Shown here piece by piece: positions 1-47,265 of a DNA stretch of 47,265 nucleotides (position 1 is its first letter; every line of letters starts with the position of its first letter). Source of the stretch: an archaeon RBG_16_50_20. GTDB taxonomy: Archaea; Thermoproteota; Bathyarchaeia; 40CM-2-53-6. The position numbers and the translations under genes are program-made. The notes under the pieces are model-generated. The model ran no database searches, was not told the origin of the DNA, and was given only the letters and a program-made list of their open reading frames with translations. Where the stretch lies: positions 141 through 47,405 of the forward strand of contig MEMY01000047.1 in the NCBI GenBank assembly GCA_001768965.1, in the 5' to 3' direction.

Positions 1-99
1 ATACAAACTGTGGTCTGCGAACTGGCAATTGCAATAAGATAGTTCGCGAACCAAAGCAATTTTTCAGGAAGCATTACAAAAGGTCAACGTGACACGGAG

Positions 100-411
100 A
101 TGAGCACGGAGATGATGGCAGCTTGGAAATTTCTCTGGGCAATATTCCTCACGTCAACAACCTTCGTTTTTGGCTTTATGTTAACGTACAATTGGCCCTA
201 TTTCTTCTTGGGCATCATAGATGTCGGCTGGATTCGGTCGAATGCAATTTGGTTTGCGCTAGTTGCGCTTGTTGTGGACCCAATTCTCTATATGATTTCA
301 AGACCAAGCCAGAGAGACACAAAGAGGCTAGTATTCTATGTCATCATTTTGACCGCATTCTTTGCCTTCCTCAACTTCATGGTTTACGCTGTTGTGAGTT
401 TGTTGGCATAA
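100..411 (+). CDS. small hypothetical integral membrane protein (about 3 TM helices)
   Basis: 103-aa ATG-initiated ORF with three long hydrophobic stretches (FLWAIFLTSTTFVFGFML, AIWFALVALVVDPILYMI, LVFYVIILTAFFAFLNFMVYAVVSLL). No family recognised. Confidence 0.4.
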   Translation: MSTEMMAAWKFLWAIFLTSTTFVFGFMLTYNWPYFFLGIIDVGWIRSNAIWFALVALVVDPILYMISRPSQRDTKRLVFYVIILTAFFAFLNFMVYAVVSLLA

Positions 412-601
412 GAAAGAGGCGAGGGGCTAGTGAGAAGGCTCGTCGTGTTTAGGGGTCAAGACTTTGCTCAAGGTTGGTCTGAGTATTCTCGGGTATGTTC
501 TCTTTGCGTGTCCGCTTAGGTTCAATAGCAGATGTGGTTTCACTGGCGTTCTTGTAGGCTAGCTCAATGATTTCCTTAGATCTCATGGCGTCCGCTTCTG
601 A

Positions 602-1983
602 GTGAACTATGAAGGTCCAATTTCATTTGGACAAGCTGCTAGTTCATTAGGGCACAAGAACATAGACAACGCGCTACACCGAGCTGAGGTCCATTTGTCT
701 GGAAAAACATCGGGCCAGGCGTATTGGGGTTTCATCAAGGATCCGATATACGGTTACATCCGCTTGACGGAAGTGGAGAAGAACGTTATCGATACGCTCG
801 CTGTTCAGAGATTGCGTAGGATAAGGCAGTTAGCTGGAGCGGAATACGTGTACCCCGCAGCCAACCACACACGATTCGAGCACGTTCTCGGACAATGTAC
901 CTCGCCGGAGTCGTTGCTGAAAACCTCCCTGCTAATCTCTCCTCCGAGGAGAGACAGAAGGTTCGTTTGGCGGCTCTATTGCACGATGTTGGGCACGCGC
1001 CTTTCTCGCATCTTTTCGAACCGCTGCTGGTGAAGTATCTGAATCGCAATCATGAAGACATGTCAAGCTGGATTATCGCTGAGTCTCAATTGGCAGACGT
1101 AATTAGCGCTGAGGGGTTCGATCCGAAAGAGCTGAGTGGGCTCGCCGCTGGGCGGCTCTCAAAATCGGAGAAACCGTTCCTCAGACAGATAATCAGCAGC
1201 TCCTTCGATGTCGACAAAATGGATTTCATTGTACGCGACTCCTACCATACAGGCGCAGGCTATGGCGCAATTGACGTGTTCAGGCTCATCTACACCATGG
1301 ACATACTCGATGGGAACTTAGCTGTGGACATTACGGCTCTTCCTAGTTTAGAGAGCCTGATTATCGCACGCCTCGAATCCTTTCGAGCCATATACTTCCA
1401 TCGAGCCTGCCGGGCCGTTCAGATGATGCTGCTCAAAGCATTGGACGCAGCCAAGGAAGATCTGGAGATACTCCGGATCAAATCGCCCGATGAATATCTG
1501 GAATGGGACGATTACATTGTCTGGTCTAAACTTATGAAAAATCAAGCATCGCGCGAGATCATGAAATCACTCTCAGAACGAAAACTCATCAAATGCGCCT
1601 ATGAGAAAACATTCTTCGCAAAGGATGAACTTCTATCGAGCGTATTCACCAACGAAAACGTCAGATTGAAGCTGGAACAGGAAATTGCTGCAAAGGCCAA
1701 AGTCCCCGTGGCGGACGTTGGAATCGATCTGCCTTCGTTACCATCAATTCCGTATCATTACGCACTGCAAATTGGTGCCACGGACATACCGATCTTCTCA
1801 AAGACTCGTTCAGGAGAGAAGGTGCCACAGAAAATCACTGAGCTCTCCAAGGTTGTTGAAGAGCTAAGGCTCTTCTTGAACATAATCCGAGTCTATACGA
1901 AGGAATCGTACCGAGAGCCGGTGGCGGAAGCCGCTACGAGAGTTCTTGGTGAATCGCCACTTTCAAATGTTCTTTCCTATTGA
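602..1983 (+). pseudogene. HD-domain metal-dependent phosphohydrolase (COG1078 / SAMHD1-dGTPase-like), split by a 1-nt frameshift near nt 890-895
   Basis: The 602..1033 frame encodes the N-terminal part ([12 protein letters not shown]...QRLRRIRQL...[10 protein letters not shown]). The 895..1983 frame continues with MYLAGVV...[12 protein letters not shown]...FDVDKMDFIVRDSYHTG. The two halves join as FEHVLG-x-MYLAG only if one base is added. The true start is probably internal (for example TTG at 695). Confidence 0.7.
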
Positions 1984-2346
1984 GTAGTTGAAGCGCGGCT
2001 GATTTGTTTCTGTTTGCGCCGTCACGGATACCTTGTCGAGTAGCTTTGCATAAGTGCGAAGAGCCTCCGTCTCGTCAAGCTCGGTAAAAAGCGACACCAA
2101 GGCCATTTTTCCGGACCTGCCGGCCAGTCTTTCCGCGAGGGCTCTAGTGGTCATCATATATTTTCCTCCTATGAGTACAGATGAACGTCCCGCAGCCACT
2201 TCGCCTGTCCCAGGCATCGCTATGGCAACTGTTCCCATTCGAACTCTGTCTTCGAAGAAGAAGGCCACGATCGCGTTCTCTAACTGAATGTAGTTGATTT
2301 TGAAGAATCGCGAGTTAACTTCCAGCTTCTCTTCCATCATATCCAT
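1963..2346 (-). CDS. hypothetical protein, possible PAC3/PAC4 (Pba3/Pba4)-like proteasome assembly chaperone fold
   Basis: 127-aa ORF. The segments VRMGTVAIAMPG and SSVLIGGKYMMTTRALAERLAGRSGKMALVSLF resemble, from memory, human PSMG3 (GKMGTLV ... VLLGQDEPLIHVFAKNLVAFVS) and PSMG4 (LAVAM ... LLGDTSDTTSTGLAQRLARKTNKQVFVSY). Not verified by search. Confidence 0.4.
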   Translation of the reverse strand: MDMMEEKLEVNSRFFKINYIQLENAIVAFFFEDRVRMGTVAIAMPGTGEVAAGRSSVLIGGKYMMTTRALAERLAGRSGKMALVSLFTELDETEALRTYAKLLDKVSVTAQTETNQPRFNYSIGKNI

Positions 2347-2500
2347 GAAGATCTACACTTCGTGGCACAGAAGGGGTTAGTTAACTCGCCCCTATGTGGC
2401 GTATGAAATTGCTTTGTCTTGGTTGGTTTGCATGGTCGTTCGGACTGGTTTTTTGATGTAGTAGTGCAATACATCTTATCATCATAATCTGCGCAGCCTC

Positions 2501-3106
2501 ATGTATCTCACGAGGCTCCATGGCTTGGCAATGCTACCCGAGGACATGAAACACCTCATCAACCTAGACGAGAAGGTAGCATGGGTCGTGCGAGGAAGCG
2601 AGACAGTAGTCGTGAGCGACCAGCGCATTATCATACGCAAATCCGGCGGTTTGGGTCTGAAAAAGAGCTTCGTGGATTATCCGTACTCAAACATGGTAAA
2701 CATCAAACTCGACCGAGGGGTCCGGAAGGCGAGCATCGAGATTCTAATGCGGTCTGGAGTTCAAAGCATAAAGATCGCAAGCCTAACGAAACGGGATGCC
2801 TACCAATTGCACAGGATTCTTCGCGAAAACATAATCCGCGGCTCATCATCGCAGGCTGGACAGCCATTTCCTGTGATTATCCAGAGCCCAGTAAGGTCAA
2901 TGGAGAAAGGAAAGGATGATGGACAGCAAGAATGCAAGAAATGCGGACGACCGGTTTCAGCCGACTTCGCGCTCTGCCCGTTTTGCAGGTATGCATTGAA
3001 AATCGAATGCCCAGAGTGTGGGAAGCAGATTGATAGAAAATTCAAGCTCTGCCCGTACTGCGGAGAAGACCTCTCTTATCTCGACGAGATAGACTTGGAA
3101 CTCTAA
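2501..3106 (+). CDS. bacterial-type PH (bPH/YokE-like) domain protein with C-terminal double zinc ribbon
   Basis: 201-aa ORF. The N-terminal pattern (KVAWVVRGSETVVVSDQRIIIRK ... YPYSNMVNIKLDRG...ASIEIL) is typical of bPH domains. The C-terminus carries CKKCG..CPFC and CPECG..CPYCG (four CxxC pairs). Confidence 0.5.
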   Translation: MYLTRLHGLAMLPEDMKHLINLDEKVAWVVRGSETVVVSDQRIIIRKSGGLGLKKSFVDYPYSNMVNIKLDRGVRKASIEILMRSGVQSIKIASLTKRDAYQLHRILRENIIRGSSSQAGQPFPVIIQSPVRSMEKGKDDGQQECKKCGRPVSADFALCPFCRYALKIECPECGKQIDRKFKLCPYCGEDLSYLDEIDLEL

Positions 3107-3160
3107 CGACAGGTACCCATTTCCCCAAATACCTGAGCCAGCACAACTCAGCCGAGAGCG

Positions 3161-3853
3161 TTGAGGATCGCGGTCGTATCCGATATCCATTCCAACCTCG
3201 ACGCATTCGAGGTGGTTATCAAGAATCTGCCAGCGTATGACAAGCTCATCTGCCTCGGGGACATTGTCGGATATGGACCACAACCAAACGAAGTAGTTGA
3301 ACGACTCAGACAGCTCCGACCGACGACTGTCCTCCTGGGAAATCATGACCACGCAGTTGCAACTGGTGATGTAAGCGACTTCTCCCAACATGCTGCCGTG
3401 GCCGTGCAATGGACAAGGAAGTGTATCAGCCAAGCCAACCTTGTCTACCTTTCCCATCTGCAAGCCTCTGCGAGGATGGAATTTGGTGGCACGAGTCTTG
3501 GGCTGTATCACGGAAGTCCAAGTGATCCGCTTGCAGAGTACATATTTCCCGGGCTACCCGCGACTTCGGCAAGGAGGCTAATCCGTGAAAGTGGCGCTCG
3601 ATTAGTCCTCTTGGGACACACTCACGTGCCTATGCTCTACTCCTTCGAGGACGAACTGCTCGGAAACCCAGGAAGCGTAGGCCAGCCAAGGGACGGAGAT
3701 CCACGAGCAAGCTTCGCAATTCTTACGCTAACCAAGGAGAAGTTCTCCTTTGACATAACACGATTGGAGTATAACATAGATTCAGTAGCGCAGAAGATCC
3801 GTCACGCTGGTCTCCCAGAGTTTTTGGCAGAGAGACTATACACGGGCAAGTGA
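3161..3853 (+). CDS. metallophosphoesterase (YfcE/MJ0936-like calcineurin-type phosphoesterase)
   Basis: Motifs RIAVVSDIHSN, GDIVGYGPQPNEV, GNHD and GHTH appear in the canonical order. The only available start is TTG at 3161. Confidence 0.75.
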   Translation: MRIAVVSDIHSNLDAFEVVIKNLPAYDKLICLGDIVGYGPQPNEVVERLRQLRPTTVLLGNHDHAVATGDVSDFSQHAAVAVQWTRKCISQANLVYLSHLQASARMEFGGTSLGLYHGSPSDPLAEYIFPGLPATSARRLIRESGARLVLLGHTHVPMLYSFEDELLGNPGSVGQPRDGDPRASFAILTLTKEKFSFDITRLEYNIDSVAQKIRHAGLPEFLAERLYTGK

Positions 3854-3956
3854 AACGCGCTTCAATGTATGGTTATGTTGATTTCGTGAGGAATTCTTTT
3901 AAGTCGCCTCAAAGGGATGCGCTGAGCTACTGAGGGTTGCCACGTGAAACAAATCG

Positions 3957-5324
3957 GTGGTCGAATTTTCGGTGGTCACATTTATGGTGATCACTACTGG
4001 CTCTCTCAAACCGCACTCTATACCAACTAGTCTCTCCAGTTCTACAATAGTGCAAGCGACCGCGAAGTTGGAGTCAAGGCACCCAGTCGAGCAGAAGAAC
4101 AGACGGATCGTTGTAAAATTCGGCGGCTCCAGCCTCTCTGATAGAGATCGAATCGCTCAAGCAGCCAAGCTAATCTCAAAAGAGAACAGGAAAGGGACGA
4201 AGCTCGTCGTAGTCGTGTCTGCCATCGGCAAGATGACAGACCAGTTGATCGGTTTGGTGAACCACAACTCCGGAAAAGCACCTGACAAAACGGATCTCGA
4301 CGACGTTCTTGCGATGGGTGAGAGAACAAGCGTGAGGGTTTTCGCCACTGCTTTGAAAGCTGAAGGCCTTGAAACAAAATACTTTGATCCGTCAGAGGAT
4401 AAGTGGCCGATCATAACGGATGATCAGTTTTCCAATGCCAACCCCATCCTAGAGTTATGCATCCAAAAGATTCGTGAGCATATCGTCCCTCTGCTCGATT
4501 GGGGGACCATACCAGTTATCGCTGGTTTCGTTGGCAAGTCGACCAACGGCAAAGTAAGCACAATAGGACGAGGGGGAAGCGACACAACCGCCTTCATAAT
4601 AGCAAGCGCCATCGGGGCCGACGAGGTGGTTCTGGTGACCGATGAAGACGGTATCCTATCTGCAGATCCGAAATACGTTCCAAATGCTAGGAAGCTCGAC
4701 CGAATCGATGTAAGCACTCTCATCGGCCTTGCTGATTCAGGAACAAAATTCATTCACCGGAAAGCACTCCGATACAAGGATCCCGACATACCAGTACGTG
4801 TAATCAGTAACCGGAAAGACGACTTGGAAGCCGACGGCACAGTGATCACGGGAGGCATATCAAGCGAAATCGAGGTCATCTTCGCCAGTACGGCTCAGTC
4901 AATGGCTATCACTGTAGCTGGAAAAGGTATATCCGAAAATCCGGATGTTCTAGCGAACTTGCTCAAAGCAGTCAGGAATCACTCAACTCTGAATGGTCTG
5001 TCTGCGAATTTCGATTCCATCATCTTCTATGTACCAGAAACGGCATCAAACGCGCTTCTCGGCTCAGTTCACGACGTCATTACGGAGCATGGGGAAGCGC
5101 TGGCGATGGCGATTCAGCCAAACTTAGCGTTCTTGAAGGTCAAGGGCGTCGGATTGGAGGATACGCCGGGGATTATCGGCCGAATCTCAACTCGACTGCG
5201 AGATAATGGGATCAATATCTACGGAATGTTGACCCTGGCATCGAGTATTCTGGTATTCGTCTCTTGGGAAGAAAAGGAACTTGCAATGGATTTAATGAAG
5301 CAAGTTGTTCGAGGTCAGTTGTAG
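3957..5324 (+). CDS. ask: aspartate kinase with C-terminal ACT domains
   Basis: VVKFGGSSL nucleotide-binding start, TIGRGGSDTTA and DVDGILSADP-like (DEDGILSADPKYV) motifs, and an ACT-like C-terminus (VKGVGLEDTPGIIGRISTRLRDNGINIYGM). The ORF-track start (GTG 3957) adds about 35 atypical residues. GTG 4050 or TTG 4068 are more plausible starts. Confidence 0.85.
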   Translation: MVEFSVVTFMVITTGSLKPHSIPTSLSSSTIVQATAKLESRHPVEQKNRRIVVKFGGSSLSDRDRIAQAAKLISKENRKGTKLVVVVSAIGKMTDQLIGLVNHNSGKAPDKTDLDDVLAMGERTSVRVFATALKAEGLETKYFDPSEDKWPIITDDQFSNANPILELCIQKIREHIVPLLDWGTIPVIAGFVGKSTNGKVSTIGRGGSDTTAFIIASAIGADEVVLVTDEDGILSADPKYVPNARKLDRIDVSTLIGLADSGTKFIHRKALRYKDPDIPVRVISNRKDDLEADGTVITGGISSEIEVIFASTAQSMAITVAGKGISENPDVLANLLKAVRNHSTLNGLSANFDSIIFYVPETASNALLGSVHDVITEHGEALAMAIQPNLAFLKVKGVGLEDTPGIIGRISTRLRDNGINIYGMLTLASSILVFVSWEEKELAMDLMKQVVRGQL

Positions 5325-5325
5325 G

Positions 5326-6357
5326 ATGAAAGCCGCGATTCTTGGCGCAACAGGACTAGTGGGGCAACGTTTTGTTCAGTTACTAAACGGCCATTCCTGG
5401 TTCGAGATTTCGGCAGTGACCGGATCCGAAAGGAGGGCCGGAATGATCTACGGTGAGGCTGTGAATTGGCGAATGGAGACGAATCTCAAGCACGAGGTCG
5501 CAGAATTGACGGTTCAGCCTTCGGATCCGAGAGATATCGATGCTGATGTTGTGTTCTCCGCCCTGCCAGCAGACCAGGCACTCAAGGTCGAGGAGGATTT
5601 CGCAAAGGCAGGTTTCGCAGTAGTGAGCAATGCATCTGCTCACAGAATGGAGTCCGATGTCCCACTAATGAACCCCGAAGCCAACTTCAATCATCTAACA
5701 TTGATCGATGAACAGAGGAGAAAACGGAAATGGGACGGAGCTCTTGTAACGAACCCAAACTGTACCACAGCAGTTCTTACGTTATCTCTCAAACCAATTT
5801 CCAACACGTTCGGTTTGAAGAATGTGATAATGTCCTCAATGCAGGCAGTGTCGGGCGCAGGGTATCCAGGCGTCGCATCTCTCGACATTATTGACAACAT
5901 AATCCCCTTCATTAGAGATGAAGAGGAGAAGGTGCAGCGTGAAACCAAGAAGATCCTAGGTTCCATTGGAAAACCTGCAGACTTCAATGTTTCAGCCAGC
6001 TGCCACCGTGTCCCAGTCATAGACGGTCATACCGAAGCCGTTTTCGTTCAAACAGAAGAAGCTGCGACTCCCGAAGACGTCGCCAAGTGCATGAGCGAAT
6101 TCACAGCCGAACCACAGAAGTTGAAACTACCGTCAGCGCCGGAAAGACCAGTCGTCCTCAAGCAGGAGCAGGATAGGCCCCAGTCTCGTTTTGACAGAAC
6201 CGAAGGCCTCGGGATGTCTGTGGTTGTAGGCAGAGTGCGCAACGACCCTGTGTTCAATGGGGTCAAGTACATTGCCCTGGGTCACAACACAATTCGTGGA
6301 GCCGCCGGTTGCGCCGTTCTCATCGCCGAGTCGATGAAGGCGCAGGGTTATCTTTGA
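5326..6357 (+). CDS. asd: aspartate-semialdehyde dehydrogenase
   Basis: MKAAILGATGLVGQRF NAD-binding N-terminus, active-site region NPNCTT, and SGAGYPG. The ATG at 5326 lies 1 nt after the ask stop (TAG 5322-5324). Confidence 0.9.
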   Translation: MKAAILGATGLVGQRFVQLLNGHSWFEISAVTGSERRAGMIYGEAVNWRMETNLKHEVAELTVQPSDPRDIDADVVFSALPADQALKVEEDFAKAGFAVVSNASAHRMESDVPLMNPEANFNHLTLIDEQRRKRKWDGALVTNPNCTTAVLTLSLKPISNTFGLKNVIMSSMQAVSGAGYPGVASLDIIDNIIPFIRDEEEKVQRETKKILGSIGKPADFNVSASCHRVPVIDGHTEAVFVQTEEAATPEDVAKCMSEFTAEPQKLKLPSAPERPVVLKQEQDRPQSRFDRTEGLGMSVVVGRVRNDPVFNGVKYIALGHNTIRGAAGCAVLIAESMKAQGYL

Positions 6358-6368
6358 TGGTGATCTAA

Positions 6369-7157
6369 ATGGAATCAGGCAAAACGAGAAGACTGCGAAG
6401 GCTCTTCAAGGGCGATTCGAAGACCTTCATCATAGCAATGGATCACGGCGTAACATTAGGGCCAGTTCAAGGCCTAGAGGACATGCAGCAAGCGGTGAAT
6501 TATGTTGTGAAGGGTGGGGCTGACGCGGTACTAGTACACAAGGGCATCGCCAAACATGTGAATGCTGGAAATGCGGGGTTGATAATTCACGTCTCAGCCT
6601 CAACCAAACTTGGAGGAAGCCCCAACCTAAAGGTGGGCGTCTGCACACTCGAGGAGGCGATCAGACTGGGCGCTGATGCTGTCTCAGCTCACATAAACAT
6701 CGGAACCGAACACGAGGACAAGATGCTCGAACTCTTGGGGAGCCTTTCGGAAGAATGCGACTCTTTTGGCATACCACTGTTAGCCATGATGTATCCTCGA
6801 GGACCAAACATCAAGAATGAGCATGAACTCGAAGTCGTCTCGCATGCAGCTAGGATCGGAGCTGAACTCGGCGCTGACATAGTGAAGACTGTTTACACCG
6901 GCGAGCTCGAAAGCTTTCGGAAAGTAGTCCGGAGTTGCCCGGTACCCGTTGTGGTTGCGGGCGGGCCGAGAATGAAGACTGATTCGGAGGTACTGGAACT
7001 CGCCGAATGTTCTCTCAAGGCCGGCGCCGCAGGATTATCCTTTGGACGAAACGTCTTCCAGCACACGAGCCCAGAGAGGATAAGCCGTGCGTTGGCCGCG
7101 ATAGTCCATGAGGGCGCGACAGCTCAAGACGCTATGAAGGTGCTGGGATCCTCATGA
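6369..7157 (+). CDS. 2-amino-3,7-dideoxy-D-threo-hept-6-ulosonate (ADH) synthase, DhnA-type class I aldolase family (AroA-prime, MJ0400-like)
   Basis: COG1830-type aldolase pattern (FIIAMDHG, GADAVLVHKG, GADIVKT Schiff-base lysine region, FGRNVFQ). The specific assignment rests on its position immediately upstream of, and overlapping, DHQ synthase II inside the aro operon. Confidence 0.75.
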   Translation: MESGKTRRLRRLFKGDSKTFIIAMDHGVTLGPVQGLEDMQQAVNYVVKGGADAVLVHKGIAKHVNAGNAGLIIHVSASTKLGGSPNLKVGVCTLEEAIRLGADAVSAHINIGTEHEDKMLELLGSLSEECDSFGIPLLAMMYPRGPNIKNEHELEVVSHAARIGAELGADIVKTVYTGELESFRKVVRSCPVPVVVAGGPRMKTDSEVLELAECSLKAGAAGLSFGRNVFQHTSPERISRALAAIVHEGATAQDAMKVLGSS

Positions 7158-8212
7158 TGAAACAGTTCTGGATTCGTCTCGATCCCAAATCGACCCCCGA
7201 ATCCAAAGCGGACCTACTCAACAAAGCCCAGCAACATTGCAATGTGGCCCTTCTCTATCCTCAGGATCTGCCGCTCGTTTCAAACTTGAAGTTGAAAAGC
7301 GCATCCACTGATGCTCGGGCAGATATCGTGATATCAACCGATCTTCGACCTGGTCGGGTTGTTTCAGGAAACATTGCTGCGGAGGTTGTCGTGAAGGAGA
7401 GCTCCGATGAGCAAAAAGCCGTTGAGTTGGCAGAGCTGGGAATTAGATACCTCATAATTCACTGTCCCGATTGGAAGGTCATACCACTCGAAAACCTCAT
7501 CGCGAAAACCCGAAACAAGACAATGTTGCTCGCGGATGTCTCTACCGTATCTGATGCGAAGGTCGCACTCCAAACCCTGGAACTCGGTGTAGACGGTGTA
7601 GTCTTTGCTCCGAGTGTGCCGCAAGAAGTGGAAGACATGGGGGCACTTATGAGAAACAGCGAGCACCACATTGTTTTGCTCAAAACCAAAGTGGTCTTGG
7701 TGAAACCACTCGGCACTGGCGCCAGAGTGTGCGTCGACACATGCGAAATCATGGAACCAGGCGAAGGAATGCTTGTCGGTTCGCAGTCTTCGGGTCTTTT
7801 CCTCCTCGAAGCAGAGGTCCACAGGAACCCTCACGTAGAACCTCGCCCGTTCCGTGTAAATGCAGGACCGGTCTCTTCCTACGTTCTCACTCCTGGATTG
7901 AAAACGCGCTATCTATCCGAACTAAAAGCAGGCGACGAAGTCCTGATCATAAATCGCGCTGGAACCAGTAGAACAGGGCACATTGGTCGAGTGAAAATAG
8001 AGCGACGGCCCATGACGCTGGTCGAAACGGAGTTCAACAATCGTACCTTTTCAATCATAGTCCAGAATGCTGAGACAGTACGCTTGGTTTCAGAGAGCAT
8101 CTCAAAGTCCGTTTCGGAACTCAGACCAGGCGATGAAGTTCTCATTCGTGTTGAAGAAGGCGGCAGGCATTTCGGAACTCTGGTTGCCGATGAAATGGTG
8201 ATTGAGCGCTGA
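7154..8212 (+). CDS. 3-dehydroquinate synthase II (archaeal AroB-prime, MJ1249-like)
   Basis: 352-aa protein starting MMKQFWIRLD, with length and layout of COG1465. The ATGA start-stop overlap with the preceding gene is at 7154-7157. Confidence 0.75.
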   Translation: MMKQFWIRLDPKSTPESKADLLNKAQQHCNVALLYPQDLPLVSNLKLKSASTDARADIVISTDLRPGRVVSGNIAAEVVVKESSDEQKAVELAELGIRYLIIHCPDWKVIPLENLIAKTRNKTMLLADVSTVSDAKVALQTLELGVDGVVFAPSVPQEVEDMGALMRNSEHHIVLLKTKVVLVKPLGTGARVCVDTCEIMEPGEGMLVGSQSSGLFLLEAEVHRNPHVEPRPFRVNAGPVSSYVLTPGLKTRYLSELKAGDEVLIINRAGTSRTGHIGRVKIERRPMTLVETEFNNRTFSIIVQNAETVRLVSESISKSVSELRPGDEVLIRVEEGGRHFGTLVADEMVIER

Positions 8213-8250
8213 CCTGCAAGATCTGCCTCTCTGTCATCCCAGACGCTAAT

Positions 8251-8871
8251 GTGAACATCGATCAACTACTCGCGCAAATCGCCCAGAAGAGGCCAGACCT
8301 TGTGGAGTTCCGCCTAGACAGACTTGATAATCTGACGGCCGTTGAAACCATAGGCCAGAAGAAGACTCTGCCAGCGATCGCAACCGACAAAGCCATCAGA
8401 GAGCCATCCGTAAGCCGCAAGATTCTGCTTGCAGCTGCCAGTTCAAGTTTCGAATATGTTGACATAGACTTCGCGTCACATGATGCGAAGAGGCTCGTAG
8501 AAGAGTGTAGGGCCAAAGGGACTAAGATCATCGTGTCCAGTCACAACTTCAATGGAACACCGTCTCAAAGCGAACTGAGGGATGTATTCAACTCAGTGAG
8601 GGAGATGGAGGCTGACATCTGCAAGATCGTGACGACCGCAACACACCCTCGTGATAACCTAGAAGTACTCAACTTCGTCCAGGAAAAGTGTACAGAGGCT
8701 AAGCTAGTTTCTTTCGCGATGGGTTCACTGGGAACTCCATCTAGGATCCTCTCTCCTGTTTTCGGGGCCGAATTCACTTTCGCAGCCTTCAGTCAAGACT
8801 CCAGGACGGCCGACGGCCAACTTAGTATTGAGGATCTTCGAAGCGTGTGGCATCTACTTGGAATTCAATAG
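8251..8871 (+). CDS. aroD: 3-dehydroquinate dehydratase, type I
   Basis: DLVEFRLDRL, VSSHNFNGTP (catalytic His region) and ADICKIV (Schiff-base Lys). GTG start. Confidence 0.85.
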   Translation: MNIDQLLAQIAQKRPDLVEFRLDRLDNLTAVETIGQKKTLPAIATDKAIREPSVSRKILLAAASSSFEYVDIDFASHDAKRLVEECRAKGTKIIVSSHNFNGTPSQSELRDVFNSVREMEADICKIVTTATHPRDNLEVLNFVQEKCTEAKLVSFAMGSLGTPSRILSPVFGAEFTFAAFSQDSRTADGQLSIEDLRSVWHLLGIQ

Positions 8872-9745
8872 TTCGGCAGTTTCAGGAAAGACGCAGGTTT
8901 ACTGTCTCATAGGCGACCCCGTGGACCACTCGTTGAGCCCAGCAATTCAGAACACCGCCTTCCGATCAGCTGGCATGGACGCCGTCTACGTGCCATTTCG
9001 AGTAAGGAGGAAGGAACTCAAGGATGCGATTCGCGGCTTACGCGCAATTGGTGTACGCGGTTTCAACGTGACCACGCCTCACAAAAGCCATGTTATGCGT
9101 CACTTGGACAAGTTGGACCCCACAGCTCGAGAGATAGGGTCAGTGAACACTGTTGTGGCCAGCGAGAACGGCATGCTAACTGGGTACAACACGGACGGAA
9201 TCGGTGCTGTCAAGGCTCTGCAGGACGCAGGCGCCCCCCTGAACAAAACAGCCCTGTTGTTTGGAGCAGGAGGGGCAAGCCGAGCTATAGCCCACGCGCT
9301 TGCCCGCCATTCGAAGTCGATCAGACTCGTTAATCGAACCCAATCAAAGGCGAGAGAACTAGAACGCCGACTGAGACGGAAATATCGAATTGATGTCTCG
9401 CACCATGCTCTCCTGCGGACTAGACTCCGGAATCTGATCGAGGAGGCTGACATCATCATTAACGGGTCTGCGATGGGAATGGATGGAAGGGCTGATCTCC
9501 CCATCGAGGAAAATTGGCTGAATCGAGACCAATGGGTGATGGATATCGTATACAGACCTCCGGAGACAAGATTGCTGAACCTTGCTGGGCTAGCAGGAGC
9601 GAGAACGCTCAACGGTCTGGACATGCTCGTAAGCCAAGGTGCATGCTCTTTCGAACTCTGGACAGGTCGAGCGGCGGTGATCGCCGAAATGCGTCATGCT
9701 GTTGCGAGAGAATCGTTGGCGTTTGCTCATGCAAAAAACAGCTGA
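8828..9745 (+). CDS. aroE: shikimate 5-dehydrogenase
   Basis: GDPVDHSLSPAIQNTAF, FNVTTPHK, NTDGIG and GAGGASRA motifs. There is no in-frame ATG near the N-terminus. The start is TTG 8828 or TTG 8858, and either one overlaps the aroD 3-prime end. Confidence 0.85.
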   Translation: MRIFEACGIYLEFNSSAVSGKTQVYCLIGDPVDHSLSPAIQNTAFRSAGMDAVYVPFRVRRKELKDAIRGLRAIGVRGFNVTTPHKSHVMRHLDKLDPTAREIGSVNTVVASENGMLTGYNTDGIGAVKALQDAGAPLNKTALLFGAGGASRAIAHALARHSKSIRLVNRTQSKARELERRLRRKYRIDVSHHALLRTRLRNLIEEADIIINGSAMGMDGRADLPIEENWLNRDQWVMDIVYRPPETRLLNLAGLAGARTLNGLDMLVSQGACSFELWTGRAAVIAEMRHAVARESLAFAHAKNS

Positions 9746-10610
9746 GGCAGTGTGCCATGGGGCAGTGACAGTCGTAAACGCCATGGCAACGGGCAAAGGT
9801 GCTGCACTCGGTATCAACCTCTGGACAAAGGCGCGAGTGACCGTCACGGACCGAACAAGCTCATTCATAGGACGCAATGTGACCGATCCCAAGGAAGACA
9901 CAAGACTGATGCAGATCACGGCTCAGCATGTCCTGAGAAAATTTCAGGCACATCGCAACTTCGGTGCCATTGTAGAGACTCGCTCCAACATACCCGTAGC
10001 TGTGGGTCTGAAAAGTAGCAGCGCTGCTAGCAACGCCGTCGCATTGGCAACTTTGAGAGCCCTTGGAAGAAAAATGAGCGATTACGCGACGGTGAACTTA
10101 GCAGTTGACGCGAGCCTCAAGGCGGGAGTGACGCTGACTGGAGCGTATGACGACGCCTTAGCCTGCTATGTTGGTGGCCTTGCGGTCACAGACAATTATC
10201 ACCGCCGAATTCTGAAGCGTTACAAACCAAGAGGACGAGCACGTGTCTTGATTTACGTGCCAGAAGGCAAGAAGTACACCAAGGACGTTGATCGTAAACA
10301 GTTGCGCAACATTGCGCCTTCAATTGGCGTGGCGCACCGTGAAGCACTCAAAGGCAATTATTGGTTATCACTGACACTAAATGGCCTCGCCTACTCTAAG
10401 GCACTTGGATACGATGCGCAACCGGCTAAGCAAGCGCTTGCAACGGGCGCGATTGCTGCTGGGCTCTCAGGCAAAGGACCAGCGGTTGCAGCTATAGTTC
10501 CGTCTTCGAAAGTTGAGAATGTTCTGTCGGTGTGGACCTCACTTCCAGGGCGCGTCGTCGTGACCTCGTTCAATTACAGGAAGGCGGAAGCTAGGAGTCT
10601 GACAAGTTGA
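9729..10610 (+). CDS. archaeal GHMP-family shikimate kinase (MJ1440-like)
   Basis: GAVTVVNAMATGKGAALGI and the GHMP motif NIPVAVGLKSSSAASNAVALA. The ATG at 9729 overlaps the aroE end by 17 nt. Confidence 0.8.
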   Translation: MQKTAEAVCHGAVTVVNAMATGKGAALGINLWTKARVTVTDRTSSFIGRNVTDPKEDTRLMQITAQHVLRKFQAHRNFGAIVETRSNIPVAVGLKSSSAASNAVALATLRALGRKMSDYATVNLAVDASLKAGVTLTGAYDDALACYVGGLAVTDNYHRRILKRYKPRGRARVLIYVPEGKKYTKDVDRKQLRNIAPSIGVAHREALKGNYWLSLTLNGLAYSKALGYDAQPAKQALATGAIAAGLSGKGPAVAAIVPSSKVENVLSVWTSLPGRVVVTSFNYRKAEARSLTS

Positions 10611-11872
10611 ACGTTACGATCATTCCTAGGAAGGATCTGTCAGGGGAAATAACTGCTCCCCCGTCGAAAGCCCGAACCCATCGCGCTCTAGTGGCTGGAC
10701 TATTGTCAAAGGGCGTGACCAATATCAAAAATCCATTATCATGTGACGACACGAAAGCCACTCTACATGCCGTGGTAACCTTAGGGGCGAAAGTCGACCG
10801 AACTCCGGGCAGTTGGATTGTTGAAAGTTCCGGATTTCCTCATCATCCGAATAATGAGATCTACTGCGGGGAATCGGGTGCCACTTTGCGCTTTTTGATT
10901 CCTATCGCTTCTCTAACTAAGAGCGAGGTCGTTTTCGCCGGAAAGGACAATTTGATGCGGAGACCAATCAACCCCCTAGTCGAGGCGTTGTTTGAGCTGG
11001 GGGTCGAAATGACTATCCATCAGGACAAGATCAGCGTCCGTGGAGAGCCTGCGGGTGGAACCGTTCACATTAGAGGCGATGTAAGCTCCCAGTTCATTTC
11101 AGGCCTGCTTCTCGCGGGTCCACTAATGCCGCGAGGACTAAGAGCTGAACTTACCTCACCGCTTGAGTCGCGCAAGCATCTTTCGCTAACACTTGAGACA
11201 ATGGAGCAGCATGGCATCGACGTCGCGACGGACCATGAAATGTCTTTCTTTGAGATTGGATCAGGGAAGGCGTATTCTCCCGCCGATCACCGAATCCCTG
11301 GCGACTTTTCGTCCGCGGCCTTCCTGCTGTCCGCTGCAGCGATTACCCATTCCGAATTGCTTGTGCGTGGGCTCCCATCGAGTGATCGAGAGCCAGATGG
11401 TCTGGTTGTGGAGATCCTGTCTCTGATGGGAGCTAGATCGTCTGTCATTGATGAAGGTGTTTTAGTAATTGGAGCGAAACTCAGAGGAACTCGTGTGGAT
11501 CTACGTGACAATCCGGATCTTGGGCCGATAGTGGCTGTCTTGGGGTGTTATGCGGAAGGAGAAACAATAATCGAAGGTGCTGCGAGATTGCGATACAAGG
11601 AATCAGACAGATTGGCCACAATTTCGTCCGAATTAGCGTCGCTCGGTGCCAGGATTAGCGAAACAGAAGATGGTTTGAATGTTCATGGTCCCTGTTCGCT
11701 GAATGGCGGGATTGTTCGCTCACATGGAGATCATAGAATCGCAATGGCGTTATGTGTGGCGGCTCTCGGAGCTAATGGTGAGGTTCAGATTCAGGGTGCA
11801 GAGTGCGTCAGCAAGTCGTATCCAAGCTTCTTTGATGATCTACGGTCACTAGGAGTGGAAATAGTTGAGTGA
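10607..11872 (+). CDS. aroA: 3-phosphoshikimate 1-carboxyvinyltransferase (EPSP synthase)
   Basis: PPSKARTHRALV, GESGATLRFL, SSQFISGLLLAGP and GDHRIAMA motifs. The TTG start overlaps the upstream stop (TTGA at 10607-10610). Confidence 0.9.
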   Translation: MNVTIIPRKDLSGEITAPPSKARTHRALVAGLLSKGVTNIKNPLSCDDTKATLHAVVTLGAKVDRTPGSWIVESSGFPHHPNNEIYCGESGATLRFLIPIASLTKSEVVFAGKDNLMRRPINPLVEALFELGVEMTIHQDKISVRGEPAGGTVHIRGDVSSQFISGLLLAGPLMPRGLRAELTSPLESRKHLSLTLETMEQHGIDVATDHEMSFFEIGSGKAYSPADHRIPGDFSSAAFLLSAAAITHSELLVRGLPSSDREPDGLVVEILSLMGARSSVIDEGVLVIGAKLRGTRVDLRDNPDLGPIVAVLGCYAEGETIIEGAARLRYKESDRLATISSELASLGARISETEDGLNVHGPCSLNGGIVRSHGDHRIAMALCVAALGANGEVQIQGAECVSKSYPSFFDDLRSLGVEIVE

Positions 11873-12968
11873 TAGCTCATTCGGAAAGGAATTCTGCGTC
11901 ACCATATTCGGCGAAAGTCATGGCCCGGGAGTCGCCACACTGATCGATGGTTGTCCAGCTGGGCTCAAACTCAGCATTGAGGACATACAAGTCGATCTTG
12001 ATCGCAGATTGCCGACGGATCCAACAATGACCTCAGCGCGACGTGAGCGCGATGAGGTTCAGATAATCTCAGGTGTTTTCGAAGGTTTCACAACTGGCGC
12101 TCCCATCGCGATGCTAACGTGGAACAAGGAGGTTCGATCTCAGGACTACGACAAGTTGAAGGTTGTTGCCAGACCGGGCCACGCTGATTTTCCCACGAGC
12201 GTAAAGTATGGTGGTTTCAATGATATCCGTGGAGGTGGCCGCGCTAGCGGCAGGATGACCGTACCCATCATGATGGCAGGCGGTGTGGCCAAGAAACTGC
12301 TCCTTCAAATCGGTGTCGAAATCCTCGCCCACACAGTTCAGATTCACACCATCAAACTGGAACGCAAACTATTGCTTCAGACGGTAAAACAAGTGGCGTA
12401 CACAAACTCTGTTCGTTGTGCAGACCCTGAGACGGCTGAGAGAATGATTGAGCGAATTCGCCAGGCACGGGGCGAAGGAGATAGTGTAGGTGGGATCGTC
12501 GAGTGCATCGCTGAGGGAGTTCCGACTGGCATAGGTGATCCGTTCTTCGACAGCCTTGATGCAGATCTCGCCAAGGTCGCTTTCAGCATACCCGCCGTGA
12601 AGGGTTTTGAGGTCGGTTTGGGATTTGGAGCCTCAGTGATTAAGGGATCTGAGAACAATGACCCTTATGCTGTTCGTGATGGAAAGGTTGTAACGTTGAC
12701 CAACAATTCTGGCGGTATACTTGGCGGCCTATCGAACGGCATGCCTATAGTTGTGCGCGTCGGATTCAAACCACCTTCGTCGATTCCGAGGGATCAGCAG
12801 AGCGTCAACCTAGAAGAAATGAAAGACACATCGGTCCGAGTCACCGGTCGGCACGATCCGTGCGTTGTACCTAAAGCGGTTCCCGTAGTTGAGGCAGCGG
12901 TCGCTATCGTGCTCGCGGACCACTGTCTGCGCGCCCACGTAATTCCGCGAGTCATAGGGAAGAAATAG
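11865..12968 (+). CDS. aroC: chorismate synthase
   Basis: FGKEFCVTIFGESHG, RPGHADF, GGGRASGR and GRHDPCVVP motifs. The TTG start overlaps the aroA end by 8 nt. Confidence 0.9.
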   Translation: MSDSSFGKEFCVTIFGESHGPGVATLIDGCPAGLKLSIEDIQVDLDRRLPTDPTMTSARRERDEVQIISGVFEGFTTGAPIAMLTWNKEVRSQDYDKLKVVARPGHADFPTSVKYGGFNDIRGGGRASGRMTVPIMMAGGVAKKLLLQIGVEILAHTVQIHTIKLERKLLLQTVKQVAYTNSVRCADPETAERMIERIRQARGEGDSVGGIVECIAEGVPTGIGDPFFDSLDADLAKVAFSIPAVKGFEVGLGFGASVIKGSENNDPYAVRDGKVVTLTNNSGGILGGLSNGMPIVVRVGFKPPSSIPRDQQSVNLEEMKDTSVRVTGRHDPCVVPKAVPVVEAAVAIVLADHCLRAHVIPRVIGKK

Positions 12969-12973
12969 CTGTA

Positions 12974-13855
12974 CTATTCAGCGGACATTGCGACAGCGGC
13001 ATTGAATCTTTCGTAAGTGGTCGAAAACGTTCTATCGCGTTCAAGGAAACGGCGACTTGAACGTAGATGTCTAATGATGCGGTTCCGTTTTCCCTTTTTT
13101 AGCATGCTTAAAGCCGCGTTGCATTGGCGAATGTATTTCTGGAGGACTTTCATTGACTGACTATTGTCTATGAATATGGAGGCCTCGTTTTCGAGGTTTT
13201 CCTGGGATATGGCTTCAGCGATGAGAAGTTGAAGTCTGAAAGTCGTTCCGGAGAGCTCGCGGAGTCGATCAGGATCAAATCTCATGACCCTCAGAGTGTT
13301 GACCATGACCAGATTGAGGAAATGAGGTAAAGTCAGTAATGCTGACATCAGTGCCTCGTGTTCTTTGATGCTGCAGAGTATTACTTTCGCGCCTCTTTTT
13401 CGGAAAAGTGACAGGATTCTTCTTGCGTGAATATTTCGCGACGGAATTGAAGTTGCCAATACGGTTCGGCCTTTAAGCGTCTTTGCGCCTGGGCCAAACA
13501 TTGGATGAATACTTAGTATAGGGACACCTCGTTTCCTGAGCCTTTGGAGTATTCTCCTGAGCGGTTCCTTTACTGACGAGATCTCCACCACCAACGACTC
13601 AGGTGCAAGAAACTCTGAGACCTGGTTCAGGATTTTCCTTGTAGCTTGGGTGGGTGTAGCTAGGACGATTATCTGAGACGATCGGATGGCGCGCTTTTGA
13701 TCCTCAGCGAATCTAAGATTTCTCTTGCGAGCTACGGTTCTAGCCACACTTTTGTTCCTATCGCAAATCACCACTTGGTAGTTGCTTTCTTTGAAGAAAG
13801 TTCCGAACCATGCTCCCATTCGTCCGGCTCCGCCGACAACGGTCACAACGACCAA
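12974..13855 (-). CDS. tyrA: prephenate (or arogenate) dehydrogenase
   Basis: N-terminal Rossmann motif VVGGAGRMGAWF and an internal HPMFGP motif typical of TyrA. It overlaps the upstream chorismate-mutase/aminotransferase gene by 13 nt. Confidence 0.75.
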   Translation of the reverse strand: MVVVTVVGGAGRMGAWFGTFFKESNYQVVICDRNKSVARTVARKRNLRFAEDQKRAIRSSQIIVLATPTQATRKILNQVSEFLAPESLVVEISSVKEPLRRILQRLRKRGVPILSIHPMFGPGAKTLKGRTVLATSIPSRNIHARRILSLFRKRGAKVILCSIKEHEALMSALLTLPHFLNLVMVNTLRVMRFDPDRLRELSGTTFRLQLLIAEAISQENLENEASIFIDNSQSMKVLQKYIRQCNAALSMLKKGKRNRIIRHLRSSRRFLERDRTFSTTYERFNAAVAMSAE

Positions 13856-15261
13856 GCGTCTATCGCCTTTCCGATTGCCTTGACGGCTCCGGGGATCTTA
13901 GCCGCTGGCAATGAGACTGCTAATCTGAAGAATGCGGGGTAGTTGCCGAAGGCTTGTCCCGGACTGATGCTCACACGATGTTGCTCCAAGAGTTGTTTAG
14001 CGAACCTTACAGAGTCGAAGTTGGGTTTGTTCGCTCTCGGGAAGACGTAAAATGTGCCATCGGGCCTGTAAAATGAAACGTCAATTTTGCCAAGTTCTCG
14101 GCACGTAAGCTCTACCTTCTTCATGATGGCGTTGATATTGCGTTGCGCCTCGCGTCGGCCCTTCTTGATGGCTACTAGGGCTGCGTTCTGAATGAATTCT
14201 GGAACGCACGTCGCAACTGTCTGGATGACTCGCTTAATCCGCATTGCGTTCTCTTTTGTCGTTACTAGGTATGCAATTCTCCATCCGGTCAGACTGAACT
14301 GTTTGGAAAAGCTATTGACGTAGATGTAGTTCTCCCTTCCGCTTTCGAGTATGCTTGGTGCCCTGGCCCGCACGTACTTATCGTACACTTCGTCTGAGAG
14401 TACTAATGCTTCATAGCGTTGAGCTAGTTCGATAATCTCCTCGAACTTGCTCTTGCTGATGATCTTGCCAGTCGGATTGCTCGGAGTATTGAGGATTAAC
14501 ATGCGCGCTCCTTTTCTCAACTCAGTTTCAAGTTTTCCAACATCAATCTCCCATCGCTCCTCCAATGTTGTATTAAGTGGGATCACTCGGCCCTTGATGA
14601 AATCCACGCACTCCTCGTAGGCAGGCCATGCGGGCTGCGGTATCACCACTCGCTCTATTTGAGAGACGAAACCTGCGATACTGGCGAAAATGCCGAATCT
14701 TCCGCCTGGAGTGATCAAGATCTGATCCGGCTCAATCTCAGTGTCGTGCTCCACATTGAGTTCATCAGCGAGCGCCCTTCTGAGTTCTGGCAAACCAGCG
14801 GCAGGTCCGTATCCAACGATTTTCTTCTTCCTGAATGTTTCAGTAAGTCCCTGGATTACTTGTGGAGATGCAGGGAAGTTCGGTTCCCCAATCTCAAAGC
14901 GCGTAACCCGCTCTCCTTTGGAACTAAGGCGAAGGGCGAGTTCGACGACTTCCTTCAGAAGCTGATCCTTTGATTGTCTTGGTTTGCCTTGCTCTTCAAC
15001 CCGGATCGTCTCCTCGATTAGGAGTTCTCCGAACCTCCTCGCGAACTCCGTGCTTAAACCCAGTTCCCTGGCAGCATGTGCGAGATTACTTAACGCGCTT
15101 TGTTCCGCGTCCGTGTCGATGATGGGTAGGCCTTTAGACTGTTTGACCTCTGCCATCTTGTCGGCGATTGAGAATCTTTCGCGGATCAACCTGAGGAGCT
15201 GTTTATCGTTCTCTCGAATTCTAGTTCTGTATTCTTCGAGTGTGCTCAAGATAGATCTCAC
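13843..15261 (-). CDS. fusion protein: AroQ-type chorismate mutase domain (N-terminal, about 90 aa) plus class I pyridoxal-phosphate aminotransferase
   Basis: The N-terminus (YRTRIRENDKQLLRLIRERFSIADKMAEVKQSKGLPIIDTDAEQ...FGELLIEETI) looks like the CM_2 helical domain. The remainder carries the aminotransferase I/II motifs NTPSNPTGK and SFSKQFSLTGWRIAY (PLP lysine). Confidence 0.7.
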   Translation of the reverse strand: MRSILSTLEEYRTRIRENDKQLLRLIRERFSIADKMAEVKQSKGLPIIDTDAEQSALSNLAHAARELGLSTEFARRFGELLIEETIRVEEQGKPRQSKDQLLKEVVELALRLSSKGERVTRFEIGEPNFPASPQVIQGLTETFRKKKIVGYGPAAGLPELRRALADELNVEHDTEIEPDQILITPGGRFGIFASIAGFVSQIERVVIPQPAWPAYEECVDFIKGRVIPLNTTLEERWEIDVGKLETELRKGARMLILNTPSNPTGKIISKSKFEEIIELAQRYEALVLSDEVYDKYVRARAPSILESGRENYIYVNSFSKQFSLTGWRIAYLVTTKENAMRIKRVIQTVATCVPEFIQNAALVAIKKGRREAQRNINAIMKKVELTCRELGKIDVSFYRPDGTFYVFPRANKPNFDSVRFAKQLLEQHRVSISPGQAFGNYPAFFRLAVSLPAAKIPGAVKAIGKAIDAWSL

Positions 15262-15357
15262 TGCAAAGAGTCGTTCAGGGTTGTCGCATGTTTCATTAAA
15301 GGATAATCGTTTTGCACGTCTTTCGTCGTCGAGATTGTGGCGAAGTTGGACTAGCCC

Positions 15358-16443
15358 TCAGAGCTCGAGATAGCCTAATTCCACTCCGTCGATAGATAGC
15401 TTGACATGACCCAATTCAATCTCTTTCACTTGATTTGTAGCTCTGGAGTGCAATCTCAGCAAGTTCCTTTCAAGCCCTAACAGGATACCGATTTGGAGCA
15501 AGTAGCCGTCGGCATCAAGAAGACCAACAATAAGGTTCTTCAAATCGAGAGTTGTTGCGGCTTGAATTGATTGTAAGCTCTTGGGTAACTTCAGCCTGAT
15601 ATTGCCTAGTGCGTACGTCCTAGTTGTTGCTCCATCCAGAAATCTCCTGTACCCGGCAGTACGAATCTCTCTTCGGTCGCTTCGAGAACGCGCCAGCACA
15701 TTCTTCGGGGCTTCGATCCTAAATGACCTACCTCTGGCCCCTGACAATATGGGCTGAAGTTCAGTGTTAGTTGATATTCCTAAGATGAGGTCTGGTTGAA
15801 TCGCCTCGATCATTCTGACCTTGTAAATCACCGCTTCCGAATCAAGAACCCAACCGTCCGTATTGATGATGGTGAGCGATTGATGGTTGCGATCAGATAG
15901 ACGGCGTATACCCTCAATTAGTTTTGTCTCGACTTGGCTGGGCGTATTGTGGCCTGTGAAAATGATGCCATCAGGTTTGAGGTCCACGAGGGATGAGACG
16001 TACCCCGTTGGGACAGCGCGTCCAATGGTTGTCGGAGGCCCAATGTCTGCCTGCCCAATGTCACCGTCAACAACTGGCGATTCTATACCTAGTCCGAACA
16101 ATCTATTCGTGAGGTACGTAGAGAGTGTGCTCTTGCCTACATCTGCCGCTCCAATGACCATGACCTTGCCCTGCTCCATCTCCGCCAGAGCCTCAACAGC
16201 TGAGTCCCAAGAGGTTGGAATCGTACTTCCTTGCACCTCGAATACACTCCCTGGTTCGCCCAGGGTGATTTCCAAATCTGCTTCGGAGCGAGCTTCAATT
16301 GGAAGCTGCTTCTCCTGACGCACAACGAGTCTGATATTGCGTGTGAGAGGCGCACCGAGCACAGCCGCTTCTCCGTTCATTAGTCTGAAGGACGCGGGAC
16401 CTCGAACTAGGAGAGTGTTCTCAGGTGCGAGCAGGTACCGCAT
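15358..16443 (-). CDS. Clp1/Grc3-family polynucleotide 5-prime-hydroxyl kinase
   Basis: P-loop VMVIGAADVGKSTLSTYLTNRL closely matches the Clp1 pattern. It is followed by VVDGDIGQADIGPP (Clp1 Walker B/clasp region). The length of 361 aa is typical of archaeal Clp1. Confidence 0.65.
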   Translation of the reverse strand: MRYLLAPENTLLVRGPASFRLMNGEAAVLGAPLTRNIRLVVRQEKQLPIEARSEADLEITLGEPGSVFEVQGSTIPTSWDSAVEALAEMEQGKVMVIGAADVGKSTLSTYLTNRLFGLGIESPVVDGDIGQADIGPPTTIGRAVPTGYVSSLVDLKPDGIIFTGHNTPSQVETKLIEGIRRLSDRNHQSLTIINTDGWVLDSEAVIYKVRMIEAIQPDLILGISTNTELQPILSGARGRSFRIEAPKNVLARSRSDRREIRTAGYRRFLDGATTRTYALGNIRLKLPKSLQSIQAATTLDLKNLIVGLLDADGYLLQIGILLGLERNLLRLHSRATNQVKEIELGHVKLSIDGVELGYLEL

Positions 16444-16559
16444 GTTTGTCCCTCATCTCCAAATTCAATAGTTCGCGAAACAGCTTTCGCAACAATAGAA
16501 GCTGGAGAATATCGCTAAATACACTACTGATTCATCTCATGCCGCTTGGTGCTGCGCCA

Positions 16560-16973
16560 ATGAATGTGGGCGATAGCGAGATACCTGAAGGGCTGTATTA
16601 TACCAAAGAACACGAATGGATGAAGATCGAAGGTGACAAATGCCGAGTCGGGATCACCGACCATGCACAGAAGTCTCTTCATGAGGTAGTGTATGTAGAT
16701 CTTCCAAATATCGGCAGGACTCTCGCGCAGAATGCGGTCTTTGGTACAGTTGAATCTGTAAAAGCGGTATCAGAATTGTATTCTCCGGTGACCGGCGAGG
16801 TTGTGGAAAAGAATGAGAAATTGATTGATTCACCTGAGCTGGTGAACCAAGAACCATATGGCGCCGGCTGGATTGTAGTAGTTAAGTCTTCGCATCTTCA
16901 GGACGACTTGAAAGCCCTTTTGAACACTGAAGCTTACGCGAAATTCCTCGAGGAAGTTACCAAGAAGAAATAA
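16560..16973 (+). CDS. gcvH: glycine cleavage system H protein
   Basis: YYTKEHEWMKIEGDKCRVGITDHAQ and VESVKAVSELYSP (lipoyl-lysine motif). The ATG at 16560 gives a normal 137-aa protein. The longer track ORF from 16425 overlaps the Clp1 start and is unlikely. Confidence 0.9.
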   Translation: MNVGDSEIPEGLYYTKEHEWMKIEGDKCRVGITDHAQKSLHEVVYVDLPNIGRTLAQNAVFGTVESVKAVSELYSPVTGEVVEKNEKLIDSPELVNQEPYGAGWIVVVKSSHLQDDLKALLNTEAYAKFLEEVTKKK

Positions 16974-17020
16974 AGACTCCAGTGAACTCCCGAGTGGTTC
17001 TTCCATCGTTCATGCATTAA

Positions 17021-17028
17021 TTTAAAAA
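17021..17028 (+). promoter_or_regulatory. candidate archaeal TATA box (TTTAAAAA)
   Basis: AT-rich octamer about 39 nt upstream of the ATG at 17063, consistent with a short-leader transcript. Confidence 0.3.
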
Positions 17029-17062
17029 TGCGTTCCGTTCATCTACTGGAATTGAGTCCCGC

Positions 17063-17431
17063 ATGGATTTGCCGAATAACCCCGCTCTCGAGCAGCGGCT
17101 GAAGCAGTCGCGGGTGTTTAAGCGACTGGCTCTTCGAAAACTGCGTCAAAGAAAGCTGCAAGAAGGCCAGGAATCGAAGGAAGTATACGAGACAATCGCT
17201 TCCGAATTCCTAAGCATGCCATCCTTGGACAACGTTGACAGGCTTTCAACTGTGTACGGTTATTCGAGAGTTCGCAGGGCCGTAAGTCTCCTAGACAATT
17301 TAGTCTTCGAAGAGTTCTTCTATGGAAAACTCTACCTCTATCCGCTATGGATCAAGCAGTTCACACGCCTGCTTGATGCTGCTAGACCTCGCGCTATTGT
17401 CAAGGAGCTTTTCACGAGTTCTGATCACTAG
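17063..17431 (+). CDS. hypothetical protein
   Basis: 122-aa ATG ORF preceded by a TATA-like element. No motif recognised. Confidence 0.35.
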   Translation: MDLPNNPALEQRLKQSRVFKRLALRKLRQRKLQEGQESKEVYETIASEFLSMPSLDNVDRLSTVYGYSRVRRAVSLLDNLVFEEFFYGKLYLYPLWIKQFTRLLDAARPRAIVKELFTSSDH

Positions 17432-17751
17432 TCCTCGGCGGATTCAGCACCTCCGGATGAACAACTCGTCTACGTCCAGTACTCTTTATTCTACAAATTG
17501 TACATTGCGAAGCTTTAGTTGGCACGCTCAACGCGGGTAGTCTTGTTGAACACTCTCATTTGATAACGGGGCTTCTTAGCGATGAAAGAGAATCTTCTGA
17601 AGCATAGGAGGAGCTGGGCAGTGTCACCGATACCGATCAGCCCGCGACCAGGTGTGGACAACCAATAATTACTCCTGGGCTGTCAGATAGGACTCTTGCG
17701 ATAGAACCAAAGCAGCGGGATACTCCTGACGACTCAGCAGCCGCATTAGAA

Positions 17752-18468
17752 ATGGTAGTCTTCACTTTGTCACAATCGCAAGAAAGAATTCCAACTGGTT
17801 GTGTGGGACTGGACAAGCTGCTGCATGGAGGTTTCAGGAGAGGTGAAATGACGATATTATATGGGGAAGCAGCCACTGGAAAAACCACTACGGTAATTCA
17901 GGCAGCTACATTGGCTGCGAAGCTTGGTTTGAAGGTAATCTACGTGGATTCCGACCATTCTTTTACTCAGCAGAGATTCCAGCAGATCGCCAAAACAGGT
18001 GCCCATGATGCAAGCGAGCTGATAATGCTCTTTCTTCCGGAAACCTTTGCAGAGCAAAGAGCGCTCGTTGAGACTCTTGAGAACTATGTTACCCCAACCC
18101 TCGGTGTGGTAATTGTCGATTCAATGTCATCGCTGTATCGCGCCGCTTTCTCGAAATCGGCGAGTGTATTCAACCTGAACAGGGACCTTAGCCGGCAGCT
18201 CGCTTACCTCGGTGAATTATCTGCTCGAAGCAAAGTTGCTTGTATCATTACAAGTCAAGTCCACGCACGCCTTTCGCCTCCATTGGGTGACATTGAGCCC
18301 GTTGCACGCCGTGCGGTCTTCCATTTCTCGCGTACAATCCTGAAGCTCCGAAACACTCCAAAACCGCATGTGAAGGATTTTCTCTTGGAGCGATTTGATG
18401 GTTCGGACGTACGAAGCAGTTGTTTGGTAGCATTGACGGAGGGTGGGCTCGAAGATGCAGAAAGCTAA
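17752..18468 (+). CDS. radB: RadB-like RecA-superfamily ATPase
   Basis: RIPTGCVGLDKLLHGGFRRGEMTILYGEAATGKTT (Walker A) and VVIVDS (Walker B). The length of about 238 aa, with no N-terminal HhH domain, fits RadB rather than RadA. Confidence 0.65.
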   Translation: MVVFTLSQSQERIPTGCVGLDKLLHGGFRRGEMTILYGEAATGKTTTVIQAATLAAKLGLKVIYVDSDHSFTQQRFQQIAKTGAHDASELIMLFLPETFAEQRALVETLENYVTPTLGVVIVDSMSSLYRAAFSKSASVFNLNRDLSRQLAYLGELSARSKVACIITSQVHARLSPPLGDIEPVARRAVFHFSRTILKLRNTPKPHVKDFLLERFDGSDVRSSCLVALTEGGLEDAES

Positions 18469-18513
18469 GTCTTATCTTAGCCAGCCCAGCGTTAGCGATT
18501 TCCTTCTCGGTCA

Positions 18514-19023
18514 GTGAGAGGATTGTGGCCTTCAGTGCAAGATTGGCTCTCAGCTCTCTACATAATCCTACCCATCTACTGCACAAACGGTGCGCCAGTT
18601 ATCTTCGGAGGAGGACGGCCGATCGATGGGGGCACGTCACTCTCTGATGGCCAAAGAATCTTCGGTGACCACAAAACCATTCGCGGCTTCGCCAGCGGCC
18701 TATTGGTGGGAATTGTTATGGGAGCCTTCGAATCTGTCCTCTTCGCTCGCGAACTCATGTTAGTCGCGGTCCTTGCTTCATTCGGTGCCCTACTCGGAGA
18801 TCTTGCAGGAGCCTTCGTGAAAAGGAGGCTCAAGTTCAAACCTGGAGCGCCCCTTCCAGTTCTTGATCAATTAGATTTCGTAGTCGGGGCTATCCTCATG
18901 GTCTCGCTCGTTTCCAATTTGACCCTCGGGACCATCCTAATACTCGTCCTGGTAACTCCGCCTATACATTTCCTGACTAATCTCGGTGCGTATGCGTTGG
19001 GATTGAAGTCAACTTATTGGTGA
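18514..19023 (+). CDS. carS: CDP-archaeol synthase (CarS, DUF46 family)
   Basis: 169-aa polytopic membrane protein with LPIYCTNGAPVIFGGGRPID, GDHKTIRGF and GDLAGAFVKRR motifs characteristic of CarS. Confidence 0.75.
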   Translation: MRGLWPSVQDWLSALYIILPIYCTNGAPVIFGGGRPIDGGTSLSDGQRIFGDHKTIRGFASGLLVGIVMGAFESVLFARELMLVAVLASFGALLGDLAGAFVKRRLKFKPGAPLPVLDQLDFVVGAILMVSLVSNLTLGTILILVLVTPPIHFLTNLGAYALGLKSTYW

Positions 19024-19037
19024 CTGAACGCCATTGC

Positions 19038-19505
19038 TCAACCACCAATTTTCTGAGTGAGGAGCGAATTCGAGTAGAAGACAACTAACAGTACAACGAG
19101 CGTGCCGACTATCAATAGTAGATAGGCGTTGCGGGGTCTATATGCATACCTAGTGCTGCGGAGCAACATGTACAATCCCCCAAAGCCAAGCATGTAGAGA
19201 AAACCTGCGATGAGGCTTTCATTGATAGTCTGCTGTCCCAAAGTTCCTGGAATCAAAACCTTGTATCCTCCTGGGGTAGGGAGAAGCGAGATCGGATGTT
19301 CGAGGATGTCGTAAATTCCACCCATAAGGATGAACGTCACAATGCCCAGTACGAGAATGAGCAGAACTGTCGTTGAGGGTTTCCTCCGCGAACCTGGCCC
19401 CCTGAAGATTCGGAGAGAGTATCCTAAGTTGCCGAATTTACGTTGAAGCTTCCAAGGCAATTTGCGCAGTCTTATTCGAAGTCCTTCGAGCATTCTCCAC
19501 AGCAC
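19038..19505 (-). CDS. small membrane protein resembling eukaryotic OSTC/DC2 (Ost3/6-type oligosaccharyltransferase accessory subunit)
   Basis: 155 aa with three C-terminal TM helices. By-eye alignment to human OSTC, recalled from memory:
- FILMGGIYDILEHP versus FLITGGIIYDVIVEPP
- GQQTINESLIAGFLYMLGFGGLYMLLRS versus [27 protein letters not shown]
- NAYLLLIVGTLVVLLVVF versus NRFLLLFIGFVCVLLSFF
Needs a profile search. Confidence 0.45.
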   Translation of the reverse strand: MLWRMLEGLRIRLRKLPWKLQRKFGNLGYSLRIFRGPGSRRKPSTTVLLILVLGIVTFILMGGIYDILEHPISLLPTPGGYKVLIPGTLGQQTINESLIAGFLYMLGFGGLYMLLRSTRYAYRPRNAYLLLIVGTLVVLLVVFYSNSLLTQKIGG

Positions 19506-19530
19506 TCGAAACTGGAAACAACCACGAGGC

Positions 19531-19538
19531 TAAAATAT
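19531..19538 (+). promoter_or_regulatory. candidate TATA box (TAAAATAT)
   Basis: Lies about 45 nt upstream of the ATG at 19580. Confidence 0.25.
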
Positions 19539-19579
19539 GTTGCCTTGCCTGTGACCATATCAGTCTGTGTGGTACGCGA

Positions 19580-19756
19580 ATGCCGCAGAAGATCTTCTGT
19601 ACTGATTGTGGTTCAATCCTATATCATGGCCTTGAACTGGAAACGCCGACCGAGATCATCCAACGTCACAATGGTCTTTGTCCACAATGCAAAAGGAAAC
19701 TTGATTTTGACACTGAGAAAGTGAAGATAGCGCCCTTCGAGGAACAGGTCAAATAG
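19580..19756 (+). CDS. small zinc-ribbon protein (58 aa), below the ORF-track size cutoff
   Basis: Own translation: MPQKIFCTDCGSILYHGLELETPTEIIQRHNGLCPQCKRKLDFDTEKVKIAPFEEQVK. It has an ATG start and a CxxC...CxxC pair. It is more protein-like than the overlapping 93-aa track ORF (19443..19724). Confidence 0.4.
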   Translation: MPQKIFCTDCGSILYHGLELETPTEIIQRHNGLCPQCKRKLDFDTEKVKIAPFEEQVK

Positions 19757-19815
19757 AACATTCGACGATGCATTCTCACTTTCGGTCAGTTCAGCTAGGA
19801 GTACAATGAATCGTT

Positions 19816-20940
19816 TTGTCGAAGACTGTGCAACTGCAAGAGTTTCATGACAAACACGGGCATCTAACAGATTTCTCAGGATTCACACTGCCACTTTGGT
19901 TCAGGGGTATCATCCAAGAATCGTTGGCTGTCAGAAACGCTGCGGGAATCTTTGATGTCAGTCACATGGGTCGAGCTCTAACTCAAGGGAAGGATTCCCA
20001 GAGACTACTGGATCACATAACGACCAACGACGTAGCCTCCCTCAAGAACGGACAAGGACAGTATTCTTTGATCTGCAATCACGAGGGTGGAATCAAAGAC
20101 GATGTGCTCGTCTTCCGTTTGCAGGATCAAGAGCATTTGATCGTGTACAACGCTGGGAATCGGGAGAAAGACCATGATTGGATACAAGCGAATTCCCGTG
20201 GACTTGACTTGAAGATAACGGATGTTTCCGATCAAGTCGCGATGTTTGCTGTCCAAGGGCCAGGGGCCAGACAGCTGGTCCACAGTCTGAGTAAGACCGA
20301 CCTTCTCGACATTCCGAGATTCGGATGCGCATGGACAGAGCTTGGCGGATCAAAGGTTCTGATTTCGAGAACTGGATATACCGGTGAAGATGGGTTCGAA
20401 ATTTTCGTGTGGGATTCTTCTATTGATGATCCTGCTAAGGCTCGAGCTGTATGGAATCTGATTTTGGAAGCCGGCAAGCCTCACGGACTTGAGCCATGCG
20501 GCCTTGGAGCGAGAGATCTACTGCGCCTTGAGGCAGGACTGTGTCTGTATGGCACAGACATGGACGAAACCACTAATCCCATTGAGGCAAGACTAGGGTT
20601 CGTAGTCAAACTGAACAAGGAATTCATCGGGAAACAGAAACTGCAGGCATTGAAAGAGGTAGGGACGCCTAGGACCCGTGTGGGTATGGTGACCGAACGC
20701 CGTGTCATTCCAAGGCATGGTTTCTCGATAGTACGTCAAGGCAAGGCGGTGGGCACCGTTACAAGCGGCACATTGTCCCCGCTCCTCAACACTGGTATCG
20801 CTATGGGTTATGTCGAAAAGGAAGTAGGCCAAGAAGGCGCACTGGTCGAGGTTCAGGTAAGAGACAGACTGGAAAAGGTCAAGATTGTCAAGCCGCCCTT
20901 CTACGACACAACTCGATATGGATATTCAAGGAAAACCTAG
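19816..20940 (+). CDS. gcvT: glycine cleavage system T protein (aminomethyltransferase)
   Basis: The N-terminus (LQEFHDKHGHLTDFSGFTLPLWF ... AAGIFDVSHMG), GYTGEDGFEI, and the C-terminal barrel are typical of GcvT. The only N-terminal start is TTG 19816. Confidence 0.9.
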   Translation: MSKTVQLQEFHDKHGHLTDFSGFTLPLWFRGIIQESLAVRNAAGIFDVSHMGRALTQGKDSQRLLDHITTNDVASLKNGQGQYSLICNHEGGIKDDVLVFRLQDQEHLIVYNAGNREKDHDWIQANSRGLDLKITDVSDQVAMFAVQGPGARQLVHSLSKTDLLDIPRFGCAWTELGGSKVLISRTGYTGEDGFEIFVWDSSIDDPAKARAVWNLILEAGKPHGLEPCGLGARDLLRLEAGLCLYGTDMDETTNPIEARLGFVVKLNKEFIGKQKLQALKEVGTPRTRVGMVTERRVIPRHGFSIVRQGKAVGTVTSGTLSPLLNTGIAMGYVEKEVGQEGALVEVQVRDRLEKVKIVKPPFYDTTRYGYSRKT

Positions 20941-21290
20941 TCCCCACGAGACCTCATTCGACCGAATCGACCCTTGAGCTTCGACAGCAGGCTACGCTCC
21001 CGTTGATCATCCAACTCTTGGATATCAGGTTCTGGATGCTCACCTTGAGGAGTTTCGCCAACCATGGCCGAGGTTGGTTGAAGGACGTTGACGATCGGCC
21101 CCCATCGTATGTCTGTTAGTTTTGGAATCGGATTACCACATTCCAGACACTGACTGAGATCGTCAGGGTTCACTGTTCCACATTCTGAGCAATACACCGC
21201 CTTCAGGATCGAACCACAGTGAATACAGTATCGCGCATCTTCCTTGATGCCTTTCTTGCATGATGGACACGCGGTCAACGAACCGGCCAT
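20937..21290 (-). CDS. double zinc-ribbon (DZR) protein
   Basis: CPSCKKG..CIHCG..CSECG..CLECG, followed by a low-complexity acidic/basic tail. Confidence 0.5.
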   Translation of the reverse strand: MAGSLTACPSCKKGIKEDARYCIHCGSILKAVYCSECGTVNPDDLSQCLECGNPIPKLTDIRWGPIVNVLQPTSAMVGETPQGEHPEPDIQELDDQRERSLLSKLKGRFGRMRSRGD

Positions 21291-21407
21291 GACTATCCCA
21301 GAGTCTTAGATGATCCCCAGCTATCACACGATCATGAAAGTAAATCGCAGGTTTCGTAAAGCTGTTATGAGAACGCGCTGATTCACCTTCAATACGCTCA
21401 TCAAGCC

Positions 21408-21415
21408 TTTTATAA
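21408..21415 (+). promoter_or_regulatory. candidate TATA box (TTTTATAA) for aglB
   Basis: Lies about 40 nt upstream of the ATG at 21452, in the divergent intergenic region. Confidence 0.35.
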
Positions 21416-21451
21416 CAGGCGCGAAGTCTAATCTGAAAAATCCGTTGGTGC

Positions 21452-24229
21452 ATGAAATTGTCGGCAACTCGGCGAGCTCTCAGGAAGCTCAGAGACTTCC
21501 TAGGTAAATACGTTAATCGCGAAGTCCTCGCCGAGCGTGTCCAAGGCAGTCGTAAAGCGCTGTCCGAAATCTCACGCGGAACAGCCCTTGAAGCATTCGC
21601 CCTAGGATTGGTCGTTGTCATCGCTCTTGCCGTCCGCTTGATGCCGATTCGCTGGGGATTCTACCTCAACGAATTCGACCCCTACTTACAATGGCGCATG
21701 GCGCAGTACGTAGTCGATCACGGCTTCCTTGCCTGGTTCAGGTGGCATGACACGATGAGCTGGTATCCGTACGGCGCTGACATGCCTACATGGAATCTCT
21801 ACGGCGAGGCCTTCGTCGTAGCTGCCATTACAATGTTCCTCCGAGGTGTCGGCGCGAATGTGGCCACGTTCGACGTTGCAGTTGTCTTTCCGGTGGTCGC
21901 GGGAACACTAACGGTTCTGGCGGCTTACTTTCTCGGAAAGGACATCTGGGGGAAGGGCGTTGGTATGTTCACAGCCCTATTTCTAGCTCTCAACGCCAGC
22001 AGTATAGGCAGAACCCAGCTTGGTTTTCTCAGACATGAGCCACTCGGTATCCTCCTCATGATTCTCATTTTTCTGTTCTTCAGACGTGCGATGTCGGAGA
22101 ATTCTTCGACCCGTAGGACGATAATGTACGCAACCCTGGCCGGGCTATCTCTCTACTACCTTGCTGCTTCGTGGGCAGCCGCTTACTTCCCACTTGACCT
22201 GTTAGTACTCTATGTGATCGTCTTGGGAATTATGGGACGTTCATCGAAGAAGCTCTTCCTAACCTACTCCATCTGCATGGGTATCTTTCTCCTCTTCACA
22301 CCGTTCCTTGTGCCCAAGCTCGGGTTAGGTTCGCTGACGAATCTGAGTTGGCTGGCCGTTATTGCTGGAGAGGTCGTTCTCCTCGTCCGGCAAACCTCAA
22401 CATATCTCGAGACTCGAAGAATGCAGCTACTGACTCTTGCCGGGGCCTCGATCGCCACAGTAGCCGTAGTTTTCGTGCTCTCATACTTCAACATCATTTC
22501 AAACCCCAGTGGAAAATTCTATGCCGTACTCAACCCACTCGTGAGAGGAGATATTCCAATAATTCAGAGCGTTGCCGAGCATCAACCGGCAACGTGGGGC
22601 TCTTTCTTCTACGAGTTTGGCACGATACTCTTTCTCACGCTCTTCGGATTTTTCTTCATTTTGCAGAGAGGTAGGAATGACGACATCTTTCTAGTTCTCT
22701 GGGGGGTTACCTCCGTGTATTTTGCCGCCTCGTTCGTCCGTCTGACGCTCATTCTGGCACCCGCCTTCTTGATTTTGGCGGGAATAGGTGCTGTGGAACT
22801 AGGGAAACCCGCTGTTGACATAATAAGAGAAGCCGTCATCTATCCGAAGCGTAAGACGCGGGTCATAGCAAGGATCGGGAGGGAATTTGGTGTGGCTATC
22901 TTCCTCATCTTACTCATCTTGGTAGTTCCATCGTTTTGGAGGGCGGTTCAGGCCTCTTATCAACCTGCAACCATCGTAACCTCCAGCATTCCAACTATCC
23001 CATCAGGAGGGAACGAGTTGCGTTATGCTGACTGGCTTGAGGCGTTGTCATGGATGCGTGAGAACACGCCTAAGGGATCAGTGGTCTTCGCTTGGTGGGA
23101 CTACGGTTACTGGATTACTGCACTTGGTGATCGTAGAAGTCTTGCGGACAATGGTACCCAAAACGCTACTCAAATTGGCATGATCGCGCAGGCCTTTCTT
23201 TCGAATCAGACATTCGCTATGCCAACACTGCAACGTTACAATGTCTCCTACGTTGCCATATTCATCACGCCATCAGGAGGAGGGCAGGGGCAGCAAGCCA
23301 CTTTCCAAGGTTTCGGTGAGGACGGAAAATGGTACTGGATGGCCCGGATTGGAAACAACACAATGTGGAACAACTACAAAGTCGTCTTCTTGGAAAAACA
23401 GGACCCGCAAGCCCAATCGTCAACTTACTATCGGGTCATCTACAATGGCACGCAAGTTGTGGGCAACGAGACCATCGCGGACAACAATAAACTCAATGAC
23501 AAAACGATGTTAGGCTACATGATGGACAGAGCAACGCTCCAGACTCAGGTCCAACAAATTCCGTACTTCACTCAATCGTTCTCTTCAACGAACCGTTACG
23601 TCTTTCTCTTCAATGTGAACTACGTGACTGAAACCGAGATCAAACTCCGACCGATACGAAGCCCGATAGACTACGGCCAGAACGTCTCGATCGCGGGCAA
23701 TCTCACAGACAAGAATGGCAGACCATTGGGGACCGTGATGGGGGTTGATGTGGAATACTCCCCGAATGGTCAGACATGGAATAAAGTAGACACAATCCCA
23801 GCTGCGGAGAAAGATGGAAGCTTCAATTTCACTTGGACTCCAAATGGCGGCAAGTACCTGGTGCGCGCAAACTACCTTGGAACCGAAGGCATATTCGTTC
23901 AATCCACAAGCGACCCTCAACAGCTAGAGGTCAGGAGGCTGAACATTACAATGACCGTCAGAGCCTCAACTACGACCGCGACCCTTGGACAAAACGTCAC
24001 ATTCTACTGGAACATGGAGCCGTTAGTCAAAGGTGCGAATGTTACACTCTTCTACACGCTCGACAATAGGACCTACCAGAAAATCAAGAGCTTCATAATG
24101 ACATCTCCTTCGATGAATTATACATGGAAGGTTACCGTTTCAGGCACGTTCAGGGTTTTGATTGCCTTCGCTGGAAACGAAAACTACTACGAAGCTCTGA
24201 GTGCCCCTGTAATGATGAAGGTAGCTTAA
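21452..24229 (+). CDS. aglB: dolichyl-phosphooligosaccharide-protein glycotransferase AglB, STT3-type, with two C-terminal Ig-like modules
   Basis: Multi-TM N-terminal half with NEFDPY (first DxD-type motif) and SVAEHQPATW. WWDYGYWI starts at nt 23093 and is followed by DNGTQNATQI. Length 925 aa. Confidence 0.9.
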   Translation: MKLSATRRALRKLRDFLGKYVNREVLAERVQGSRKALSEISRGTALEAFALGLVVVIALAVRLMPIRWGFYLNEFDPYLQWRMAQYVVDHGFLAWFRWHDTMSWYPYGADMPTWNLYGEAFVVAAITMFLRGVGANVATFDVAVVFPVVAGTLTVLAAYFLGKDIWGKGVGMFTALFLALNASSIGRTQLGFLRHEPLGILLMILIFLFFRRAMSENSSTRRTIMYATLAGLSLYYLAASWAAAYFPLDLLVLYVIVLGIMGRSSKKLFLTYSICMGIFLLFTPFLVPKLGLGSLTNLSWLAVIAGEVVLLVRQTSTYLETRRMQLLTLAGASIATVAVVFVLSYFNIISNPSGKFYAVLNPLVRGDIPIIQSVAEHQPATWGSFFYEFGTILFLTLFGFFFILQRGRNDDIFLVLWGVTSVYFAASFVRLTLILAPAFLILAGIGAVELGKPAVDIIREAVIYPKRKTRVIARIGREFGVAIFLILLILVVPSFWRAVQASYQPATIVTSSIPTIPSGGNELRYADWLEALSWMRENTPKGSVVFAWWDYGYWITALGDRRSLADNGTQNATQIGMIAQAFLSNQTFAMPTLQRYNVSYVAIFITPSGGGQGQQATFQGFGEDGKWYWMARIGNNTMWNNYKVVFLEKQDPQAQSSTYYRVIYNGTQVVGNETIADNNKLNDKTMLGYMMDRATLQTQVQQIPYFTQSFSSTNRYVFLFNVNYVTETEIKLRPIRSPIDYGQNVSIAGNLTDKNGRPLGTVMGVDVEYSPNGQTWNKVDTIPAAEKDGSFNFTWTPNGGKYLVRANYLGTEGIFVQSTSDPQQLEVRRLNITMTVRASTTTATLGQNVTFYWNMEPLVKGANVTLFYTLDNRTYQKIKSFIMTSPSMNYTWKVTVSGTFRVLIAFAGNENYYEALSAPVMMKVA

Positions 24230-24240
24230 CCGACAGTTTT

Positions 24241-24402
24241 CTATTCCGCTTCATGACGTTCAGGCTGTCTGAAACGTGCATACTTGTCGTGTGGGGAGAA
24301 TTTCGGAGGATGCGGAGAGCTCGTCTCCCCTCCACATTTCGGACATTTGAACTTGAGTGTGTACAGCCTACAGGTTGGGCATTTCCTTAGCAGCCACTTC
24401 AA
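24241..24402 (-). CDS. nop10: H/ACA RNP protein Nop10 (53 aa), not in the ORF track
   Basis: Own translation: (M)KWLLRKCPTCRLYTLKFKCPKCGGETSSPHPPKFSPHDKYARFRQPERHEAE. It shows the canonical Nop10 zinc ribbon plus the HPxKFSPxDKY motif. The TTG start overlaps the aIF2alpha stop (TTGA). Its position downstream of aIF2alpha is the conserved archaeal arrangement. Confidence 0.8.
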   Translation of the reverse strand: MKWLLRKCPTCRLYTLKFKCPKCGGETSSPHPPKFSPHDKYARFRQPERHEAE

Positions 24403-25181
24403 CCTAGTTTACGTCCCTCGCCGCCTAGCCCCTTAATTGCGTTCAAGACTTCCTCAATTGCGAGGTTCAAAGTCGTCTGGGCGTCAGTTATCTCCTTACT
24501 CCTAACTTCAAGTCGGTACCGAGGCGACCCGATTGTGTAGATCTTGATCGTCGTTCCCCTAGACTTCTTCACCTTCTTTGCACCATGCAATGCTTGTTTG
24601 ATTGCCTCCACACCCGCAGTCTTGGTGCAAGAAAGTTCAACTGTACCAGTGACTTTCGCCTTCTCCAGTCTGATCTTGCCTCGGGCGACTTCGGTGAGAA
24701 CTTTAGCCCAATCCTCGGTAATTCCGAGCTTGGTGAATGTTTCCTCACCTTCGTCTATCGCTTCCTCGAAGGCATCGTAAGGGTTGTCGAATTTCTCATA
24801 GAGTATGCTCCTGATTTTTGTCAGGTCCTCTTCTCCAATCTTGAGCCGTTCAGCGGCGCCTTTGACAATTGAGTCGGCCTTCTTGACCTTCTTCCATTCA
24901 AGCATCTTCTCCGATTTCTCGCGGCCTGTAACCCTACGAAGTGAGAGGTCAACCTGGGCGCGCTGTGAACTTACTCTTAACACCTTTAGAACTAGCTTCT
25001 GGCCTTCTCTAACATGTACACGGATATTCTTCACATAGGTGCTCGCGATCTCTGAGATGTGAATTAGGCCTTCGACGCCGTCATACTCATCAAGCTTGAC
25101 ATATGCGCCGTAATCGACAACACGCGTAACACTCGCTACTACTAGGTCGCCAACCTCTGGATATTCTGGTGTAATCGTCAA
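24399..25181 (-). CDS. eif2a: translation initiation factor aIF-2 alpha subunit
   Basis: N-terminal S1 domain (PEVGDLVVASVTRVVDYGAYVKLDEYDGVEGLIHISEIAS) and a typical 260-aa length. Confidence 0.9.
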   Translation of the reverse strand: MTITPEYPEVGDLVVASVTRVVDYGAYVKLDEYDGVEGLIHISEIASTYVKNIRVHVREGQKLVLKVLRVSSQRAQVDLSLRRVTGREKSEKMLEWKKVKKADSIVKGAAERLKIGEEDLTKIRSILYEKFDNPYDAFEEAIDEGEETFTKLGITEDWAKVLTEVARGKIRLEKAKVTGTVELSCTKTAGVEAIKQALHGAKKVKKSRGTTIKIYTIGSPRYRLEVRSKEITDAQTTLNLAIEEVLNAIKGLGGEGRKLG

Positions 25182-25192
25182 CCTAGCATGCC

Positions 25193-25444
25193 TTATCCAA
25201 GCATCTGGACGACTTCTGCTTTGAGTCTCGCTTTACCACCAGTGGGTTCGGCAAGCACTTCATTACAGACAGAGCAATGCGGTGCCAGGGATGGCCTATC
25301 GAATATGACTTGCTCATTTCCGCACTTGGCGCATTTGACACGCACAAAGTTGCTTTCGGGTTTCGGAATCAATTCCCCTTTAACCACGTTCACTTGACCT
25401 CTGAAATTCAGTGAGGACCGAACTCCAATACGAATAATCCACAT
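25193..25444 (-). CDS. rps27e: 30S ribosomal protein S27e
   Basis: Zinc ribbon VKCAKCGNEQVIFDRPSLAPHCSVCNEVLAEPTGGKA. A GTG at 25393 would give the usual length of about 66 aa, so the true start may be there. Confidence 0.85.
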   Translation of the reverse strand: MWIIRIGVRSSLNFRGQVNVVKGELIPKPESNFVRVKCAKCGNEQVIFDRPSLAPHCSVCNEVLAEPTGGKARLKAEVVQMLG

Positions 25445-25482
25445 AAGTGTTATGGCCTCATGATGGCTAACGGCTCAAATCA

Positions 25483-26217
25483 GTGTTAAAATTGCCCGAG
25501 AAGACCGTAACGTTCAGAATCGACGTGGATACTCCCACTGGTTCTCTCTTGCTTAGCAGACTTCATTTGAAATGGGGTTACCTGCGTTACCTGAGAACTC
25601 TCCTGGGGTTGATGCGCGAGTTCGGGATCAGAGCAACTTTCATGTTTATTCCCGACAGGACAACACCGTCCGCTGAAATCCTTGGGGAAGTTCTCGACAC
25701 AGGGTCGGAGGTTGCTTTGCACGCGGACGAGGTTCTTCCTACGAAGCTCGCGGAACAGAAGGTTGAGATGGAGAAAACAATCGGTAGGCCTGTTTCTGGA
25801 ATGTCATATCACGGCAGGGATCTGATAGATTTCGTGGTACACAAGATCACCCGCAAGAGTAGGTATGTTGCATACCATAACCCATTTTCTGCGATGCGTG
25901 CAGGATTCCGCTATGATGCGACAGGTTATCTGACAGATGAGCCCGACTTCCTTCGTCTATCGGGAAAGCGAATACTGCTCTTCCACAATTACAGAGATAT
26001 CACACTCGGCCCTCCAATATCCAACCTTGGGGATACGTTGCTTCAGCAGTCAATGAACATCTACATGATCCATCCCAACTACTTGGACAAATATGGTTTC
26101 AGGAGACAGAGACGCGATGACATCAGAGCGATCTTCGAGCATGTTTCGAAAAGTGAGGTGGAGATCAAGACATATGTTGAGATCTGTGAAGAGTTCGAAC
26201 GGATGGCAAGATCCTGA
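25483..26217 (+). CDS. hypothetical protein, weakly polysaccharide-deacetylase/carbohydrate-esterase-like
   Basis: The pattern VTFRIDVDT ... GIRATFMFIP ... GSEVALHADE ... SYHG is reminiscent of the deacetylase beta/alpha-barrel family. This is a weak by-eye call. Confidence 0.3.
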   Translation: MLKLPEKTVTFRIDVDTPTGSLLLSRLHLKWGYLRYLRTLLGLMREFGIRATFMFIPDRTTPSAEILGEVLDTGSEVALHADEVLPTKLAEQKVEMEKTIGRPVSGMSYHGRDLIDFVVHKITRKSRYVAYHNPFSAMRAGFRYDATGYLTDEPDFLRLSGKRILLFHNYRDITLGPPISNLGDTLLQQSMNIYMIHPNYLDKYGFRRQRRDDIRAIFEHVSKSEVEIKTYVEICEEFERMARS

Positions 26218-26854
26218 AGGTTACGAAGCGCTCTCATGGAAGTTGGGCACCCCCCGCGGGGAGCATGTTAGGCAGAGGCGTCTCAGAGCCGTCCTTGGAC
26301 TCCTAAAGAGGAACGAGTCACTGTTGGATGTGGGAGCTGGTCCTGCGACATTGAGCAAGGATTTTCCATGTCGGGTAATTGCATGCGACCTCAGTGCTCC
26401 CATGTTGAAGAGGGCAAAACAAAGGGCCGACGATGTCATAAGATGCGATGCCCAACATCTCCCGATTCGGGATGCCAGCGTCGATGTTAGTTTTGAGTCC
26501 AGCTGCCTCTACCTGGTGAGTGAGAAAGAGACAATGATGAAGGAGATGCAGCGGGTCGCAAGAAGCCGCGTCATCATCTTCGAGTCAAACAGGCTAAGTC
26601 TAAGGCGGCTGTACGAGAAATACTTCAAGGGTGTGAAAATAAGCCCTGAACATCCGTCGCCGAATGAAGTAAAGAAATACATGCTCCACATTGGATTGTC
26701 ACCAAGAATGCGGATGGTCGGATTCTCTCCTATTATGGGGGGGTCATTGGCCCTGAAGATCTGGAAACCAATTGAATGGCTTGTAGAGTCATGCCCGGGT
26801 CTAAAGATGTTTGCAGGAGGTATACTGGCCTACGCCAATCTTGAGAAACATTAG
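26174..26854 (+). CDS. class I SAM-dependent methyltransferase (Methyltransf_11-like)
   Basis: Motif I LLDVGAGPATL, post-I VIACDLS, and DAQHLPIRDASVDVSFES. An ATG at 26174 (or GTG at 26186) is more plausible than the track start at 26093. Confidence 0.7.
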   Translation: MLRSVKSSNGWQDPEGYEALSWKLGTPRGEHVRQRRLRAVLGLLKRNESLLDVGAGPATLSKDFPCRVIACDLSAPMLKRAKQRADDVIRCDAQHLPIRDASVDVSFESSCLYLVSEKETMMKEMQRVARSRVIIFESNRLSLRRLYEKYFKGVKISPEHPSPNEVKKYMLHIGLSPRMRMVGFSPIMGGSLALKIWKPIEWLVESCPGLKMFAGGILAYANLEKH

Positions 26855-27296
26855 GGTTGTTTGGGAGAGTTTTTTGCGAATCCTCGCGCGCCACGCTCCA
26901 TCCAATAGTTTGCGCGTTGTGCTATACAGGGGTCTAGGTGTTTCGATCGGTATGAATACTCTGATTGGTGGCGGCACTTGGATTGACTGTGTGTACGTGA
27001 AGGGGAAGGTGAAGATTGGCAGTAACGTTCTGGTCAGCGGTCACTCCATTCTGATTGCCCACGACCCATGGAAATCAGGCGAGATAGTAATCGAGGACGG
27101 CGCGTGGATCGGAGTATCTTCCACAATAATTTTCCCAGTTAGGATAGGCAAGAACGCAGTCATCGGCGCTGGTTCTGTGGTAACCAGAGATATCCCCGAG
27201 AACGCTGTCGCAGTTGGCGTACCTGCGAGAGTGATAAAAAACAGAGGGCGCGAGAGAATCGGCGATATGGCTGATAAGGTGCGAGGTCTTGCCTAA
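26811..27296 (+). CDS. hexapeptide-repeat (LbH) acetyltransferase
   Basis: Hexapeptide repeats (IGSNVLVSGHSILIAHD ... IEDGAWIGVSSTIIFPVRIGKNAVIGAGSVVTRDIPENAVAVGVPARVI). Confidence 0.75.
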   Translation: MQEVYWPTPILRNIRVVWESFLRILARHAPSNSLRVVLYRGLGVSIGMNTLIGGGTWIDCVYVKGKVKIGSNVLVSGHSILIAHDPWKSGEIVIEDGAWIGVSSTIIFPVRIGKNAVIGAGSVVTRDIPENAVAVGVPARVIKNRGRERIGDMADKVRGLA

Positions 27297-27568
27297 GCGA
27301 TCTCAAGCTTCCTAAGTCTAATACCGAGTCTGTACACGACCGTGTCGCAGGTTCGGCAGGTAAGCCTGAGCAACTGCTTCTTTGTAGTTTTCGCCGTTCG
27401 TTTGAGTTTGGGGAACTTCTGACCGCCGTAACCATGCTCATCTCGTTCATGCCGTCGATTTCCAATCGCCATGGCTCTGTCCTTCCCCTTCTTGTAGAGC
27501 GACACCTGATGATCAGTATGGGATTTGCACTTGGGACAATACGTTCGCATTTCTTTTGGCATTTTCAT
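27293..27568 (-). CDS. rpl44e: 50S ribosomal protein L44e
   Basis: MKMPKEMRTYCPKCKSHTDHQVSLYKKGKD ... GYGGQ ... CRTC is canonical L44e. Confidence 0.9.
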   Translation of the reverse strand: MKMPKEMRTYCPKCKSHTDHQVSLYKKGKDRAMAIGNRRHERDEHGYGGQKFPKLKRTAKTTKKQLLRLTCRTCDTVVYRLGIRLRKLEIA

Positions 27569-27606
27569 ACTGATCGGCCTAAGTTCGCTAGCTACCTCAG
27601 CGTGGT

Positions 27607-28188
27607 CTATTTATTGTTGATGGGCTGCACTCCTTGCCAGGAGCTGTGGATGCCCCGGACTTCGATCAACCTGGCTGCACCTTGTCTGACGAGCCCCTGA
27701 GCATTTTGAGCCGGGAGCGAGCCTACATCCTCTTTCCTGTACGGGCCGTAAATTTTCAGATCAACTCCCACTATCTCGGGTATGTCTTGAAGGAATCGCA
27801 CTACTACAAGATCAGTCTCCGTCTGAGATGATTGTTCTTTCTTGATTTCAGTTTGCTTTGCCTTGAATGATGCGAGAGAATTATTGAGCCTATTTGCTAG
27901 ATCCTGCTCCTCATCAGTGAGTCCGTCCGTCGTAATTGCATTGCCATTCTTAGCATTTTCAATTATCTTTCGAAGACGTGCCTCCCGTAGTTCGCCTAAG
28001 AGGCGTCCCGCTATCTCTTTCTCCTTGATCAACAATCTGCCCTGAATAGTGTGCGTGTCGCTTGAGGTTGTTTCTTCACCGAGATTCTTCAGGTAGCTCT
28101 CGGTTCGTTGATAGAAATCACTTGGCAGAGGTTGCGGCACATTAGAGGTCTTCTCGGATTTCCAGGCCCTGTAGAGTTCAATGTACAT
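27607..28188 (-). CDS. gins51: GINS complex subunit Gins51 (Gins15-type)
   Basis: N-terminal LYRAWKSE...LPSDFYQRTESYLKNL and a C-terminal B-domain (VVRFLQDIPEIVGVDLKIYGPYRKEDVGSLPAQNAQGLVRQGAARLIE). It lies immediately downstream of priS, the conserved priS-gins pairing. Confidence 0.65.
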   Translation of the reverse strand: MYIELYRAWKSEKTSNVPQPLPSDFYQRTESYLKNLGEETTSSDTHTIQGRLLIKEKEIAGRLLGELREARLRKIIENAKNGNAITTDGLTDEEQDLANRLNNSLASFKAKQTEIKKEQSSQTETDLVVVRFLQDIPEIVGVDLKIYGPYRKEDVGSLPAQNAQGLVRQGAARLIEVRGIHSSWQGVQPINNK

Positions 28189-28190
28189 AG

Positions 28191-29435
28191 TTAACTCTCC
28201 GGCATTGCAACACCCTTAGCAACAAGCAAAACTGCAGCGGACAACGGTAACTCGACCTTTTCATCAGAGAAAGGGCCGAACGTTTGGTCTCGAATTCGGA
28301 GCTGAGGAGCTTCCATAACGCGTATGGTTTGGGTCCCTTCGAAAACCGCGGGCTCAGAGAACGGGTCGAATTCTTCTAATCTGTCCAAGCCGACCATAGC
28401 CGCTTTCAATCCCGTTTTCCCATTCAAAGTTTCCGGCATCCGAATCAGTCTGTGAATGTCAGTGGTGACGACCGTGTCAATCTTTGCGGGGAGAGCCATC
28501 ATAGTCAGTGCTTTCTCGATTACATTTCTCCAAATTTGGTCTGTAATTCCCCACTTGTCTTGAAAAGAACTCCACAGAATTTTCTTTGACCATTCGTTTT
28601 CGATCTGTTCTCGTTCATTGATAATCTGGAGAGCCGCACCTCGTCTGAATCCTAATTCAATAAGCTGTTTCTGATCAAGCTCAGTGATAATTCGATATAC
28701 GCCCTTCGCGAGTCTGCCGCGCCACCCCGGATCGGTCAACTGCGGGCCGATCACAACTGAATGCCCATTCTCCAGAAAGAGATCCTGAGGCCCCTGATAC
28801 AGTCCTTGCTCAGCTGGATCCAAACCCAGTCCGATAACGTAGTCCACTATCTCTTTTCTTTGAACATCGTCCAGCGTTTTCAGTTTGTCTGAGACTAGGT
28901 GGAGGTGGTATCCTCTGTGACCTGAAAAGAACAGATGCATCTGCTCTGATCTGATTCCGAAATCTTCTGCGAGGAGTTCGACGAGTTTCAACACTTCTTC
29001 CTTTGCTGCTATCAGACAACGGTCGCATAGCCAAGCTTTTTCCTCAATCTTCTCATTGCCACACTTTGGGCACTTTGTTGGCTTCTTTCCTCGCCTTGTC
29101 TCCTTGCATTTGGGACAGGCCCACATGTCATGCGTTTCCTTGCATGGTGTGTCAATGTGGTCTGCATCAACATCGAAGACGACATCTGACCCAAGCCAGC
29201 CCTTCTGGTCCATGTCCAGATCGGGCTGCCTGTAATATGCAGTTGAGTAGTAGACATCTGACGGAACAAGAGAAAGGAGAGAATCCGTGAAGACCTTGAA
29301 GTCTCGAAAGGCTTTGTGACGCACCATAATTCTCTCTCGAAAGAGCAGAAATCCGAACTCCCGTTCCGTCATGGCGGATGGGGGTCTGAGCGAAGCGAGT
29401 TTTCTCCTGTAGTACTCTAGAAATTTGCCTTTCAA
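28191..29435 (-). CDS. priS: DNA primase small (catalytic) subunit PriS
   Basis: Catalytic DVVFDVDADH, zinc knuckle CPKCKETRRGKKPTKCPKCG, and SGHRGYHLH. TTG start at 29435. Confidence 0.9.
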   Translation of the reverse strand: MKGKFLEYYRRKLASLRPPSAMTEREFGFLLFRERIMVRHKAFRDFKVFTDSLLSLVPSDVYYSTAYYRQPDLDMDQKGWLGSDVVFDVDADHIDTPCKETHDMWACPKCKETRRGKKPTKCPKCGNEKIEEKAWLCDRCLIAAKEEVLKLVELLAEDFGIRSEQMHLFFSGHRGYHLHLVSDKLKTLDDVQRKEIVDYVIGLGLDPAEQGLYQGPQDLFLENGHSVVIGPQLTDPGWRGRLAKGVYRIITELDQKQLIELGFRRGAALQIINEREQIENEWSKKILWSSFQDKWGITDQIWRNVIEKALTMMALPAKIDTVVTTDIHRLIRMPETLNGKTGLKAAMVGLDRLEEFDPFSEPAVFEGTQTIRVMEAPQLRIRDQTFGPFSDEKVELPLSAAVLLVAKGVAMPES

Positions 29436-29616
29436 GAAATCGAAGCGTTTGCTTGTCTCAACTTGTAGTGACAGTTTCGTTTCCCTATTCCTGGTCAGGG
29501 ATCATTTATTCTGAGCTTGGGTGGTCGAATGGTATCTCGCAAATATAGGTTTGAGCAGACCGAATGAATTCATAAATGCTGCGTCTGCCATTACAAGTAT
29601 TGCTGAGGACTGGGAG

Positions 29617-29931
29617 ATGAGCGAGGTTTTCGTCAAAGTCGGTAAGCTGAGCGATTTTTCCGAGGGAAAGCTCAAGAAGGTTCAGGTGGCCGGTGAAGAG
29701 GCTGTGGTTGCAAATATCTCTGGTAAGATTTACGCTATGACTGCCACTTGTACGCACAGAGGTGGTCCACTCGATGAAGGTGAACTCGACGGAACTACTG
29801 TTATCTGTCCTTGGCATGGCGGTCAGTTTGACGTGACAACGGGAAAAGTCGTGAGCCCTCCTCCAATGAAAGACGAAGTTGCATTCGATGTGCAGATCGA
29901 AGGTTCGGACGTGCTACTCAAGAAGAGATAG
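29617..29931 (+). CDS. small Rieske [2Fe-2S] domain protein
   Basis: CTHRGGPL ... CPWHGGQF cluster ligands. The ATG at 29617, preceded by GGGAG, gives the usual length of about 104 aa. Confidence 0.8.
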   Translation: MSEVFVKVGKLSDFSEGKLKKVQVAGEEAVVANISGKIYAMTATCTHRGGPLDEGELDGTTVICPWHGGQFDVTTGKVVSPPPMKDEVAFDVQIEGSDVLLKKR

Positions 29932-32197
29932 GTTGCAACCTGGGTAAATCATTCTCGCCAGGCTCCTTACGCTTCCGCTTATTGACGGCATAGAGCTCGA
30001 AGCCAAGTGCGATGGCCACCATGCCTAGGACCAATAATACTATGGAAGGCAGGATCAAGACAATTGGGTTGGGAGCAAGGACAACTTCGTAATCTGGGAT
30101 GAGATATCCTGTGTAATCGAAGGTCAAGGGTCGCATGAGTTCTCCTGCCGTATAGTTCACTGCCTGATCCGTGGCTGAGGTTGCGATGAAATTCACGTTT
30201 GCCAATCTGTATGATGCTTCGTTATCTCCTTTGACTAACGTCTCAAACGCAATAGTGTGAGTCGTTCCTTTCGCAAAATAGATGTCAAGCCAAGAGTCAC
30301 TTGTAGCATTCAGCTCGTTAGTGTTATCAATTTGAACTTGTACTTTGATTCCGTCCGGAATCCCATTCGGCACAAGCGTTAACCGGAACAGACCAGTCGC
30401 AGTTCTTGCATCGATCTTTCCAAACCCCCAAACCGGCGAACCAGTTGCCATCAGACCAGTGTTTAGATCCAAGCGAGCCGTCTGCCTGAAGATAGTGGGC
30501 AAAGCTCTCGCCTGAAGGTTCGGGGCGTATTGGAACATCAATGCGACTACGCCTGCTACGTGAGGTGCTGCCATGCTCGTTCCGGCTAGGATTCTGTGGA
30601 ATGGATCTGGGTCGGAGGTCCTCTCCGCCGTCCCATTCGATCTAGCGGAGGCTATCAGCATTCCAGGCGCCACAACGTCTGGTTTTATTCTTCCGTCTCT
30701 AGTCGGTCCTAAGGAGCTGAACGGCGCAATTCCGCCTGGCCTCAGATCACTCGATCCGAAGCTCTGGCCATTTATCCCGCTCCATGACGTTTTCGTTATG
30801 TAGGCGCCGACCGTCACGACGTAGTGAGCAGTGCCGGGTATCCCGATAGTGATGCTTTGGTCAATCTGGTATCCATTCCCCGGTAGGAAGACAGCTCCTG
30901 GGAAGATACATGAAGCTGTATCGACCCAAGCATCCCAAACTCCGTTTGAACTGATTTGACGTGCACTCAGTGTTACGCTCCAGCCCTGTGTAGGTAGCGG
31001 GGCCGCCGAATTGGCTTCGAAATACAACTCGTTTCCAAGTTCACCTGTACGTGCGAAGGATATGACGTTTCCATAATTGGCCGATTTGTCACCGGCCAGT
31101 GTTGGGATAGTGTACGTTCTTCCGCTCGGTGTTGTGAGTGTTGCAACTATCTCGTCTTGCGACGAGTACCACATGTCGATGGCTAGATCCGTTGTGCTCT
31201 CCCTCACGGAAACATCGAAAGTAACATTCGCACCTTTAACTAACTGGCCGCGAATATGCGAATTGTCTTGAGCTTGATTGCCCGCGGCAACAACAATTGC
31301 GGTGCCCGCCTTCACAAATTCGTCAAGACCTACTTCCCAGGGATCAGACCCATCATGTCCACCAATATTTCCACCCAGACTCAGATTGATCACTGCTCGT
31401 CTTCCGAGTTGAGTCGCCTTCTTGATGATGTAGCTGATGCCATCTAGAATTTGTGAGGAATCGAAGGTCCAGCTGCCCCCGTCGCAGATTTCGTGACCGC
31501 TTTTGACGAATATTATGCTGGCATCTGGAGCAACCCCGGTGTAGTTTCCAGTCGCTCGACCTGAGCTGGCAGCGATTCCAGCGACATGGGTTCCATGGCC
31601 AAAAGTGTCCGTTTCTGGGCAACTTCCGGCTTGAATGTCCTCCGAGGTGCACTCGTATCCGTAACCGTAGTTAGCAGGGGGGCGTCCTCCGATGGTCTGG
31701 TCCCAGACGTAGAGGATCTTTGTGCTTCCGTTGGGAAATGTGAAGTCGGGGTGGGACACATCGATTCCTGTGTCAACGAAACCAACAATGACACCCTTAC
31801 CTGTGACATTTCGGCCGTAGGAGTCACGTACTTGATCCCAGACAATGTTTGCGCCAACGTCTGGTACGCTCTGGTCTAAATAGATGGTGAGCGGCCAAGA
31901 GCGTTCAATTCTAGAAACGAAAGGAAGTTGCGCTACGCTTGGCAAATTGGCACTCTGCGTGTGCAGAACGGCCACTCGCCCTGCCACCGTCGTGACAGTC
32001 CCGAAACCACTGAGAAATCCCACTTCCGTAGGTTCAAAGTCATCAACTCCCTCTACAAGTAGTGATACTGCGCCTCGTTCAGGGGTTTGATAGAAGACTG
32101 CTTCCGCCGGGACATCACTCAAAGCAGTTGCCACGGGATTGGCTACGGAAGCCATAAGCAAGGCTAGAATTACTGCGCTCAGAACTTGCTTTTTCAT
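29918..32197 (-). CDS. secreted, C-terminally membrane-anchored subtilisin-like serine protease (peptidase S8)
   Basis: Signal peptide MKKQVLSAVILALLMASVANPVATA and catalytic triad motifs VGFVDTGID, HGTHVAGIAA and GTSMAAPHVAG. The C-terminal TM (IVLILPSIVLLVLGMVAIALGF) is followed by KRKRK. Many N-x-S/T sequons. Confidence 0.9.
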   Translation of the reverse strand: MKKQVLSAVILALLMASVANPVATALSDVPAEAVFYQTPERGAVSLLVEGVDDFEPTEVGFLSGFGTVTTVAGRVAVLHTQSANLPSVAQLPFVSRIERSWPLTIYLDQSVPDVGANIVWDQVRDSYGRNVTGKGVIVGFVDTGIDVSHPDFTFPNGSTKILYVWDQTIGGRPPANYGYGYECTSEDIQAGSCPETDTFGHGTHVAGIAASSGRATGNYTGVAPDASIIFVKSGHEICDGGSWTFDSSQILDGISYIIKKATQLGRRAVINLSLGGNIGGHDGSDPWEVGLDEFVKAGTAIVVAAGNQAQDNSHIRGQLVKGANVTFDVSVRESTTDLAIDMWYSSQDEIVATLTTPSGRTYTIPTLAGDKSANYGNVISFARTGELGNELYFEANSAAPLPTQGWSVTLSARQISSNGVWDAWVDTASCIFPGAVFLPGNGYQIDQSITIGIPGTAHYVVTVGAYITKTSWSGINGQSFGSSDLRPGGIAPFSSLGPTRDGRIKPDVVAPGMLIASARSNGTAERTSDPDPFHRILAGTSMAAPHVAGVVALMFQYAPNLQARALPTIFRQTARLDLNTGLMATGSPVWGFGKIDARTATGLFRLTLVPNGIPDGIKVQVQIDNTNELNATSDSWLDIYFAKGTTHTIAFETLVKGDNEASYRLANVNFIATSATDQAVNYTAGELMRPLTFDYTGYLIPDYEVVLAPNPIVLILPSIVLLVLGMVAIALGFELYAVNKRKRKEPGENDLPRLQPISS

Positions 32198-32200
32198 TGG

Positions 32201-33277
32201 TTATTCCCGTCTTCTACTTGAGAAGTTTCTCTGTCTTCGCCCACGGAATAGCGTGCGGGCTTTTCGTCGATAGTATGTGAGCGGGTGGGTGATTGTAGCA
32301 CAGAGTTCGTCAGGATTGACGCAAAGCCCGTGGGTTCTCATCGTGTTGCAGTTCGGTGCAGTGTATTTCCTTCTTGATCCACGTTTACCTGCTATATGTT
32401 CCACCTGATACCGCGCAATCCTCTCCTCGAAGTCGGTGAATGATTTGAACATCTTGAGCAGTTCCTCTTCACTCGTCCCTATGTTCAGCAAGAATGCAGC
32501 CATAGCGAAGCGACCCATGTGGGAAATGTGCTTGCTCGTTTGAAGAAGGCTCAGCAAGTTCCTCATGCAGGGCGGCATCGCCGCTGCCATCACTGCCCGA
32601 GGCATTTCATCGGCCGCAAGATACTGAGAGCGTGCTCTTATGATGGAGCGAAGTGGGTCCACATATTTTTCAAGTTCTGGCGGCACCGCAAGTCCTGTGA
32701 TAGAGGTTCTGTCAAGTACTCGAGCTTGAACTTCCTCCTCCAACAACCTGGCGAAGTCTTCGCGTGGAAGTAAAGCGTAACCTTCAGACAGCACTCTATT
32801 AACTAATTTCCATCGTAAATCGCGTATTCTAGCCGAGTTGCGAACGTAATCCTCGAAGTGAAGGGCAAATTCGAAGTGGCTATCGCCTACATCTCTGTCA
32901 TCGATCCTGGCATCCCATCCGAATGACCCTCTGGAGACCTGAAGGAGCTTCTCAGGAAGTTCATCCCTCAGAAGTTGGTAGGCTCTCTTCGCCTCCGCAA
33001 GAGCAAACCTCCTGCGCGCTCTGTCGTCACCGATAACACTGATTAGCATGAGCGCGGTCGGATACGCTAAGATATCTACGTCTTCCTGCGTTAGTTCGGC
33101 GGAGATCTTGCCGGAAAATACTCCTTGCTTGATGCGGTCAATTGCACGTTCAAGGATCGGGAGCAATTCCGGTCTTGCTAGTTCGACCGGCTCAATATTG
33201 AAGGATTTGATGTACTCTGAGGCTTCAGTCGTAAAGGGGAATTTTGCGAGGTCAAGTTTGGTGAGAAGTGCTTGCAT
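32201..33277 (-). CDS. priL: DNA primase large subunit PriL
   Basis: Fe-S domain cysteines (PPCMRNLL ... CNTMRTHGLCVNPDELC). Length and helical N-terminal domain are typical of PriL. Confidence 0.85.
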   Translation of the reverse strand: MQALLTKLDLAKFPFTTEASEYIKSFNIEPVELARPELLPILERAIDRIKQGVFSGKISAELTQEDVDILAYPTALMLISVIGDDRARRRFALAEAKRAYQLLRDELPEKLLQVSRGSFGWDARIDDRDVGDSHFEFALHFEDYVRNSARIRDLRWKLVNRVLSEGYALLPREDFARLLEEEVQARVLDRTSITGLAVPPELEKYVDPLRSIIRARSQYLAADEMPRAVMAAAMPPCMRNLLSLLQTSKHISHMGRFAMAAFLLNIGTSEEELLKMFKSFTDFEERIARYQVEHIAGKRGSRRKYTAPNCNTMRTHGLCVNPDELCATITHPLTYYRRKARTLFRGRRQRNFSSRRRE

Positions 33278-33331
33278 ATTCGTTGGTCTCTAGGGCGAGA
33301 GGCTTTTCATAATGTCACGATGCTATTGCTT

Positions 33332-34084
33332 CTACTCCGCTTCAATTCTTGGTGCCAGATAGTAGAGCAGTTTGCCTTGCTGTGGCATTTCATACTCAAG
33401 CTTCACCGGCATATTGGATGAGAACTCAATCGTCACAAGCTCGGCAGCGGTGGAGCCGGCCTTGGATATTTCTGATAGATAATTGAGGTTGAAGGTTGCC
33501 TTGCAAGGTTCCTTCACTTCCAACTCAAGCAGTACGTCACTTCCCTTTTCCAGTTCTATCTTCGCGCCGCTCAGCTCCGTGACAGCCTCGGCGGTAAACT
33601 TCTCTTGGGTTGTTTCGAACCGGACATTGTCGCTAACGGTCTGGATCTGATCAATGATGTCCTTGAAGCTTGAACTTATCATCTTGATTTTCGTGTTGAA
33701 CGCAATTTTTGGGGTCGGCACCTCTTCGTCGCCAGGGTCAAGCGTGGGCAGCGTGAAGGTGGTCTTCCATTTGCCCTTGATTACCATGCTCAATTTACGA
33801 GTGTTCTCATCATAGGCCATTTCGAGGGGGTCCTGGCCAGCGCCACGCAACTTCTTGACTATGTCAGACACATTCAAACGGATCTTGGTTGGTTGAAGGC
33901 AAGTGTATTCCTCGAAAGCAGATTTGTTCCATTCAAAATCCACCATCGCTACATGCGACGGGTCCATGGATCTGAGTTTGATCCCTTCGGGAGCAGCGTT
34001 GAGGTCAGCTTCTTCAATCAACGTGGAGATTGCGGCGAGAATGTTTTTCCACTGTCTTGCGTCGCTGATCTTTGCTGTGAACAA
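33332..34084 (-). CDS. pcn: DNA polymerase sliding clamp PCNA
   Basis: 250-aa protein. The N-terminus (MFTAKISDARQWKNILAAISTLIEEADLNAAPEGIKLRSMDPSHVAMVDFEW) matches the PCNA pattern. Confidence 0.85.
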   Translation of the reverse strand: MFTAKISDARQWKNILAAISTLIEEADLNAAPEGIKLRSMDPSHVAMVDFEWNKSAFEEYTCLQPTKIRLNVSDIVKKLRGAGQDPLEMAYDENTRKLSMVIKGKWKTTFTLPTLDPGDEEVPTPKIAFNTKIKMISSSFKDIIDQIQTVSDNVRFETTQEKFTAEAVTELSGAKIELEKGSDVLLELEVKEPCKATFNLNYLSEISKAGSTAAELVTIEFSSNMPVKLEYEMPQQGKLLYYLAPRIEAE

Positions 34085-34170
34085 TATCTGACCACCAAAC
34101 GTTAGAGGATGTCTAGAGAAAGGTCTATTGATACTTTAATTGAACGGTGTGGATTGGGGAGCGCAGTATT

Positions 34171-34494
34171 CTAAGATTGTTCACGCCATGTCGTACCGCA
34201 GCTCGCGCAGCGGAAAAACTGCGTAGACGATTCGTCGGCTCCGCGAGTTTGAACAAGCCAATAAAACGCCTCCTTATGGCCGCACTTGGGGCAATCCACT
34301 TTGGTTTTCGGTAGCGTCCGTATCTTCTGCTCTTCCCTTCCGATAACAACAACGTTCTCTTTTTGCTGTTCAAGGATCTGAACAGTTCGGTCTGAACGCT
34401 TAGTCTCGTATCCACATTTCGGGCAGCTTAAGACTACGGATTTTTGCTTCTTAGTCGGGAGAAGCGCTAAGCCACACTTTGGGCAGAACTGCAC
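34171..34494 (-). CDS. tfs: transcription factor S (TFS / RpoM-like)
   Basis: N-terminal zinc ribbon FCPKCG..CPKCG. The C-terminal TFIIS-type ribbon is CPKCGHKEAFYWLVQTRGADESSTQFFRCASCGTTWRE. GTG start. Confidence 0.9.
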   Translation of the reverse strand: MQFCPKCGLALLPTKKQKSVVLSCPKCGYETKRSDRTVQILEQQKENVVVIGREEQKIRTLPKTKVDCPKCGHKEAFYWLVQTRGADESSTQFFRCASCGTTWREQS

Positions 34495-34688
34495 TTTTGA
34501 TAACGACCGGCTAGGCCAATCCCAGAGAGTTCCATTTAAGCGTTAGGGAAAACTATTCAGAAATTTCTGATAGCTCGAAACTGTGACCACGGAAATATTC
34601 ATCTACGGGTGTGCGCTGGTCAAGGCGTGTTCGGTCGGGGCTTCGAGTCGCTCTGGTGTTTCTGAGTGTTTTCGTTAGGAATTGGGAT

Positions 34689-35174
34689 TTAGGCTAGACG
34701 GCTCGCGACCAGATCAGCGACCCTAACGGCTTCTGGAATTCTGTGGTTACCTGCACAACCAATCGAAAAAACTTCGGCCGCTCTTTCGTAACTCATCCCC
34801 TGCACCCTAACGTAGACCGGTCTGCCTCTTACGCTGATTGGACAGCGCCCCCTTGGCTCGCGTGGGTCATCCTTTCTCATTACCAATATGACTGGGAGAC
34901 GGATTTTGCGGAAGAGCACTGAAATGTTGATGTGATGGCCCGGTAGCAGTTCTTTCTTTGCGATAATTACAGCGTGAACTTGCGAGTATTGTTTTGATTT
35001 CCTTATTGACCGCGCAAGGTCTGACAGGTAGTCTCGGCGTCCCGGTTCGAGAAGGCAGCTAAACACGCCGTCCAGCCACAGGCTACCTCTGAATACAACT
35101 CCCACAACAGGCACTTTCTTAGTTCTTTCTGAGGATGAGCTTAAGCCAAGAATCCTGATCTCTTTCTTTAGCAA
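34689..35174 (-). CDS. DUF99/UPF0215 family protein (endonuclease V-like fold)
   Basis: VVGVVFRGSLWLDGVFS and C-terminal RIPEAVRVADLVA resemble the DUF99 signature. By eye only. Confidence 0.5.
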   Translation of the reverse strand: MLKKEIRILGLSSSSERTKKVPVVGVVFRGSLWLDGVFSCLLEPGRRDYLSDLARSIRKSKQYSQVHAVIIAKKELLPGHHINISVLFRKIRLPVILVMRKDDPREPRGRCPISVRGRPVYVRVQGMSYERAAEVFSIGCAGNHRIPEAVRVADLVASRLA

Positions 35175-35190
35175 CTACAGCCCGGCTTGG

Positions 35191-35556
35191 TCATTGGCTG
35201 ACCCGTTCAGCTGCCAATTTGAGGAGTTCGGCAAGACCTGCATCAGGGCCGTCTGGGTTTTGGCTGAGTACTTTAACGCTCTCTTCTATCGTAGTGAGCC
35301 CCCTACGGTATGCCTCGACAAGCAGCGATTCGGAAGCGTTTGCTAGGTTTTTTCTCGCGACTCTCGTTCCCAAATACTCTCGCAATCCGGAGAGTCTGAA
35401 GGCCTCCGCAAGAATCCTATCACTCACCTTAACCGCCCGAGGCTCTCCGCTCATCTGCGTCAGAGCCAGAGAATAGACGAAATTCACATACGCGTCCCCC
35501 AGACTTGCGAGCTGTCTATTTCGCAGGATCTGGCGGATTACATCTGGGTTGCGCAT
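35191..35556 (-). CDS. small RNase III-domain-like (mini-III-like) protein
   Basis: LASLGDAYVNFVYSLAL resembles the RNase III signature (ERLEFLGDA...). A later ESLLVEAYRRG resembles the second catalytic-region motif (FEALIGA). 121 aa. The ATG overlaps the rpoL stop. Confidence 0.4.
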   Translation of the reverse strand: MRNPDVIRQILRNRQLASLGDAYVNFVYSLALTQMSGEPRAVKVSDRILAEAFRLSGLREYLGTRVARKNLANASESLLVEAYRRGLTTIEESVKVLSQNPDGPDAGLAELLKLAAERVSQ

Positions 35557-35840
35557 CAGGATGGTCCGGCGGCCTTACCGAATTTCTCGTTGAACTCCTT
35601 GTTGAGTTCCTGAATGCTCGCCAAGGCGTTCAATAGCACTTTCTCGGGTGAAGTTTCACGTTTGGTTTTCAGATAGACGATGCTTGACCTTATCAGCGGG
35701 TGGGGTTGGTCGTAGCCTGCGATCTCAACATTCTTGTCTTCGAGGATAATGTTCTGCAGGAGGTTACAGAAAGTGTGGTCCTCTCCAACAATCTCAATTT
35801 TCAACTCGTTCTTCGTCTTTGATAGGACTTTAACTTCCAT
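35556..35840 (-). CDS. rpoL: DNA-directed RNA polymerase subunit L (Rpo11)
   Basis: ELKIEIVGEDHTFCNLLQNIILEDKNVEIAGYDQPHPL is the canonical RpoL/Rpb11 motif. Confidence 0.8.
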   Translation of the reverse strand: MEVKVLSKTKNELKIEIVGEDHTFCNLLQNIILEDKNVEIAGYDQPHPLIRSSIVYLKTKRETSPEKVLLNALASIQELNKEFNEKFGKAAGPS

Positions 35841-35851
35841 TGTTCAGCCCC

Positions 35852-36424
35852 TCACTCTGTCTTGCCGTAGTCCTCCGCGAGCCTTCTCCTCTCAACGTTC
35901 CCGCAGGATGGACATTGAAGTCTTCTGGTCGTGAAATCGAGAATGCCTCCGCAACTAGAACAAAAGGCTTTCACAACTCCCAGACCCCGTCCTGCCGTCG
36001 TCAATTGGGGGATTCGGTTCGTCATGTCGATAACCCTGGCACGGATAATGTCACCGGCTTTACAGACGTCGGCCATATTCCTTTCGTACCGCGGACTCGA
36101 AGAGGAGATGTGAAGAATTGCTGTAAATGGGTTCTGCAGAGATTTTCCATTGATCTTCCAGATACTCACGGTAGCCATTTTCTCCTGTGCGTGAGTTACA
36201 GAGGCTAGAACCGTTGTACCTTCCCTTGGAAGCTCTGGGATCCTCGTGTTCGGCACGACTGTTACTCGCTTGTTTCTAAGATCAATCTTCGCAGTTCCTG
36301 TGAAGTTTGAATAGATTGTACCTTCCTGTTCGTAAGTACCAGCGCCAGGCAGAAACTGTTCTACAACTCCCAATTTATCTCCCGGGAGTACTGGCTGAAC
36401 CAATTCACGTGAATTCTTACTCAA
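35852..36424 (-). CDS. csl4: exosome complex RNA-binding subunit Csl4
   Basis: S1-like central domain and C-terminal zinc ribbon CSSCGG...CPSCG. It sits in the conserved dph2/methylase/csl4/rpoL neighbourhood. TTG start. Confidence 0.8.
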   Translation of the reverse strand: MSKNSRELVQPVLPGDKLGVVEQFLPGAGTYEQEGTIYSNFTGTAKIDLRNKRVTVVPNTRIPELPREGTTVLASVTHAQEKMATVSIWKINGKSLQNPFTAILHISSSSPRYERNMADVCKAGDIIRARVIDMTNRIPQLTTAGRGLGVVKAFCSSCGGILDFTTRRLQCPSCGNVERRRLAEDYGKTE

Positions 36425-36563
36425 TCAACAGCACCGAAATCAACAACCACCTGCTCTCGATATTTGTCGAACACTCTACTCTGTTCGGCTTTTTACTTGT
36501 GATTGCACTGATTCGCGAGCGTTAGATTGCGCCCCTGTATATAAGCACGGATATGAGAACGCA

Positions 36564-37220
36564 CTAGCTGTGTACTATTCTGTAAACGTCAACATCTACG
36601 TACTGTCTCCTCTTTGTGTGAAAGGAGAATTGGTGCGGAATCTCCATCCTGCTTGAAATTATTATATCCGAATTCGAGTCATGTTGAGTCAGCCAACGAC
36701 AAAGGTGGCTGCGTGTTGAGGACTTGTGGATGCTGTAGATTACGTTGGCTAATCTCAGCGCAACTTCAAGAAAATGTATGTCCGCGTGAGCTCGCTTGGT
36801 GCCAAAAGGGGGGTTCATCACAACTGTATCCACCGCTCCGCGGAGAGCTTCAATATTCCCCAAGACCAAGTCGATCTGCAATCCCAGTCGCCCACAGTTT
36901 TCTGCCGCTACTTCAAGGGCAGAATGGTCTAGGTCTACGCCGATCGCATATTCTGCTCCTAGGATCGAAGCTCCCAAAACAAGTCGTCCCGTCCCTGTGC
37001 CTAGATCGAGTACAGACTTGCCTTCGATATCGTCGTGCACATAACATGCACGAAACAGAATTTCCGCGGCTAGATCTGCGGGTACGGTATACTGTTCTAG
37101 AGCGACTTTGGGCCTCGGATGGGGCTGTATCGTCTGGAGTTTGATTACCAGATCTCGCTTGCGCACTGCGATTGCCTTGGAGGGCCCCTCGTCCATCTCC
37201 AAATGGAATCGCGAGGACAA
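36564..37220 (-). CDS. METTL5-like (COG2263) putative RNA N6-adenine methyltransferase
   Basis: SAM motif VLDLGTGTGRL plus the catalytic tetrad NPPFG (VVMNPPFGTK). Confidence 0.7.
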   Translation of the reverse strand: MSSRFHLEMDEGPSKAIAVRKRDLVIKLQTIQPHPRPKVALEQYTVPADLAAEILFRACYVHDDIEGKSVLDLGTGTGRLVLGASILGAEYAIGVDLDHSALEVAAENCGRLGLQIDLVLGNIEALRGAVDTVVMNPPFGTKRAHADIHFLEVALRLANVIYSIHKSSTRSHLCRWLTQHDSNSDIIISSRMEIPHQFSFHTKRRQYVDVDVYRIVHS

Positions 37221-37250
37221 TATTGATCTGGCGCTCCTAGGGTGAGACTC

Positions 37251-38261
37251 CTAGTGCCATTCTTCCAAGGTCATACCCTTCGTGTAGTCTTCCCACCGTT
37301 TCTTTCCAAGGGCGATCATGACTTCTTCAGGGTTTAGGATCGGTTTCCGATATCTCTCTTGGTCGTCTGTACTGATGCGTGGACATGAGATCTCGACGAA
37401 AGCTTCCAAGTCTGTGAAAGACTCTATACTCTCTGGGATAACTTCATTGGCGCAAAGGAGAACCGCGAAATAACCGTTCTCCTCTAGGAGTTGCTTGATT
37501 CGACGCGCAAGCGAGACGTTCATCTGGCTGCTCTTTAGACCGACAATTATTCCAACTTTCTTGGCATCTTTGAACTTGGTAATGCTGATCCACCTTTTTC
37601 GCAAGAGCCGCTTGCAGACCTCGGTCATGTCTCTAGCAGTTCTCTGGAATGGGTCCACGACTATCGTTCGTTTTCCCGTCGCGAGAGGTATCCCGATTGC
37701 ATGGAAATCTCCACCGCTCAAGACTACTATTGCGTCCACCTTTTCCGCAATCGCTCGTAAACTTCCGTAGTCGCATCCCAAGACTTGACCTGGATACTTC
37801 AGCCAACCTGATGGCCGACCTATCAGCACCGCTTTTCCGTGATCTTCGAGAATTTTCCTCGCATGATCGAGTTGAGAGATATGCTGAACGTTAGAGGCTA
37901 GTCCGATCACATGTTCCTTTTCCAACATTTCAACTGCCTTCAACATTGGTTCATCAATGGGAACGCCGGCTCGCGCTTCAACGTACAAGACTTCCTCATC
38001 AGGGAATTCACCAGGTATCTCTGCATGTCCCACATGCACGAGCAAGTCCGCCTCAATTGCCTTCTTGGGCATTAGCGCTAGATCACAGGCACCATAGCAA
38101 GGATCGCCTGAGATGAAAACTTCCGCACCAGTATCTTTCTCGAGAAGCTTTGCTAATCTGAATCCGATCGGTTTCAGTCCTTCAGGCATCTGTAGAAGGA
38201 CGCGTTTGGAGCCTCGTTTCCTTATCTCCTCGATTACCCTGTTCTCTTCAAGCTGATACAA
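37251..38261 (-). CDS. dph2: 2-(3-amino-3-carboxypropyl)histidine synthase Dph2 (diphthamide biosynthesis)
   Basis: RVLLQMPEGLK N-terminus, three-domain length (336 aa) and conserved cysteines. TTG start. Confidence 0.8.
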   Translation of the reverse strand: MYQLEENRVIEEIRKRGSKRVLLQMPEGLKPIGFRLAKLLEKDTGAEVFISGDPCYGACDLALMPKKAIEADLLVHVGHAEIPGEFPDEEVLYVEARAGVPIDEPMLKAVEMLEKEHVIGLASNVQHISQLDHARKILEDHGKAVLIGRPSGWLKYPGQVLGCDYGSLRAIAEKVDAIVVLSGGDFHAIGIPLATGKRTIVVDPFQRTARDMTEVCKRLLRKRWISITKFKDAKKVGIIVGLKSSQMNVSLARRIKQLLEENGYFAVLLCANEVIPESIESFTDLEAFVEISCPRISTDDQERYRKPILNPEEVMIALGKKRWEDYTKGMTLEEWH

Positions 38262-38487
38262 GGTTCAACAGTGGCCTAGCTGGCAAACCCCGCAACTTAA
38301 CCGTTCTCCAATGCGAGAGGTTGGAGTCGAGGTGTGGAAAGACAAGCGCGCTCAAAATCATGATGTTGGAGAGAGTGTGGATTTTGCCGGACCGACGCCT
38401 ATGAAGATGGAGGGGCGAAATGGTGGTTCTTTGTAGACGAAGAACTACATCTTTCCTTAGCCCACGAAAAGAACGGGTTTCTCCTTA

Positions 38488-39012
38488 TTATGCCGCTGTG
38501 GCCTGTGGAGGTTGCGCAATTAGGTGTTCTTGGTTGATGGTACAGGTGACTGGAAGTTTCGTTGAACCAACTCGTAGAGCCGCTTTCGCCGCTTCCAGCG
38601 CATTAGTGTTAACATAAATGTCCAAGATCGCTTGCCCCGTTTTGATCCTCGCAGCTCTGCCTGTAGGTTTGCCGAATGCTCTGCGCATTCCTTCCTGTAA
38701 CCTGTCGGCTCCTGCTGTTGCGATCATGCGGTTTTCTCGCAAAATGACGTGGGGGTATACTCGGAGATGTATCTTGTAGCCCGTTTCTCCCAAGGCGTTA
38801 AATAGAACCTTGTTCGCCGCGACTCGAGCGGCTTCAAGAGCGTTGTGCCTTATCTGAACTGGCCCCTGGGCAACCAACGAAAATCTGTACTCGAACTGGG
38901 CCTTTGTGTCTCCCATCATGAACTTGGATATCTTGGGAGGAGGGGTTCCGTGGATATACTTCATCCTAGTGTAAGGTTGTCCCTTGATTTGTCGATAGTT
39001 GCGACCCTTCAT
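38488..39012 (-). CDS. rpl10e: 50S ribosomal protein L10e (uL16)
   Basis: MKGRNYRQIKGQPYTRMKYIHGTPPPKISKF is canonical. Confidence 0.9.
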   Translation of the reverse strand: MKGRNYRQIKGQPYTRMKYIHGTPPPKISKFMMGDTKAQFEYRFSLVAQGPVQIRHNALEAARVAANKVLFNALGETGYKIHLRVYPHVILRENRMIATAGADRLQEGMRRAFGKPTGRAARIKTGQAILDIYVNTNALEAAKAALRVGSTKLPVTCTINQEHLIAQPPQATAA

Positions 39013-39053
39013 GTTTCATCCGCTCGAAGGTTCTAGCGTGAATGTGAAGTGAG

Positions 39054-39755
39054 CTACTTAAGTTTACCAAGTTTCGCGGAGGCTTTCCTGAAAATGCCGA
39101 CCAATAATGATGCCTCACGACTAGAAATGAAAGACCGTGAGATCACGTTTCGGAAGGCACGCTGTGCCAATCTTCGCTTATGTGGTTGAAGGTCGCTTAC
39201 CGCGGCCAGATGATCAAACTGCAGCAAGAGCCTTTTCTTCGCGGGTTGAGATGCACGCCCCGATTGGTTGGCGGCCTTACGGTGAAAGAGTTCATAGAAC
39301 AAAATCGAGGCGGCTACTGCGATGTTGAGGACGTTGTATTCGCGGCTCGCGGGTATTGTGACCATGAAATCGCATGCCTCCACCTCTTGATTGTTTAACC
39401 CAGAACTCTCCCTCCCGAACACGATTCCCAGGATCCCTTTAGATGTGGAGGTTCTCTCAGCCAGCTGCTTCGGCGTGATTGCTACTCGGGACAAGTTTGA
39501 TGAGCTTCTTGCCGCAACAGAACTCGTTCCCGCTACCGCGTCGACATCCTTGATGGCTTGGTCGAAAGAAGTAACGATTTTCGCTGATTCGAGAATCGGA
39601 AGACCTCGCATCGCGAATGCTCTAGCTTCACCGTTGATCCGGGTTTTCGGGTTTACGATCCAGAGATCGCCCAGATCGAAGTTCCTCATTGAACGGGCCA
39701 CAGAGCCGATATTCCCTGACTTCTCAGGTTCGAGCAGAATTACTCTAATTAGCAC
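39054..39755 (-). CDS. SPOUT-family tRNA/rRNA 2-prime-O-methyltransferase (TrmJ-like)
   Basis: IRVILLEPEKSGNIGSVARSMRNFDL, FGRESSGL and IPASREYNVLNIAVAASI motifs. Confidence 0.75.
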   Translation of the reverse strand: MLIRVILLEPEKSGNIGSVARSMRNFDLGDLWIVNPKTRINGEARAFAMRGLPILESAKIVTSFDQAIKDVDAVAGTSSVAARSSSNLSRVAITPKQLAERTSTSKGILGIVFGRESSGLNNQEVEACDFMVTIPASREYNVLNIAVAASILFYELFHRKAANQSGRASQPAKKRLLLQFDHLAAVSDLQPHKRRLAQRAFRNVISRSFISSREASLLVGIFRKASAKLGKLK

Positions 39756-40593
39756 TCGGATCGCCCTCTGTGCTCGACTCCATCAGAAATCCTGCAATCT
39801 CGTCTGAAAGGGTTACGAATTCTTGGAGTGTAGTTTCAAAAACTCGTTTTTCAGGAACTTGAGCTCGCTGGAGTATTCTTTCGGACTGATTGGGAAAGTG
39901 CGATTTCAGGTACCTGGTCAGAACCCCTTTCAATTTTCTGCGACGCTGTGTAAACAGCATTCGGACCATATCTTCGAATAACGCTCTATCTGCGAAAGTA
40001 GGCTCTTGGGCAGGCGTGATCGTCACCAAGGCCGAATCTACCCTGGGTTTTGGATAGAAGGCTGAGCGCGGGATTTTCTCAACGAATTTGGCCTCCCCCT
40101 TACTTTGAAGCATAACAGTCAGCCTTCCATAGTCACGCGACCCGCTTGGCGCCGTTAACCTGTCGACGAATTCCTTCTGTAACAAGAGTGCTGCGAGCGC
40201 GAATCTACTGTCCAATATGAGCAGTACCAGTTTCGATGAGATGTTGTATGGTGGACTGGAGACTATCTTAGCGTTATCGGGAATTCTTGTCTTGAGCGCA
40301 TCTGCTTCCATCACGGTCAAGTTCTTGTAGTTTGAAAATTTCCTCCTTAGGTAGGTTGCTAACGTTCGATCTTTTTCGATCGCAATCACATGCCCTGCTT
40401 TCGCTGCTATGATCGGTGTAAGAAAGCCTAGTCCAGGCCCTACCTCAAGTACAGTATCGTCGCGAGTCAGTTCAGCTAGTTGAATTAGTTGATCTCGAAC
40501 TCTCGTGTCGATGAGGAAATGCTGGCCGAATCGCTTGAGCGGAGGTATGCCTAGCGTTTCGAGTTCGCGGCGCGCCCAAGCCAAATCAGACAC
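39745..40593 (-). CDS. ksgA: 16S rRNA dimethyladenosine transferase KsgA/Dim1
   Basis: FGQHFLID, VLEVGPGLGFLT and SSPPYNISS motifs. Confidence 0.9.
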   Translation of the reverse strand: MSDLAWARRELETLGIPPLKRFGQHFLIDTRVRDQLIQLAELTRDDTVLEVGPGLGFLTPIIAAKAGHVIAIEKDRTLATYLRRKFSNYKNLTVMEADALKTRIPDNAKIVSSPPYNISSKLVLLILDSRFALAALLLQKEFVDRLTAPSGSRDYGRLTVMLQSKGEAKFVEKIPRSAFYPKPRVDSALVTITPAQEPTFADRALFEDMVRMLFTQRRRKLKGVLTRYLKSHFPNQSERILQRAQVPEKRVFETTLQEFVTLSDEIAGFLMESSTEGDPSAN

Positions 40594-40622
40594 CAGATTG
40601 CTCTTCGATTTGGATAAGACTG

Positions 40623-41723
40623 CTATCCATGCAGAAACTTGGAGATGTCGGTTTGTCCGCTTCTTCTTGACAATCCCGAAAGTCTAACGCCTATCCTTCG
40701 GGCGACGGCGTTAGGCATCGATTGCAGGAACTGCTCGATCAAGTCCTTGACGTTCTTGGTGATGGTCTTGACGTCTGCGGTGGGTGATTCGAGTGTTCTC
40801 GATTTGCTGTGTATGCTTAGGTCATGTAGGATGGCAATGATGCCCACCGACTTGCAGGTCATATCTGTCTCTGCCAATTTCTGCGCTACGGAGTTGGTGA
40901 GCTCTTCTAGTAATGGCATCATCTCAGACATGTCTCGAGTGTTTTTCTTCAATGTCGCAATTCGGCTGAACTGTGTCGGTTGCTCTCTTTCCCTTACTGG
41001 CTCATCATCTTCTCCCCGGGCAGCGTGATACAAGTAGGGTCCCAGGCTCTTTCCGAACGTTTCGATCAGATTTGTTGCGTCTAGGGCTCGAAGTTGACTA
41101 ACCGTTTGAACTTTCAGATGATTGAGATTCTCTTCGACTTTCTTTCCCACCCCCGGAATCTTGTCTACTGGCAATCCTGCAATGAAGGCGGCGAGCTCTC
41201 CGGGGTTTACTATAGTGAGGCCGTTCGGTTTGTTGTGATCCGAGGCTATCTTAGCGAGAAGTTTGTTGGGTGCGATGCCGATTGAGCACGTGATGTGCTC
41301 CTGTTCTAGAATCTGCTGCTTCATCTCTGCTGCAATTTCAGCTGCTTTTTCGAAGCTTCCGCTCGTTCTGTTTGTGATTTCAAGATAGGCTTCGTCGATT
41401 CCAGCCTTTTCAAATGAATCGGCACAATTCCTTAGCATATCCATTATTCTATCAGACACTTCCTCGTATAGAGATCGGTTCATCGGCAGGAATACAGCTT
41501 CAGCTGTTTCGAGTAACTTCTTCGCGCGGGCGATAGGGATCCCAGCTTTGACACCGTATTTTCTAGCGAGATAATTGCTGGTGCTAACAACTCCGCTCTC
41601 CTCTGTGCGCCCGGAATAGACACAGACAATCACCGGTTTTTCGCGATTGCTGGGGTTCAGGTTCTCTTCGCACTGTGCATAGAAATAGTCCAGGTCAACA
41701 TGTATGACTACTCTTTGAGTCAA
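40623..41723 (-). CDS. dpo4: Y-family DNA polymerase IV (Dpo4/Dbh)
   Basis: VIHVDLDYFYAQCEE, GIDEAYLE and PVDKIPGVGKK motifs. Confidence 0.9.
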   Translation of the reverse strand: MTQRVVIHVDLDYFYAQCEENLNPSNREKPVIVCVYSGRTEESGVVSTSNYLARKYGVKAGIPIARAKKLLETAEAVFLPMNRSLYEEVSDRIMDMLRNCADSFEKAGIDEAYLEITNRTSGSFEKAAEIAAEMKQQILEQEHITCSIGIAPNKLLAKIASDHNKPNGLTIVNPGELAAFIAGLPVDKIPGVGKKVEENLNHLKVQTVSQLRALDATNLIETFGKSLGPYLYHAARGEDDEPVREREQPTQFSRIATLKKNTRDMSEMMPLLEELTNSVAQKLAETDMTCKSVGIIAILHDLSIHSKSRTLESPTADVKTITKNVKDLIEQFLQSMPNAVARRIGVRLSGLSRRSGQTDISKFLHG

Positions 41724-41762
41724 ACCGGCAGCTCTCTTTCCACCACGTCGATGTGGACAGTC

Positions 41763-42407
41763 TTACATTGCTCGTGAGAAGATGCGATATTTTTCTCCGC
41801 CGCTAAGTTCGTCAAGAATTCTCTTGGCGATAACCTTGACTGGGTCCCCTACGCTCGTGCGATCCTGAATGTCCTTGAAGCTTGTGAATTGCTTCTTCTC
41901 CCGGGCATTGATTATCTGCCACATCGATTTCTTTCCGATACCGGGTAACAATTCCAATGCATGCATCCGCGGTGTGATCGCTTGTGAGTTGTTGAAGAAG
42001 GTAACAAATCGCTGTTCGTGATTCGCGATGAGTTCTTCGAGCACTGAGAGCACCTCAGCTTTCGAGTTGGCCGTAAGATCAGTGTATCCGATCCTTCCGA
42101 TGATCCGATTTATCTTTTCGCGGCGGTCTTTTCCTATGTAGACTCGCTCATGGAGGTTGACTTGAGCGCCTGGTCGTACCTCTGCTTCGAGCAGTGTGAA
42201 GTAGGTCTCGCCAATCACCTGGACCGTGGGCAGGGCCAGATGTCGTTGCTTGTCACTTACGGGTCTACCGTATTGAAGATAATCTAGCACGTATGCATAT
42301 TCCTCGTAAAGGCGAGGGGGAACGCTACCCTCTGAAGTCGGCCTGGACGTCTGTAAAGGGGAAGAGGTGCTTCTTGCCTCCGCTGGACTTTCCCTATGTT
42401 CACTCAT
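41763..42407 (-). CDS. DUF655 (COG1491) nucleic-acid-binding protein with OB-like and HhH regions
   Basis: YAYVLDYLQYGRP and LELLPGIGKKSMWQIINAR. It occupies the conserved position between rpoF and ksgA. Confidence 0.7.
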   Translation of the reverse strand: MSEHRESPAEARSTSSPLQTSRPTSEGSVPPRLYEEYAYVLDYLQYGRPVSDKQRHLALPTVQVIGETYFTLLEAEVRPGAQVNLHERVYIGKDRREKINRIIGRIGYTDLTANSKAEVLSVLEELIANHEQRFVTFFNNSQAITPRMHALELLPGIGKKSMWQIINAREKKQFTSFKDIQDRTSVGDPVKVIAKRILDELSGGEKYRIFSRAM

Positions 42408-42606
42408 TGTCTTTGTCTCCAGAATTCGCTGCGCTGACCGGCATCTTAGGGCGTGCAGTTCTGCAGCCTGTGTGTTTCATCAATTGCTGTTTCTGCACGA
42501 CTCAGCCTAGAATTTTGCAAAGTCCAGCGTGTCCGCTCAGTCACGTGGTTTTGCCGGGAAAAAAGCCTTCCTATATAGAGGTGGTCGGCTGAGTCAGAGA
42601 TTCTAG

Positions 42607-42948
42607 CTATTCGCGGTAGTTATTGACAAGTTTCAGAATATCCTCAAGCTGCGTGGCTCCGATTATTCTTCCTTTGATGGTCAGGATCGTACGGAGCTCT
42701 TCTACGTAGCGTGGCATGGTGTTTACTATTTGGATCGCATCTTTCCTGTCTAGTTGGAATTTCTCGGATAGCTCTTTGACTAGCTTCTCCGCTTTCGCGG
42801 GAGGAATCTTCGAGAACTTTGAAGCATAATCCAAAGTCCGTCTCTGGAATTCTCCTAATTCCTCTTCTTTTGCTCGCTCCAAGATCCGCTTGGCTTCAGT
42901 CGTGGGACTGGGTCTTGAGTCTATGATCTTCCTGGGCAAAACGTTCAA
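42607..42948 (-). CDS. rpoF: DNA-directed RNA polymerase subunit F (Rpo4)
   Basis: 113-aa helical protein immediately downstream of L21e. The pattern (RTLDYASKFSKIPPAKAEKLVKELS ... IVNTMPRYVEELRTIL) fits the Rpb4/RpoF family. Confidence 0.7.
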   Translation of the reverse strand: MNVLPRKIIDSRPSPTTEAKRILERAKEEELGEFQRRTLDYASKFSKIPPAKAEKLVKELSEKFQLDRKDAIQIVNTMPRYVEELRTILTIKGRIIGATQLEDILKLVNNYRE

Positions 42949-42949
42949 C

Positions 42950-43240
42950 TCAGTGTGCGGGCGTCAGATGTTCGGGACGTGCAATGATCTGCTTCGTCTG
43001 ATTTCCCATCTCCACATGCACAACGTAGGATTTTCCGCGCTTGCTGTGGATTATTCCAACTCTTCCATGATAGCGCCTGTGAGGCATGCCTTTGTGGACG
43101 GATGGTTCAATCAGAATTGTGACCTTCTCTCCAGGTTGGTATACTCTCAGAATCCTGCTTAATCCGATCTTTCCGCGCTCACGGGGCTTCTTGCGAAGAA
43201 GAGCCCGTGTTCTAGAACGATAACCCTTTGACCGCCTCAT
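42950..43240 (-). CDS. rpl21e: 50S ribosomal protein L21e
   Basis: MRRSKGYRSRTRALLRKKPRERGK ... HRRYHGRVG is canonical. Confidence 0.9.
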   Translation of the reverse strand: MRRSKGYRSRTRALLRKKPRERGKIGLSRILRVYQPGEKVTILIEPSVHKGMPHRRYHGRVGIIHSKRGKSYVVHVEMGNQTKQIIARPEHLTPAH

Positions 43241-43448
43241 TGAGCATGCCCTTGAATTTTGTCAGCACACTAACACGCGGGCTAATTAACCTTCTTGGCC
43301 GCGAGTGGTCTCGGTTTTCACTTAGTCCCAGGAAAATAGTTGGAATGCGAAATCGATGGCGCGCCCGAGATGAGGGTTCACTCTATGTTCTTCAATAGGA
43401 ATCTGAAGATGTGTCATGGTACGCTGGATTGACGGCGAGACTTCATGG

Positions 43449-44786
43449 CTACCTTCGGACCTGGAAGGGCATCCCCTTGCCGAATGCGGCGCCACGTCGT
43501 TTCATGCTTTTCATCATTTTCTTCATCATGAAGTATTGATTGATCATTTCCTTGACCTCCTTGTCTGAGGTTCCAGAGCCTCTAGCGATCCTTCGAGCTC
43601 TCGATGAGTCAACGAGCTTTGGATCTTCAACCTCCTTCCTCGTCATCGACTGAATGATGACCTTCCATGAGTCTAGTTTCTTCTCAGCAGTCTCCATTGC
43701 ATCATCAGGCAGGTTCACGCCGCCAGGTATCATCCCCATCAGCTTTTTCAGCGGGCCCATTTTCCGGACTGCGATCATCTGGTCATACATGTCCTTGAGT
43801 GTGAACTTGCCTTCGAGGAACGCTCTGGCTTTCTTCTCAGGAACAACGACTTCTGCTTCGCGAACTTTCTCGACTAGGGCTTTGATATCCCCCATTCCAA
43901 GTATGCGACCAACGAAACTGGAAGGAATGAACTGTTCGATGTCATCGATCTTCTCTCCGGTTCCTACAAATTTGATCTTGGCATGAGTCGCAGCTACTGC
44001 TGAGAGGGCGCCGCCTCCCTTTGCGGTTCCATCAAGCTTCGTGACCAGTATCGAACCAATCTTCGTCGTTTCGTTGAACGCGGTTGCTTGGGACATTGCT
44101 GCCTGCCCGATAGAGGCGTCAATTGCAAGGATGATTTCGTTAGGCTGGATCAGATTTGCCAATTCCTTCATTTCAGCCATGAGTTCACCTTCGTCCTTGT
44201 GGCGACCCGCCGTGTCGACGATGATCAGATCGTTCTTTTGGTTAGTGAACTGTTCCATTCCTTTTCTGACGATCTTCAAGACATCTTTCGAAGCGGGTTC
44301 ACCGTAAACAGGTACATTCACTCTCTCAGCAAGCTGCTTCAGCTGGTCGAATGCCCCAGGTCGATAGGTATCAGCGCAGACGATAGCTGGACGCATGCCT
44401 CGCTTTTGATAAAAGCGCGCTAGCTTCACGGAGGCTGTTGTTTTGCCCGTACCCTGAATCCCGACAAGCATGATGACCTGAGTCTGGCCTGGTTCAACTG
44501 TCAGCTTGGTCGGTTCTTCTCCGAGGAAGCGCGTTAGCTCCTCGTATAGGACTTTGATTACGTGCTCTCGTCTGGATATCCCAGGAGGCAGCTTCTCTTC
44601 TAGAGATCTCTTCTCAACTGCTTGAGAGATTTGGAGAACTAAATTCACGTTAACGTCAGATTGCAGGAGCGCTCTTTGCAGGTCACGGACGAGTTCTTTG
44701 ACGGCCTTCTCGTCCACAATCGCGAGGCGGAGCAGTTTTTTCACAGCGTCATTCAGTGACTTTCCAAGGCCTTCGAGGGCGCTCAT
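43449..44786 (-). CDS. srp54: signal recognition particle protein SRP54
   Basis: N domain, G domain (VGIQGTGKTT, DTAGR, TKLDG) and a methionine-rich M domain (QYFMMKKMMKSMKRR). Confidence 0.95.
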   Translation of the reverse strand: MSALEGLGKSLNDAVKKLLRLAIVDEKAVKELVRDLQRALLQSDVNVNLVLQISQAVEKRSLEEKLPPGISRREHVIKVLYEELTRFLGEEPTKLTVEPGQTQVIMLVGIQGTGKTTASVKLARFYQKRGMRPAIVCADTYRPGAFDQLKQLAERVNVPVYGEPASKDVLKIVRKGMEQFTNQKNDLIIVDTAGRHKDEGELMAEMKELANLIQPNEIILAIDASIGQAAMSQATAFNETTKIGSILVTKLDGTAKGGGALSAVAATHAKIKFVGTGEKIDDIEQFIPSSFVGRILGMGDIKALVEKVREAEVVVPEKKARAFLEGKFTLKDMYDQMIAVRKMGPLKKLMGMIPGGVNLPDDAMETAEKKLDSWKVIIQSMTRKEVEDPKLVDSSRARRIARGSGTSDKEVKEMINQYFMMKKMMKSMKRRGAAFGKGMPFQVRR

Positions 44787-44862
44787 TCTGCTTCTCCTAG
44801 TATGTTCCGTTTGATCGCATTCTCGAATGATTTAGGGTTCTATTCAACTTATGTGCGAACCA

Positions 44863-44870
44863 TTTAATTA
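44863..44870 (+). promoter_or_regulatory. candidate TATA box (TTTAATTA)
   Basis: Lies downstream of the track start (44851) and about 56 nt upstream of the ATG at 44926, which supports the shorter gene model. Confidence 0.3.
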
Positions 44871-44925
44871 CTCGCTAATCCTGCATGAGCATTGGTTCCT
44901 CGATCAGTTAGAAGGTTGTGTGGCT

Positions 44926-45687
44926 ATGTCGAAGAGGCTGTCTGAGAAAGACGGCTTCCGAATAGTGGAGACTTCACCAATACCCAAGAAAGCAGTCATG
45001 ATCAATGGTCTACCAGATGTCGGCCTTGTGGGCTTACTCGCAGCTTCACACATCATAAGCTCACTGAAACTGGAGGAAGTTGGTTCCCTCGAATCCGATC
45101 TGCTTCCCCCCATGATCGTTCTACATGGCGGAATTCCGAAATCTCCGGTTCGAATTTTCGCGGGCGAGTCTTTAGTGGTTGTGATCTCAGAAACTGTGAT
45201 CCCCGTCTCACTCCTTCGACCACTTGCGAATGACCTAGTTGAGTGGGCGCAGAGCAACAGTACTGAACTTGTGTTATCATTGGGTGGTATGGCCGTCGCC
45301 AACCGGCAAGACATTGACGCACCAAAAGTCTTCGCCGCAATCTCTGAAAGGAAACTTGAGTCCAGATTGAATGGAGCAGCTGAAGTCCTTGAGGAGGGTT
45401 ACATAGTTGGTGCTTATGGTCTGCTGCTTCGCCGATGCGCGGAAGCATCTGTCCCAGCCATTACGTTGTTGACTCAGTCGTACTACAACTACCCTGATCC
45501 GGTGGCGGCTGGAGCGTCATTGAACGCTGTAAACAGGATATTGGGGTTGAGCATTGATGTCTCGGAACTGTTGAGGCGAGGGGAAGAGATTCGATTGCGC
45601 AGTAAAGATATGATGCATCGAACCCAAGAGGAGCTCGCTAAGATGAACAAGGCCCACGAATACGACTTGCCTCCATTATACGGGTGA
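44926..45687 (+). CDS. PAC2-family proteasome assembly chaperone (PbaA/PbaB-like) with C-terminal HbYX motif
   Basis: VMINGLPDVGLVGLLAASHII is the PAC2 N-terminal signature. The protein ends in ...PPLYG (hydrophobic-Tyr-X). Confidence 0.7.
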   Translation: MSKRLSEKDGFRIVETSPIPKKAVMINGLPDVGLVGLLAASHIISSLKLEEVGSLESDLLPPMIVLHGGIPKSPVRIFAGESLVVVISETVIPVSLLRPLANDLVEWAQSNSTELVLSLGGMAVANRQDIDAPKVFAAISERKLESRLNGAAEVLEEGYIVGAYGLLLRRCAEASVPAITLLTQSYYNYPDPVAAGASLNAVNRILGLSIDVSELLRRGEEIRLRSKDMMHRTQEELAKMNKAHEYDLPPLYG

Positions 45688-45693
45688 GCTTGT

Positions 45694-46086
45694 TTGAGTT
45701 CAGAGTCAAGGAAAAGTAGCCGCATGGAATCGGTCGCGTCCCCTGAAACGTCACTCTATCACAGTTCGGGATGGAATGTAGCAGCTGCCTGCATTGAACC
45801 GCTGCACAATATCATGGTTGCGGCGACAGAGGTTGTTCTGACGATCGATCTACCATACGTGGATCAAAAGCAGGTGAAACTACGTTGTCCAGCCAACGAC
45901 ATCCTTGAGGTATATGCAGACACAACGAGAAAGATCACTTTCAGGGAGCTTGGCGCCAAGCATCGGCATGGCGAGTTCACATGCTACCATGCACGAATCC
46001 GAATTCCTGTCCCAGTCGATGAAAGCAGGATCAACAAACACTTCAAGCGGGGAGTTCTTGAAGTCCATCTGCCGCGGCTGAGGTAG
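45694..46086 (+). CDS. Hsp20/alpha-crystallin family small heat-shock protein
   Basis: VVLTIDLPYVDQKQVKLRCPANDILEVYA ... FKRGVLEVHLPR matches the ACD pattern. The start is TTG 45694 or ATG 45724. Confidence 0.7.
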   Translation: MSSESRKSSRMESVASPETSLYHSSGWNVAAACIEPLHNIMVAATEVVLTIDLPYVDQKQVKLRCPANDILEVYADTTRKITFRELGAKHRHGEFTCYHARIRIPVPVDESRINKHFKRGVLEVHLPRLR

Positions 46087-46094
46087 CTGGACGA

Positions 46095-47265
46095 CTACCT
46101 TCCAGATCGCTCAAGCGCCGCCAACGTGAGTAGCGGAAATATCACCGTTGCATCTCCGATAATAGTTGCGAGCTTATTCGCGCGTTTGATCTTCCCCCAG
46201 CTAATTGCCTCCTCAAGCGGCGCTCCGCTTGCTCCTCCACCTTCGGGACGATCCAGCGTGATCTGAATCGCAGCATCCACTCCACCCCGGTACGAATTTG
46301 CGATCAGTACATGGTGCTTGGGCATTCCACCTCCGAGGATGATGACGCCTACTTTCTTGGACTCATAGGTCATGTCGACGAGTTTGGAAAAGTCCTTGAA
46401 GGGATTGATGAAGAGAGTGTGGAGTCGACTATAGGTCCACAGATTTAGCCCAAGCATTGAATCAAATATCCCTGGACAGAACACGGGAACTGAGCGTTTC
46501 TGGGCGATGTTCAGAAGTGATCGGTTGTCTCGAAGTTGTTATCACCGTTGCATCTCCGATAATAGTTGCGAGCTTATTCGCGCGTTTGATCTTCCCCCAG
46601 CTAATTGCCTCCTCAAGCGGCGCTCCGCTTGCTCCTCCACCTTCGGGACGATCCAGCGTGATCTGAATCGCAGCATCCACTCCACCCCGGTACGAATTTG
46701 CGATCAGTACATGGTGCTTGGGCATTCCACCTCCGAGGATGATGACGCCTACTTTCTTGGACTCATAGGTCATGTCGACGAGTTTGGAAAAGTCCTTGAA
46801 GGGATTGATGAAGAGAGTGTGGAGTCGACTATAGGTCCACAGATTTAGCCCAAGCATTGAATCAAATATCCCTGGACAGAACACGGGAACTGAGCGTTTC
46901 TGGGCGATGTTCAGAAGTGATCGGTTGTCTCGAAGTTGTTTGCCGAATTCCCATAGTAATTCGTAACTTGCGATGTTGCGACGTTTTGTTTCAGGAATGC
47001 GTGTTAGCATTTTGTGTGTGGTTTTTTCCAAATGCTCTATGGCCTTTTGCTTGACCAATAGGTCGTAAATTCGAGACAATCCTCTTCGTTTCAAGGTCGT
47101 ATCGTTCATGGTCTCGGAGCCTACTATGTGTCTGTGTCCTAAAGCTTCCAGCATGTCGTGAGTCACATTGGCTCCTGTTGTGACTACGCCGTTCAGCAAC
47201 TTCTGATCTACAAGGTCTGTAAGTACGGTCCTTAGGCCACCTGGAACAATCGGACCCGCCAACGA
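46095..47265 (-). pseudogene. dys: deoxyhypusine synthase, 5-prime end outside the window, reading frame broken (as assembled) by a 400-bp tandem duplication
   Basis: DHS motifs (VVTTGANVTHD, VFCPGIFDSMLG, IILGGGMPKHH, GGGASGAPLEEAISWGK). The track splits it into 46462..47262 and 46095..46484, which share 120+ identical residues. Confidence 0.85.
46141..46940. repeat. perfect 2 x 400-bp tandem direct repeat
   Basis: 46141-46540 and 46541-46940 are identical base for base on inspection. The junction reads cgaagttgtt|atcaccgttg. The match extends by one base (t at 46140 and 46540). Confidence 0.95.

Follow-up and report, generated by a model that had tools for sequence, protein, structure and literature searches.

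Results

The OSTC/DC2-like gene and the predicted architecture of its product

The window, meaning the whole analysed stretch of 47,265 nucleotides, carries on its minus strand an open reading frame (19038..19505) encoding a small OSTC/DC2-like membrane protein and, on its plus strand, a gene for an STT3-type AglB (Table 1). Read from the GTG at 19505, the frame yields the 155-aa product given in a preliminary description of this DNA; the frame exists, but its four extra N-terminal residues are present in no homologue. Because more than 120 database homologues are 151–153 aa long and begin with MLEGL or MFEGL, the ATG at 19493 is most likely the start codon, which would give a protein of 151 rather than 155 aa. 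The gene is real, conserved and under purifying selection, with dN of 0.14–0.25, saturated synonymous sites, and dN/dS of approximately 0.09 (NG86) in the single computable comparison of seven, synonymous sites being saturated elsewhere.

Table 1. Features of the OSTC/DC2-like gene and the neighbouring AglB gene (window coordinates; protein features in the 151-aa numbering, topology as predicted)
Feature	Position	Strand	Description
OSTC/DC2-like CDS	19038..19493	−	151 aa from the most likely start, ATG at 19493; stop codon 19038–19040
Basic N-terminal extension, predicted cytoplasmic	19377..19493	−	aa 1–39; 12 K/R, 1 D/E
Predicted TM1	19311..19376	−	aa 40–61; GG-x-Y-D motif at its end
Predicted extracellular loop	19218..19310	−	aa 62–92; predicted β-hairpin, aa 71–73 and 76–78 (DSSP of AF2 model)
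Predicted TM2	19161..19217	−	aa 93–111; glycines G103 and G106 conserved
Short loop, predicted cytoplasmic	19128..19160	−	aa 112–122; RSTRYAYRPRN, 4 Arg
Predicted TM3 and short extracellular C-terminal tail	19041..19127	−	aa 123–151
STT3-type AglB	21452..24229	+	925 aa; STT3 N-terminal TM domain, STT3/AglB core, C-terminal Ig-like (Big_3_5) domains

Hydropathy analysis placed hydrophobic segments at aa 37–65, 93–111 and 120–147, and lysine plus arginine residues were counted at 12 in the N-terminus and four in loop 2, against one each in loop 1 and the C-terminus. By the positive-inside rule, this asymmetry therefore indicates an N-in/C-out topology for a protein predicted to have three TM helices and a basic cytoplasmic N-terminus, and both analyses bear out the charged N-terminus and the three TM helices described earlier. 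In the AF2 model (mean pLDDT 92.1, pTM 0.73), loop 1 formed a β-hairpin between the first two of three long helices, and the N-terminal extension was predicted to contain two short helices (aa 2–10 and 14–29).

Several conserved motifs of the protein have counterparts in human DC2. The N-terminal extension includes a conserved K-x-P-W motif, of which K11 and W14 are invariant and P13 is nearly so, resembling KKPPW of human DC2. The GG-x-Y-D motif is family-wide and corresponds to GGIIYD in human DC2. After the β-hairpin come Q88, which hardly varies, and then an N-E-S motif, where human DC2 has GQYIMEG. K148 in the tail, also nearly invariant, aligns with the lysine of the human DC2 tail (…MKLP). 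The second loop, RSTRYAYRPRN, is the block of highest conservation within Bathyarchaeia.

Homology to OSTC/DC2 in sequence and predicted fold

When the window protein alone was searched with phmmer against 177,635 PDB sequences, human OSTC was the first match (E = 3.7e-6; window protein aa 41–154, OSTC residues 26–144 of 149), and the next unrelated match had an E value of 6.6. This search reproduced exactly the alignment proposed in the preliminary description, in which three segments of human OSTC had been quoted; all three occur verbatim in PDB chain 6s7o_H. A profile built from the Bathyarchaeial proteins matched OSTC at E = 2e-7, and a broad family profile matched it at E = 2.7e-19 over residues 19–145 of 149, followed by MagT1 (E = 1.1e-8, TM2–4), yeast Ost3 (E = 0.12) and the first unrelated PDB sequence (E = 0.77). 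The window protein and human OSTC are approximately 28–29% identical across 113–121 aligned residues, and the best-conserved profile positions (GG-x-Y, Q, E, the TM2 glycine, S, the TM3 glycine and the C-terminal lysine) are the same in human OSTC.

The window protein also matched the C-terminal TM bundle of the Pfam OST3_OST6 profile (PF04756; E = 4.3–4.7e-5), so that comparison with OST3_OST6 and OSTC profiles, suggested earlier as a check, gave a significant match both for the single sequence and at the profile level. Its score of 23.4–23.5 bits does not reach the gathering threshold of 27 bits, because the Pfam model is weighted towards eukaryotes rather than because homology is absent. 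Taken one by one, 89 of the 117 proteins of the family matched PF04756 at E < 0.01, the strongest at 6e-13, and precomputed records already assign it to several close homologues. The Pfam scan of the window protein revealed no thioredoxin match and no other Pfam domain, and the sequence has no Cys-containing motif and only three TM helices. An NCBIfam model for an XrtX-associated membrane protein (NF046082) was considered and rejected; it matched the window protein at E = 1.1e-4 with 21.9–22 bits, against a cut-off of 75 bits, and was matched by one of the 117 members at E < 0.01. No better-matching unrelated family was thus found.

In a Foldseek search of the PDB with the AF2 model, the top 11 matches were all OSTC, Ost3, Ost6 or MagT1, with target-normalised TM-scores to DC2 of 0.79–0.87 and RMSDs of 1.9–2.4 Å, and no chain outside these proteins had an E value below approximately 4. 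Across the DC2 chains 8pn9_H, 6s7o_H, 8b6l_J and 9n9j_J, the target-normalised TM-score was 0.66–0.87 with an RMSD of 1.9–2.8 Å, and against chains of the Ost3, Ost6 and MagT1 type the score was 0.63–0.84. The model reproduced the outside β-hairpin of DC2 (aa 71–78), and the superposition on DC2 that had been suggested as a check holds at an RMSD of approximately 2 Å. The window protein is homologous in sequence and predicted fold to OSTC/DC2 and to the bundle formed by TM2–4 in MagT1, Ost3 and Ost6.

The neighbouring AglB and the conservation of gene order

The AglB encoded by the window matched Pfam STT3 (E = 1.1e-35) and STT3-PglB_core. Its best PDB sequence match was human STT3A (E = 1.1e-73, aa 40–638), followed by yeast Stt3 (E = 2.3e-60) and STT3B (E = 8e-58), whereas the AglBs of Pyrococcus and Archaeoglobus were matched merely at E = 1.6e-10 to 7.5e-4 and in the C-terminal core only. 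By sequence comparison, this AglB is far nearer to human STT3A than to the solved euryarchaeal AglBs, which substantiates its earlier designation as a eukaryote-like STT3 and agrees with the proteoarchaeal origin proposed for eukaryotic Stt3 (PMC4973528). It is the presumed catalytic partner of the OSTC-like protein.

The start of the AglB gene lies 1.95 kb from that of the OSTC-like gene, in divergent orientation, and the distance of 1.9 kb reported previously was accurate. Between the two lie GcvT and zinc-ribbon genes and, in other clades, also a topoisomerase gene. Among 51 informative Bathyarchaeia loci (flank of at least 8 kb), STT3 was located 2.3–7.8 kb from the OSTC-like gene in 41, and the linkage extends to clades whose OSTC-like protein is just approximately 30–35% identical to the window protein; STT3 was absent within 10 kb in 10 of 34 distant-clade loci. 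CarS and RadB adjoin the OSTC-like gene in approximately 71 of 76 loci, and the order of the housekeeping block around both genes is syntenic across Bathyarchaeia. The proximity of the OSTC-like and STT3 genes is conserved synteny rather than an operon. Because these genes run in opposite directions with unrelated genes between them, within a class-wide housekeeping gene order, their linkage may be phylogenetic inertia. As evidence for a partnership, the short distance to AglB is weaker than the preliminary description suggested: it recurs in most of the informative loci, but the opposite strands, the housekeeping block and the lack of a nearby STT3 gene at the Asgard loci described below tell against it.

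In a Pfam scan of nearly all window ORFs of at least 110 aa, no other OST-subunit or glycosylation gene besides AglB was found, and the scanned window ORFs included no SecY, SecE or Sec61β gene. The remaining window ORFs comprise shikimate/chorismate, replication, translation and RNA-processing genes.

Distribution among archaea

At least 248 species-representative genomes of GTDB contain the family, the best 80 of which are essentially all Bathyarchaeia with proteins approximately 28–82% identical to the window protein. The OSTC-like gene is native to and widespread in Bathyarchaeia, a non-Asgard class. The same profile also recovered the Asgard homologues termed OST3/OST6, which share 34–38% identity with the Bathyarchaeial proteins; on these alignments, the window protein and this Asgard eukaryotic signature protein (ESP) are one family. 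The homologues of Heimdallarchaeota and Thorarchaeota are encoded beside ribosomal protein S10/S7 and elongation factor (EF) genes with no STT3 near, and a divergent subgroup (P0260) has unrelated neighbours, among them HTH regulators. The archaeal members observed, including those of Asgard archaea, have the architecture of DC2/OSTC and not that of Ost3/6. In the database records examined, these proteins are labelled hypothetical, and NCBIfam is without a model for the family.

In the main ESP survey, prokaryotic homologues of Ost1 and Ost3 are presented as an Asgard feature (PMC10307638), and the tables that supplement Eme et al. (2023) are confined to Asgard ancestors. A study from 2024 states in one sentence that TACK as well as Asgard archaea have OST1 and OST3/6, and its AF2 model of a complex of STT3, OST1 and OST3/6 includes the OST3/6 of MK-D1 (PMC11417166). 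The preliminary view that such subunits were known mainly from Asgard lineages calls for adjustment: the family is found widely in Bathyarchaeia, but it is the same family as the Asgard ESP, and its presence in TACK archaea had already been stated (PMC11417166).

Discussion

Human OSTC/DC2, a subunit specific to OST-A (6S7O chain H, 8B6L, 8PN9 and 9N9J), consists of 149 aa, against 151 aa in the window protein. The two are alike in having three TM helices in an Ncyt–Cout(lumen) topology, predicted in the case of the window protein, a cytosolic N-terminal extension, an outside β-hairpin between TM1 and TM2, a lysine in the C-terminal tail and no thioredoxin domain. For DC2, the Ncyt–Clum topology was determined experimentally and is the same as that predicted here (PMC5674889). 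The window protein differs from DC2 in its host, an archaeon with a plasma-membrane AglB, in an N-terminal extension that is far more basic, and in the cytoplasmic loop motif STRYAYRPRxAY, which occurs only in archaeal proteins.

Yeast Ost3/Ost6 and human MagT1/TUSC3 (6EZN, 6C26, 7OCI, 8AGC and 6S7T) superpose on the window protein through TM2–4. However, they have parts that the window protein lacks, namely a signal peptide, an additional TM1 and, on the lumenal side, a thioredoxin domain containing CxxC, and their sequence similarity to it is much weaker than that of OSTC. The Asgard OST3/OST6 proteins (arCOG14980; e.g. Heimdallarchaeota P0305, Thorarchaeota P0284 and the OST3/6 of MK-D1) are likewise approximately 150 aa long with three TM helices and no thioredoxin domain. 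The window protein comes from the Thermoproteota/TACK phylum, and the Bathyarchaeial genes neighbour CarS/RadB, with STT3 a few kb away, whereas the Asgard genes have S10/S7/EF neighbours. Asgard genomes also encode homologues of Ost1, Ost4 and Ost5 and sometimes of Wbp1, Swp1 and Ost2 (PMC10307638), unlike the window, where no further OST subunit was seen among the ORFs of at least 110 aa scanned with Pfam.

Considering these results, the window protein, an archaeal representative of the OSTC/DC2 branch within the Ost3/Ost6/OSTC family, is probably a membrane-embedded accessory subunit of the neighbouring AglB, and this is the reading that we favour. It was weighed against three others. From the single-sequence Pfam score below threshold and the XrtX-associated match of similar strength, it could be argued that the protein resembles OSTC by chance or through the composition of its hydrophobic helices and is a small membrane protein of some other family. 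This is refuted by the nearly full-length profile match to OSTC, many orders of magnitude stronger than the first unrelated one, by the 89 of 117 relatives matching PF04756 against one matching the XrtX model in a family-level test, and by the confinement of the Foldseek matches to OSTC, Ost3, Ost6 and MagT1 chains; the conserved polar and glycine residues of the family are, moreover, the same in human OSTC, leaving coincidence with practically no probability. Recent horizontal gain from one of the groups in which the family had mainly been reported before, Asgard archaea and eukaryotes, or else contamination of the assembly, is suggested by those earlier reports, yet is very improbable given its many Bathyarchaeial genomes, the constant position beside CarS and RadB, and an identity to labelled Asgard sequences of just approximately 34–38%. 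The breadth within Bathyarchaeia and the constant CarS/RadB position therefore point to long vertical inheritance within the class.

A more serious competitor, though still an unlikely one, is that the protein is a true homologue of the OSTC/Ost3 family with another membrane role, for instance as an independent factor associated with SecYEG or the ribosome, or in relation to ion transport. An ion-transport role was once proposed for MagT1/TUSC3, and the Pfam label of the family reads ‘transporter family’. The genomic context speaks for such a role, since the gene forms no operon with AglB, the Asgard homologues lie in a ribosomal protein/EF cluster away from STT3, the subgroup P0260 has an unrelated HTH-regulator context, and 10 of the 51 informative Bathyarchaeia loci are without STT3 nearby. 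On the other hand, every member characterised by experiment (DC2, Ost3, Ost6, MagT1 and TUSC3) is an STT3-bound OST subunit (PMC5674889, PMC7226087), and a stand-alone transporter is unlikely at three TM helices and 151 aa. Furthermore, conservation between the archaeal and human proteins extends to the C-terminal tail region required by DC2 for assembly with STT3A, and the AglB of the host is of the eukaryote-like type that employs such subunits.

DC2 depends on STT3A for its stability and links OST-A to Sec61, and its C-terminal lumenal tail is needed for assembly of the STT3A complex (PMC5674889). Its lumenal β-hairpin touches the Sec61α plug and Sec61γ, and its N-terminal extension follows the cytosolic membrane face (PMC12804085); the TM helices of Ost3 touch TM10/11/13 of Stt3 and line the groove for the lipid-linked oligosaccharide (LLO) (PMC7226087). 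For the accessory-subunit reading, which would entail an association with AglB or SecYEG, we propose the following scenario. The OSTC-like protein may dock on AglB at its TM10/11/13 face, in the manner of DC2 on STT3A and of Ost3 on Stt3, and would there help to form the groove through which the dolichol-linked oligosaccharide enters. By means of the outside β-hairpin and the cytoplasmic N-terminus, it might keep AglB beside the SecYEβ channel, and nascent secreted proteins would then be glycosylated on emergence. In eukaryotes, KCP2 and Ost4 aid the assembly of DC2 and Ost3; neither is evident in the window, which speaks against this reading.

Archaeal OST has been described as a single subunit in textbook and recent review statements (PMC8993221; PMC7226087). 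The locus reveals a native and conserved small protein of the OST-subunit family, widespread in Bathyarchaeia and encoded near an STT3A-like AglB, a novelty tempered by the earlier one-sentence report of OST3/6 in TACK archaea (PMC11417166). As a tentative extension, Bathyarchaeia may possess a two-subunit, OST-A-like OST in which the DC2-type protein docks AglB on SecYEβ, the thioredoxin-less three-TM form being ancestral to Ost3/6/OSTC and predating the Asgard–TACK split, though we regard this as doubtful in its full extent. If true, the three-TM DC2/OSTC form would not be a ‘eukaryotic signature’ peculiar to Asgard archaea, nor would it have arisen late, in metazoans and plants, in connection with STT3A, and translocon-coupled glycosylation would predate eukaryogenesis. 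Should the protein bind AglB, the Bathyarchaeial pair would offer a minimal system of two components in which to study the role of the Ost3/DC2 TM bundle in the LLO groove, stability and translocon coupling, and the origin of multi-subunit OST would move before the Asgard/TACK divergence.

Results

The three human OSTC segments given in the preliminary description are all present, letter for letter, in PDB chain 6s7o_H, and their proposed alignment with the small protein was reproduced. The single small protein matched Pfam OST3_OST6 (PF04756) with E = 4.7e-5 and 23.4 bits, slightly below the gathering cut-off of 27 bits, over profile positions 180–287 of 294, which correspond to the C-terminal transmembrane (TM) bundle. 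In a phmmer search of all PDB sequences, human OSTC was the top match (E = 3.7e-6), the next unrelated protein having E = 6.6, and a profile of close homologues matched human OSTC with E = 2e-7. When 1.84 billion cluster representatives were searched exhaustively, 180 clusters matched, nearly all consisting of proteins of 110–180 aa with the same motifs. A broad profile of 117 sequences from this search matched human OSTC with E = 2.7e-19 (residues 19–145 of 149), MagT1 with E = 1.1e-8 over its TM2–4, and yeast Ost3 with E = 0.12; the resemblance seen by eye is thus borne out at the profile level. PF04756 was matched individually by 89 of the 117 members, whereas the sole competitor, the NCBIfam XrtX-associated membrane protein, to which the small protein has a weak match, was rejected because only one member matched it. 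Human OSTC is identical at the most conserved positions of the family, namely the GG-x-Y motif that closes TM1, the Gln and Glu before TM2, one TM2 Gly, one loop Ser, one TM3 Gly and a Lys of the C-terminal tail.

The charged N-terminus and three TM helices described previously were recovered: hydropathy gave hydrophobic segments at aa 37–65, 93–111 and 120–147 (ATG numbering), and Lys/Arg residues number 12 within the N-terminal 39 residues, four (all Arg) in the TM2–TM3 loop, and one each in the TM1–TM2 loop and the C-terminal tail. This asymmetric charge distribution predicts an N-in/C-out orientation. The AlphaFold2 model, with the 117-sequence alignment as input (mean pLDDT 92.1, pTM 0.73), comprises two short N-terminal helices followed by three long helices, with a β-hairpin (aa 71–73 and 76–78) in the outside loop. 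The model superposes on DC2, the four best Foldseek matches in the PDB being human OSTC/DC2 chains (target-normalised TM-score 0.66–0.87, RMSD 1.9–2.8 Å), followed by yeast Ost3, Ost6 and human MagT1, and no other fold in the PDB fell below E ~4.

The ORF of 155 aa first reported at 19038..19505 (−) is present, but its start is almost certainly the ATG at 19493 (151 aa) rather than the upstream GTG, because the close database homologues (n > 120) are 151–153 aa long and begin with MLEGL or MFEGL. The dN against seven relatives was 0.14–0.25 with saturated synonymous sites, and the one computable comparison among the seven gave a dN/dS of ~0.09. The gene is real and evolves under purifying selection.

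Scanning one genome per GTDB species identified relatives of the small protein in 248 species genomes. The best 80 of these 248 relatives are essentially all from Bathyarchaeia, which identifies the window as a piece of Bathyarchaeial chromosome; a few contigs among the 80 carry bacterial or other bin names yet show the same synteny, probably owing to mis-binning. The other genes in the window are housekeeping genes (shikimate operon, primase, PCNA, GINS, aIF2α, Nop10, SRP54 and others). The compact aromatic amino-acid biosynthesis cluster encodes an archaeal-type DeoC-family aldolase and DHQ synthase II, followed by DHQase, shikimate dehydrogenase, GHMP-type shikimate kinase, EPSP synthase and chorismate synthase, with prephenate dehydrogenase and a chorismate mutase–aminotransferase fusion on the opposite strand. 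The deoxyhypusine synthase at the window edge is split into two overlapping ORFs of 266 aa (profile positions 38–280) and 129 aa (164–286), which suggests a frameshift, partial duplication or sequencing error.

At the 76 loci where a search with the small protein picks up a homologue, the OSTC-like gene is convergent with CDP-archaeol synthase in 71 and adjoined by RadB in 72. An STT3 homologue lies 2.3–7.8 kb away in 41 of the 51 loci whose flank on that side extends for 8 kb or more (17/17 in the window's clade; 24/34 in clades with only ~30–40% identity in the small protein). At none of the loci examined do the two genes share a strand; between them lie GcvT, a small zinc-ribbon gene and, in many clades, a 704-aa topoisomerase-like gene. 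The zinc-ribbon gene (CxxC...CxxC) is divergent from the OSTC-like gene across an intergenic region of 74–86 bp and keeps its place upstream of GcvT at 59 of the 76 loci.

The neighbouring AglB, previously described as strongly eukaryote-like, indeed had human STT3A as its best PDB sequence match (E = 1.1e-73 over aa 40–638), with yeast Stt3 at E = 2.3e-60 and STT3B at E = 8e-58, whereas solved euryarchaeal AglBs matched only over the C-terminal core (E = 1.6e-10 or weaker). This affinity is consistent with the published view of eukaryotic Stt3 as a descendant of the TACK/Asgard side of archaea (PMC4973528). In the window's clade, AglB is extended at its C-terminus by ~190 residues; STT3 homologues of more distant Bathyarchaeia clades have only ~680–800 aa and lack this Big_3_5 tail. 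In one such clade (locus L028), a Glycos_transf_4 gene (E = 3.2e-21) of the AglH/Alg7-type GlcNAc-1-P transferase family directly follows STT3, forming a small glycosylation pair; no Glycos_transf_4 gene adjoins AglB in the window.

The family is the known Asgard 'OST3/OST6' signature protein family, because a profile of its divergent subgroups retrieves proteins that carry the names Thorarchaeota, Hodarchaeales and Heimdallarchaeota at NCBI; these Asgard proteins are likewise ~150 aa, thioredoxin-less and three-TM. The 150 listed representatives include ~37 clearly Bathyarchaeial and ~16 Asgard-like proteins, one eukaryotic OSTC (P0268) and ~96 from divergent groups without a lineage label. 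Three of the family's proteins (P0050, P0083 and P0316; 119–157 aa, three-TM) bear the JGI label 'phosphoglycerol transferase MdoB-like AlkP superfamily enzyme', which looks like a propagated annotation error. Unlike in Bathyarchaeia, the OSTC-like gene of the Heimdall and Thor contigs lies in a translation-gene neighbourhood, between ribosomal protein P1 (Ribosomal_60s, then a PDDEXK/HTH gene) and the S10–S7–EF cluster, with no STT3 found up to 10 kb away. The Thorarchaeota gene has, ~2 kb away, a neighbour encoding a 415–427-aa protein that matches OST48_N (E = 7.9e-6) and GIFT-domain families below threshold and is possibly Wbp1/OST48-like; WBP1 homologues have been reported only in Heimdallarchaeia (Eme et al., 2023, PMC10307638). 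The divergent, PF04756-positive P0260 subgroup (130 aa) has a completely different neighbourhood of HVO_0163-type HTH regulators and Big_14/CARDB surface proteins, with no STT3 at the locus, and may form a family branch with a function of its own.

Coordinates of the OSTC-like gene, its neighbours and related features (L-numbers, related contigs)
Feature	Contig	Position	Strand	Remarks
OSTC-like gene	window	19038–19493	−	151 aa
STT3-type AglB	window	21452–24229	+	925 aa; Pfam STT3 E = 1.1e-35; STT3/AglB core, C-terminal Ig-like domains
AglB C-terminal extension	window	23660–24229	+	aa 737–925; Ig-like Big_3_5 domains
Zinc-ribbon gene	window	19580–19756	+	58 aa
TATA-like TAAAATAT	window	19531–19538		zinc-ribbon/OSTC-like intergenic region
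Aromatic cluster	window	6369–15261
Deoxyhypusine synthase	window	46095–47262	−	two ORFs
Glycos_transf_4 gene	L028	2996–3856	−	distant Bathyarchaeia clade
OSTC-like gene, Heimdall	L081	10001–10453
OSTC-like gene, Thor	L083	10001–10462
415–427-aa protein, Thor	L083	12316–13599	−
415–427-aa protein, Thor	L084	2718–3965	−
PF04756-positive gene, P0260 subgroup	L085	3827–4219

Discussion

The small protein is, with very little doubt, homologous to OSTC/DC2. Chance similarity is excluded by the profile match to OSTC, by the breadth of PF04756 matches compared with those to the XrtX family, and by the confinement of Foldseek matches to OSTC, Ost3, Ost6 and MagT1. Recent transfer or contamination is likewise excluded, as the synteny is conserved class-wide over a wide range of identity. 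DC2 has an experimentally established Ncyt–Clum topology with three TM helices (PMC5674889), and it carries a cytosolic N-terminal extension and, on the lumenal side, a β-hairpin in contact with the Sec61α plug and Sec61γ (PMC12804085). The modelled small protein reproduces this topology, the outside β-hairpin and the cytosolic extension, and it has neither the thioredoxin domain nor the fourth TM helix of Ost3/6; it is DC2/OSTC-like, not Ost3/6-like.

We consider it somewhat probable that the small protein serves AglB as a membrane-embedded accessory subunit, because every characterised family member behaves in this way. In yeast, three Ost3 TM helices pack on Stt3 TM10, 11 and 13, and Ost3 TM2 contributes to the groove docking the dolichol-linked oligosaccharide (PMC7226087), while in human OST-A the stability of DC2 depends on STT3A, its C-terminal lumenal tail is needed for assembly, and it tethers OST-A to Sec61 (PMC5674889). 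Since the archaeal family keeps the tail Lys, β-hairpin and N-terminal extension, the small protein would dock on the AglB face equivalent to the DC2/Ost3 site. It may also couple AglB to SecYEβ, a more speculative and rather less likely proposal. The Asgard translation-gene context may bear on a ribosome/translocon-coupled role. A serious alternative is that the protein, though homologous to OSTC, works independently of AglB; this is supported by the absence of operon structure with AglB and by the loci lacking STT3 in Asgard archaea and the P0260 subgroup. The 1.9-kb proximity to AglB invoked in the preliminary description does reflect a frequent linkage, but this is the conserved synteny of a housekeeping block on opposite strands, not an operon, and is weak evidence on function; the OSTC/DC2 homology is the part of that interpretation that holds.

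Reviews still call the archaeal OST single-subunit (PMC8993221; PMC7226087). Lombard (2016) found non-catalytic OST subunits to be without prokaryotic homologues, Eme et al. (2023) described homologues of Ost1 and Ost3 as known from earlier reports on Asgard archaea but missing from all other prokaryotes, and Carilo et al. (2024, PMC11417166) placed OST1 and OST3/6 in eukaryotes, TACK and Asgard archaea in one sentence and modelled the MK-D1 OST complex with AF2. By comparison with these reports, the small protein adds a new member, essentially without annotation, to a known family, in a lineage so far mentioned only in passing; the public records consulted for these proteins read 'hypothetical protein', and no NCBIfam model covers them. 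Two points seem to have been given too little weight. The archaeal proteins, those of Asgard included, are of DC2/OSTC rather than Ost3/6 type, their scores being far higher with OSTC than with either MagT1 or Ost3; this hints that the thioredoxin-less form is ancestral, whereas discussion of DC2 has cast it as a trait of metazoa and multicellular plants linked to STT3A (PMC5674889). Furthermore, the family is widespread in Bathyarchaeia and is therefore not an Asgard-only signature.
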